Translations under genes and position numbers: made by a program
Notes under the pieces: generated by a model
Database searches by the model: none
Told to the model about the DNA's origin: nothing
The model's input: the letters and a program-made list of their open reading frames with translations, nothing else
Shown here: positions 1-32,404 of the stretch, piece after piece
How positions within the stretch are numbered: position 1 is the stretch's first letter
Layout: each line of letters opens with the position of its first letter
Source of the DNA: a virus
Lineage: Duplodnaviria > Heunggongvirae > Uroviricota > Caudoviricetes
Virus record (IMG/VR): IMGVR_UViG_2698536570_000001
Strand: one strand, 5' to 3'
Length of the DNA: 32,404 nucleotides

Positions 1-40
1 GCAGGGCTTTGCAGGGCTTTGCAGGGCTTTGCAGGGCTTC
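1..40. repeat. 10-bp tandem direct repeat, gcagggcttt x3 plus gcagggcttc, at the window edge
   Basis: Read directly from positions 1-40. It lies outside the prophage late operon, in an AT-rich non-coding stretch. Confidence 0.85.
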
Positions 41-183
41 ATTTCAACTTAACTCCTCAGAAACTCGAAGAAAAATGTGTAATTATCTTATCTCTAAACG
101 CATCAAAAAGTCATCATTATTTTATTACTAACTATAGTTATAGAAACGTTAAGTTATTACATATTTATTTGTTTTTTATGCAG

Positions 184-217
184 AAATTAAAAGATGGGAG
201 GGTGTTTGCCCCCTCCG
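184..217 (-). terminator. Candidate Rho-independent terminator closing the prophage late operon
   Basis: On the minus strand, GGAGGG...CCCTCC stem (plus 197-202 pairing with 210-215) followed by a U-rich tract (AUCUUUUAAUUU). It lies just downstream of the last late gene, which ends at 230. Confidence 0.5.
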
Positions 218-229
218 GCACTCTGTGTA

Positions 230-436
230 TTAACTGGCTCTCCCCTCAGTAAGTATAACGTCGTCTTGTTTTAAGGAAGGCTTAATGAATTTTTCACCAT
301 CATATAACCAGCCGATACCGACACCTCCAACACATTTAACTATATCCGCTTTTTCTGGCTTAAACTCTGACTTACCATCCCATACAACAAGATTTGTAAC
401 GACACCATTTTGTACGACTGCATAAATATCGCTCAT
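230..436 (-). CDS. Small protein (68 aa) downstream of the tail fibre; possibly a short tail-fibre assembly/chaperone-like protein
   Basis: ATG at 436-434 overlaps the fibre stop (TAATGA). Sequence MSDIYAVVQNG...GWLYDGEKF has a W-x-DG-type motif reminiscent of Tfa N-termini. Too short for a canonical Tfa (about 175-200 aa). Confidence 0.45.
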   Translation of the reverse strand: MSDIYAVVQNGVVTNLVVWDGKSEFKPEKADIVKCVGGVGIGWLYDGEKFIKPSLKQDDVILTEGRAS

Positions 437-1677
437 TACTGATACTCCCACACAAGAATATATCCCTGATTTCCATTATTTCCTGTCGCTGGGCCTGATG
501 ACGCCTTATTGTATTTACCTGTCCCGCCAATACCGTATGTCCCAAGCATAGTAGTGGTTATACTTTCAACGCCAATCGCCTGATCATCACCAAGTCCAAG
601 TGCCCCACATAAATTTGATCGTGAAACTGAATGGAACAGAATCCCTTGCCCTGTAGGAATTGGTGCTTCTGTTGCACTTCCCCCTGAAAATGGAGGTACC
701 TGCTGAACTTGAGTTGATCCCCTTCCTCCCGGGCATACAAGCAAATCACCAAAGCTTGTATTCCCGCCGTCACCTCCAGAGCCTCCTGGTCCTGTTCCTG
801 CTACACCACCGCTTCCAATAGTTACTTGCACGGATTCAGGTATAGACTGATAAAAAAATGCTTTAGCATATGCCCCGTTGGAACCGGCAGCACTTACACC
901 ACAGTTATTTGAGGCTGTTGCTGATAAATTGCCACTGGCACCACCACCGCCAACGGCTTCCACTATAATTTTCGTTACACCAGGTGATTTGTGATAAGTC
1001 CCAGATGATCCAAATACCTGAACCCCCAAAAGCCTTCCTGTTCCATCACCAAGTGTTAAATATTGTAGAGTTTCCGATACGTTTTTTTTACTTAAAATTT
1101 CCCTACCATTTTGAGTCAGCGCTGTCATATCCATTGTTCCAGCACCTGTAAAAAATGCCAGCCCATCCGGTATTCCTGTTAAGCTCGACAATGATGTCAG
1201 ATTATCATTTTTATCCTGTTTATCATTCAGAATGTCTGTCATTCCAAGGTATGTGAGAATGTCAGCAATAGTACCTTTCCCGATAATATCTCGACCGACA
1301 GAAGTTAAATCAGTCTGCGATGCGGTATCAGTTCCAGTGAAATACGGGAGTTTATTTGCACCGGTTGTGAGCCCTGCCAATGCCGTCAGCGTGGCGTCAA
1401 GCGCCTGGAAATCCTTACCGAACGCGGCGGACATTTTGGCGATAAACCCGTTCAGGTCACCATCATCAAGTACATCCAGACCGCTTTTGTTGGCGGTGTA
1501 CTGCGCCAGCGCTGCAGCTATAAAGCTGGCCTGTCGAATGGCTTTGTTTACCTGAGCACTGGAAGCTTTGCCAGCCGTGAAGCCAGAAAGCAGAGCCGGA
1601 AGCGATTCCCAGTCAGCCTGGGCCGTCACGTTAGCATTTGCCGCTGTCGCGAACGGTTTAAAGTTGTTTGTTGCCAT
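436..1677 (-). CDS. Phage tail fibre protein
   Basis: 414-aa ORF with Gly-rich stretches (GSGGVAGTGPGGSGGDGG) typical of fibre shafts. ATG at 1677-1675 overlaps the upstream gene stop by one nucleotide (TAATG). Sits after the gpJ/gpI-like baseplate genes. Confidence 0.7.
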   Translation of the reverse strand: MATNNFKPFATAANANVTAQADWESLPALLSGFTAGKASSAQVNKAIRQASFIAAALAQYTANKSGLDVLDDGDLNGFIAKMSAAFGKDFQALDATLTALAGLTTGANKLPYFTGTDTASQTDLTSVGRDIIGKGTIADILTYLGMTDILNDKQDKNDNLTSLSSLTGIPDGLAFFTGAGTMDMTALTQNGREILSKKNVSETLQYLTLGDGTGRLLGVQVFGSSGTYHKSPGVTKIIVEAVGGGGASGNLSATASNNCGVSAAGSNGAYAKAFFYQSIPESVQVTIGSGGVAGTGPGGSGGDGGNTSFGDLLVCPGGRGSTQVQQVPPFSGGSATEAPIPTGQGILFHSVSRSNLCGALGLGDDQAIGVESITTTMLGTYGIGGTGKYNKASSGPATGNNGNQGYILVWEYQ

Positions 1678-2357
1678 TAGAGTATTGTCCCCCATGCTCC
1701 AACATCGAACCCACCGATGTATTCGTTATCCATATCAAACCCAAAGAATTTAGAGCCCTCGGATGGTGCTTCTACCGAAGGCGTTTCAACATCACCGACC
1801 CATACGCCGGCGGCTTTAACGGTGAGATAGCCCTGTTTGATAGCGGCAATCAGTTCAAGAGACACATCAGAAATATCAGTCTCGGGGAATACCCAGACCG
1901 ATATCGTCATGTCCTGGTTGTCGACAATTTGCATCCTGAGGCCTGAGCCAGCAGTCGCAGCGTCAAGGATGGGAGGCAGAGAATCGTTCCGGCCGTCCCA
2001 GTTGTTGATAGCGATTTTCGCTTTCAGAATGATGCGGTACGTCTCATCACTCAGCGTCGTATAGCCAGAATCAGGATCATATGGCCCCTGCCAGATGCCC
2101 TGGTCATATCCAAGCCCGTCAGTGTCCCAGCTGAAATAAACTCCGCTAATTGGCTGGCTGACTATGCGACTGCGTCCGATCCACAGACCGAGGATGTCGA
2201 GCTGCACACCGACCGCCGTATCGATATCGAAGGCTGTTACAAGCCCTGACATAGTGCTGGACACATCAATCAGCGGGCGGGTGCTCAGATCTATATGGTC
2301 AAAAAAGAGTGGCTTGGTAGCGTGGTAGTTAGTGATCAGTTCGGTGTATTTGCTCAT
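1677..2357 (-). CDS. Baseplate/tail protein, P2 gpI / Mu gp48-like
   Basis: 226 aa, follows the gpJ-like gene with a 4-nt overlap. Called from the canonical V-W-J-I-fibre order and a recalled family signature. Confidence 0.6.
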   Translation of the reverse strand: MSKYTELITNYHATKPLFFDHIDLSTRPLIDVSSTMSGLVTAFDIDTAVGVQLDILGLWIGRSRIVSQPISGVYFSWDTDGLGYDQGIWQGPYDPDSGYTTLSDETYRIILKAKIAINNWDGRNDSLPPILDAATAGSGLRMQIVDNQDMTISVWVFPETDISDVSLELIAAIKQGYLTVKAAGVWVGDVETPSVEAPSEGSKFFGFDMDNEYIGGFDVGAWGTIL

Positions 2358-3553
2358 GAGGTCACCGTGATACTGATATTCGCGGTGCTACAGGACGCCG
2401 AAGCATCATAGGCAATATCAATGTTTGATGCCGATACGCTGCCTGATGACTTACCGATCAGCAGGTCGGTAATATCGTAATAGCGGGCATTTCCGCCGCT
2501 CACCACGCCAAGGTTTGCCGGGGAATAAATACGGCTCAGCAGCACGTCGTCGCCAATTGTCAGGCCATTAATATAATCGGCAACAGCCTGTTTGATCTGC
2601 TCGCCGATTTGAGAGGTATACCCGGTAAAAACTTTCAGGGTAATGGCTACGAAAATCGGTACGTCGGTCGAGCGCGAAAAGTTAATGACGTGGGGATTAC
2701 CGTAAGTATCTGGCACCGTGACAGAAGTTTTCCCGTAAGTTGCTGTTCCCTGCCCTTTATTGCCCCTGATAGTCTGGGCGATTTCTGTCACATCACCGCC
2801 GTCAACAATCGCAGAAATGGAATGAGGCGGCAGCCCGTTGCTATCTGTCGAGCCAGTGTCATTCTCGTACAGTTTGTGACGTGTCACGCCATTAACATTA
2901 GCAATAGCACCGTCGACACCTTCAAACGGGGTGATTGACGGTAGCGCGACGCTCTGGCCCTGCCGGATGCGAAGCTCCGCGTCTGTCTCGGCCGGAGAAC
3001 CAACCGTAGCCGCTGCTGGGTTGGTGACTGATACCCATCCGCGAGTCGGTGTGTTAATGGTGGTGATAGTCCCGGCCATCGCCGCAACCGAACCGCTATT
3101 CGCACATGTGGCCGTCACCAGCACAGTACCGTCAACGCCGATCGCTACACTCGCGGGAAAATTCCAGATAATGCCGTTTTTATCCCGTGCGGAGCCATTC
3201 GTGATAGTCGTGCCTGCCGTACCGGTTAACAGAAGGTCAGCAGTAGAGTTTGTCGCTACTTTTCGCGTGATCCCGTTAATTTTCACATTGCTGCTAAGCG
3301 CTGCGGCCTGCGCTGTCATCGGTGAAAACGAGTTGTAAATCTCGATAGCGGTGTTGTTAGCGTCATGCACGGCAAGAGCCACCAGCGCGACCATCTGCCC
3401 GTCTTTGCTGTCTGGTTCGAGGTAGGCATCACTACCGTAAATCTGCCTGAAATAGCTGGTCAGTGTATCTAGGATTGTCTGGTAATCAGGCGCACTAATC
3501 CCCTGGGCGGTTACCGTTGCCGATAGCCCCAGCGTGTCGAGGTTCAAAGCCAT
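2354..3553 (-). CDS. Baseplate protein, P2 gpJ / Mu gp47-like
   Basis: 399 aa, positioned between the gpW-like and gpI-like genes; size and position match Baseplate_J family members. Confidence 0.65.
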   Translation of the reverse strand: MALNLDTLGLSATVTAQGISAPDYQTILDTLTSYFRQIYGSDAYLEPDSKDGQMVALVALAVHDANNTAIEIYNSFSPMTAQAAALSSNVKINGITRKVATNSTADLLLTGTAGTTITNGSARDKNGIIWNFPASVAIGVDGTVLVTATCANSGSVAAMAGTITTINTPTRGWVSVTNPAAATVGSPAETDAELRIRQGQSVALPSITPFEGVDGAIANVNGVTRHKLYENDTGSTDSNGLPPHSISAIVDGGDVTEIAQTIRGNKGQGTATYGKTSVTVPDTYGNPHVINFSRSTDVPIFVAITLKVFTGYTSQIGEQIKQAVADYINGLTIGDDVLLSRIYSPANLGVVSGGNARYYDITDLLIGKSSGSVSASNIDIAYDASASCSTANISITVTS

Positions 3554-3907
3554 TTATGCCTCGCTTGTTACAGTCGTCTGGCCGTAGATTGTGTCAATGG
3601 AGGAAGTGAAGGTGACGCGACGGCTGGTGCCGTCATAATTGGTATCGAAGGAAAGAATCGACAGAACGCCCGGTGTGTCCTGTATGCGTTCACGTATAGC
3701 CAGGATGTAGACGTCAGATCGCTGTTTACCAAGCACCGACTGAACATACGGCGTGCCTTCCGTCAGATCGAGAAACCACTGACCGCGCCACAGCTCGAAG
3801 CGGGTTTTTACTGCCTGGGCGACACACTCCGGGCTGTCGATAAGGAAGGTATCGTCACCCTGCCCGAAAGTGTAATCGCCGTCAGCATCTTCGCGACGGT
3901 ATCGCAT
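3554..3907 (-). CDS. Small baseplate protein, gpW/gp25-like
   Basis: 117 aa, immediately downstream of the gpV-like gene and upstream of the gpJ-like gene. Confidence 0.5.
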   Translation of the reverse strand: MRYRREDADGDYTFGQGDDTFLIDSPECVAQAVKTRFELWRGQWFLDLTEGTPYVQSVLGKQRSDVYILAIRERIQDTPGVLSILSFDTNYDGTSRRVTFTSSIDTIYGQTTVTSEA

Positions 3908-4647
3908 TATTGCGGCCCTCCAGTAGTTCCCCCGCCTGTCTGAACTCCGCCATGTTTATGCGTGGCGACACTTATACCTGAAGCTGTCACATCATTCGTT
4001 ACCGTAACCGGCCCAAGCATCGTCGCAGTACCACCACTTTCTCCCATTCCCTGAGACAGGTTACCGTTAATCGTTACGTTGCCGTTCAGCGTGATAGTCG
4101 GGGATGTGATTGTCGTTCCACCTTCAGCCGTAGCCGTAAGCTGGCCCGGCGTTTTAATGGTGATGTTATGTCCTGCGGCGACCTCTACGAACGCCGCGCC
4201 ATCATCGGTTCGCAGCTGCGCGGCGCTAGTACTGATACCGCTGATTTTCTGTGCTTGCGACTGCGGGCCAACGATGGCGAACGCATCAGACAAGTCATGC
4301 TGGCGCGGGTCGACGGTCTCCTGAACGCCGCCGCTCTGCCACCAGAAATCTATGCATCGGTCAGCAAAGATCAGCAGACACTCGTCGCCTTCTTTTACCG
4401 GAAAGGTCAGCGTGCAACCGCCGCCGCGCGGAAAGATAACCGGCACATCCACCAGCGGTTTTAATTCGGTAGAGCCATCGCCAACAATACCGCGAAGCGC
4501 TACCTCTACCGTGCAGGTAACAGTATCAGGATCGAACGACTGAATGATGCCGGGCATCGCTACGCGCATCTGGGTAGACACCGAATCGGCAATGGCCTGC
4601 GCGGTCTGCTGCTCACCGCCGATCTGTGATTGAGTTGGAATTGGCAT
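3907..4647 (-). CDS. Baseplate spike/assembly protein, gpV-like
   Basis: 246 aa with a Gly/Thr-rich C-terminus (TITLNGNVTINGNLSQG...GGGTTGG) typical of spike beta-helices. ATG at 4647-4645. Confidence 0.65.
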   Translation of the reverse strand: MPIPTQSQIGGEQQTAQAIADSVSTQMRVAMPGIIQSFDPDTVTCTVEVALRGIVGDGSTELKPLVDVPVIFPRGGGCTLTFPVKEGDECLLIFADRCIDFWWQSGGVQETVDPRQHDLSDAFAIVGPQSQAQKISGISTSAAQLRTDDGAAFVEVAAGHNITIKTPGQLTATAEGGTTITSPTITLNGNVTINGNLSQGMGESGGTATMLGPVTVTNDVTASGISVATHKHGGVQTGGGTTGGPQ

Positions 4648-4658
4648 AAAAACCCCAT

Positions 4659-4682
4659 AAAAAAAGCCGCTATATGCGGCTT
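4659..4682 (-). terminator. Intrinsic terminator downstream of the moron pair
   Basis: Minus strand reads AAGCCGC-AUAUA-GCGGCUU followed by a U-run (7 consecutive T in total, 2 inside the stem). It lies between the moron stop (4701) and the gpV start (4647). Confidence 0.6.
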
Positions 4683-4700
4683 ATCTAAAACATATATATT

Positions 4701-5087
4701 TCAACCTATCTTATAAAGGTCAACTAATTTTAAAAAACCACCACTACCACAAGCTGTAAACCTAATAAAATAAGGCTCACCAATATTAATCATGCTATTA
4801 ACTATATCGTTATCATTTTTTGATAATTCTTCAAAGCCAGTAGGAATGACAAAAACTTTACTACCAACACCCTGGAATCTTATTAATTTTATAGTGGCTC
4901 CACTGTCAGAATATTGTGTTCCTTTTGCCACTGCCAAACCTTCATGAAGTTCACATCCCTCAAGATTGGCGTCGCTCAGTCCCTTCACTGACTGGCTACC
5001 CGTCAATTGATCATAACTTATCTTAACTTCTGCATTCGAAATGAAAGATGTAAGCACCATCCCTAGCATAAGTAAAATTCGAATCAT
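4701..5087 (-). CDS. Secreted small protein of unknown function (moron, 128 aa)
   Basis: ATG at 5087-5085 with a GAGG Shine-Dalgarno sequence 6 nt upstream. N-terminal hydrophobic signal-peptide-like segment (MIRILLMLGMVLTSFISNA). Visibly AT-rich compared with the surrounding tail genes. Confidence 0.55.
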   Translation of the reverse strand: MIRILLMLGMVLTSFISNAEVKISYDQLTGSQSVKGLSDANLEGCELHEGLAVAKGTQYSDSGATIKLIRFQGVGSKVFVIPTGFEELSKNDNDIVNSMINIGEPYFIRFTACGSGGFLKLVDLYKIG

Positions 5088-5106
5088 TTTTTCCTCGATG
5101 TAGTAA

Positions 5107-5457
5107 TCAGTTAACTTTTATACAGTCGTAAGTAGCATACTGACGTGGAGCGTTCATGTTGGCTTGCAGCCACTGAGCGTTGAGAATGGCTTTGCCGTTA
5201 CGCTTGATGTATTCGAGCCCTATCCACCGGCCAGGCTGGTCAGTAGCCATGCGCCATTCCATCTTAATGTTCTCGTAGTCTTCTTTTTGCTTAAGGAACG
5301 TTACCTTCTGACTTTCAGGATTCGCACCGTTAATCCGTGCCCATCCATCATTTGTCGGGCTCGTGCCCAAGTGGAAAGGCCCACACTGGGAATCAGCATG
5401 AGCCACGCCCGCCAAGGCAAAAGAGCTGCAAGCAATCATCAGGATGAGTTTTTTCAT
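5107..5457 (-). CDS. Secreted small protein of unknown function (moron, 116 aa)
   Basis: ATG at 5457-5455, 3 nt after the gpD-like stop. Signal-peptide-like N-terminus (MKKLILMIACSSFALAGVAHA) and two Cys residues (C25, C112). Confidence 0.55.
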   Translation of the reverse strand: MKKLILMIACSSFALAGVAHADSQCGPFHLGTSPTNDGWARINGANPESQKVTFLKQKEDYENIKMEWRMATDQPGRWIGLEYIKRNGKAILNAQWLQANMNAPRQYATYDCIKVN

Positions 5458-5460
5458 TTT

Positions 5461-6522
5461 TTAAAACGTCCGGTTAAGTGATGCGTTACTCTGCAAATCG
5501 CGGCTGCCACGCGCGAAGCACATCAAATCCATGTACCACGCCTGACCTCTGGTGTCGCCAGTATAGTCGATAGCTTTGACGATATAAACGCCATCCGTCG
5601 CAATGCTGGCTGCCTGTGACGTCGTGCCGGTCAGCACGCGGTTGCCGTTCTCTTCTGTTTCGGTGATACGCCCGGGCGACTGAGCGATTTCGCTATTGCC
5701 GAGCGCCGCGCGGTACACCGAAGCCTGATCGAGCTGGATAAGACCATTAATGCGGATGTTCGGGTTTATCAGGCACCGCACGTTTACGCCGCCGCCCATT
5801 GTCTGTTGCGGCATACCGATCAGGCCAGTATCGGCATTCAGCACGATGGCTTCGTGAATATATTTATCCTCCGGCACCATCTGGACCTGACCATCAACCA
5901 GTTGCCATGTCGCTTTGCACTGCGCAGCAATGTTATCCATCACGTTGCGGCTGGATGAGTAAATCGCGCGGCCACGAGGAAACACGGTATCAGGAAAATC
6001 GCCGGTAATGCCCTGTGTCACGCCGAACGCGTTGAAATCCTGCATCGTCGCCCGGTGCAGATCCGCAACGGTATAGCCAGCGGCAAGCGTGGTGATGGTA
6101 GTCGCGTAGAGGAACGCTTCGTGGTTACTGATGGCCTGAATCAGCACCCAGGAATCGGTGATGTTGTCCTTCCCGGTGACGGTGAAGCGAATATCACCGT
6201 CAAATATCAGGCCGTAGTTCTGACCGTTCACCTGCCCTACCTGGTCTGGTGAAATCTCCCGGGCGACACCAACCTGGCTCGCATCAACATCCGGCGCAAT
6301 ACCGTCATACCCGGCAATGATGCGAATTTTTGCAAACTCCTGCCCCAGTATCTTGTTCGTGGTATCGGTCGAAAGGTTGTAAATTTTCACGTTTGCCACG
6401 CGCGGCCAGCGTGTATCTGCCCACTCAATCTGGAACGTGACCTTAAAATCAGACAGGGAAACGCCCTGCCCGTTCTGGTCCAACAGTTGCAGCTCAAAAT
6501 GGCGCATCCAGTTAAGAGACAT
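5461..6522 (-). CDS. Tail/baseplate protein, P2 gpD / Mu gpP-like
   Basis: 353 aa, third gene downstream of the tape measure. Size and position match the gpD late-control family. Confidence 0.65.
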   Translation of the reverse strand: MSLNWMRHFELQLLDQNGQGVSLSDFKVTFQIEWADTRWPRVANVKIYNLSTDTTNKILGQEFAKIRIIAGYDGIAPDVDASQVGVAREISPDQVGQVNGQNYGLIFDGDIRFTVTGKDNITDSWVLIQAISNHEAFLYATTITTLAAGYTVADLHRATMQDFNAFGVTQGITGDFPDTVFPRGRAIYSSSRNVMDNIAAQCKATWQLVDGQVQMVPEDKYIHEAIVLNADTGLIGMPQQTMGGGVNVRCLINPNIRINGLIQLDQASVYRAALGNSEIAQSPGRITETEENGNRVLTGTTSQAASIATDGVYIVKAIDYTGDTRGQAWYMDLMCFARGSRDLQSNASLNRTF

Positions 6523-6524
6523 TT

Positions 6525-6830
6525 CTACTCCTGCACGAAAATGAGGTGGCTGTATGTGCCGAGGTTGGTTTTGGTGGGCTCGTCCGGTGCGCCTACATCG
6601 CAGCCAACGAGCAGCGCCCCGTTAATACCTAGTTGAGGATATTGCTCAAGAAGATTTACACCGGTTACCAGCGGCACGCCAGAAAGAAGCGGTTCGCCAC
6701 TGCTATCTTGTACATCCAGAATCCAGCCAGCAGAATCACGCCAAATGACTCTCAGCGTGTATGTTGTCTCTGCTAACTGAATGCGAAATAGCTGGTTATC
6801 CGGCGATAAAGGGATTTCAGTTACATTCAT
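6525..6830 (-). CDS. Small phage tail protein
   Basis: 101-aa ORF tightly packed between two tail genes, overlapping the upstream gene by 4 nt. Confidence 0.45.
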   Translation of the reverse strand: MNVTEIPLSPDNQLFRIQLAETTYTLRVIWRDSAGWILDVQDSSGEPLLSGVPLVTGVNLLEQYPQLGINGALLVGCDVGAPDEPTKTNLGTYSHLIFVQE

Positions 6831-7453
6831 TGGATACCTATAGAGTTACCAAGACTGGTTCCTTTTAGTCCATCAAACCACCCTGTTGACTTAATTACCG
6901 ATTCATTTACTGGGGTGGTGGATTTAGTCCCGGAATTCTGCACCGCAGATGTACTAACCCCGTCCTGCATATCGGATTTATCAGCAACGGTGACATTTTT
7001 TGTATGCGTCATGATGACTTCACGCAGGGTAAGCGTGCAGTTCAGCACGTTCTCGCTGGTTTTATCGGTCGTCACCTCAATGGCTCGCACCAGCATATTG
7101 GTGTACACCCTCTTCCCGGTAACCACATCGAACGGTACGCGCTCAAGCTGCATATCCAGCAGCTTTTGGTATGTCTCCTTTGGGCTAAGCCCAGCGCTAA
7201 GACCGATTGAAGATGTATCAATGAAGTCCAGCAACGAACCGCCCCCAGCGAAGCCGCATTCCATTGTGACTTCACTGGGGCGCTTGTACGCATGATCGGC
7301 GATGAAACCCGAGGCACTATTCGTTGTTGGCTTCTCCACCGGGTGCTCAGTAATTTCGAGCGCATCAGAATGCTTTTCGGAGACGACCACGCTGGGAATT
7401 AATATGCCAATTCGCCGGGATTGCTGGCGAAAAATCGCTGATAAAATATCCAT
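6827..7453 (-). CDS. Phage tail protein (gpU-like or DNA-circulation-like)
   Basis: 208 aa, starts at the tape-measure stop. Called from synteny only. Confidence 0.45.
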   Translation of the reverse strand: MDILSAIFRQQSRRIGILIPSVVVSEKHSDALEITEHPVEKPTTNSASGFIADHAYKRPSEVTMECGFAGGGSLLDFIDTSSIGLSAGLSPKETYQKLLDMQLERVPFDVVTGKRVYTNMLVRAIEVTTDKTSENVLNCTLTLREVIMTHTKNVTVADKSDMQDGVSTSAVQNSGTKSTTPVNESVIKSTGWFDGLKGTSLGNSIGIQ

Positions 7454-9468
7454 TATCTCGGTCCTGCGGGGAGTTGCTGGGTTAACTGTGAATTCACGCC
7501 CTTTTGACGGTCAACAGTCAAACGGGCAGCCTCGCGCGGATCGGAAACGCCGTGGATGTTAATGTTCGTTTCCTGCTGAATCACCGGTGCGCTGGTGGGC
7601 ATATTGCTCATTACTTTCGGAATGTAGTTGCGCGTTTCCTGCGGCATTAACCCCATGCCATAGCGCTTAACATTCCCGATCCCCCAGTTATATGATGCCA
7701 GTGCTTTGCTAAGGTCTCCGCCGTTCTGCCGCAACAGCTGGCTGAGGTACTTAGCTGCGGCCTGAGCTGACTTTTGCGGGTCGAATACATCGTTTCCGCG
7801 AAGGCCCATGTCGCGCGCCGTACCATCCATAAACTGAAACAGACCTTTAGCGCCAGCGCCTGAAACGGCGAACTGATTACCGCCAGATTCCGTTATGGCC
7901 ACACTGCGCAATAACCCCTCCGGAAGCCGGTAGAGCTGTTCCAGGTTGGTAAGCATCGGCTGCATCCATCCCAGCAGTTCAGAGCCTGCTTTGGTTGGCT
8001 GTGGCCGCTTAACTGACTGGCCGAGCTGTTCAGGCTCATCATCACCGAACCAGCCGCGCACCGTTCGGCCCACGCTGCGAGGATCGAATCCCCAGTGCTC
8101 TTTAATCCAGTCGGCGGTACCGTTGGCGCTGTCTGTTACCATCGGCATCGCTGACGGATTTTCGCTGCCCTGATTAAGCATCTGTTTGCCGATGCTGGCG
8201 GCATCAGCCCAGCGGCCATCTTTAATGGCGTTGAGCAGGTCGGCGATCATGTTCAGCATTTTGCTGAACTCACCCATCTGGTCAATGAAGTTGCTAAAAT
8301 CCCACTTTAGGGACCATGACTTGGGGTCAATACCGAGCAACTTAGCCAGCGCTTTTGTCAGGTCCGTAACAGTCTTTTTCAGGTCACCAATCATTTTGAC
8401 GGCCTGATCAATTTCAGTCTTCCATTTCCCCCAGTCAATCAGGCTTTTGCCACCTTCTTTCCACGTCTGGTAATCATCCAAGAGCAGACCAAGTGCAATA
8501 ATAAGCGTCGTTATCATGCCCAAGGGTGATGACATGAAAGCGGTATTTAGCAGCCGCCATGCAACCAACAGCCCACTGAACAATGCGATAAGCTGCTGCG
8601 TGGCTGGGTTCAGCTTTTTGAACCAGGCGATCACACCCTCAACAGCTTGCCCAGTTCGCCATAACACGCGGGTAATCGCGTCACCTGCCCAGAGAATTCC
8701 TTTGATGATCTTCGTGATGACCGCTTCAATCTTCGGCCAGTTGTCGAGTATCTGCCTGCGGAAGTTATCAATACTGCCAGCAAGGCCACCAGCTAGGTTA
8801 GAGCCAATCTTGTCTTTCGCCTGTCCAAGCGTCATCGTCAGATTACGCATGGAGGTCATGAAAATATTGGACTGTTTAGCCGCTGACTCAGCATTAAAAC
8901 CAATACGCTTTGCCGTCAACGCGTACTCAGAACTGAGCTGCCCCATCCCTCTGCGCATCGCCATCAGCGTGTTTTCATCGATGCCAAGCATCTGCGCGTA
9001 TTGTTTCGCGCGGTAATACGGCATGTTGTTGAGCTTTTGCCCAACGCCAGTAAAGATGGCCGCAGTATCACGCATCTTTCCGCTGGCATCGCGGGTCTGT
9101 ACGCCCAGACGGTTCAGGAACCCTTCCGCCCCCGGATTGCTACGCATGAAACCAGCCAACCCTTCAAGAGAGGACATGGCCGACTCGGCGCTGGCACCGG
9201 TTTGCGATGCGGCATAGCCCAGCGCTTTGATGCCCTGGACGCTGGCCCCCGTCCGCTGGGATGCCCAGTAAATTTTATCCAGACCATTCGCGATCTGGGT
9301 GGTAAATCCGACAATGCTAAGCGCTGAGCCTTTCACCACCGCGCCGACCTTCAGAACGTTCGCGGTAACGCCTTTCAGCACGGCTTCAAACTTATTAGCG
9401 CCAGCCTGATCGATATCGAATCCCAGCGAAACAAGGAAATCTTTAATCGTATCTGCGTTACCGCTCAT
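7453..9468 (-). CDS. Tail tape measure protein with a C-terminal lytic transglycosylase (SLT) domain
   Basis: 671 aa, ATG at 9468-9466 with GGAG upstream. N-terminal two-thirds is helix-rich with a hydrophobic segment. C-terminus carries SLT motifs (ESGGN, GAKGLFQFM, ASYNWG). Confidence 0.8.
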   Translation of the reverse strand: MSGNADTIKDFLVSLGFDIDQAGANKFEAVLKGVTANVLKVGAVVKGSALSIVGFTTQIANGLDKIYWASQRTGASVQGIKALGYAASQTGASAESAMSSLEGLAGFMRSNPGAEGFLNRLGVQTRDASGKMRDTAAIFTGVGQKLNNMPYYRAKQYAQMLGIDENTLMAMRRGMGQLSSEYALTAKRIGFNAESAAKQSNIFMTSMRNLTMTLGQAKDKIGSNLAGGLAGSIDNFRRQILDNWPKIEAVITKIIKGILWAGDAITRVLWRTGQAVEGVIAWFKKLNPATQQLIALFSGLLVAWRLLNTAFMSSPLGMITTLIIALGLLLDDYQTWKEGGKSLIDWGKWKTEIDQAVKMIGDLKKTVTDLTKALAKLLGIDPKSWSLKWDFSNFIDQMGEFSKMLNMIADLLNAIKDGRWADAASIGKQMLNQGSENPSAMPMVTDSANGTADWIKEHWGFDPRSVGRTVRGWFGDDEPEQLGQSVKRPQPTKAGSELLGWMQPMLTNLEQLYRLPEGLLRSVAITESGGNQFAVSGAGAKGLFQFMDGTARDMGLRGNDVFDPQKSAQAAAKYLSQLLRQNGGDLSKALASYNWGIGNVKRYGMGLMPQETRNYIPKVMSNMPTSAPVIQQETNINIHGVSDPREAARLTVDRQKGVNSQLTQQLPAGPR

Positions 9469-9697
9469 TGGCCGCTCTCCATTTATCTACCCGGGCGTCG
9501 TTATCCTCGCGCATGTCGAGGTAGTCATTGAGAAGCGCGATACGGCAGAGGTCTACCGCACCGCTGTTAAGGTCTTTCTGGTCAATATGGAAGGCAAGCG
9601 CCGGACGAAGAATAAAGTCTTCACCGCCCGGCAGGCTGTTGAAGGTTATTCCGCTGGCGGGGTGGGCGTCTCGCTGGTAGGGAGTCCTTGCAAAAAA
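9458..9697 (-). other. Programmed -1 frameshift extension of the tail assembly chaperone (G/GT-type)
   Basis: Slippery heptamer T_TTT_TTG at minus-strand 9697-9691, 15 codons before the chaperone stop. The -1 frame is then open for 77 codons, ending with TAA at 9460-9458, just inside the tape-measure start. Confidence 0.5.
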
Positions 9698-10071
9698 TTT
9701 CCCAGTGAGTCGGCGACCACCCGCGCCACCAGTTGCAGCATGGTCAGCAGGTCGATATCGTCAAACGCCATTTCGCCATGCTGGCAGACCGGCACCCAGC
9801 CTTTCATGTGCTCGCGTGAAACAACGGAAAGGCAGGGGAACAGGATAGCGTCAACGTCGCCATCGCTCAGATCGGACACAGCATTGGCAATCTTTGGCAT
9901 GATGGTAGCCATCGCGCCTTCGGTGTCTTTGCTGCTGATCTTCTCCTGAACGCTCCGGAAGTCCGAAACCATCCCGGCCAGCACCGGCAACAGCTTTCGG
10001 GACACCTTCAGCTGTTCGAAAACGCTGAGCTTTGCGGTGCGATATTTCACGCCCTTAATTTCGAATTCCAT
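9646..10071 (-). CDS. Tail assembly chaperone (zero-frame product)
   Basis: 141 aa between the tube and tape-measure genes, ATG at 10071-10069. Carries the slippery site listed above. Confidence 0.65.
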   Translation of the reverse strand: MEFEIKGVKYRTAKLSVFEQLKVSRKLLPVLAGMVSDFRSVQEKISSKDTEGAMATIMPKIANAVSDLSDGDVDAILFPCLSVVSREHMKGWVPVCQHGEMAFDDIDLLTMLQLVARVVADSLGNFLQGLPTSETPTPPAE

Positions 10072-10074
10072 GCG

Positions 10075-10515
10075 TTAAAACTCCCCGAGCAGCTGGTCAA
10101 TCTTGCCGCAGTCGAATACCCAGGCGACAGTTCCGCCCTCTTTGGCGTTATTGAAATCAGGCTGTTTCTGGAATGCACACGAACGCGCAGTAGAAATATC
10201 ACCCGATGCCGTGTTGCGAATGACGATCACGTTATTTCCCCAGGTGGCAGAGGACTGGCTTTGCGCGTTATACGCCAGAGACAGCTTCTTGTTCACCGGG
10301 GAGGTTTTCAGCAGCGTCACCGTAATGGTGCCTGACTTATCGGCGTGCAGGCTGTGCATCACCTCGCCATCGGCACCGATGGTCATGGTGTTTTTGTTGC
10401 CGCCCATGGTCTGGGTGATACCTTCCTCAGAGTTCGCAGAACCCTGACCAAGATCGATAACGCCGGTCGGCCCGGTGAGCGACGCGGTTACATCGAGAAA
10501 AGAATAAGTTGCCAT
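10075..10515 (-). CDS. Tail tube protein
   Basis: 146 aa, immediately downstream of the sheath gene; canonical position and size. Confidence 0.7.
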   Translation of the reverse strand: MATYSFLDVTASLTGPTGVIDLGQGSANSEEGITQTMGGNKNTMTIGADGEVMHSLHADKSGTITVTLLKTSPVNKKLSLAYNAQSQSSATWGNNVIVIRNTASGDISTARSCAFQKQPDFNNAKEGGTVAWVFDCGKIDQLLGEF

Positions 10516-10525
10516 TTATCGCTCC

Positions 10526-11686
10526 TTAGCGAACCACGTTGATCTGCACATCGGCGTAATGAACTGCGCCAGCCAGCTTACAAGCCACCTGGATTAACGG
10601 CGCTTTGCGTGCTTCTCGGTCAGCCTGTGCTTGCTCGGAAAGAGGTTGCGCATACACGTAATAACCTTTTGTCAGCGTATCGCCGGAATTCAGTTGCCCG
10701 ATAGGGCCACCATTCCACACGCCAGCCGCTACCAGACCGTTCGTGACGGACTGATCCATGGACTGTTCAACGTTGGAAAGCAGACGGGTCACACCGGCAT
10801 CAGTCTGCGGAATTTTGGTGGTGCTGGTGTAAAGCAGGTTATAGAGGTTGGTCTGAACGTAGTTCTGCAACCAGTCGAGCCCGTGGCGCTCGTCGAAGAA
10901 GTCACCGTTCGCCATGACACCCTGTTGCAGGATCGCCGTGTCGTTGGCGTAGTACACGAACACGTTCGCATTCTTCGCATCCACAGCCGCCGCCTGTCCT
11001 ACCGTCAGCGTTTCGTAGGTTACGCTCGGTTCCTGTTTGAATTTCAGGGTAATGGTGGTATTGCTGCCGTTGAAATTGACAGTAAACGCGCGACCGAAAG
11101 CTGAAACCGCCGCATAAGGGCTGCTGGTGGAATATTGAATAAAGGTACGGGAATACTTACCGGCCTTTAATTTAGACGCAACATCGGTCGTCGAAGTCGT
11201 GCTGATGATCTCAGCGTCGGCTGACGTTACCCCGAAAATGCGGCTCAGGCTGGACGCTTCGATGAGTTTAGCAACCTCAATCACGTCGTCAGCATCAAGC
11301 ACATCATCGCCATCAGCAACATCATCAGCGACAACCAGCCCATACCAGTTGGTATACTGCAGGCAGGCATTAACAGCTTGCACGATGGTTTCCACGCTTC
11401 CACCTTCGGAAGAGGTCAGCGTCTTCGCCCAGCGGCCAACATAAACCTGCGTCGGCTTCGGCGACTGGCTGAAGAAAACCTGCGCCGCTTCATATTCCGG
11501 GCTGTCGACTCCGAAGTCCTCGCCAATGTCCTCAACGGACGCATAAAGGCGGACGCGTTCCTGCACTGGAATGACAGTGGAAGAACCGAGGATCAGCAGC
11601 GCGCCGAAGTTACGACCAGTAGCCGCTTTCGGCGAGATGATCACATCAACGTTTACAACGTTGGATACAGGTAAGCCCTGCGTCAT
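10526..11686 (-). CDS. Contractile tail sheath protein
   Basis: 386 aa, first gene of the sheath-tube-chaperone-tape measure block; size and position typical of sheath proteins. Confidence 0.8.
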
Positions 11687-11689
11687 AGT

Positions 11690-12298
11690 TTATTCTCCAA
11701 AAAAGGTGACTGGCGCTTCCACCAGCGATTTAATGCCGTACTCGCGCACGACCTTCCGGCGCAGGCGCACCGTCATGTCGTAGCGGCGAACCCATTGCTG
11801 GTTGATAAGTTCGGGGAAAGGGGTCAGACCGGTATAGTCGCCCAGAGACAAACCAAGCGCGTTCAGCTCAGCATTGTTTTGCGGGACAGATATGCCATCG
11901 CGAAAACGGGACGCATAAGACATACCAGCCGGGCCATAGAACGACGCCATGCACTCGAACGTTTCATGCCGCCAGAGCTGAGCGCCCTCGTCGGTCTGAT
12001 TGGTGAATGCAGGGTTGTTATCAATGAGCAACCCGGTAACGCCAAACGCGCACCAGTTCGTTTCAACGGGTGGCAGTGGCGGCTGATTTTTCTGCCAGCG
12101 CGGACGAACCATTCCAGACGGCAAGCCGGAAACATTGCGCATCCACTGGCTTAGCAGCCTGTCGAGCGCTTCGTCATAAGCCGGATCGCCGCTGGTGGGT
12201 GTCAGCCAGCCGCGCTCTGTGCTGGTGTTATTGCTCAATGGGAGTTCCCCCATCAAACGGCAGCAACTCACAATGCGCCTGAACGAATCCGGCCCCAT
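11690..12298 (-). CDS. Tail completion / neck protein (start uncertain)
   Basis: 202-aa ORF just upstream of the sheath gene. Overlaps the preceding ORF by about 70 nt, so the true start is probably an internal Met. Confidence 0.4.
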   Translation of the reverse strand: MGPDSFRRIVSCCRLMGELPLSNNTSTERGWLTPTSGDPAYDEALDRLLSQWMRNVSGLPSGMVRPRWQKNQPPLPPVETNWCAFGVTGLLIDNNPAFTNQTDEGAQLWRHETFECMASFYGPAGMSYASRFRDGISVPQNNAELNALGLSLGDYTGLTPFPELINQQWVRRYDMTVRLRRKVVREYGIKSLVEAPVTFFGE

Positions 12299-12617
12299 AA
12301 GCTGTATACGGGTCGACGAAGGTCACACGATAATCACGGCCCTGATACGTCACGATATCGGCATCACGGCCAGTCTGCCCCTGCGTCAGCCGCTCAGTTG
12401 TCACGATGAGAATCGCGCCGCTGATAACCTGCCCGGCCTGCATGCGGCGGTTTTCCAGGGAGCGGTCAACAGTAACATCCCCGGCAAACTGCTTTTTAAC
12501 TTCACTGTCGCTGCCGATCCCGTCCTCATCCACCGTTTGCACTCGGCGTGTTACCCACAAATTGAAGTCGCAAAAATCGGGGTCAAAAAGCACATCCGTC
12601 ACATCAAGATTCGGCAT
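12228..12617 (-). CDS. Head-tail joining/adaptor protein
   Basis: 129 aa, in the connector block between capsid and tail genes. Confidence 0.4.
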   Translation of the reverse strand: MPNLDVTDVLFDPDFCDFNLWVTRRVQTVDEDGIGSDSEVKKQFAGDVTVDRSLENRRMQAGQVISGAILIVTTERLTQGQTGRDADIVTYQGRDYRVTFVDPYTAYGAGFVQAHCELLPFDGGTPIEQ

Positions 12618-13191
12618 CTTTATCCCTCACAATATGGGTAATGGCTCTGCGGTACTGTCCGGTATCAATCAACGGCCTTACATTCTCATTGCTTATCAAT
12701 TGACCAGAATCTGGGTTGATAGCATTAAGCTTTCCGTCTGCCGATCTGCGTGCTACCTCAGCTTTCGCCCCTTTGCGCCCTCGACGCGCGCGGGCTTCAA
12801 CGGTGCTATCAGCAAGCGGTGTAAAGCCGGTAATGGTCATGTAACGCCTGACGCCATTCGCGGCCAGCGTTCCGGCGCGGTTAAGCGCTCTTTCCGCACC
12901 CGCCGCATTTCCATCAAGCGCAGCCTGCGCCGCTGCTTTGAGCTGCGGCACCGTCTGTTCCTCTACGGATTTAACGCCGGGGATCAGGTGCGGGCGTGGG
13001 GGGATGTTTTGCGCTGGTGAGCCGTATTCGTTGACGTAACCGATCCCGGCATTACCAAACGGAACATCCTCACGCTCGCTGTCTTCTTCCGGGATGCCGA
13101 CCAGCACATCTTTTTTGGTTAACGACCGGAGCGCATCCAGAATGGCCTTAGCGTTATCCACCCTCGTTGTTACACCGCTTTTGAAACTCAT
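12604..13191 (-). CDS. Virion morphogenesis / head-tail connector protein
   Basis: 195 aa, in the connector block; called from synteny only. Confidence 0.4.
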
Positions 13192-13631
13192 AGCTGGCGA
13201 CCGCCCGCACCGAACATCGTGATCAGCTGATAAAATTCAGCGCCATATCGGGTGTTATTCCAGAAGCCTGCGTCAGGGTTTAGCGTCGCGCTGGTGTCAT
13301 AGCTGACGCTTACCTTGTCAACGGACTTGGAGGACTGAACACCATTGGTTGAGCCACCCGGGCCGCCGACGAGCATTGCCCGGCTATCTGCCGCCCAGAG
13401 CGTCATGTAGTGAGCCACGAACAACTCGACAAAGTACAGAAACAACTCTTTGCCGGTGACGTTTTCGCTCAGCAGCACATCAGCCAGATTCAGACGAAAC
13501 TGGATTTGCGCTTCGGGATATTTGGCAGGGTCAGCAAACTGCGGGAAGTCGCGGCGAAAATCACTTACTGTTGGCAGGCTTTGATTCTTTGGCATCTTTC
13601 GCCCCATTACCGCCAGTCTGGGCGGCAGCAA
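13188..13631 (-). CDS. Head-tail connector/completion protein (start uncertain)
   Basis: 147-aa ORF overlapping the upstream gene end (13561); true start is probably internal. Confidence 0.4.
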
Positions 13632-13971
13632 TCTGCGCTTGCAGGCTGTCGTTCTGCTCTTGCAGCTTGAGCAGCGCTTCTTTCAGATCGGCAATCAGCT
13701 GATCTTTATCGACAATCTGCTTATCTTTGTCGGCAATCTGCTTATCTTTGTCGGCAATCTGCGCTTGCAGGCTGTCGATAATGGGTTGCAGATCATCGGT
13801 GTCGCTAATCACGCTTTCGGAAAGCTCAGAGTGCGCCTGGGTGAACCAGTGCGACGCAACCTCTTCCGGTACGTTATGCCGTCCCCGGCCAAACTCCTGT
13901 TTTGACTGATCGCCGAGCGTCAGCGTAAACGGGGTGTGAACATGGATGGTAACCAGCTTTTCTTTCGCCAT
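13561..13971 (-). CDS. Coiled-coil capsid-associated protein with heptad tandem repeats
   Basis: 136 aa with a central KQIADKD heptad repeat and helical flanks (LQAQIA...[18 protein letters not shown]). Lies directly after the major capsid gene. Confidence 0.5.
13699..13761. repeat. 21-bp tandem repeat inside a CDS (two perfect copies plus one degenerate copy)
   Basis: Perfect copies at 13720-13740 and 13741-13761 (cttatctttgtcggcaatctg). A degenerate copy at 13699-13719 differs at 3 positions. The repeat is in frame and encodes the heptad KQIADKD on the minus strand. Confidence 0.85.
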
Positions 13972-14012
13972 TTCAAGTTTCCTTCTGGCCCCTTTCGGGG
14001 CCGTTCTGGTTA

Positions 14013-14954
14013 TCAGATACCGTCCACGTAGGACAGGGTTTCTTTGTACACTGGCTCAACCGCACCGAGCTTGCCGTAGTAGGTCGCAATCTGGTGCAGA
14101 CCGCGATACTGGATAGGAACGCTCTGCAACGGCACCAGCGGATAGCGCACGTATTTCTTGTCGTTGGTGTAGGCGACCATACGGTCTTTACCGCCAACCC
14201 CGCGCCCTTTCAGCCATTTAACCGCTTTGATTTCCAGCGGAACGCCGTTCTGGTGGAAAGCGATAGTGTTCACGGCCAGATAGGTCAGCAGCGACTGGTT
14301 ACCCGCTTCGGAAACCTTACGGCTCGCCAGCAGTGAATACTGCTCTGGCGGAATGCGCAGATCAGAAGGCACGACGGAATAACCGGATGCTGCCCAGGCA
14401 TTCGACAGAATGCTGTTCACGCTATCGAGAATCTCGTCGTTGGTGGAGTTCGCCCAGGTCTTCGGCGCATTGTTCAGCGTCACACCGACAAGGTTTGCCA
14501 GCCCTTTCAGGCCGAGCGCATCATCGCCAATGTAAACCTGCTCGTCGTTGTCCATCTGCCATTTGAGCTGCATCCCGTCGTACTTCTGGGTATCAATCGG
14601 GCGACCTACCTGCTGAGCTGCTGCCAGCTCTACAACGGTCCAGCCCAGTTCCATGCCCCAGAGGTTCAGCGGATTGCCGTCTTTGCCGATATCAACATTC
14701 ACGCCAGCAATAGCAGTGGAGTCTTTGCCTACCCAGTTTTTACCGTTCGGATTTGCGCCAGTACCAGCAGCGCCAAAACTGGTGTTAGTCCAGCTGGAAA
14801 TGTCATCTGCGATAGAAACGTCTTCACGCAGCTGAATATCGCGGGTCCAGGTGTAACCCACCAGCGGCAGGTTCAGCGTCTGGTCGAGTCGCTCCAGCTC
14901 CCCGATGAGAAAGGCACCAGAGCTATCAACGGTTGCCTGATCAAAAGTAATCAT
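14013..14954 (-). CDS. Major capsid protein
   Basis: 313 aa, downstream of the protease/scaffold and decoration-like genes; canonical position. Confidence 0.6.
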   Translation of the reverse strand: MITFDQATVDSSGAFLIGELERLDQTLNLPLVGYTWTRDIQLREDVSIADDISSWTNTSFGAAGTGANPNGKNWVGKDSTAIAGVNVDIGKDGNPLNLWGMELGWTVVELAAAQQVGRPIDTQKYDGMQLKWQMDNDEQVYIGDDALGLKGLANLVGVTLNNAPKTWANSTNDEILDSVNSILSNAWAASGYSVVPSDLRIPPEQYSLLASRKVSEAGNQSLLTYLAVNTIAFHQNGVPLEIKAVKWLKGRGVGGKDRMVAYTNDKKYVRYPLVPLQSVPIQYRGLHQIATYYGKLGAVEPVYKETLSYVDGI

Positions 14955-14965
14955 TCGTCTGTTCC

Positions 14966-15469
14966 TTAAATCTTCCAGGAGATTTCTGCATTGCCGTTAG
15001 CGTCACCGGCCCCTGTGAATTCGGCGTTGGTCAGCGCCACGTTTTTGCCACTGACGGACGTGGACATGAAGCCGCCCAGCGGCACTTTGATGGATTCATC
15101 AGTGGAGACGACAACGTATACCGGGTCGCCTTTTTTGATGGTGCTGGCATCAAAATCAGAACCGAGATTAACGGTCATGTAGCCACGCTTCATGGCGTCA
15201 CCCGGGAAGTTCTTATCCGTCCCCACCTGGCGAACCATGTCTGGCTGCGATGTGGTCGGATACGGACGAACGTAGATCCCCTTCACCTTGTCGGCGGTGT
15301 CACCGTCCGCCAGCGGCACGAAAAAGCCGTCAGCGTCATATTTGCCAGCCAGACCATAGGCAGCGAAGGCGTTAGCGGATTTAAGGATCACCGGTTCGAC
15401 GGTTAAGTCCTGCGGGCGAGAGATAGCCCCGGCAATGCCAACAGGCATCCGGTACAAATATGCAGTCAT
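14966..15469 (-). CDS. Head structural/decoration-like protein
   Basis: 167 aa between the scaffold-like gene and the major capsid gene; called from position only. Confidence 0.35.
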   Translation of the reverse strand: MTAYLYRMPVGIAGAISRPQDLTVEPVILKSANAFAAYGLAGKYDADGFFVPLADGDTADKVKGIYVRPYPTTSQPDMVRQVGTDKNFPGDAMKRGYMTVNLGSDFDASTIKKGDPVYVVVSTDESIKVPLGGFMSTSVSGKNVALTNAEFTGAGDANGNAEISWKI

Positions 15470-15473
15470 TGGA

Positions 15474-16706
15474 TTATCCTTTGCGGTTAGACCAGAAGTC
15501 GGCGTTTTGTTTGTTCAGGGAAGCGATGCTGGTCATGCCCATATTTTGACGTTGTGCATCGCCCGTGGTGCTGCGGGTGTTTCGCCCTTTGGCAATCTCA
15601 GACACGGCGTTAAACGCCATATCGACCGATTGCTTGGGCAATTTGCGGATATCTGCATCACCGACAACCTGGCGAACCAGTGTTTTGTCAGCGGCGGACA
15701 GCACATCACGTTTGAACGCGGTCGGTTTCACCTTACGGCTCAGATCGATACCCGGAACGATAACTTCGGCACGATAAGCAGCGTCACCGGTAATCGTGGT
15801 TTCCTCTTCGTCGTCCTCACCGTCGCCGGTAGGGTCTTTGTTATCTTTGCCGTCAGGCTTATCGTCGTTATCGCCCGTTGCAGTACCTTCCAGCTTAGCC
15901 AGCAGGGCTTTGAGCAAGGTTTTGATATCGTCCTCGCCGTCGCCGGTTGGCTCTCCGCCCATTTCCGGCTTTTTGTCCGGCAATGGTTGTTGCGGTGAAA
16001 GATTAATGTTGAGGTTAACGCCGCTCGGCAGATCCCCTTCATCGCCCGTTACCGCCGCTGGCGCAGAGTCCAGCAGTTCGTTCATGGTGTCAGCATCACC
16101 CGTTTTGATGGCCGTGCGCATGCGGGTCCACCAGCTTTTCTTTTGATTTGCCATTGTGTCTCTGTCTCCAATTGCACAACGATTTCCGGCTCTGCCTTTA
16201 GGGACAAGAGCCACATGGTTTCCGGTAATATCGACCTGCTCGGCTTTTCCGGGTTCGGTCTGCTCGTACTCAGCGTCATAGCCGCACGACACTTCGCGCA
16301 GACCATCTTCGATCAGCTGAATGGCGCTTTCGTCTTTGACGATAAGGTCAGCCAGCATCAAATCAGACTGATCACCAGTCCCGCGCCGAACGTTCTGAAG
16401 ATGCCCGACCGCAAGCTCTTTCCAGTTCTCGGGGTTGACCAGCCGCACATTCCCGTTTTCATCTTCAGGATGCAGGATCGTGATGCTCATCCCTTCGAAT
16501 GAGGCGAGCGTGGCCGGATGGAATACCTGATCAGGAGAGCGCGTTACGACTATCTCGCCGAGCTTGTCGGGTTTGAGGTTTGGCAGATCGGCAGCGCCGT
16601 AAAGCTGCTTACCCGTTCGACCTATCGGCACGTCTTTGCACAGCAGCGAGCCGTCAGCCAGCTGATAACGGGTTTCCCCCAGCCGGGTATTGAAAAAATA
16701 TTTCAT
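15474..16706 (-). CDS. Prohead protease / scaffolding protein
   Basis: 410 aa with a conserved-looking N-terminal domain, an acidic low-complexity linker (repeated PTGDGEDD) and a C-terminal helical region. Lies between the Mu-F-like gene and the capsid gene. Confidence 0.5.
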   Translation of the reverse strand: MKYFFNTRLGETRYQLADGSLLCKDVPIGRTGKQLYGAADLPNLKPDKLGEIVVTRSPDQVFHPATLASFEGMSITILHPEDENGNVRLVNPENWKELAVGHLQNVRRGTGDQSDLMLADLIVKDESAIQLIEDGLREVSCGYDAEYEQTEPGKAEQVDITGNHVALVPKGRAGNRCAIGDRDTMANQKKSWWTRMRTAIKTGDADTMNELLDSAPAAVTGDEGDLPSGVNLNINLSPQQPLPDKKPEMGGEPTGDGEDDIKTLLKALLAKLEGTATGDNDDKPDGKDNKDPTGDGEDDEEETTITGDAAYRAEVIVPGIDLSRKVKPTAFKRDVLSAADKTLVRQVVGDADIRKLPKQSVDMAFNAVSEIAKGRNTRSTTGDAQRQNMGMTSIASLNKQNADFWSNRKG

Positions 16707-16720
16707 GGTTTACCTGCGAT

Positions 16721-17494
16721 TCAGGCGAGATAAGAATGAGGGTTGGGGAAGACGATTTCTTTGTAACAGCGGCAGTTCGGGAGCTCGCCAGCGTGACCGG
16801 TCATGCCGTCAAGCGTTGGAGGTCGGCCCCATTCGACAAACTTCCCTTCCATCTCTCGATGAGAATGCCGGACGTCGCCATCTTCGGCTGTACGCCAGAT
16901 ATAACCATTCGAGCCGATTGACAGCGCACGCGCCTGATCCAGCGCGCCGGTTGCGCGCCCAAGCTCAGTCCGGGCGATAAGGTTCGCTCGTGAGCGTGAC
17001 ACGTCACCGGAAGCAGCTATCTCTTTCGCGAATGGCTCAGCGCGGCCACCAGTCACAACAGCCTCGATGGCTTTGTTCTGAATGTCATACACCCGATCGG
17101 CGGCCTCAAGAGGCAGCGATTTGATGTACTTAATTTGCTCGGCGACGATGGATTTCATCACCTGGCCTACCGGGGCGCGGTCGACCATGTTGCGTAGTTC
17201 TGCGCTGATGTTCCGACTGTGCTGACGCCACTGCTTTTCATTCTGGCGCGCAATGTCGGCGGTGAAGCTCTCAGCAACCTTAGTCGCCCAGGGGGTGATG
17301 ATTTCGCTGTAGCGCTCCAGCGCATCCATTATTTCGGTGACGCTATCGTTTGAACCATCGTAGCGACCATTTACGATATCCCCGACTGCCCGCGCTATCT
17401 GCCGTAGGCTCGTTCGATATCGGATCTCCGCCTGGCGGCTCTGGCGGTTTGTCGCCAAGTTCGCCGATCCCTGGCGGCGCTTCGTCTTCGGCAT
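16721..17494 (-). CDS. Head morphogenesis protein, Mu gpF / SPP1 gp7 family (start uncertain)
   Basis: C-terminal signature WRTAEDGDVRHSHREMEGKFVEW...NCRCY typical of the family. The ORF overlaps the portal 3' end by about 150 nt, so the true start is probably internal or the genes overlap. Confidence 0.7.
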   Translation of the reverse strand: MPKTKRRQGSANLATNRQSRQAEIRYRTSLRQIARAVGDIVNGRYDGSNDSVTEIMDALERYSEIITPWATKVAESFTADIARQNEKQWRQHSRNISAELRNMVDRAPVGQVMKSIVAEQIKYIKSLPLEAADRVYDIQNKAIEAVVTGGRAEPFAKEIAASGDVSRSRANLIARTELGRATGALDQARALSIGSNGYIWRTAEDGDVRHSHREMEGKFVEWGRPPTLDGMTGHAGELPNCRCYKEIVFPNPHSYLA

Positions 17495-18812
17495 TCTCGA
17501 TATCCTCGTCGGTAATGGATGCCCCGATGCCGGTGACGTCAGAGTTTTCGCGCAGGTCGGTCATCGCCGCCTTACGCGTCATCAATCCGTCGCCCAGCGC
17601 GGTACTGATCGCGTTGGTGGTGTTTACGGCCACCGTTGATCGGTCAACGTCTGACATTTGCCATAGCGGGTTAAACTCAAACGTGAAATCGTCCGGCAGC
17701 GGCTTTCCGAGTTTCGAGCGGTGCATAATGTCCAGTATCCGGCGCATCGGCAGCCGTAAACGGCGCTCCTGCAATGAGCTCACCCGGTCGTAATAGTTGG
17801 CGAGGTCTGCATCACCAGTAGAGAAGCCTTTCGGGGATTGACCGAACAGGCGTACCAGCGGGATACCAACGGCACCGCTGATCTGCTCAGCGAACTGCGA
17901 AAGAATGTCATCCAGACCACTGAAGCTGTACTGGTGGGTTTCGAACTTATCCCGCGAGTCCATGAGCGTCATGCCTTCATTACTCTGGAACTGGCGGATC
18001 AGGTCGATGTTCTTCAGCAACGCTTCGAACGCCGGGCCTCCAAGCGCGATAAGCTCGCGCAACTTCTCCACGCTATAGGTACGCAGATGCGCTTTATAGA
18101 CCAGCTGCGCCGCGCCGACAGTAGCGCTATCGAACGCAGTAAGCCGATCCCAGATACGCTCTACAACCGACATTCCCCATTCGTTTTCGGTCATCTTCTG
18201 CTGGAATGGCAGCGTGACGCCATCAAAGCGGATCAGGCGGCTGTGATGGATGCGCCAGGCCGGAATGCCCGTTGCGGTGGTCACCACGTCGTAAAACTCA
18301 GGCTTGCCGAGGTCCGGCCCCATCTCTTTAATGCGGCGTGTCAGCACCGGGTTAATCATCCAGCGGTCGAGCGGGAGAATGCCCTTAAACTTGCCCTCGC
18401 CAATGGTTTCGAGTCGCAGCGGGGTCATTGGTGCTTGCCCCTCGATCATGATGAAGCCGACCGCGCCGCCGTAGAGGCGCGACCATTTCAGCACGTCGTT
18501 CAGCGCATCCCAGATCTGCAACTCATCCAGTTGCGCTTCGAGGGTGCCACGGTCTTTGGCGTCAATCTCCGAAGTGATGCGAATGCCCTTTCGGGTCATA
18601 TCGTCCGGGATAGCGTCGACCGCTTCACCGATAACCCACGAACCGCGATATGACCATTCCACCAGCATGCGGTTGCGGCTGGTGAAGTTCGCCCGGTAGG
18701 TCGATGCTGAATGCTGGTTAGGCGTCTGCATCCCAACGCGGGCGACGAAGTTCTCGTAGCCGTCAGCGGTGGCCTGTGCCGTTCGCTGAGAGGATTGCTT
18801 GTTTCGTGCCAT
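17343..18812 (-). CDS. Portal protein
   Basis: 489 aa, immediately downstream of the large terminase gene (overlapping by 1 nt); size and position are canonical. Confidence 0.7.
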   Translation of the reverse strand: MARNKQSSQRTAQATADGYENFVARVGMQTPNQHSASTYRANFTSRNRMLVEWSYRGSWVIGEAVDAIPDDMTRKGIRITSEIDAKDRGTLEAQLDELQIWDALNDVLKWSRLYGGAVGFIMIEGQAPMTPLRLETIGEGKFKGILPLDRWMINPVLTRRIKEMGPDLGKPEFYDVVTTATGIPAWRIHHSRLIRFDGVTLPFQQKMTENEWGMSVVERIWDRLTAFDSATVGAAQLVYKAHLRTYSVEKLRELIALGGPAFEALLKNIDLIRQFQSNEGMTLMDSRDKFETHQYSFSGLDDILSQFAEQISGAVGIPLVRLFGQSPKGFSTGDADLANYYDRVSSLQERRLRLPMRRILDIMHRSKLGKPLPDDFTFEFNPLWQMSDVDRSTVAVNTTNAISTALGDGLMTRKAAMTDLRENSDVTGIGASITDEDIENAEDEAPPGIGELGDKPPEPPGGDPISNEPTADSAGSRGYRKWSLRWFKR

Positions 18813-20440
18813 CAGGCCTGTCTCCCTAGCAGCTCCCAGATGTTCAGGGCTGAATTCATTGGCGCGTAGCTGATCATCACCGAGTCGGCGAGGTTCGGCG
18901 ACTTGGTGCCGTCAGGCTGTTTATCAACAACGATTTTCCCCACGCCGTTAATGGAATAGGTCGGTTGCGACAGCTCGATGATGAGTTTGTCTTTGCTCGC
19001 CATGGCGCTGCTGATTGAGATAATTTCGTCCGGGTTGTAGGCCATGCCCTCAACCACGGCGCGATAGGTGTTCTGGAAAAGCTTGCGTAGCCACCACCAG
19101 CTCTGGGCCTTGGCGTTAGCAAAGAAGTCCTTGTTCAGGCGGGCGGCCTGTCCGTTGTCGCCGCGCACCGCTTCGTCGTCCGGATCAAACACCGCGCCGC
19201 TACCGCGAAACGGTGTGGCGAGTATTGACGGTCGGCGCGCAGCGTTACGCAGTTCGTTGATGGCGCGTGCATCGCCGCGAACGCCAGCGCCCAGGCCGTC
19301 CTCGTCGAAGCGAAATTCTTCGAGGTTGTCCTGTTCGCAAAAGCCGAAGACCTTCTCAACAGACTGGTAAATGTCGCTGCCAACGCCGGACCATTCACGC
19401 ACGTTCTCCAGAAGGAAGCCGTGACGGGTCGAAAAGGCATTTTTGTCCCGGCCTTCGTCGGCGACGTCCATCGCGCCCAGTCGCTTGCCCGTTGGCTGAA
19501 TACCAAGTTTGATATGCGCGTCGACGGCAGCCTGTACCCAGTCGGACGGGATCAGGACGCCTTCCGCAGATGCGCTGTAGTTCAGGTCAAGTTCCTGCGC
19601 CACCACCACCGGATTGTCGATTTTCTCGCACTCCCTGCGATACCACTCTTCATCCTTGCGCGGGTCATCTCGCCAGTGGAACGTGAATACTGGTATCTTT
19701 CCGCCGTGGCGCTTCTGCGCGAACGGGTTCGCCATGCCATTAACCGAGCTCAGGTCAATACGGCAACGGGTGGTTTGCGACAGTGCCGCATCAATCAACA
19801 GAGGACGCTGGAGGAATGCAGCTTCATCCACCAGGTAGAGCGTGGTACGGTCACCACGTCCGATATTGTCGCCAGCCTCGCCTTTGATAACCGCGCCAGT
19901 ATCTGGAAACTCAACGCGCATATACGGCGCATGCTTCTTCTCGTCCCACGAACCACGAAACTCGATGGGCAGTGTTTCCACGAACTTTCGCGCCTTCCAG
20001 AACAGCGCCTTCGGGTCACCGGTGCTGTCGACGTATTCCTCTTTACGGGAGCCGAAACCGATAACCATTTCTTTGTTGAAGAGACAAAGCGAGCAGGCCA
20101 GCCCGATCGCGGTCCAACTGAGCCCCATTTCGCGGCTCTTTTCGGTGATGCCGTTCTCCAGTCGTTCGCGCCGCTCCATGATCCAGTGAATCCACTCTTC
20201 CTGTTTCGGGAACAGCAGAAAAGGGATGGTGACCGGCAGGCCATAATCGATGTTACGCGGGTCAGTAGTCATACCCCAGTCGATGATGAACTGTGCCGGG
20301 TTGGTGCGATAAAACTGCTTTAGCGCTGGCAGCATTTCAGGGTTCTGGCGAATGCGCTGTAAGCGCTCCATCCGCCATTCAAAAACCATCTGGTAATCAG
20401 GGTTTCTGAAATCGAATTCAAACGGGAGAGGCATGATCAC
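18812..20440 (-). CDS. Terminase large subunit
   Basis: 542 aa with an ATPase-like N-terminal region (Walker-B-like [11 protein letters not shown]) and a nuclease-like C-terminal half. Overlaps the upstream small-subunit candidate by 4 nt. Confidence 0.85.
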
Positions 20441-20910
20441 CCCATCATCTTGCGGTAAATCTCTGCGGCCTGATCTGCGGTGAGGTTGGTCGTCTCGGTC
20501 TTGATCGGGCCGCCATCCTTGCCAGTGCTCTCAACCTTCAGCTTATTGGTGTAAGCGTCGCCAACCTCTTTCGCGGCCTGTTCGATAAGCTGCGCCGTCA
20601 GGGAGAAGTTTTTCATCCCCTCGGTTTTGGTTGCCATGCGGTCAAGCACGCGGAGGCGATAGGATTTGTTCGCTATCGGAATGTCGCTGGTTTCGGTCAG
20701 GAACCGTTCGCGCGTCGCGTGGAACATCTCGATCCACTTTTTGGCGAGCGTCTTACCGCTGGCCTTCGTGGGGTCGTGAGATTCAGCCTGCTGGCGGGTG
20801 ATCCTGATCCCGAATTCTTTTTGGACAGCCTCGACCACCTGCGATGGCGTGTCATAGCACGCAAGCGACTGAATGATGAAGGCTTTCACATCAGGTTTTA
20901 ATGCAGCCAT
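20437..20910 (-). CDS. Terminase small subunit candidate
   Basis: 157 aa, directly upstream of and overlapping the large terminase gene. Confidence 0.5.
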
Positions 20911-20941
20911 AAATCACCATTCGTCTTATACAGTCCAGTAT

Positions 20942-21562
20942 TTAAGCCAGTCGCAGCATGCACGTCCCGCACGCTCTGGCAATATCGAGATGAGCAACCT
21001 CCGCTGGCTGATTCGCCGCATCAATCATTTCCTGCACGTCCCGGCTCGCACCGTAACGGCGAACCACGCCCACAAACTCTTCCACGTCATGGCCGCGCAG
21101 CTTCAGCTTTGGCTGCCCTTCCTGCGTGAACTTCGGCGCACCAAATTCATCTGTCGCTTGGCAGATGTGATAAAGCTCGTGCTCTATCAGCGCGCAGAAT
21201 TCCAGATCGGAACATTGCGAGCAGTAATCGGCGGCCAGCGTGATGATGAACTGCGGCACCCTGCCGAACCATTCATACATCTGCTGCTCCATCCGCGCTT
21301 TCTGCCAGCCTCCAGCCCGCATTGCCACTTCTTCCGCCTGCCCCAGCACGGACCGCCCTTTCTTCTCGAAAGTGTTCGACGCCCAGAGAAAGCACAGATC
21401 CGCTTCAAGCAAATGCTGGTGGTCAGGGTTGTAGAGGTCACCCTCATCGCTCAGGATGTGCTGATTCAGCCACTCGCCAACGTCAATGGCGGGCATTATG
21501 CTGATGTAAGGCTTCGGGTCAGGTGGCATCGTAAAATGCGCTGGTGGGTGTGGTCTGTTCAT
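20942..21562 (-). CDS. Predicted zinc metallopeptidase-like protein (HExxH motif), function unknown
   Basis: 206 aa, ATG at 21562-21560. Contains HELYH inside ALIEHELYHICQ, plus several Cys residues. Lies between the lysis and packaging modules. Confidence 0.5.
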   Translation of the reverse strand: MNRPHPPAHFTMPPDPKPYISIMPAIDVGEWLNQHILSDEGDLYNPDHQHLLEADLCFLWASNTFEKKGRSVLGQAEEVAMRAGGWQKARMEQQMYEWFGRVPQFIITLAADYCSQCSDLEFCALIEHELYHICQATDEFGAPKFTQEGQPKLKLRGHDVEEFVGVVRRYGASRDVQEMIDAANQPAEVAHLDIARACGTCMLRLA

Positions 21563-21586
21563 GAATAATCCCAGTGCTCCATTATC

Positions 21587-21609
21587 GAAGCCCCTCAGTG
21601 AAGGGCTTC
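21587..21609. other. Inverted repeat / stem-loop in the intergenic region upstream of the metallopeptidase-like gene
   Basis: gaagccc-ctcagtgaa-gggcttc with 7-bp arms. No adjacent U-tract on either strand, so it is not an obvious intrinsic terminator. Confidence 0.4.
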
Positions 21610-21616
21610 TGTAATG

Positions 21617-21802
21617 TCAGTCCCGGACGAACGTAACCTTTGTGGTTATCATTCGCCGTACAAGGCGCGTCGCTTCGCGTTGCATTTCATCAATTACTTT
21701 TGGCGTCAGCGGCTGATGCGCATATTTGCGCTCAATCTCTGCAAAAATCCCGTTCAGCACCTCGCTGTCTGGTGGGATAACTTCAACGTTTAATCGTGCC
21801 AT
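21617..21802 (-). CDS. Hypothetical small protein (61 aa)
   Basis: ORF only; overlaps the Rz1 3' end by about 20 nt. No recognisable motif. Confidence 0.3.
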   Translation of the reverse strand: MARLNVEVIPPDSEVLNGIFAEIERKYAHQPLTPKVIDEMQREATRLVRRMITTKVTFVRD

Positions 21803-22061
21803 CTGTTTGTCCTGCCCTGTTGTTCTCGAAAGTCCTGATATCAGCCTTATCCCTGTTGCACTGTGCTAACGCTGACAACAACGCAACATTCAGGTTAAGG
21901 CTTGCTCCCCACGTAAACGGATCGGGTAAATCTGGCTGGGGTGTTTCAGCCGTCAGGTTGGCTGGTAACGGAACCACCGGAACTGGAACGTAGACCGTTC
22001 GCGTAGTCGTGCAGCCGCTTAACTGCGCCAGAAGGCACAAAACGAACAGCACAATCATCAT
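21783..22061 (-). CDS. Rz1: Rz1-like outer-membrane lipoprotein spanin (o-spanin)
   Basis: Starts at tandem ATG codons inside the Rz frame (22061-22056). Signal peptide with lipobox (MMIVLFVLCLLAQLSGC) and a Pro-rich mature region (VPVPVVPLPANLTAETPQPDLPDP). Extends about 160 nt beyond the Rz stop. Confidence 0.6.
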   Translation of the reverse strand: MMIVLFVLCLLAQLSGCTTTRTVYVPVPVVPLPANLTAETPQPDLPDPFTWGASLNLNVALLSALAQCNRDKADIRTFENNRAGQTDGTIKR

Positions 22062-22338
22062 CCGCAACAGCAGCCTTGATATCGTTCTCGGTTCTCTGTG
22101 ACTCCAGTGTGATCTGCTGTTTTGCATGCTGGTTAGCCTCCAGAACTGTATTGACGATTTGCAGTGATTGCAGGACGTTATTGGTAATGACAGTTGCCGA
22201 TTTGGCATTTTGTACAGCCTCATCAGCACGTTTCTTTTCGTGCTGATATTTGCTGTAGTAGTGGTTGGCAGACCAGATGAAAGAACCGATGACAGTAAAG
22301 AAGAATGCAGCGATAACCAGCTTATAGCTCAACTTCAT
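21946..22338 (-). CDS. Rz: Rz-like inner-membrane spanin (i-spanin)
   Basis: 130 aa with an N-terminal transmembrane segment (LVIAAFFFTVIGSFIW) followed by a coiled-coil region. Immediately downstream of the endolysin and overlapping its 3' end. Confidence 0.7.
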   Translation of the reverse strand: MKLSYKLVIAAFFFTVIGSFIWSANHYYSKYQHEKKRADEAVQNAKSATVITNNVLQSLQIVNTVLEANQHAKQQITLESQRTENDIKAAVADDDCAVRFVPSGAVKRLHDYANGLRSSSGGSVTSQPDG

Positions 22339-22798
22339 TTACCACCCCACCAGCCTCTTTAAACCGGGAAATCAGGTCACTGATTTTATGTTCATACTGA
22401 CCATAACCTGCACCAGGTAACGACGCCCAGATATTGCTGCAACGATCGATAGCCTGACGGATATCACCGCGATCAATCATCGGTAAAGCGCCACGTTCCT
22501 TAATCTGCTGCAGCGCAACAGCGTCCTGGCTTTTGGGAGAGAAGTCTTTCAGGCCAAGCTGCTTACGGTAAGCATCCCACCAACGGGAAAGAAGCTGGTA
22601 ACGTCCGGCTGCTGTTGATTTGAGTTTGGGGTTTAGCGTGACAAGTTTGCGAGGGTGATCGGAGTAATCAGTGAATAGCTCTCCACCTACAATGACGTCA
22701 TAACCATGATTTCTGGTTTTCTGTCGTCCGTTATCTGTTCCCTCTGACCACGCCAGCATATCGAGGAACGCCTTACGTTGATTATTGATTTCCACCAT
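22322..22798 (-). CDS. R: Endolysin, lambda R-type lytic transglycosylase
   Basis: 158 aa, nearly identical over most of its length to recalled lambda R ([35 protein letters not shown]...), diverging at the C-terminus. Start overlaps the S 3' end as in lambda. Confidence 0.9.
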
Positions 22799-23105
22799 CT
22801 TCTACTCCGGCTTTTTTAGCAGCGAAGCGTTTGATAAGCGAACCAATCGAGTCAGTACCGATGTAGCCGATGAACACGCTCGTTATATAAGCGAGATTGC
22901 TACTTAGTCCGGCGAAGTCGAGAAGGTCACGAATGAACCAGGCGATAATGGCGCACATCGTTGCGTCGATTACTGTTTTTGTAAACGCACCGCCATTATA
23001 TCTGCCGCGAAGGTACGCCATTGCAAACGCAAGGATTGCCCCGATGCCTTGTTCCTTTGCCGCGAGAATGGCGGCTAACAGGTCATTTTTTTCTGGCATC
23101 TTCAT
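22782..23105 (-). CDS. S: Holin/antiholin, lambda S-type with dual-start motif
   Basis: 107 aa beginning MKMPEK (Met1-Lys2-Met3 dual start). Near-identical to recalled lambda S107, with about 2 substitutions. Confidence 0.9.
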
Positions 23106-23505
23106 GTCTTACCCCCAATAAGGGGATTTGCTCTATTTAATTAGGAATATGGTCGGTTACTGATAGAACAAATCCAGGCTACTGTGTTTAGTAATCAGAT
23201 TTGTTCGTGACCGATATGCACGGGCAAAACGGCAGGAGGTTGTTAGCGCAGCCTCTTGCCCCCCGCTTTCACGAAGGTCATGCGTAGAATGCCGCAGCGT
23301 AACTATCACTGATGAATTCAGGATAGCCAGAGGCTACGGCTCAGTTTGGGTTGTGCTATTGCTGGGCGGCGATGACGCCTGTACGCATTTGGTGATCCGG
23401 TTCTGCTTCCGGTATTCGCTTAATTCAGCACAACGGAAAGAGCACTGGCTAACCAGGCGCGCCGACTCTTCACGATTATCGACTCAATGCTCTTACCTGT
23501 TGTGC

Positions 23506-23547
23506 AAATAAAAAAAGCCACCGTTGCAACTTAAGAGTCACTAACGG
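23506..23547 (-). terminator. Candidate late terminator (tR'-like) downstream of Q
   Basis: Minus strand has a short stem (CCGTT...AACGG) then GGC and a U7 tract (plus-strand A-run at about 23506-23516). The stem is weak (5 bp, long loop). Sequence downstream of the U-tract matches recalled lambda sequence distal to tR'. Confidence 0.3.
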
Positions 23548-23596
23548 CAGCTTATGCGAATAGTGTTGCTCATTTGCTCAATGATGTCAACACGTT

Positions 23597-23980
23597 CTAT
23601 GCTACATGTTTAATTTTCTCTACACGTTTCCGGTTTTTAAACGCACTATCCAGAACCGGGTAAATCATAAACAACGAGGCATTGAGGATTTCGTCAACTT
23701 CCCGACGACAGGTTGCGAGCGATGGTTTTTGAATGCGCCCTCCGCCCCGGCATAACATCTTGCGAGGTCTTGCGACGCGATGATAGTAAGATGCAATGGC
23801 GTGCTTGGAAGATCCATGGGCGTAGTAGCTGAGGAGGATGCCAAAGGCTTTCTTGTCAATGTACATGACGGAATCGACGACCTGAGAAATCAACATTCCA
23901 TCATCATCATTGCACATTGGCCTTGTCATAACTCTTCCCGGCTCTACGCTCTCCATGAACTTCGCTATTACGCTGCTCAT
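23597..23980 (-). CDS. Late-gene antiterminator Q-like protein (short, QuuD-like)
   Basis: 127 aa, immediately upstream of the S/R lysis cassette and downstream of ninH/rusA. Size and position match the short Q family (DLP12 QuuD is recalled as the same length). Confidence 0.55.
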   Translation of the reverse strand: MSSVIAKFMESVEPGRVMTRPMCNDDDGMLISQVVDSVMYIDKKAFGILLSYYAHGSSKHAIASYYHRVARPRKMLCRGGGRIQKPSLATCRREVDEILNASLFMIYPVLDSAFKNRKRVEKIKHVA

Positions 23981-24075
23981 GCGCTTTTCCAGACGACCTG
24001 AATAAACCTATGCGCCCCACAGTTCAAGCCAGCCATTCAGCCACTCGTGCTGCTCTTTGGTGAGGTTTAGTTCTC

Positions 24076-24270
24076 TTATGCCCATCGTCTTCCCCTCTTG
24101 CCCTGTTTGACCATCAGGACGCCGTTAACTATTACGTGACGCTCGCCTTTGCTGTCTCGGTTGTACTTGAGCACTGTTCCTCTTGCGCAGGAAAGCATCC
24201 TTGCCACTTCGGTCTGATTGCCTCGTGTCTGGATAAGAAGCTCTGGTATCGTTTGAATTGTGGCGTTCAT
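24076..24270 (-). CDS. ninH: NinH-like small DNA-binding protein
   Basis: 64 aa with a motif (GNQTEVARMLSCARGTVLKY) matching recalled lambda NinH (GNQTEVARRLKCSRGTVRKY). Canonical position between rusA and Q. Confidence 0.7.
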   Translation of the reverse strand: MNATIQTIPELLIQTRGNQTEVARMLSCARGTVLKYNRDSKGERHVIVNGVLMVKQGKRGRRWA

Positions 24271-24629
24271 ACGTTCTCCAGTTCGGTGATTTTTATTCCA
24301 AGCCTTCCGCCTGGTACTTTCACGCCACGAATTACGCGAATGTCATCGAATTGCTCGTCGTCTTCCGCAAATCCGGCGTGGATAAGGGAGTCGAGTAAAC
24401 CCTTCAGGATGTTATCGAGGTCGCGGCGGCGGGAGTCTGGAACGTCTGCGATGACTTTGATGCGGAGTCTTGATTTGGTGAAAATGTCTAACTTGAGTTG
24501 GCGGATGATTTGCTGAACGTCTTTTCGGTATTTCTGGCCTTTATCGCTGATGTAGTATTGGCTTCCCCGTCTTCGCCAGTAGGTGTTCACCGACGGCGGG
24601 TAAGGAAGCACAAACTGATATTCGTTCAT
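24267..24629 (-). CDS. rusA: RusA-family Holliday junction resolvase
   Basis: 120 aa with the catalytic-region signature DSRRRDLDN and overall pattern matching recalled E. coli RusA. Confidence 0.85.
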   Translation of the reverse strand: MNEYQFVLPYPPSVNTYWRRRGSQYYISDKGQKYRKDVQQIIRQLKLDIFTKSRLRIKVIADVPDSRRRDLDNILKGLLDSLIHAGFAEDDEQFDDIRVIRGVKVPGGRLGIKITELENV

Positions 24630-24916
24630 GGCTTAATCTTCCCCTCCTTCAGCAGGATCGCCTGCGTCCTGATCACGCCTTCGAGGTGATAAAGTCTGGC
24701 GTCTTTGTTGTCGAGGTTATGGGTGCGTCGGTCGATCTCCGCGTGGCAGTCACTACAAGCCCATGCGCCGATCAGGTCGTCAGGCTTCATTCCCGTTCCG
24801 CAAATTCCAGCCATCCGGTAATGTGCCAGAACTGTAGTTTCAGGATTGCCATTGCATACACCGTAAATACGTACCTGGCATTCTCTGTTGCGCGCTTCTT
24901 TGCGTAGGTTAGCCAT
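24626..24916 (-). CDS. DUF1364 (YbcO-like) nin-region protein
   Basis: 96 aa, Cys/His-rich (CQVR...GICGTG...CSDCH), directly upstream of rusA as in DLP12-type prophages. Confidence 0.6.
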   Translation of the reverse strand: MANLRKEARNRECQVRIYGVCNGNPETTVLAHYRMAGICGTGMKPDDLIGAWACSDCHAEIDRRTHNLDNKDARLYHLEGVIRTQAILLKEGKIKP

Positions 24917-25638
24917 TAAGCAGCCTCCCCTGTTACTTTCAGCATTCCGTTATCGAGCAGCTTTCTGGTCAGCCACTGTTGGCCACGCCCGGTGATTTTT
25001 GTGGTGAACGATATCTGTATTCCGTGATTTGTATTGACCGCTGTTTCTTTCACTGTGAAATAGCCGCGATCCATATATTCCTGCATTGGCACATTGCGCC
25101 GGGAACCTGAAGCAATAAGGATTTTGTGATCGCGCATCCACGCAAACAGTTTGTTTGGACCAATTCCAACAACCTTTGCAAAGTTTCCAATCAAAATTCC
25201 GCTGGCCTCGCCAACGCGATCGGCAAACTCAACTTTAGGTGCGGCAATTGCGAGCTGGTTTTCCAGTTGCATTTTCTGCTCAGCAAGGTCAGCAGCAAGG
25301 CGCAACGCTTCCGGTAGCGTTTTGGGGATATTAACCGCAGCTTCTTCAAGCTCTCGCCAACGGTCAACAAGACGAGCGGTGAATTCCGGCGACAACTGGG
25401 CAACGACAATAATGCTGTCGCGCTTACCTTGTTCGCCTTCGAAGACGTAAGCCTCGACACTACGTCGCAGTCCTAAGTTATTGATTTTTTCGAAAACCTG
25501 CAATGCAGGAAGTTGAATAACTCCAGATTTAGCCAGGCGCTCTATTGATATTTTTACGTTATCTGGACGACTTCCCACCAACTCAGCGATTTCAATGCTT
25601 GTCATTTTGATGGCATTGCCATTTATTAACTCATTCAT
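24916..25638 (-). CDS. Phage antirepressor (Rha-like N-terminus, KilA-C-like C-terminus)
   Basis: 240 aa. N-terminus (MNELINGNAIKMTSIEIAELVG) resembles Rha-family regulators; C-terminal region (FAKVVGIGPNKLFAWMRDHKIL) resembles KilA-C. Confidence 0.7.
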   Translation of the reverse strand: MNELINGNAIKMTSIEIAELVGSRPDNVKISIERLAKSGVIQLPALQVFEKINNLGLRRSVEAYVFEGEQGKRDSIIVVAQLSPEFTARLVDRWRELEEAAVNIPKTLPEALRLAADLAEQKMQLENQLAIAAPKVEFADRVGEASGILIGNFAKVVGIGPNKLFAWMRDHKILIASGSRRNVPMQEYMDRGYFTVKETAVNTNHGIQISFTTKITGRGQQWLTRKLLDNGMLKVTGEAA

Positions 25639-25677
25639 CGTCTTCTTCCTCGTACATTGAGCTATTCGGATCGCTCA

Positions 25678-25806
25678 TCAGTTCTGCGCAGCAGTGCTCA
25701 CACACGTGAACTCCAGCACATGCAGCTTCTGACCGCAGTTAGCGCACGTTAAAGCTCGCTCGACGCTTTCTTTCTGGTATTGAAGGGATTGGGATGGGCT
25801 AAGCAT
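25678..25806 (-). CDS. Possible 43-aa mini-ORF with CxxC motif (unlisted, below the ORF-track cutoff)
   Basis: ATG at 25806-25804 overlaps the upstream gene stop (ATGCTTAG). Hand translation gives [42 protein letters not shown]. Three Cys only, so support is weak. Confidence 0.2.
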   Translation of the reverse strand: MLSPSQSLQYQKESVERALTCANCGQKLHVLEFTCVSTAAQN

Positions 25807-26158
25807 TATTGGCGTCCTGCATCATGAGAAAGACAATCATGGCGGCGCGGAGGGAATTTTCATGTATAGCTCGCTTAGATTTACAGTCGGCCACACCACG
25901 TGCACCCCACTCGTCTTCATCGAGATTGATAATGCTAATCCTGTACTTCTCAATAATCGGCCATGAGGCGCTAGGATCATTGCAGTAGTCAGGTAAAGGG
26001 TTTAATGGCTCAAAAGTTGTATCAGCATTTCCGTAATACCATTTGTTGGTGTTATTCCCTGATGTTTCCGGTTTACATGCCCAAAGGCCTTTAAAAATTA
26101 TGTCTCCTACCATTCTGTTAATTTCAAAATCACTTAACTGTGAATAATCCATTGTCAT
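25799..26158 (-). CDS. Hypothetical nin-region protein (119 aa from the internal start)
   Basis: ATG at 26158-26156 overlaps the ninE stop (ATGA). The longer ORF start at 26194 would lie inside ninE. Visibly AT-rich; no recognisable motif. Confidence 0.45.
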
Positions 26159-26331
26159 TTCCTCGCACGATGTCTTAGCCACCGGATATCCCACAGGTGA
26201 GCCGTGTAATTGAATGTTTTTACGTCAGATTCTTTTGGGATTGGCTTGCGTTTATTTCTGGAGCGTTTCGTTGGAAGGTATTTGCAGTTTTCGCAGATTA
26301 TGTCGGTGATACTTCGTCGCTGTCGTCTCAT
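26155..26331 (-). CDS. ninE: NinE protein
   Basis: Internal ATG at 26331-26329 overlaps the ninB stop (ATGA). Product [27 protein letters not shown]... matches recalled lambda NinE. Confidence 0.8.
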
Positions 26332-26750
26332 TCGTACCTCCTGTCGGTAAATCTGACGCCCTGACCAATAGCCCATGCTGTCGTGTACTCAATCAGACTT
26401 GCCATACGCTTCACACTCATCTGCGCGCTACTTTCGCGAATGTTGACGTATTCGCCTTCAAGGCCGGGCAAAACATCAGCTTCCTGCTTTGTTGCCACTG
26501 CATGACCGCTAATCAACAAAACCTTCCATTGTTCTGGTTTTAACCATTTGCCGCACCATTGAACCTGACGTGCGATATCCGCCAGCATCGCGTGAAATTT
26601 TGCGTTCTGGTCAAGGTTGCGCTTGTAGTCAGTAATGCGGATGGTAACTGGCTTGTCTTTATCGAGTGGTGTTGCGAGGATGGCGGTGATTGCGGCTTGC
26701 TGTTGTTGCTTACTCCTGAGGAAAATTGTCTGTTTCATGGAATTCCTCAA
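26328..26750 (-). CDS. ninB: NinB / Orf-family recombination protein
   Basis: 140 aa, pattern ([25 protein letters not shown]) similar to recalled lambda NinB (LDQNRKLWACLGDVSRQVEWHGRWL). First prophage gene after the IS66 element. Confidence 0.8.
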
Positions 26751-26865
26751 TATGTGTAAAGGCTATATCCGTTTTTATTTGTCCTGGTGCCATAGCCATA
26801 TAGGCGTAAGCGTCGTCTCAGCACCGTCTGGCAGATCCTGAAATTCCTGAGAGGATAATGGACAC

Positions 26866-26915
26866 NNNNNNNNNNNNNNNNNNNNNNNNNNNNNNNNNNN
26901 NNNNNNNNNNNNNNN
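26866..26915. other. Assembly gap (50 N) inside the IS66 left end
   Basis: Run of exactly 50 n characters. Confidence 0.99.
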
Positions 26916-27293
26916 AAAAGCCCTAATTATCCCGTTGAGTTCAAAATCAAAATGGTTGAACTCTCGCATCGACCAGAGATCTCCGTAGCGCAACTCGCTC
27001 GTGAGCATGGGATCAACGATAATTTGCTGTTCAAGTGGCGCCAGTACTGGCGCGAAGGAAAACTACGTCCTCCTTCAACAACAGAAAACAACGTGCCTGA
27101 GCTGCTCCCGATAACACTTGATGCCGAAGATGTTGTCCCTGCAACCTCCCCCCGGTCACAACCTGTAGCTGCTGCGGCACCTGAATCACTCAATATCAGC
27201 TGTGAAGTGACGTTCCGGCACGGATCACTCCGTCTGAATGGTGCCATCAGCGAAAATATCCTGAACCTGCTGATACGGGAGCTCAAACGTTGA
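26916..27293 (+). CDS. tnpA: IS66 TnpA (orf1), 5'-truncated by the gap
   Basis: The reading frame is open from the gap edge (KSPNYPVEFKIKMVELSHRPEISVAQLAREHGINDNLLFKW). HTH-type transposase accessory protein; the true N-terminus is probably in the gap. Confidence 0.7.
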   Translation, partial: KSPNYPVEFKIKMVELSHRPEISVAQLAREHGINDNLLFKWRQYWREGKLRPPSTTENNVPELLPITLDAEDVVPATSPRSQPVAAAAPESLNISCEVTFRHGSLRLNGAISENILNLLIRELKR

Positions 27294-27637
27294 TCCCATT
27301 ACCATCAGGGACAAAGATCTGGCTGGTCGCTGGCATCACCGATATGAGAAACGGCTTCAACGGCCTGGCGGCAAAGGTGCAGACGATGCTGAAAGACGAT
27401 CCGATGTCAGGTCACGTTTTTATCTTCCGTGGGCGTAATGGCAGTCAGGTAAAGCTCCTCTGGTCTACCGGCGATGGACTGTGTCTGCTGACCAAACGGC
27501 TGGAGCGCGGCCGCTTCGCCTGGCCGTCAGCCCGGGATGGCAAAGTGTTCCTCACACCGGCACAGCTGGCGATGCTCCTTGAAGGTATCGACTGGCGGCA
27601 GCCTAAAAGACTGCTTACGTCACTGACTATGTTGTAG
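27290..27637 (+). CDS. tnpB: IS66 TnpB (orf2)
   Basis: 115 aa (IPLPSGTKIWLVAGITDMRNGFNGLAAKVQ...) matching the recalled IS66 Orf2 signature. Apparent TTG start overlapping the tnpA stop. Confidence 0.85.
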   Translation: MIPLPSGTKIWLVAGITDMRNGFNGLAAKVQTMLKDDPMSGHVFIFRGRNGSQVKLLWSTGDGLCLLTKRLERGRFAWPSARDGKVFLTPAQLAMLLEGIDWRQPKRLLTSLTML

Positions 27638-27685
27638 GCCTCTTTATCCTGGTCGACGCTGAATGAGCCTGGTAATATACCCGGT

Positions 27686-29224
27686 ATGAACAGCTTACTT
27701 CCTGACGATATCGATGAACTGAAACGTCTCCTTGCCGAACAGGAGGCGCTGAACCGTGCCCTTCTGGAAAAGCTGAACGAGCGTGAACGCGAAATAGATC
27801 ACCTGCAGGCGCAACTGGATAAGCTGCGCCGGATGAACTTCGGCAGCCGCTCCGAAAAAGTCTCCCGCCGTATCGCGAAGATGGAAGCCGACCTTAAGCA
27901 GTTGCAGAAAGAAAGCGATACCCTTACCGGCCGGGTGGATGACCCGGCCGTGCAGCGCCCGCTGCGGCAGACCCGTACCCGCAAACCGTTCCCTGAATCA
28001 CTTCCCCGTGACGAAAAACGGCTGCTGCCGGCAGCGTCATGCTGCCCGGAATGTGGTGGTGCGCTGAGTTACCTGGGTGAAGATGCCGCCGAACAGCTGG
28101 AGCTGATGCGCAGCGCCTTCCGGGTTATCCGGACAGTACGTGAAAAGCATGCCTGTACTCAGTGCGATGCCATCGTGCAGGCCCCCGCGCCTTCACGGCC
28201 CATCGAGCGGGGTATCGCAGGACCGGGGCTGCTGGCCCGCGTGCTGAGTTCAAAGTATGCAGAGCACACCCCGCTGTACCGCCAGTCTGAAATATACGGC
28301 CGCCAGGGTGTGGAGCTGAGCCGCTCACTGCTGTCGGGCTGGGTGGATGCGTGTTGCCGGCTACTGTCACCGCTGGAAGGGGCGCTTCAGGACTATGTGC
28401 TGACTGACGGTAAGCTCCATGCTGATGACACGCCTGTCCCGGTGCTGTTGCCAGGTAATAAGAAAACGAAGACCGGGCGGTTGTGGACGTACGTTCGTGA
28501 CGACCGTAACGCCGGGTCAGAGCTGGCGCCGGCAGTGTGGTTCGCTTACAGCCCGGACAGAAAAGGTATCCACCCGCAGAGCCATCTCGCTGGCTTCAGC
28601 GGTGTTCTGCAGGCGGATGCGTACGCCGGGTTCAACGAACTGTACCGCAATGGACAGATAACGGAAGCTGCCTGCTGGGCTCATGCCCGCCGCAAGATCC
28701 ACGATGTGCACGTTCGCACCCCGTCAGCGCTGACGGAGGAAGCCCTGAAACGGATCGGTGAGTTATATGCCATCGAGGCGGAAATAAGGGGGATGCCGGC
28801 GAAGCGACGCCTTGCAGAACGTCAGCAAAAAGCTAAACCGCGGCTGAAATCCCTGGAAAGCTGGCTGCGTGAAAAGGTGAAAACGCTGTCGCGACACTCA
28901 GAACTGGCGAAAGCGTTCACGTACGTACTGAACCAGTGGCCGGCGCTGGCTTACTATACTGACGACGGCTGGGCCGAGGCAGATAACAACATAGCTGAGA
29001 ATGCGCTACGGATGGTCAGCCTGGGCCGCAAAAACTACCTGTTCTTCGGTTCGGATCATGGAGGAGAGCGGGGAGCGCTGCTGTACAGCCTGATCGGGAC
29101 ATGCAAACTGAACGGAGTGGAGCCAGAAAGCTACCTTCGCCATGTGCTTGATGTTATAGCTGACTGGCCGATAAACCGGGTCAGCGAACTACTCCCCTGG
29201 CGCGTAGCACTGCCAACTGAATAA
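27686..29224 (+). CDS. tnpC: IS66-family transposase TnpC (orf3)
   Basis: 512 aa with an N-terminal coiled coil/leucine zipper, a zinc-finger-like CPECGG...CTQCD, and the conserved IS66 catalytic region. Confidence 0.9.
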   Translation: MNSLLPDDIDELKRLLAEQEALNRALLEKLNEREREIDHLQAQLDKLRRMNFGSRSEKVSRRIAKMEADLKQLQKESDTLTGRVDDPAVQRPLRQTRTRKPFPESLPRDEKRLLPAASCCPECGGALSYLGEDAAEQLELMRSAFRVIRTVREKHACTQCDAIVQAPAPSRPIERGIAGPGLLARVLSSKYAEHTPLYRQSEIYGRQGVELSRSLLSGWVDACCRLLSPLEGALQDYVLTDGKLHADDTPVPVLLPGNKKTKTGRLWTYVRDDRNAGSELAPAVWFAYSPDRKGIHPQSHLAGFSGVLQADAYAGFNELYRNGQITEAACWAHARRKIHDVHVRTPSALTEEALKRIGELYAIEAEIRGMPAKRRLAERQQKAKPRLKSLESWLREKVKTLSRHSELAKAFTYVLNQWPALAYYTDDGWAEADNNIAENALRMVSLGRKNYLFFGSDHGGERGALLYSLIGTCKLNGVEPESYLRHVLDVIADWPINRVSELLPWRVALPTE

Positions 29225-29265
29225 CACATCCCCGTCAATACGGTTCTCGCTGCACGCTTACGGTG

Positions 29266-29315
29266 NNNNNNNNNNNNNNNNNNNNNNNNNNNNNNNNNNN
29301 NNNNNNNNNNNNNNN
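29266..29315. other. Assembly gap (50 N) at the IS66 right end
   Basis: Run of exactly 50 n characters. Confidence 0.99.
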
Positions 29316-29608
29316 GGTGATGCTGACTAAATTGCTTGGTGTGTATTGCGTAGGTGTGTATTACTGGAATATTGGGGTTTATGTACTGATATATATTAAC
29401 AATCCGTCACGTATTAATACTCAACATTCAGGCCAGATGCGGTTTGATATTTCATTGTGTTAAATTATTTACTCCGAAGTTAATGTCGTCTGAAAAAAAT
29501 GATTAAGGGGTGGCTATAACTTATTTCAATCACGGTGCATGATCAGAGTGTCATTTAAAATTAAGCAGCAAAAAAGGCATGGAATTTGATAAACACAGTC
29601 CAAAATAT

Positions 29609-29815
29609 TTAATTTCTGGAATCATTAATTTTAGCCTGCAACCACTCCTCCAGGTCGCTTTTTAACCAGCGAGAAGCTCTACCCATCTTAATGGGTTTCG
29701 GAAATACCCCTTCCTGTATCAACTTATAGAACCATTTATCACTCAGGCCAGTAAGGCGTGTGATAAACTTCATATCGATGAACTCATCTTCCAGTAGTGC
29801 AGGTTTAGTTTTCAT
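29609..29815 (-). CDS. alpA: AlpA-family transcriptional regulator (prophage/island excision regulator-like)
   Basis: 68 aa with the AlpA-family pattern (ITRLTGLSDKWFYKLIQEGVFPKPIKMGRASRWLKSDLEEWL). Confidence 0.8.
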   Translation of the reverse strand: MKTKPALLEDEFIDMKFITRLTGLSDKWFYKLIQEGVFPKPIKMGRASRWLKSDLEEWLQAKINDSRN

Positions 29816-30120
29816 GCTGAGTGTCCCATTGCGAGAAGAGCACCGGAGCAGGCGATAACTAATTGTTCACGCCTTCTCCTCCACATGAATGGGGTGTGAC
29901 GTAAAAAAAGATCTGGAAGGAGCAGTTGAGCTACCCAACTAAGAATGCATAGATACGGAAAACCTCGTGTAACGCTGTTCTCTGACCGTTACAATTTGAC
30001 GGATGTCGAAACTTTGTAGAGTGCAACCATGAAAATTATTCAGAGTGGTGAGTTGATCAGTACTCTCCCCCAATTTACCAGAGGCAGAAAAATCACAGGA
30101 GGCAACCAGCCATTAATCAC

Positions 30121-30138
30121 TTACTAATCAGTTAGTAA
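30121..30138. promoter_or_regulatory. Inverted repeat (TTACTAA-tcag-TTAGTAA) in the divergent alpA/orphan-gene intergenic region; candidate operator
   Basis: 7-bp perfect inverted arms with a 4-bp spacer, about 125 bp upstream of the orphan gene ATG. Confidence 0.3.
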
Positions 30139-30264
30139 TCACTACTTTATCATTAAAAAATCAGCAAAAAACCAGTCAACAGTCACCTTGCAGATGCCAA
30201 ATCATCATGGTTCATTTATACTTTTGAAAGCATCGGACAGATGTGATATCACACTGGAGGGTAC

Positions 30265-31191
30265 ATGCTTAGGTATGACGAAGTGAGAGAGGAGTTCTTT
30301 TCCCTTTACGTTCTGAGTCTGTATTACAACGAAGATTACATTAAGCAGGCGAGTAATTTTGACACGCCTGAGGAATTTCAAAAACTCATTAATCATATAT
30401 TGAACACTAAATTCCCATTCAATAATGAAGCAATACAAAGTGCGTGTGCTTACTTGAAAAAACAGTTCCATTACAAAATCATTGACAAAGAGAAGTTCGA
30501 TTGTTTCAAAGGTTCTGATAGAGGATCGTGGTTTGCCTTAATGTATATATATAACAACAGAATCAGTCCTGAAACCTCCTCGAACGTGAATATCTTTGCA
30601 CAAGATAATATTTACAACCCAAACTCAACTTCTGCATCCTTTTTTGAATTTGAAAACATTGATGAAATTAAAAATTTCTCACTTGATGAAGCGCAAGCCG
30701 AAATGCAGGTGGGCATTTCTCCTAGCAAAAAAGGAAAGGATAGAGACATACCGGAAAAATATACGCGTGACTTTTACTTTTCACTTGGCGCAGACCCCAA
30801 AGAATACAGCCCAAACACAACATCTGAACAAGAGCGAATTTGTATCCTGATGAGGTTTATCGATTTTGCACCTGCAAGCTTAAAGAAGAAAATTTCTTAT
30901 TTTCGCAAGTTGCATGATAAATGGTTAAATCAATATAATACATTCCTTACTGATTATGACTGGTTAGATAAAAAAGATGAAGAACAAGCCATCTATTGCT
31001 GGGAGTATCTGAGAAATAAAAACATGATCCCCCTCTATTTAAAACCATATAACACTGCAATGAGAATACAGATGATCATTGCATGCATGGATAGTTGGGA
31101 CACTGGAGTTGAAGAAAAATATTTCTTTATTCAGAAAATGAAGCATGCTTGGCAGCAGGCTGTTTCATCACGTAAAAAAGACAAAAAGTAG
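30265..31191 (+). CDS. AT-rich orphan protein (308 aa), function unknown; island cargo
   Basis: Long ORF with ATG at 30265 and GGAGGG just upstream. Strongly AT-rich compared with flanking genes. No signal peptide, transmembrane segment or recognisable catalytic motif; rich in N/K/Y/D/E/F. Confidence 0.55.
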   Translation: MLRYDEVREEFFSLYVLSLYYNEDYIKQASNFDTPEEFQKLINHILNTKFPFNNEAIQSACAYLKKQFHYKIIDKEKFDCFKGSDRGSWFALMYIYNNRISPETSSNVNIFAQDNIYNPNSTSASFFEFENIDEIKNFSLDEAQAEMQVGISPSKKGKDRDIPEKYTRDFYFSLGADPKEYSPNTTSEQERICILMRFIDFAPASLKKKISYFRKLHDKWLNQYNTFLTDYDWLDKKDEEQAIYCWEYLRNKNMIPLYLKPYNTAMRIQMIIACMDSWDTGVEEKYFFIQKMKHAWQQAVSSRKKDKK

Positions 31192-31297
31192 ATCAAGTTA
31201 ATAATTTTCAGATATATATCATCCCTTTGAACATACCAGATTAACGGTGGAATCTCACGATTCTGCCGTTTTTGTATTATTTTTCAGAGGAGTAGTA

Positions 31298-32161
31298 ATG
31301 AACAATTCTGAAGGATTGAAGCCGTTTCAGCAATCGCTCGCTGGTCTGCCACAGTGGGTGTCTGAACGTATATTGCAGCAGATAAATCAGTTAACCCGCT
31401 ACGAGCCAGTGATCGGCATTATGGGTAAAACCGGTGTTGGGAAGAGCAGTCTGTGCAATGCCCTGTTTGCCGGAGATATATCACCGGTCAGCGATGTGGC
31501 TGCATGTACCCGTGAGCCACTGCGCTTTCGCCTGCAAGTCGGCGACCGCTATATGACGCTGGTGGACCTGCCCGGCGTGGGCGAAAGTGGTGCTCGCGAT
31601 ACCGAGTATGCTGCGCTGTACCGCGAACAGCTTCCTCGCCTCGACCTGGTACTGTGGCTGATTAAGGCCGATGACCGGGCGCTGACGGTGGATGAACATT
31701 TTTATCATCAGGTGATTGGAGAGGTATACCGGCATAAGGTGCTGTTTGTTATCAGCCAGTCGGATAAGGCCGAACCCACCAGCGGTGGGGGACCGTTGTC
31801 CACGGCGCAGAAGCAGAATATCAGCCGTAAAATCTGTCTGCTGCATGAGCTGTTCCAGCCCGTACATCCGGTGTGTGCCGTGTCGGTCCGTCTTCAGTGG
31901 GGACTGCGGGTGATGGCCGAGCGAATGATTAAGTGCCTGCCACGTGAGGCCACCAGCCCGGTGGTGTCGCAACTCCATCCTTCCTTTCGCACGACGGTAG
32001 TCCGGGAACAGGCTCGTAGCGATTTTGGTGAAACCGTCGGGGCCGTACTCGATAGCATCAGTGCCTTTCCCCTGATACCCGCCCCGGTGCGGGCCGTCAT
32101 TCAGGCCGTGCGCACCACCGTGGTGTCAGTGGCCCGTGCCGTCTGGGATTTCTTCTTCTGA
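31298..32161 (+). CDS. YfjP/YkfA/YeeP-family GTPase (CP4-type island backbone)
   Basis: Internal ATG at 31298 with GAGG 7 nt upstream gives a 287-aa product. P-loop GKTGVGKSS and close match to recalled E. coli YfjP (MNNSEGLK...QWVSERILQQINQLT...). Confidence 0.85.
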   Translation: MNNSEGLKPFQQSLAGLPQWVSERILQQINQLTRYEPVIGIMGKTGVGKSSLCNALFAGDISPVSDVAACTREPLRFRLQVGDRYMTLVDLPGVGESGARDTEYAALYREQLPRLDLVLWLIKADDRALTVDEHFYHQVIGEVYRHKVLFVISQSDKAEPTSGGGPLSTAQKQNISRKICLLHELFQPVHPVCAVSVRLQWGLRVMAERMIKCLPREATSPVVSQLHPSFRTTVVREQARSDFGETVGAVLDSISAFPLIPAPVRAVIQAVRTTVVSVARAVWDFFF

Positions 32162-32252
32162 GTATTTAACCCATCCCTGTTACTTCCCTGCCCCTGTCGC
32201 CGATGCGACGGGGATTTCTTTTATTTGTTTTCCCATTATGAGGAGTCTGCTT

Positions 32253-32404
32253 ATGACCCGTCTGGCTTCGCGCTTTGGCGCAGCAAACCTTATCCGTCGC
32301 GACCGTCCGTTAACCCGTGAAGAGCTGTTTCGCGTAGTGCCCAGTGTATTCAGTGAGGACAAACACGAGTCCCGTAGTGAGCGTTATACCTATATACCCA
32401 CCAT
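32253..32404 (+). CDS. DUF932 (YfjQ-like) protein, 5' portion only; runs off the window
   Basis: ATG at 32253 with AGGAG upstream. Translation MTRLASRFGAANLIRRDRPLTREELFRVVPSVFSEDKHESRSERYTYIPT matches the recalled YfjQ N-terminus. Confidence 0.55.
   Translation, partial: MTRLASRFGAANLIRRDRPLTREELFRVVPSVFSEDKHESRSERYTYIPT

What the first reader, a model, noticed from the sequence alone, without database searches (positions are those of the whole stretch)
4648..5460. Two-gene secreted-protein moron cassette with its own terminator inside the baseplate operon
Between the gpD-like gene (ends 5461) and the gpV-like gene (starts 4647) lie two small genes of 116 and 128 aa, each with an N-terminal signal-peptide-like segment. 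The second is clearly AT-rich and is followed by a canonical hairpin plus U-run terminator at 4659-4682, only 12 bp from the gpV start. Gene plus own terminator inside a late operon is the hallmark of a moron acquired independently of the tail genes. Exported prophage proteins at such sites include receptor-blocking superinfection-exclusion factors (Cor/Llp-type) and lysogenic-conversion factors. Neither protein matches a family I recognise.
Basis: partly seen in the sequence, partly recalled or inferred. Interest (0 to 1): 0.55.

Follow-up and report, generated by a model that had tools for sequence, protein, structure and literature searches.

The report
Exported-protein gene plus prophage cargo hotspot
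The two small secreted-protein genes are real, but only the second is a swappable add-on: the first is a near-universal, fast-diversifying exported protein of this prophage family, and the gap after it is a hotspot where related prophages carry anti-phage defence genes.

Summary
Two ORFs of 116 aa (A, 5107-5457, minus strand) and 128 aa (B, 4701-5087) lie between the baseplate hub and spike genes. Both have signal-peptide-like N-termini. B is AT-rich, and a hairpin plus T-run sits just before the spike start.

The "two-gene moron with its own terminator" reading is only partly right.
- A (phrog_3443) follows the hub gene in 144 of 152 related junctions. In the rest another exported protein or lipoprotein takes its place.
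- Backbones with near-identical hub and spike still carry A alleles only about 66% identical.
- B is one of at least 35 alternative cargoes in a low-GC slot between A and the spike gene. Other cargoes include Phd/Doc, PD-Lambda-1, PDC-S42 and PDC-S57. Some relatives have an empty slot.
- The terminator is a backbone feature. It occurs in 122 of 125 loci, including cargo-less ones, with compensatory stem changes.
- A promoter-like TTTATA-17-TATACT lies in the hub 3' end. Its final T is the most constrained synonymous site in the hub gene.

The prophage is lambdoid and its Q gene is broken.

Best model: a nested promoter-A-cargo-terminator unit whose exported products act in the envelope, probably in superinfection exclusion. 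That function is inferred, not shown.

The parts
5461..6522 (-). Baseplate hub gene (353 aa). It is the left conserved flank, and its 3' end carries the candidate promoter.
   Evidence: PF22759 E217_GP41 (E = 6.9e-6) and phrog_196 'baseplate hub' (E = 5e-84). Present in every related locus.
5560..5588 (-). Candidate sigma-70 promoter TTTATA-17 nt-TATACT embedded in hub codons 312-321, about 100 nt upstream of the A start codon.
   Evidence: Consensus scan, 9 of 12 matches. Thr321 is ACT in 99% of 108 distinct hub genes, the lowest synonymous entropy of 195 codon columns (0.04 against a mean of 0.66). Codons 303-327 form the least synonymously variable stretch of the gene. Promoter function is inferred, not shown.
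5107..5457 (-). Gene A: 116-aa exported protein. Signal peptide is residues 1-21 (5395-5457). The mature part is an 8-stranded beta-barrel with an invariant Cys25/Cys112 pair.
   Evidence: phrog_3443, E = 1.8e-44. 129 homologous clusters in Enterobacterales. Alignment A1. AlphaFold model pLDDT 86.9. First ORF after the hub in 144 of 152 junctions.
4672..5105 (-). Exchangeable cargo cassette of this prophage: RBS GAGGA (5092-5096), gene B, and the 5' arm and loop of the terminator.
   Evidence: Homology to E. coli 730V1 and ECONIH5 prophages stops at 4670/4671 and resumes at 5106-5111. GC 0.30-0.41. The slot ranges from 58 nt to 2.3 kb and holds 35 cargo clusters in 40 loci.
4701..5087 (-). Gene B: 128-aa exported protein. 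Signal peptide is residues 1-19 (5031-5087). The roughly 85-aa core has invariant Cys45 and a C113-G-S-G-G motif.
   Evidence: No Pfam, PHROG, NCBIfam or PADLOC family. Homologues sit in accessory positions of other prophages and in a defence island.
4657..4682 (-). Intrinsic terminator (AAGCCGC ATATA GCGGCTT plus T-run), followed by the spike RBS GGGG (4653-4656).
   Evidence: A hairpin plus T-run sits at this position in 122 of 125 related loci, with 40 distinct hairpins and compensatory stem changes.
3907..4647 (-). Spike gene (246 aa; gp138-type N-terminal domain plus GpV Apex motif). It is the right conserved flank.
   Evidence: PF18352 (E = 9e-42) and PF18946. PGAP calls it 'phage baseplate assembly protein V'.

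Best explanation
The region is a transcription unit nested inside the tail operon of a lambdoid prophage with an E217/Pam3-type contractile tail (E. coli AW1.7). It has three parts.

1. A resident gene, A, directly after the hub gene. It encodes a small periplasmic beta-barrel protein. Nearly all relatives have it, but it is highly allelic.
2. An exchangeable low-GC slot, filled here by B. B is a small secreted protein from a family that lives in accessory positions of prophages and other mobile elements.
3. A conserved intrinsic terminator just before the spike gene.

Proposed mechanism (inferred):
- In a lysogen, host RNA polymerase starts at a promoter embedded in the hub 3' end, transcribes A and the cargo, and stops at the terminator.
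- In lytic growth, Q-modified polymerase reads through the terminator. A, which is often translationally coupled to the hub gene, is then also made late.
- A and B are exported by Sec and oxidised to disulfide-bonded periplasmic proteins.
- There they most likely interfere with incoming phages (adsorption, envelope penetration or DNA entry), that is, superinfection exclusion.

Shown here: gene reality, export signals, conservation and diversity patterns, hotspot behaviour with known defence cargo, terminator conservation, and site-specific synonymous constraint at the -10 element.

Inferred: promoter activity, expression in the lysogen, periplasmic location and anti-phage function.
For: Architecture:
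- A follows the hub gene in 144 of 152 distinct junctions. Nearly all of the remainder have another signal-peptide protein or lipoprotein there (two junctions had no qualifying ORF).
- The A-to-spike gap runs from 58 nt to 2.3 kb, at GC 0.35-0.47 against 0.50-0.57 in the flanks.
- That gap holds 35 unrelated cargo clusters on either strand, and two A-seeded loci (L016, L024) have no cargo at all.

Cargo includes known defence systems:
- PD-Lambda-1 (E = 5e-83), PDC-S42 and PDC-S57.
- Phd/Doc.
- T5orf172 and ClpP-like domains.

Terminator:
- Present in 122 of 125 loci, with compensatory stem variants such as CCCGC/GCGGG, GCCGC/GCGGC, CCAGC/GCTGG and CCCACC/GGTGGG.

Promoter:
- TTTATA-17-TATACT at 5588-5560.
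- Thr321 is ACT in 99% of hub genes, while other Thr columns use ACT in about 5-15%.
- This is the lowest synonymous entropy of 195 columns.

Regulatory context:
- The prophage has N, a CI-like repressor, Cro, CII, a nin region, Q and a lambda-family holin. Terminator read-through by Q-modified polymerase is established lambda biology.

Export:
- Signal peptides and two invariant cysteines are kept across both families.
- The A model is an 8-stranded barrel at pLDDT 86.9.

Arms-race signature:
- Among 41 loci with hub at least 95% identical, median identity is 98% for spike and 99% for gpW, but 66% for A.
- At 85% identity the A position has 20 clusters, against 4 for hub and 8 for spike.

B family context:
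- Next to tail or tailspike genes on the opposite strand in Klebsiella phage RothD and a Burkholderia gladioli prophage.
- Beside the CI-like repressor in a B. glumae prophage.
- In a SIR2/TIR defence island.
- In integrative and satellite-like elements.

Precedent:
- HK97 gp15 is a tail-operon moron with its own promoter and terminator that mediates superinfection exclusion (PMC3594210).
Against: - No functional data exist for either protein family.
- The B model is unreliable (pLDDT 54.7).
- The promoter match is weak in the -35 element, and promoter-like sites overall are not enriched (12 found, 10.9 expected).
- Low synonymous diversity in the hub 3' end could partly reflect recombination homogenising a crossover anchor.
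- The A start codon is often coupled to the hub stop. That fits a purely late, phage-directed role as well as it fits lysogenic expression.
- A alleles show only weak association with tail-fibre tips (AMI 0.02-0.15). Simple masking of the phage's own receptor is therefore not supported.
- The loci sampled are phylogenetically related and were partly seeded with A itself.
Confidence: 0.55

Rival explanations
1. First reader's model. A and B were acquired together as one two-gene moron with its own terminator, and they act as Cor/Llp-type receptor blockers.
For: Both are exported. B is AT-rich. A terminator follows B. The A+B pair recurs in Omnitron, Rahnella and Enterobacter prophages.
Against: - A is present in about 95% of junctions without B.
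- The A and B identities are decoupled, at 65% and 98% in Omnitron.
- The cassette breakpoint falls at the A stop codon.
- The terminator is universal and also present in cargo-less loci.
- There is no conserved lipobox and no Cor or Llp homology.
Confidence: 0.1
2. A is a phage morphogenetic or virion protein, such as a hub-associated or membrane-inserting tail-tip factor. On this view the hydrophobic N-terminus is not a cleaved signal peptide, and only B is accessory.
For: A has strict synteny with the hub gene. Its start is frequently overlapped or coupled to the hub stop (gaps of -28 to +23 nt). It is present in almost all relatives.
Against: - The n-h-c signal peptide with an AxA site is conserved, while its sequence drifts freely.
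- The invariant Cys pair fits periplasmic oxidation.
- A is replaced by unrelated lipoproteins or secreted proteins in about 5% of backbones with otherwise near-identical tails.
- A is far more divergent than every structural neighbour.
- The E217 gene in the same position has no signal peptide and no similarity.
- Extra tandem A paralogues occur in some loci.
Confidence: 0.12
3. A, and possibly B, is a late-phase periplasmic factor serving the phage's own release. It would mask receptors or tail targets on lysing cells and debris so that progeny are not wasted (the T5 Llp logic). It would not be a lysogen-expressed immunity function.
For: A lies inside the late operon and is coupled to the hub gene. 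It is conserved across the lineage, including the independently isolated phage Mulock.
Against: - The site-specific constraint on the embedded -10 element and the universal terminator suggest an independent transcript.
- The slot downstream carries lysogen-benefit genes such as toxin-antitoxin and defence systems.
- The two timings are not mutually exclusive.
Confidence: 0.15
4. B is a lysogenic-conversion, host-interaction or toxin-related secreted factor unrelated to phage defence.
For: B is a secreted small protein. One family member is fused to an Adhesin_E domain and another to a PDZ domain. Many morons encode virulence or fitness factors (PMC3594210).
Against: Family members sit in defence-type neighbourhoods: a SIR2/TIR island, next to a CI-like repressor, and next to tail-fibre or tailspike genes. 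The same slot holds known defence systems. No toxin or adhesin domain is found in B itself.
Confidence: 0.08

Closest known systems
HK97 gp15 moron (Juhala et al. 2000; Cumby et al. 2012; reviewed in PMC3594210)
   Same: It is a small envelope-targeted protein encoded inside the tail operon of a lambdoid phage. It is described as having its own promoter and terminator, and it is expressed from the prophage. It blocks genome entry by other phages without blocking receptors.
   Different: - gp15 is an inner-membrane YebO-like protein, not a cleaved periplasmic beta-barrel, and there is no sequence similarity.
- Here the terminator and the resident gene A are backbone features of the whole lineage rather than an insertion unique to one phage.
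- A variable slot follows A.
P2-like prophage hotspots (Z/fun and old/tin; Rousset et al. 2022, as summarised in bioRxiv 10.1101/2024.10.15.618418)
   Same: A variable cargo locus lies between conserved phage genes, one of them downstream of a baseplate gene. It carries diverse defence systems and other accessory genes.
   Different: - The phage lineage differs: a lambdoid regulatory backbone with an E217/Pam3-type tail.
- The flanks differ: hub plus A on one side, terminator plus spike on the other.
- The slot is anchored by a conserved exported-protein gene and a conserved terminator.
Cor (phi80, N15, HK022) and T5 Llp receptor-blocking lipoproteins
   Same: These are small exported phage proteins encoded among or next to tail genes. 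They confer exclusion by acting at the outer membrane. Lipoproteins do occupy the A position in a few relatives.
   Different: - Window A and B have SPase-I-type signals with no conserved lipobox.
- There is no homology.
- A alleles do not clearly co-vary with the fibre tip.
T4 Sp (spackle), a periplasmic inhibitor of the tail lysozyme gp5 (own knowledge)
   Same: It is a small signal-peptide protein that acts in the periplasm against the cell-puncturing device of superinfecting phage. The tape-measure protein here carries an SLT transglycosylase domain, which would be a plausible target.
   Different: Spackle is reported as all-helical (own knowledge), whereas A is an all-beta barrel. There is no homology, and no evidence here for inhibition of a muralytic enzyme.
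Periplasmic 8-stranded beta-barrel binders and inhibitors (calycin/avidin-like; MliC/PliC lysozyme inhibitors; T6SS immunity proteins such as BtaiB)

Membership tests
Moron (Hendrix/Juhala sense) | Extra DNA present in some, but absent from other, closely related phages at the same junction | tested here: met
   Met for B only. B is replaced by Phd/Doc, by a 210-aa phrog_1349 protein, or by nothing in relatives, with breakpoints at 4670/4671 and 5106-5111. Not met for A, which is present in 144 of 152 junctions.
Moron (Hendrix/Juhala sense) | Base composition deviating from the neighbouring genes | tested here: met
   B has GC 0.30-0.41 against 0.55-0.60 in the flanks. Slots in 40 loci are 0.35-0.47 against 0.50-0.57. 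A is only mildly lower, at 0.47-0.51.
Moron (Hendrix/Juhala sense) | Own terminator | tested here: inconclusive
   A strong terminator follows B. An equivalent hairpin precedes the spike gene in 122 of 125 loci, including cargo-less ones, so it belongs to the backbone unit. The B-associated stem variant (GCCGC/GCGGC) does travel with B.
Moron (Hendrix/Juhala sense) | Own promoter, and expression from the repressed prophage | tested here: inconclusive
   No promoter-like site lies between A and B. A candidate promoter in the hub 3' end has an exceptionally constrained -10 element. Transcription itself cannot be tested with these tools.
Prophage defence/accessory hotspot | Conserved flanks with many unrelated alternative cargoes | tested here: met
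   35 cargo clusters among 61 ORFs in 40 loci, with slot sizes from 58 nt to 2.3 kb.
Prophage defence/accessory hotspot | Cargo includes recognised defence or toxin-antitoxin systems | tested here: met
   PD-Lambda-1 (E = 5e-83), PDC-S42 (2e-36) and PDC-S57 (2e-17). Phd/Doc annotated in ECONIH5. B itself matches no PADLOC model.
phrog_3443 (phage protein family of unknown function) | Significant full-length match to the family profile | tested here: met
   A scores E = 1.8e-44 over residues 4-116 against profile positions 5-114 of 115.
Cor/Llp-type exclusion lipoproteins | Lipobox with an invariant Cys at the cleavage site | tested here: not met
   The A and B families have AxA or SxA sites. 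The Cys at A residue 10 is not conserved. Lipobox proteins occur only as replacements or fusions at the A position in other loci.
Cor/Llp-type exclusion lipoproteins | Sequence homology to Cor or Llp | tested here: not met
   No Pfam, NCBIfam or PHROG hit of that kind.
Cor/Llp-type exclusion lipoproteins | Blocks the receptor used by the phage's own receptor-binding protein (co-variation with the RBP; adsorption block) | tested here: inconclusive
   AMI between A allele and fibre tip is 0.02-0.15, only marginally above shuffles, and the fibres are hyper-mosaic. Adsorption cannot be tested here.
MliC/PliC periplasmic lysozyme inhibitors | Family-specific sequence or structure match | tested here: not met
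Virion structural protein of the E217/Pam3-type baseplate | Homology to a mapped baseplate component, or a cytoplasmic (non-exported) sequence | tested here: not met
   There is no match to baseplate families, whereas the neighbours match Dit_like, Pam3_gp18, E217_GP41, gp138_N, Sheath_initiator and Baseplate_J. A carries a conserved signal peptide. E217 gp42 at the same position is unrelated. Presence in the virion cannot be tested here.

The most novel reading that the evidence does not exclude
A-family proteins (phrog_3443) and their non-homologous lipoprotein replacements would define a previously unrecognised 'exported-protein slot' next to the hub gene of a large family of enterobacterial lambdoid myoviral prophages. 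They would be a new class of periplasmic superinfection-exclusion factor that neutralises the incoming tail tip (spike or SLT-bearing tape measure) of related phages. Expression would come from a promoter written into the synonymous sites of the hub gene. The adjacent slot, bounded by a universal terminator, would be an unmined defence hotspot. B would be the founding member of a secreted CGSGG-motif anti-phage family spread across prophages of Gamma- and Betaproteobacteria.
Probability: 0.3. Interest if true: 0.6.

Novelty: new member of a known kind. Interest (0 to 1): 0.45.

Why it matters
The finding matters in four ways.

- **A place to mine for defence genes.** It pins down a specific and apparently undescribed accessory-gene hotspot: hub, A, slot, terminator, spike. 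The hotspot occurs in a widespread group of Enterobacterales prophages (E. coli, Salmonella, Klebsiella, Citrobacter, Serratia, Pantoea, Yersinia). It already holds PD-Lambda-1, PDC-S42, PDC-S57 and Phd/Doc, alongside about 30 cargo families with no assigned function.

- **Two candidate exclusion families.** It nominates two uncharacterised exported protein families as envelope-level exclusion factors. That class of phage resistance is far less catalogued than cytoplasmic defence systems.

- **A testable embedded promoter.** The -10 element sits in a structural gene and shows a clear synonymous-site footprint. This is a clean, testable example of overlapping coding and regulatory information.

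- **A caution for annotators.** 'Gene plus terminator' is not proof of recent acquisition. Here the terminator and the first gene are ancestral to the lineage.

Tried and rejected
- **Family scans.** Pfam, NCBIfam and PADLOC scans of A and B found nothing. PHROGs matched only A.
- **PDB sequence-profile searches.** Only chance-level hits for both families.
- **Fold searches for A.**
  - The best viral hit was a Serratia phage Scapp 'lipoprotein' at E = 0.035, too weak to use.
  - The afdb50 library was unavailable.
- **B structure.** pLDDT was 54.7 from a 4-sequence alignment, so no fold search was run on it.
- **A allele against tail-fibre tip.** Association was weak or inconclusive. A allele against spike type showed no tight linkage (AMI 0.22).
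- **E217 positional analogue.** E217 gp42, encoded between hub and spike, was rejected. It has no signal peptide and no similarity.
- **Pa193 'ripcord' proteins.** These were considered as analogues of A. They are encoded elsewhere (gp38 and gp39) and are not between hub and tip.
- **Literature.** Searches for the Salmonella Typhi locus tags STY1064-1066 returned nothing relevant.
- **Rfam.** Only sub-threshold matches were found, caused by the terminator hairpin.
- **Chance ORFs.** Rejected on conservation.
- **Antisense ORF.** The 105-aa ORF at 5164-5481 (+) was treated as spurious.
Full report
**1. The observation**

The window is the tail, lysis and nin region of a prophage of E. coli AW1.7. 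Window 4600-5500 matches that strain at 100% identity. All tail genes lie on the minus strand, in this order:

| Gene | Coordinates |
|---|---|
| Tape measure with C-terminal SLT domain | 7453-9468 |
| Dit-like protein | 6827-7453 |
| Pam3-gp18-type plug | 6525-6830 |
| Hub (E217_GP41 / phrog_196) | 5461-6522 |
| Gene A, 116 aa | 5107-5457 |
| Gene B, 128 aa | 4701-5087 |
| Spike (gp138-type N-terminal domain, GpV Apex) | 3907-4647 |
| gp25/W-like protein, Baseplate_J, DUF2612, fibre | further downstream |

- Both small proteins begin with a charged n-region, a hydrophobic core and an AxA or SxA site (AHA|DS in A, SNA|EV in B).
- GC drops to 0.30-0.41 over B, against 0.55-0.60 in the flanks.
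- A 7-bp GC-rich hairpin plus T-run at 4682-4657 is the first-listed terminator-like site in the first 12 kb. It folds at -12.5 kcal/mol, z = -2.6.

**2. A and B are not one cassette**

Close relatives share hub and spike genes at 96-99% identity. All keep a homologue of A directly after the hub gene, but they differ in what follows:

| Relative | What follows A |
|---|---|
| E. coli 730V1 | 210-aa phrog_1349 protein |
| E. coli ECONIH5 | Phd/Doc toxin-antitoxin pair |
| Citrobacter phage Omnitron | B |

Against 730V1 and ECONIH5, DNA homology stops at window 4670/4671, inside the 3' arm of the terminator. It resumes at 5106-5111, the stop codon of A. The exchangeable segment is therefore about 4672-5105: B with its GAGGA ribosome-binding site, plus the 5' arm and loop of the hairpin.

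In Omnitron, B is 98% identical but A only 65%. The exact B protein also occurs next to a 296-aa fused form of A and with two spike types. A and B therefore recombine independently.

**3. A is a resident gene, but hypervariable**

I surveyed loci seeded in three ways: with A (35 genome loci plus phage records), with the hub (80 IMG/VR loci) and with the DUF2612 wedge gene (80 loci). These gave 154 distinct hub-to-spike junctions.

- The first ORF after the hub belongs to the A family in 144 of the 152 junctions with a qualifying ORF.
- Among the exceptions examined in the hub-seeded set, the position holds another exported protein:
  - lipobox proteins of about 240 or 374 aa;
  - a 182-aa signal-peptide protein;
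  - a very divergent A-like protein.
- Some loci fuse an A domain to an N-terminal signal-peptide or lipoprotein domain of about 180 aa.

A is far more diverse than its neighbours. Among 41 loci with hub at least 95% identical to the window's, median identities were:

| Protein | Median identity |
|---|---|
| Spike | 98% |
| gpW | 99% |
| A | 66% (range 59-100%) |

In the wedge-seeded set at 85% identity, the number of clusters was:

| Protein | Clusters |
|---|---|
| Hub | 4 |
| gpW | 3 |
| gpJ | 5 |
| Spike | 8 |
| A position | 20 |
| Tail fibre | 56 |

Only the tail fibre exceeds the A position.

Other properties of A:

- It belongs to phrog_3443, a family of unknown function.
- It has 129 homologous clusters, all named sources being Enterobacterales and all 'hypothetical'.
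- The alignment keeps the signal peptide as a physicochemical feature only. Invariant residues include Cys25 and Cys112.
- AlphaFold gives a confident 8-stranded beta-barrel (pLDDT 86.9).

**4. The A-to-spike gap is a cargo hotspot**

In 40 loci the gap ranges from 58 nt (no cargo, loci L016 and L024) to 2.3 kb. Its GC is always lower than the flanks (0.35-0.47 against 0.50-0.57). It holds 61 ORFs in 35 unrelated clusters, on either strand. Recognisable cargo:

- Phd/Doc;
- PD-Lambda-1 (E = 5e-83), PDC-S42 and PDC-S57;
- T5orf172/MUG113, a ClpP-like protease, bPH_2 and DUF4236;
- an IS256-like transposase and extra A paralogues.

This behaviour matches known prophage hotspots such as P2 Z/fun and old/tin (bioRxiv 10.1101/2024.10.15.618418).

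**5. B**

- B has no Pfam, PHROG, NCBIfam or PADLOC family.
- A full HMMER scan found 43 distant representatives.
- Nearly all aligned members begin with a hydrophobic, signal-peptide-like N-terminus. The core is about 85 aa, with an invariant Cys and a C-G-S-G-G motif.
- Its AlphaFold model is unreliable (pLDDT 54.7).

Context is informative. Relatives of B occur in accessory positions of mobile elements:

- on the opposite strand next to the tailspike gene of Klebsiella phage RothD;
- between tail genes of a Burkholderia gladioli prophage;
- beside the CI-like repressor of a B. glumae lambdoid prophage;
- immediately after a SIR2 gene in a SIR2/TIR defence island;
- in a prophage remnant, an integrative element and a satellite-like element.

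These are the classic positions of lysogen-expressed accessory genes.

**6. The terminator belongs to the backbone**

A GC-rich hairpin plus T-run lies directly upstream of the spike ribosome-binding site in 122 of 125 loci, whatever the cargo, including cargo-less loci. There are 40 distinct hairpins with compensatory stem changes. The GCCGC/GCGGC stem variant does travel with B, and the hairpin is a recombination boundary.

**7. A candidate embedded promoter**

The scan lists TTTATA-17-TATACT at 5588-5560, inside hub codons 312-321.

- Across 108 distinct hub genes, Thr321 is ACT in 99%. Other Thr columns use ACT in about 5-15%.
- This is the most constrained of 195 synonymous columns (relative entropy 0.04 against a mean of 0.66).
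- Codons 303-327 have the lowest sliding synonymous entropy in the gene.
- That position is the invariant final T of a -10 hexamer.
- Codon 324, three codons away, varies freely. Regional homogenisation alone therefore does not explain the pattern.

**8. Regulatory context**

The prophage is lambdoid. It has N, a LexA-family CI-like repressor, Cro, CII, a nin region, Q and a lambda-family holin. Q-modified polymerase ignoring intrinsic terminators is established lambda biology. The terminator is therefore compatible with late expression of the spike and wedge genes, while it would stop transcripts that start at an internal promoter.

In this strain Q has an internal stop, and IS66-family elements sit in the nin region. 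The prophage is probably defective. Any current expression of A and B would have to come from an internal promoter.

**9. Model and rivals**

Best model: a nested unit of promoter (in the hub 3' end), A, cargo (here B) and terminator. Its exported, disulfide-bonded products act in the envelope, most probably against incoming phages. A is also made late, through coupling to the hub gene.

The functional step rests on analogy and context:

- HK97 gp15 as a precedent (PMC3594210);
- the defence cargo found in the same slot;
- the hypervariability of A;
- replacement of A by lipoproteins;
- the neighbourhoods of the B family.

I found no clear co-variation of A with the fibre tip (AMI 0.02-0.15). 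Simple masking of the phage's own receptor is therefore not supported. A target in the penetration machinery, or heterologous phages, remains open.

Rivals:

- A structural role for A is argued against by the export signals, the replaceability and the divergence. It is not excluded without virion proteomics.
- A purely late role in progeny protection remains possible.
- A non-phage conversion function for B remains possible.

**10. Verdict**

The finding is real and moderately interesting. The kind of feature is known: a prophage moron or defence hotspot with exclusion-type exported proteins. This particular locus appears undescribed in the literature I could search. That covers the conserved exported-protein gene, the universal terminator, the footprint of an embedded promoter and the two protein families.

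Noticed in passing
window 23597-24085 (-): The lambdoid Q antiterminator gene has an in-frame stop at codon 26, and PGAP also flags it as a pseudogene. The prophage is probably unable to switch on its late operon.
   Followed up: partly
window ~27290-29224 (+); L127 4895-9592: In the matching AW1.7 assembly the nin region holds two adjacent IS66-family elements (tnpA, tnpB, tnpC/ISKpn24). The ISKpn24 copy maps to window ORFs about 27290-29224. The second copy did not match the window's ORFs at the mapped coordinates, so its presence in the window is unconfirmed.
   Followed up: no
window 7453-9468 (-): The tape-measure protein (671 aa) carries a C-terminal SLT lytic transglycosylase domain. 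This is a periplasm-acting enzyme delivered by the tail, and a conceivable target for a periplasmic exclusion protein such as A.
   Followed up: no
L026 1289-2850; L022 5001-7530: Some relatives carry two or three tandem A paralogues in the slot. L026 also carries a duplicated fragment of the hub 3' end. These look like scars of recombination using the hub 3' end as a crossover anchor.
   Followed up: partly
L055 5069-5959; L104 5069-5947; L128 2091-2981: These loci have 292-296-aa proteins in which an N-terminal signal-peptide or lipobox domain of about 180 aa (no known family) is fused to a C-terminal A domain. B occurs downstream of this form as well.
   Followed up: partly
L053, L092, L105, L110 (5007-5825); L125 5089-6213; L112 and L119 5068-5619: Non-homologous replacements at the A position: lipobox proteins of about 240 or 374 aa sharing a Cys-rich C-terminal domain, and a 182-aa secreted protein. 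None matches Pfam or PHROGs.
   Followed up: partly
L137 3522-5468: In Burkholderia vietnamiensis a B-family gene lies 55 nt downstream of a SIR2_2 gene. The island also holds a TIR protein, a nucleoside deoxyribosyltransferase-like gene and QueC. A secreted protein may be a component or neighbour of a SIR2 defence system.
   Followed up: no
L036 2830-4060; L027 3407-4637: Two Pantoea/Erwinia prophage loci carry a 409-aa slot cargo with T5orf172/MUG113-type sequence features. It is probably the member behind the PD-Lambda-1 PADLOC match (E = 5e-83), but per-member mapping was not returned by the tool.
   Followed up: partly
window 5164-5481 (+): A 105-aa ORF lies antisense to gene A and the hub-A junction. 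No evidence of coding was sought, and it is probably spurious.
   Followed up: no
window 197-216 (-): A second strong terminator-like hairpin (GGAGGG...CCCTCC plus T-rich tail) lies downstream of the tail-fibre genes. It probably marks the end of the late operon.
   Followed up: no
L146 9595-10128 (Pseudomonas phage E217 gp42): The lytic phage E217 also has a gene between hub (gp41) and spike (gp43). It encodes a 177-aa protein with no signal peptide, unrelated to A. The hub-spike junction may be a generally permissive site in this tail type.
   Followed up: partly

Follow-up and report, generated by a model that had tools for sequence, protein, structure and literature searches.

A phage-specific PF18894 putative metallopeptidase gene that is reciprocally linked to the presumed small-terminase gene DUF2280

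We analysed a stretch of 32,404 nucleotides of a tailed phage (IMG/VR record IMGVR_UViG_2698536570_000001; referred to as the window), with attention to two genes, orf61 (61 aa) and a 206-aa gene, that an E. coli AW1.7 prophage carries between its Rz/Rz1 and terminase genes. The order of the genes is: holin, lysozyme, Rz/Rz1, orf61, the 206-aa gene, DUF2280 small terminase (TerS) and large terminase (TerL). Of the complete genomes of E. coli, 5,426 in number, 662 matched the region. The features concerned are the following:

18812-20440, minus strand: TerL, third in the module and variable (phrog_2 'terminase large subunit')
20437-20910, minus strand: DUF2280 protein, presumed TerS (PF10045, 167.6 bits); its stop overlaps the TerL start
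20942-21562, minus strand: 206-aa PF18894 'putative phage metallopeptidase' gene (RefSeq WP_001567573.1)
20960-20971, minus strand: C-terminal C198-G-T-C201 motif, beyond the Pfam domain (family conservation)
21089-21091, minus strand: codon of the invariant H158 in the GHDVEEF motif, candidate third metal ligand
21167-21181, minus strand: HELYH codons (residues 128-132), predicted zinc-binding/catalytic motif (read from the sequence; family conservation)
21542-21556, minus strand: N-terminal RPHPP (family motif RPxPP), beyond the Pfam domain (family conservation)
21580-21616, minus strand: conserved hairpin ahead of the peptidase gene, in its 5' leader; the core of 10 bp lies at 21587-21609 and there is no U-run; the span is its extent in the sense (minus-strand) RNA
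21617-21802, minus strand: orf61 (phrog_12811), a small gene with which the lysis cassette ends; its divergence is biased to third codon positions

The elements that had been listed in the preliminary description (both ORFs, the HELYH motif, the 54-nt spacer between the ORFs at 21563-21616 and the hairpin) were all recovered on the minus strand where they had been placed. The 206-aa gene comes after the lysis genes in the late operon, and the DUF2280 terS lies 34 nt further downstream. The role of DUF2280 as TerS is presumed from its position and from the annotation in some records; a search with the DUF2280 profile against the PDB sequences yielded no solved relative, and the Pfam scan yielded no match for the TerL of the window.

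The hairpin in the spacer, described earlier as lacking a U-tract, is real: within its 81-nt context the minimum free energy is -29.3 kcal/mol (z = -4.1), and none of 200 shuffled sequences folded as well. It was kept in relatives with and without orf61, the variants preserve the pairing, and the identity to the relatives collapses at its left edge. The hairpin thus travels with the peptidase gene, to whose 5' leader it belongs, and is not linked to orf61, on the other side of the spacer. It marks the mosaic boundary on the left of the module that peptidase and terS form.

The 206-aa protein has a single Pfam match at E ≤ 0.01, namely to PF18894 (PhageMetallopep; 148 bits with a cut-off of 23.7, E = 2e-43, profile positions 2-134 of 134). 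This bears out the initial label 'metallopeptidase-like' and, of the three candidate families that had been put forward, it selects the phage-specific metallopeptidases, with Pfam matches to the other two (ImmA/IrrE-like and SprT-like) lacking. The protein also belongs to PHROG 513, whose label 'transposase' is probably an annotation error; a search of NCBIfam gave no match. An identical protein is already present in RefSeq under the name 'putative metallopeptidase', and one search recovered 3,500 protein clusters of the family. The protein is, in other words, a typical and already known member of a catalogued and widespread family.

In an alignment of 88 diverse relatives (33-52% identity) the residues H128, E129, H132 and H158 are invariant, and D159, E161 and F163 each show a conservation of at least 90%. 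All full-length relatives among the 150 listed representatives of the family have the HExxH motif; a lack of conservation among homologues had earlier been named as an observation that would speak against the metallopeptidase claim, and the opposite was found. Since by our own estimate, based on typical residue frequencies, only about 0.006 such motifs are expected in a random protein of 206 aa and all full-length relatives have kept it, the motif is more than a chance occurrence. The gene would accordingly be read as encoding a catalytically intact, phage-specific zincin in which the zinc is presumably bound by H128, H132 and either H158 or E161, while E129 would serve as general base; H158 is a candidate ligand by analogy with zincins in general.

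The PF18894 model spans only residues 30-184, and two conserved motifs fall outside it. Of the 122 representatives of full length, 100 have an RPxPP-like motif, which keeps a fixed spacing of ~120-127 residues ahead of HExxH, and residues 1-10 of the 206-aa protein were modelled with a pLDDT of ~95. The C-terminal CGxC motif is conserved throughout the family (C198 98%, G199 100%, C201 88%), as are H48 (97%) and H50 (95%); from this conservation C198/C201 and H48/H50 may form a second metal site. The protein contains seven cysteines in all (C57, C114, C117, C123, C134, C198 and C201). Among the 150 listed representatives 37 are at least 250 aa long, of which 21 were grouped by a shared IS3-like helix-turn-helix (HTH) pattern at the N-terminus; P0130, the one long representative that was scanned, matched HTH_Tnp_1 below threshold. 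The idea that this N-terminal HTH is a fused DUF2280 domain was rejected (hhalign probability 0.6%).

The modelled structure of the 206-aa protein has a zincin-type fold. Its closest structural matches are peptidases; a Foldseek search of the PDB gave no significant match for the model, a structure search of BFVD recovered only other PF18894 proteins, and neither the single sequence nor the 88-sequence profile matched any PDB chain. We compared the protein with the minigluzincins projannalysin (4jix), selecase (4qhf) and proabylysin (4jiu), which resemble the catalytic domains of M48/M56 peptidases (BepA, HtpX, BlaR1). The minigluzincins are minimal single domains of ~100-110 residues and show no detectable sequence homology with the 206-aa protein, which is larger, has extra N- and C-terminal elements and could be aligned over only ~90 residues.

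The two metalloprotease families that had also been proposed would imply other functions. A DNA-dependent protease like SprT/SPRTN or Wss1 could clear covalently or tightly bound proteins off the concatemeric DNA, so that terminase can load and translocate; the HTH in a subset of the PF18894 members, the late expression and the neighbouring gene for the DNA-recognition subunit of terminase would all suit such a task. In SprT and WLM proteins a third zinc-binding His lies within about 10 residues of HExxH (HExxHxxxxxH-type spacing), whereas the next invariant His of the 206-aa protein, H158, lies 26 residues past H132. With neither a SprT-like nor a WLM Pfam match at E ≤ 0.01, and with the profile search of the PDB empty, membership of the SprT family was not upheld and we consider this function distinctly unlikely. 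A regulatory protease of the ImmA/IrrE type (COG2856, Peptidase_M78), that would cut a phage or host repressor and so control induction, shares with the 206-aa protein only the generic HExxH motif and the setting in a prophage. The 206-aa protein has no Peptidase_M78/ImmA Pfam match and a different spacing of the third His, and its gene lies in the late operon past the lysis genes, next to terminase genes and not to an XRE repressor: in AW1.7 the gene for the cI-like/LexA-family repressor is found ~13 kb away, in the early region, and the gene that follows downstream encodes DUF2280 in 159 of 159 related loci. Membership of this family was therefore also not sustained, and the already disfavoured regulatory role is a very remote prospect. 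A prohead (head-maturation) protease, which the proximity of morphogenesis genes might call to mind, is hardly credible: no prohead-protease family was matched, the gene is located upstream of terS, outside the interval between the portal and major capsid genes, and it accompanies several different head modules.

The genomic association with DUF2280 was established from both sides. Starting from the peptidase, a DUF2280 gene was found directly downstream in all 80 close relatives from IMG/VR and in 79 of 79 informative loci from different bacterial species (65-99% identity), which were collected by searching species genomes with an alignment of 12 peptidase sequences. Starting from DUF2280, an alignment of which was searched against IMG/VR to obtain 80 diverse loci, a PF18894 gene was found upstream on the same strand in 78 (62 adjoining, 16 within 1.2 kb), and the HExxH motif was kept in 76 of these 78 genes. 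The pair was also present in Pseudomonas JBD44, Acinetobacter Acba_3, Vibrio Athena1, Rhizobium TM3_3_3, Salmonella Oslo and Burkholderia vB_PL1 and in the metagenomic representatives P0130, P0188, P0142 and P0214, and the counts of peptidase/DUF2280 per host genus in the phage database were nearly the same: Acinetobacter 62/62, Pseudomonas 44/44, Vibrio 8/8 and Burkholderia 7/7. The identities of peptidase and TerS to the proteins of the window drop in parallel (Oslo 73/73%, JBD44 60/60%, Acinetobacter phages 46/50%).

The surroundings of the pair are diverse: in 79 loci its upstream neighbours represent 63 homology clusters, and for the TerL beside it at least 5-6 clusters without mutual relation were counted (Terminase_3, Terminase_6, GpA and an unclassified class). 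The view of the peptidase gene as an accessory gene 'inserted' at a variable junction can thus not be maintained, as it is reciprocally and almost invariably tied to DUF2280 while the upstream neighbours and TerL vary. The gene accompanies DUF2280 throughout, whatever the flanks, and so does not show the patchiness of a moron. In the representative P0265 the next gene encodes an HTH protein other than DUF2280, followed by a Terminase_6N TerL; the position of the peptidase upstream of the terminase genes therefore persists even without DUF2280.

The linkage has its exceptions, and these bear on the alternative that the protein is a late counter-defence or host-takeover protease without a role in packaging, which was joined to a DUF2280 terS early on and has hitch-hiked with it, recombining only with like modules. 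Homologous recombination between phages in which the arrangement already exists would keep the pair together without functional coupling. Such a protease would fit with: i) the use of DUF2280 without the peptidase by Salinibacter phages, exemplified by phage 4_20, whose 45.9-kb record has DUF2280 and no PF18894 gene anywhere, and by 181 Salinibacter phage records with DUF2280, none of which was among the PF18894 matches at E 1e-5; ii) the occurrence of divergent PF18894 members away from terminase in large phages (Bordetella PHB04, 94 kb, and the P0223 and P0235 contigs of 139 kb and 70 kb); iii) the presence of other, unrelated ORFs, mostly on the opposite strand, between the peptidase gene and DUF2280 in 16 of 78 loci; iv) the mosaic breakpoints at and around the junction; and v) the one paper retrieved that names the PF18894 domain, which lists it as an accessory gene of unknown role. 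Against it stand the reciprocal co-occurrence of ~97-100%, which extends over phages of alpha-, beta- and gamma-proteobacteria even as both flanks are reshuffled, and the parallel fall of the peptidase and TerS identities. Counter-defence genes are normally patchy, and such a constant linkage is unusual for them. Moreover, the PADLOC models of defence systems matched neither the 206-aa protein, nor the 61-aa protein, nor the DUF2280 protein. On this evidence a counter-defence or takeover role is rather unlikely. The Salinibacter protein encoded upstream of DUF2280 was considered as a divergent peptidase and rejected (no HExxH, hhalign probability 0.2%); from its sequence it seems to be a hydrophobic membrane protein. 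Single distant representatives of PF18894, used as queries, recovered nothing from IMG/VR.

The reading that we prefer, with a confidence that stays slightly below an even chance for the explanation as a whole, is that an intact PF18894 zincin, paired with the DUF2280 terS, acts at the initiation of packaging. In this reading the peptidase gene opens the packaging module and forms with terS a conserved two-gene unit, which is expressed with the late operon and is preceded by a conserved 5' stem-loop. The protein would most likely be a hydrolase that depends on zinc, and probably a peptidase, that acts together with the TerS-DNA complex or upon it, possibly by processing TerS or by removing a protein that blocks the DNA substrate. 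The HTH pattern of the long family members speaks for such a link to DNA. The family membership, the conserved residues of the active site, the fold and the two-way gene linkage are shown by the data; the metal ligands, the peptidase activity, the substrate and the part played in packaging are inferred. That PF18894 constitutes a previously unrecognised third packaging component in DUF2280-type phages, a zinc enzyme that works on or with the TerS-DNA initiation complex, is conceivable and on the whole doubtful. To our knowledge no terminase needs a protease, and TerL proteins carry their own nuclease domains; both count against a role in packaging. Our searches of the literature on PF18894, on metallopeptidases in combination with terminase and on DUF2280 retrieved no functional study of, or experiment on, any member.

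An additional enzyme that accompanies terminase does have a parallel. HNH genes of the gp74 type reportedly adjoin the terminase genes across many phages. The HNH enzyme gp74 of phage HK97 stimulates the cleavage by TerL at cos (Kala et al. 2014, as related in PMC9410871). Like gp74, the 206-aa protein would be an extra metal-dependent enzyme beside terminase, and its gene keeps its place next to the terminase genes in the loci enumerated above and in diverse isolates. It differs from gp74 in having no HNH Pfam match, in its zincin fold as opposed to the beta-beta-alpha-metal HNH finger, and in the partner to which it is linked, which is a TerS family and not the TerL/portal/capsid set of gp74. 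The same parallel could be taken further, in that the protein might not be a peptidase but might use a zincin-like scaffold, as YbeY does, for the metal-dependent hydrolysis of nucleic acid, and so be an enzyme that aids the pac or cos cleavage by terminase in the way gp74 does with HK97 TerL. The position upstream of terminase recalls gp74 as a promoter of cos cleavage, and HNH genes adjoin the peptidase gene in some phages. However, HExxH has kept its catalytic Glu without exception, as true peptidases do, and the top structural matches are peptidases; the accompanying TerLs have RNaseH-like nuclease domains of their own; and the HNH protein of vB_PL1 consists of NUMOD4 and HNH_3, which we take to be a homing-endonuclease architecture. 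We therefore regard a nucleic-acid hydrolase as very unlikely.

By itself the 206-aa gene is ordinary, and what could matter is the two-way lock of an uncharacterised zinc enzyme to an uncharacterised small-terminase family. If this linkage is functional, it would imply an extra enzymatic step in packaging initiation and would correct the labels 'transposase' and 'accessory gene'; if the packaging reading is true, terminase function would for the first time be tied to a protease, with the logic of gp74 and the fold of a protease. If the linkage is merely historical, what is left is routine annotation.

The small upstream gene orf61 behaves differently from the peptidase gene. It shares its first 20 nt with the annotated end of Rz1/lysC and is a real coding sequence, because its divergence is concentrated at the third codon positions (e.g. 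17/8/40 differences at positions 1/2/3). The family comprises only 39 protein clusters, of which all named ones are enterobacterial. The proposed check on co-occurrence of the 61-aa and 206-aa genes was carried out and spoke against an association: orf61 was present in 34 of the 80 close relatives, in 2 of 80 species-level loci and in none of the 80 diverse DUF2280 loci, and it was also found ahead of other terminase types without a peptidase gene. It has the patchy presence that is expected of a moron or variable accessory gene, and is a genuine, narrow-range small gene that is not linked to the peptidase.

Every late gene of the window lies on the minus strand, and positions 400-26865 match a prophage of E. 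coli O128ac:H12 strain AW1.7 with 100% identity. The late genes are arranged as follows:

23597-24085, minus strand: Q antiterminator, a RefSeq pseudogene (internal stop), first in the late gene order
22782-23105, minus strand: lambda-family holin
22322-22798, minus strand: lysozyme
21946-22338, minus strand: Rz, with Rz1/lysC embedded
21617-21802, minus strand: 61-aa ORF (orf61)
20942-21562, minus strand: 206-aa ORF (the peptidase gene)
20437-20910, minus strand: DUF2280 protein, the presumed small terminase (TerS)
18812-20440, minus strand: large terminase (TerL)
behind TerL, minus strand: DUF1073 protein, then a head and tail module of myovirus type

The DUF1073 protein is presumably the portal. 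RefSeq records ninF as frameshifted (about 25631-25806), and an IS66-family element (26916-29265; tnpA, tnpB and a DDE_Tnp_IS66 transposase) adjoins ninB. Past this element the match to the AW1.7 prophage locus ends, and 29266-32404 codes for a 304-aa MMR_HSR1/dynamin-like GTPase (31247-32161) and a 308-aa protein without a Pfam match; the prophage appears truncated or rearranged at the IS66 element. Together, the Q pseudogene, the ninF frameshift and the IS66 insertion suggest a defective prophage, the late operon of which may no longer be expressed.

All elements listed in the preliminary description were recovered: the 206-aa protein with its seven cysteines and its HELYH motif (residues 128-132, bases 21167-21181), the 61-aa ORF, the 54-nt spacer that separates the two ORFs, and a hairpin lacking a U-run therein. 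The protein gives an end-to-end match to Pfam family PF18894 ('putative phage metallopeptidase'; 148 bits, E 2e-43) and also matches PHROG 513, and an identical protein, WP_001567573.1, is already a 'putative metallopeptidase' in RefSeq. From the candidates initially proposed, the phage-specific metallopeptidase family is therefore retained; ImmA/IrrE and, at the sequence level, SprT were rejected, PF18894 being the only Pfam match at E <= 0.01. Identity with a head protease or a known defence protein was likewise rejected. The family is large (3,500 clusters at 90% identity in one search, 890 matches in a search of 50%-identity representatives), and 662 of 5,426 complete E. coli genomes match the queried 2-kb region.

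Conservation of HExxH among homologues, on which the first reading had been made to depend, was confirmed: in an alignment of 88 full-length PF18894 representatives (33-52% identity), H128, E129, H132, H158, G171 and G199 are invariant, and conservation reaches at least 90% at H48, H50, W60, W86, T108, D159, E161, F163 and C198. Two conserved features lie beyond the limits of the Pfam domain, an N-terminal RPxPP at a fixed distance from HExxH (100 of 122 representatives) and a C-terminal C-G-x-C. The AlphaFold2 model of the protein is a confident one, with a pLDDT of 93.9 and a pTM of 0.87; neither Foldseek against the PDB nor sequence and profile searches of PDB chains gave a match. We conclude that the protein is a genuine and apparently active member of a phage-specific zincin family. 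Antisense to its gene runs a 231-aa ORF (20873-21568, plus strand), which we take to be a shadow ORF because the minus-strand coding evidence is strong.

The metallopeptidase part of the earlier interpretation thus stands, whereas the proposal of an accessory-gene insertion at a variable site between lysis cassette and terminase genes does not: the DUF2280 gene is the constant neighbour and the flanks vary. It lies some 34 nt behind the peptidase gene in 80/80 close IMG/VR relatives, including 12 loci where an unrelated TerL has taken the place of the usual one, and it is the next gene downstream in 79/79 informative loci of a scan with one genome per bacterial species (Enterobacterales and Pseudomonas, 65-99% identity), the upstream neighbours of which fall into 63 homology clusters. 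Conversely, a PF18894 gene lies upstream on the same strand in 78 of 80 diverse DUF2280 loci (62 adjacent, 16 within 235-1158 nt), with HExxH kept in 76 of these 78 genes; the longest ORF was on the opposite strand in 10 of the 11 intervening inserts examined. The TerL beside the pair comes from no fewer than four classes (Terminase_3, Terminase_6, GpA and one of about 540 aa that is unclassified). One family representative, P0265, has a non-DUF2280 HTH protein next to the peptidase gene, with a Terminase_6N TerL behind it. The same order recurs in isolated phages of six genera (Salmonella Oslo, Pseudomonas JBD44, Acinetobacter Acba_3, Vibrio Athena1, Rhizobium TM3_3_3 and Burkholderia vB_PL1, where a NUMOD4 + HNH_3 endonuclease gene, L084 4588-5139, separates peptidase gene and terS), and in the metagenomic representatives P0130, P0188, P0142 and P0214 (37-49% identity). 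Phage-database counts by host genus (peptidase/DUF2280) almost agree for the two genes, at 62/62 for Acinetobacter, 44/44 for Pseudomonas, 8/8 for Vibrio, 7/7 for Burkholderia and 8/9 for Klebsiella. Mosaic breakpoints are seen both within terS and where it joins the peptidase gene, which implies that the pair can re-assort, though solely with another DUF2280 allele. Gene and family were catalogued before, and the finding as first written is ordinary; the tight pairing is absent from the literature searched and constitutes a modest, testable lead.

There are exceptions. The DUF2280 gene occurs in 181 Salinibacter ruber phage records, and the one checked in full, phage 4_20, contains no PF18894 homologue; DUF2280 is preceded there by a 172-aa protein, which we read from its sequence as a hydrophobic protein of the membrane rather than a peptidase. 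These phages form a natural control group, with DUF2280 and without the peptidase. Divergent PF18894 members of large phages lie away from terminase genes, in Bordetella PHB04 and in the 139-kb and 70-kb contigs that carry representatives P0223 and P0235.

Beyond what is observed or computed for the 206-aa gene (its family, its conserved catalytic residues, the fold and the reciprocal linkage), general knowledge of zincins would make H128, H132 and H158 (or E161) the zinc ligands and E129 the general base, and H48, H50, C198 and C201 may constitute a second site. The context suggests that the peptidase would be made late, together with TerS, and would most likely act at the initiation of packaging, on or with the TerS-DNA complex. 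Proximity to DNA is suggested by relatives with a helix-turn-helix: 37 of the 150 PF18894 representatives listed have at least 250 aa, 21 of these were grouped as sharing an N-terminal IS3-transposase-type helix-turn-helix pattern, and the sole long one scanned, P0130, gave a sub-threshold HTH_Tnp_1 match. The nearest precedent in logic for a terminase accessory enzyme is the HNH protein gp74 of HK97, which stimulates cleavage by TerL (PMC9410871). No terminase is known to need a protease, the literature searched contains no experiment on any PF18894 member, and the Salinibacter and large-phage exceptions show that neither gene strictly needs the other, all of which count against a packaging role; common ancestry and homologous recombination could moreover keep the arrangement without functional coupling. 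We give the packaging-linked explanation slightly under an even chance. An unrelated late counter-defence or host-directed protease seems less likely, and SprT-like, nuclease, ImmA-like and head-protease readings receive smaller weights still.

The hairpin in the spacer (21587-21609) has a 10-bp stem and a 3-nt loop, and extends to 21580-21616 with five more flanking pairs; its 81-nt context has a folding energy of -29.3 kcal/mol (z = -4.1). A G-U wobble of the sense RNA becomes a C-A mismatch on the plus strand, so that the hairpin pairs better in the sense transcript. It is found upstream of the peptidase gene in relatives without orf61 and with unrelated upstream DNA, variant stems stay paired through changes on both sides, and identity to relatives collapses at its left edge. 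Because it travels with the peptidase gene and coincides with this drop, it is regarded as a conserved 5'-leader element that marks the left boundary of a peptidase-terS module, and may be an RNA stabilising or processing structure. A consensus scan of the orf61-peptidase junction found no terminator and no convincing promoter.

The co-occurrence of the 61-aa and 206-aa genes, which the preliminary description had proposed to check, did not hold up: orf61 occurs in 34/80 close relatives, in 2/80 of the species-level loci and in 0/80 of the diverse DUF2280 loci, and also ends lysis cassettes where the peptidase gene is missing and another terminase type follows (immediately ahead of a phrog_370 terS in locus L105; before a 191-aa unknown ORF and a Terminase_2 gene in L103). 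orf61 is unlinked to the peptidase gene and narrow in range (39 protein clusters, the named ones all enterobacterial). It is a real gene, since its divergent alleles (60-65% identity) are alike in length (60-64 codons) and have most of their differences at third codon positions. Its first 20 nt (21783-21802) are shared with the annotated end of Rz1/lysC, and its homologues in L105 and L106 start at the final base of the upstream PF28015 'LysA' gene, which suggests that its translation is coupled to the lysis cassette.

In PHROG 513 and in several GenBank records (JBD44 gp16, phiPSA1, ENT47670, YMC11/02/R656 and others), PF18894 proteins carry the label 'transposase'. This looks like a propagated mis-annotation, which the IS3-like N-terminal helix-turn-helix of some long members may explain. 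A 188-aa ORF that overlaps the start of the peptidase gene in Pseudomonas sp. ANT_H4 reads, by its sequence, as proteasome-beta/HslV-like, and a 'proteasome subunit beta' is annotated at the peptidase match in phage phiAH14a; if so, some Pseudomonas prophages would carry a second peptidase-like gene at the same junction. A 684-bp contig from a Myxococcus xanthus assembly (coverage label 0.76x), whose encoded protein shares 75% identity with the E. coli peptidase, is probably contamination, not a myxobacterial prophage. Finally, environmental phages (L092 463-1251, L096 167-1171 and L099 2522-2965) have a gene for a sigma-70-family protein or a response-regulator receiver immediately ahead of the peptidase-DUF2280-TerL block, consistent with the peptidase gene being the first of a late operon.
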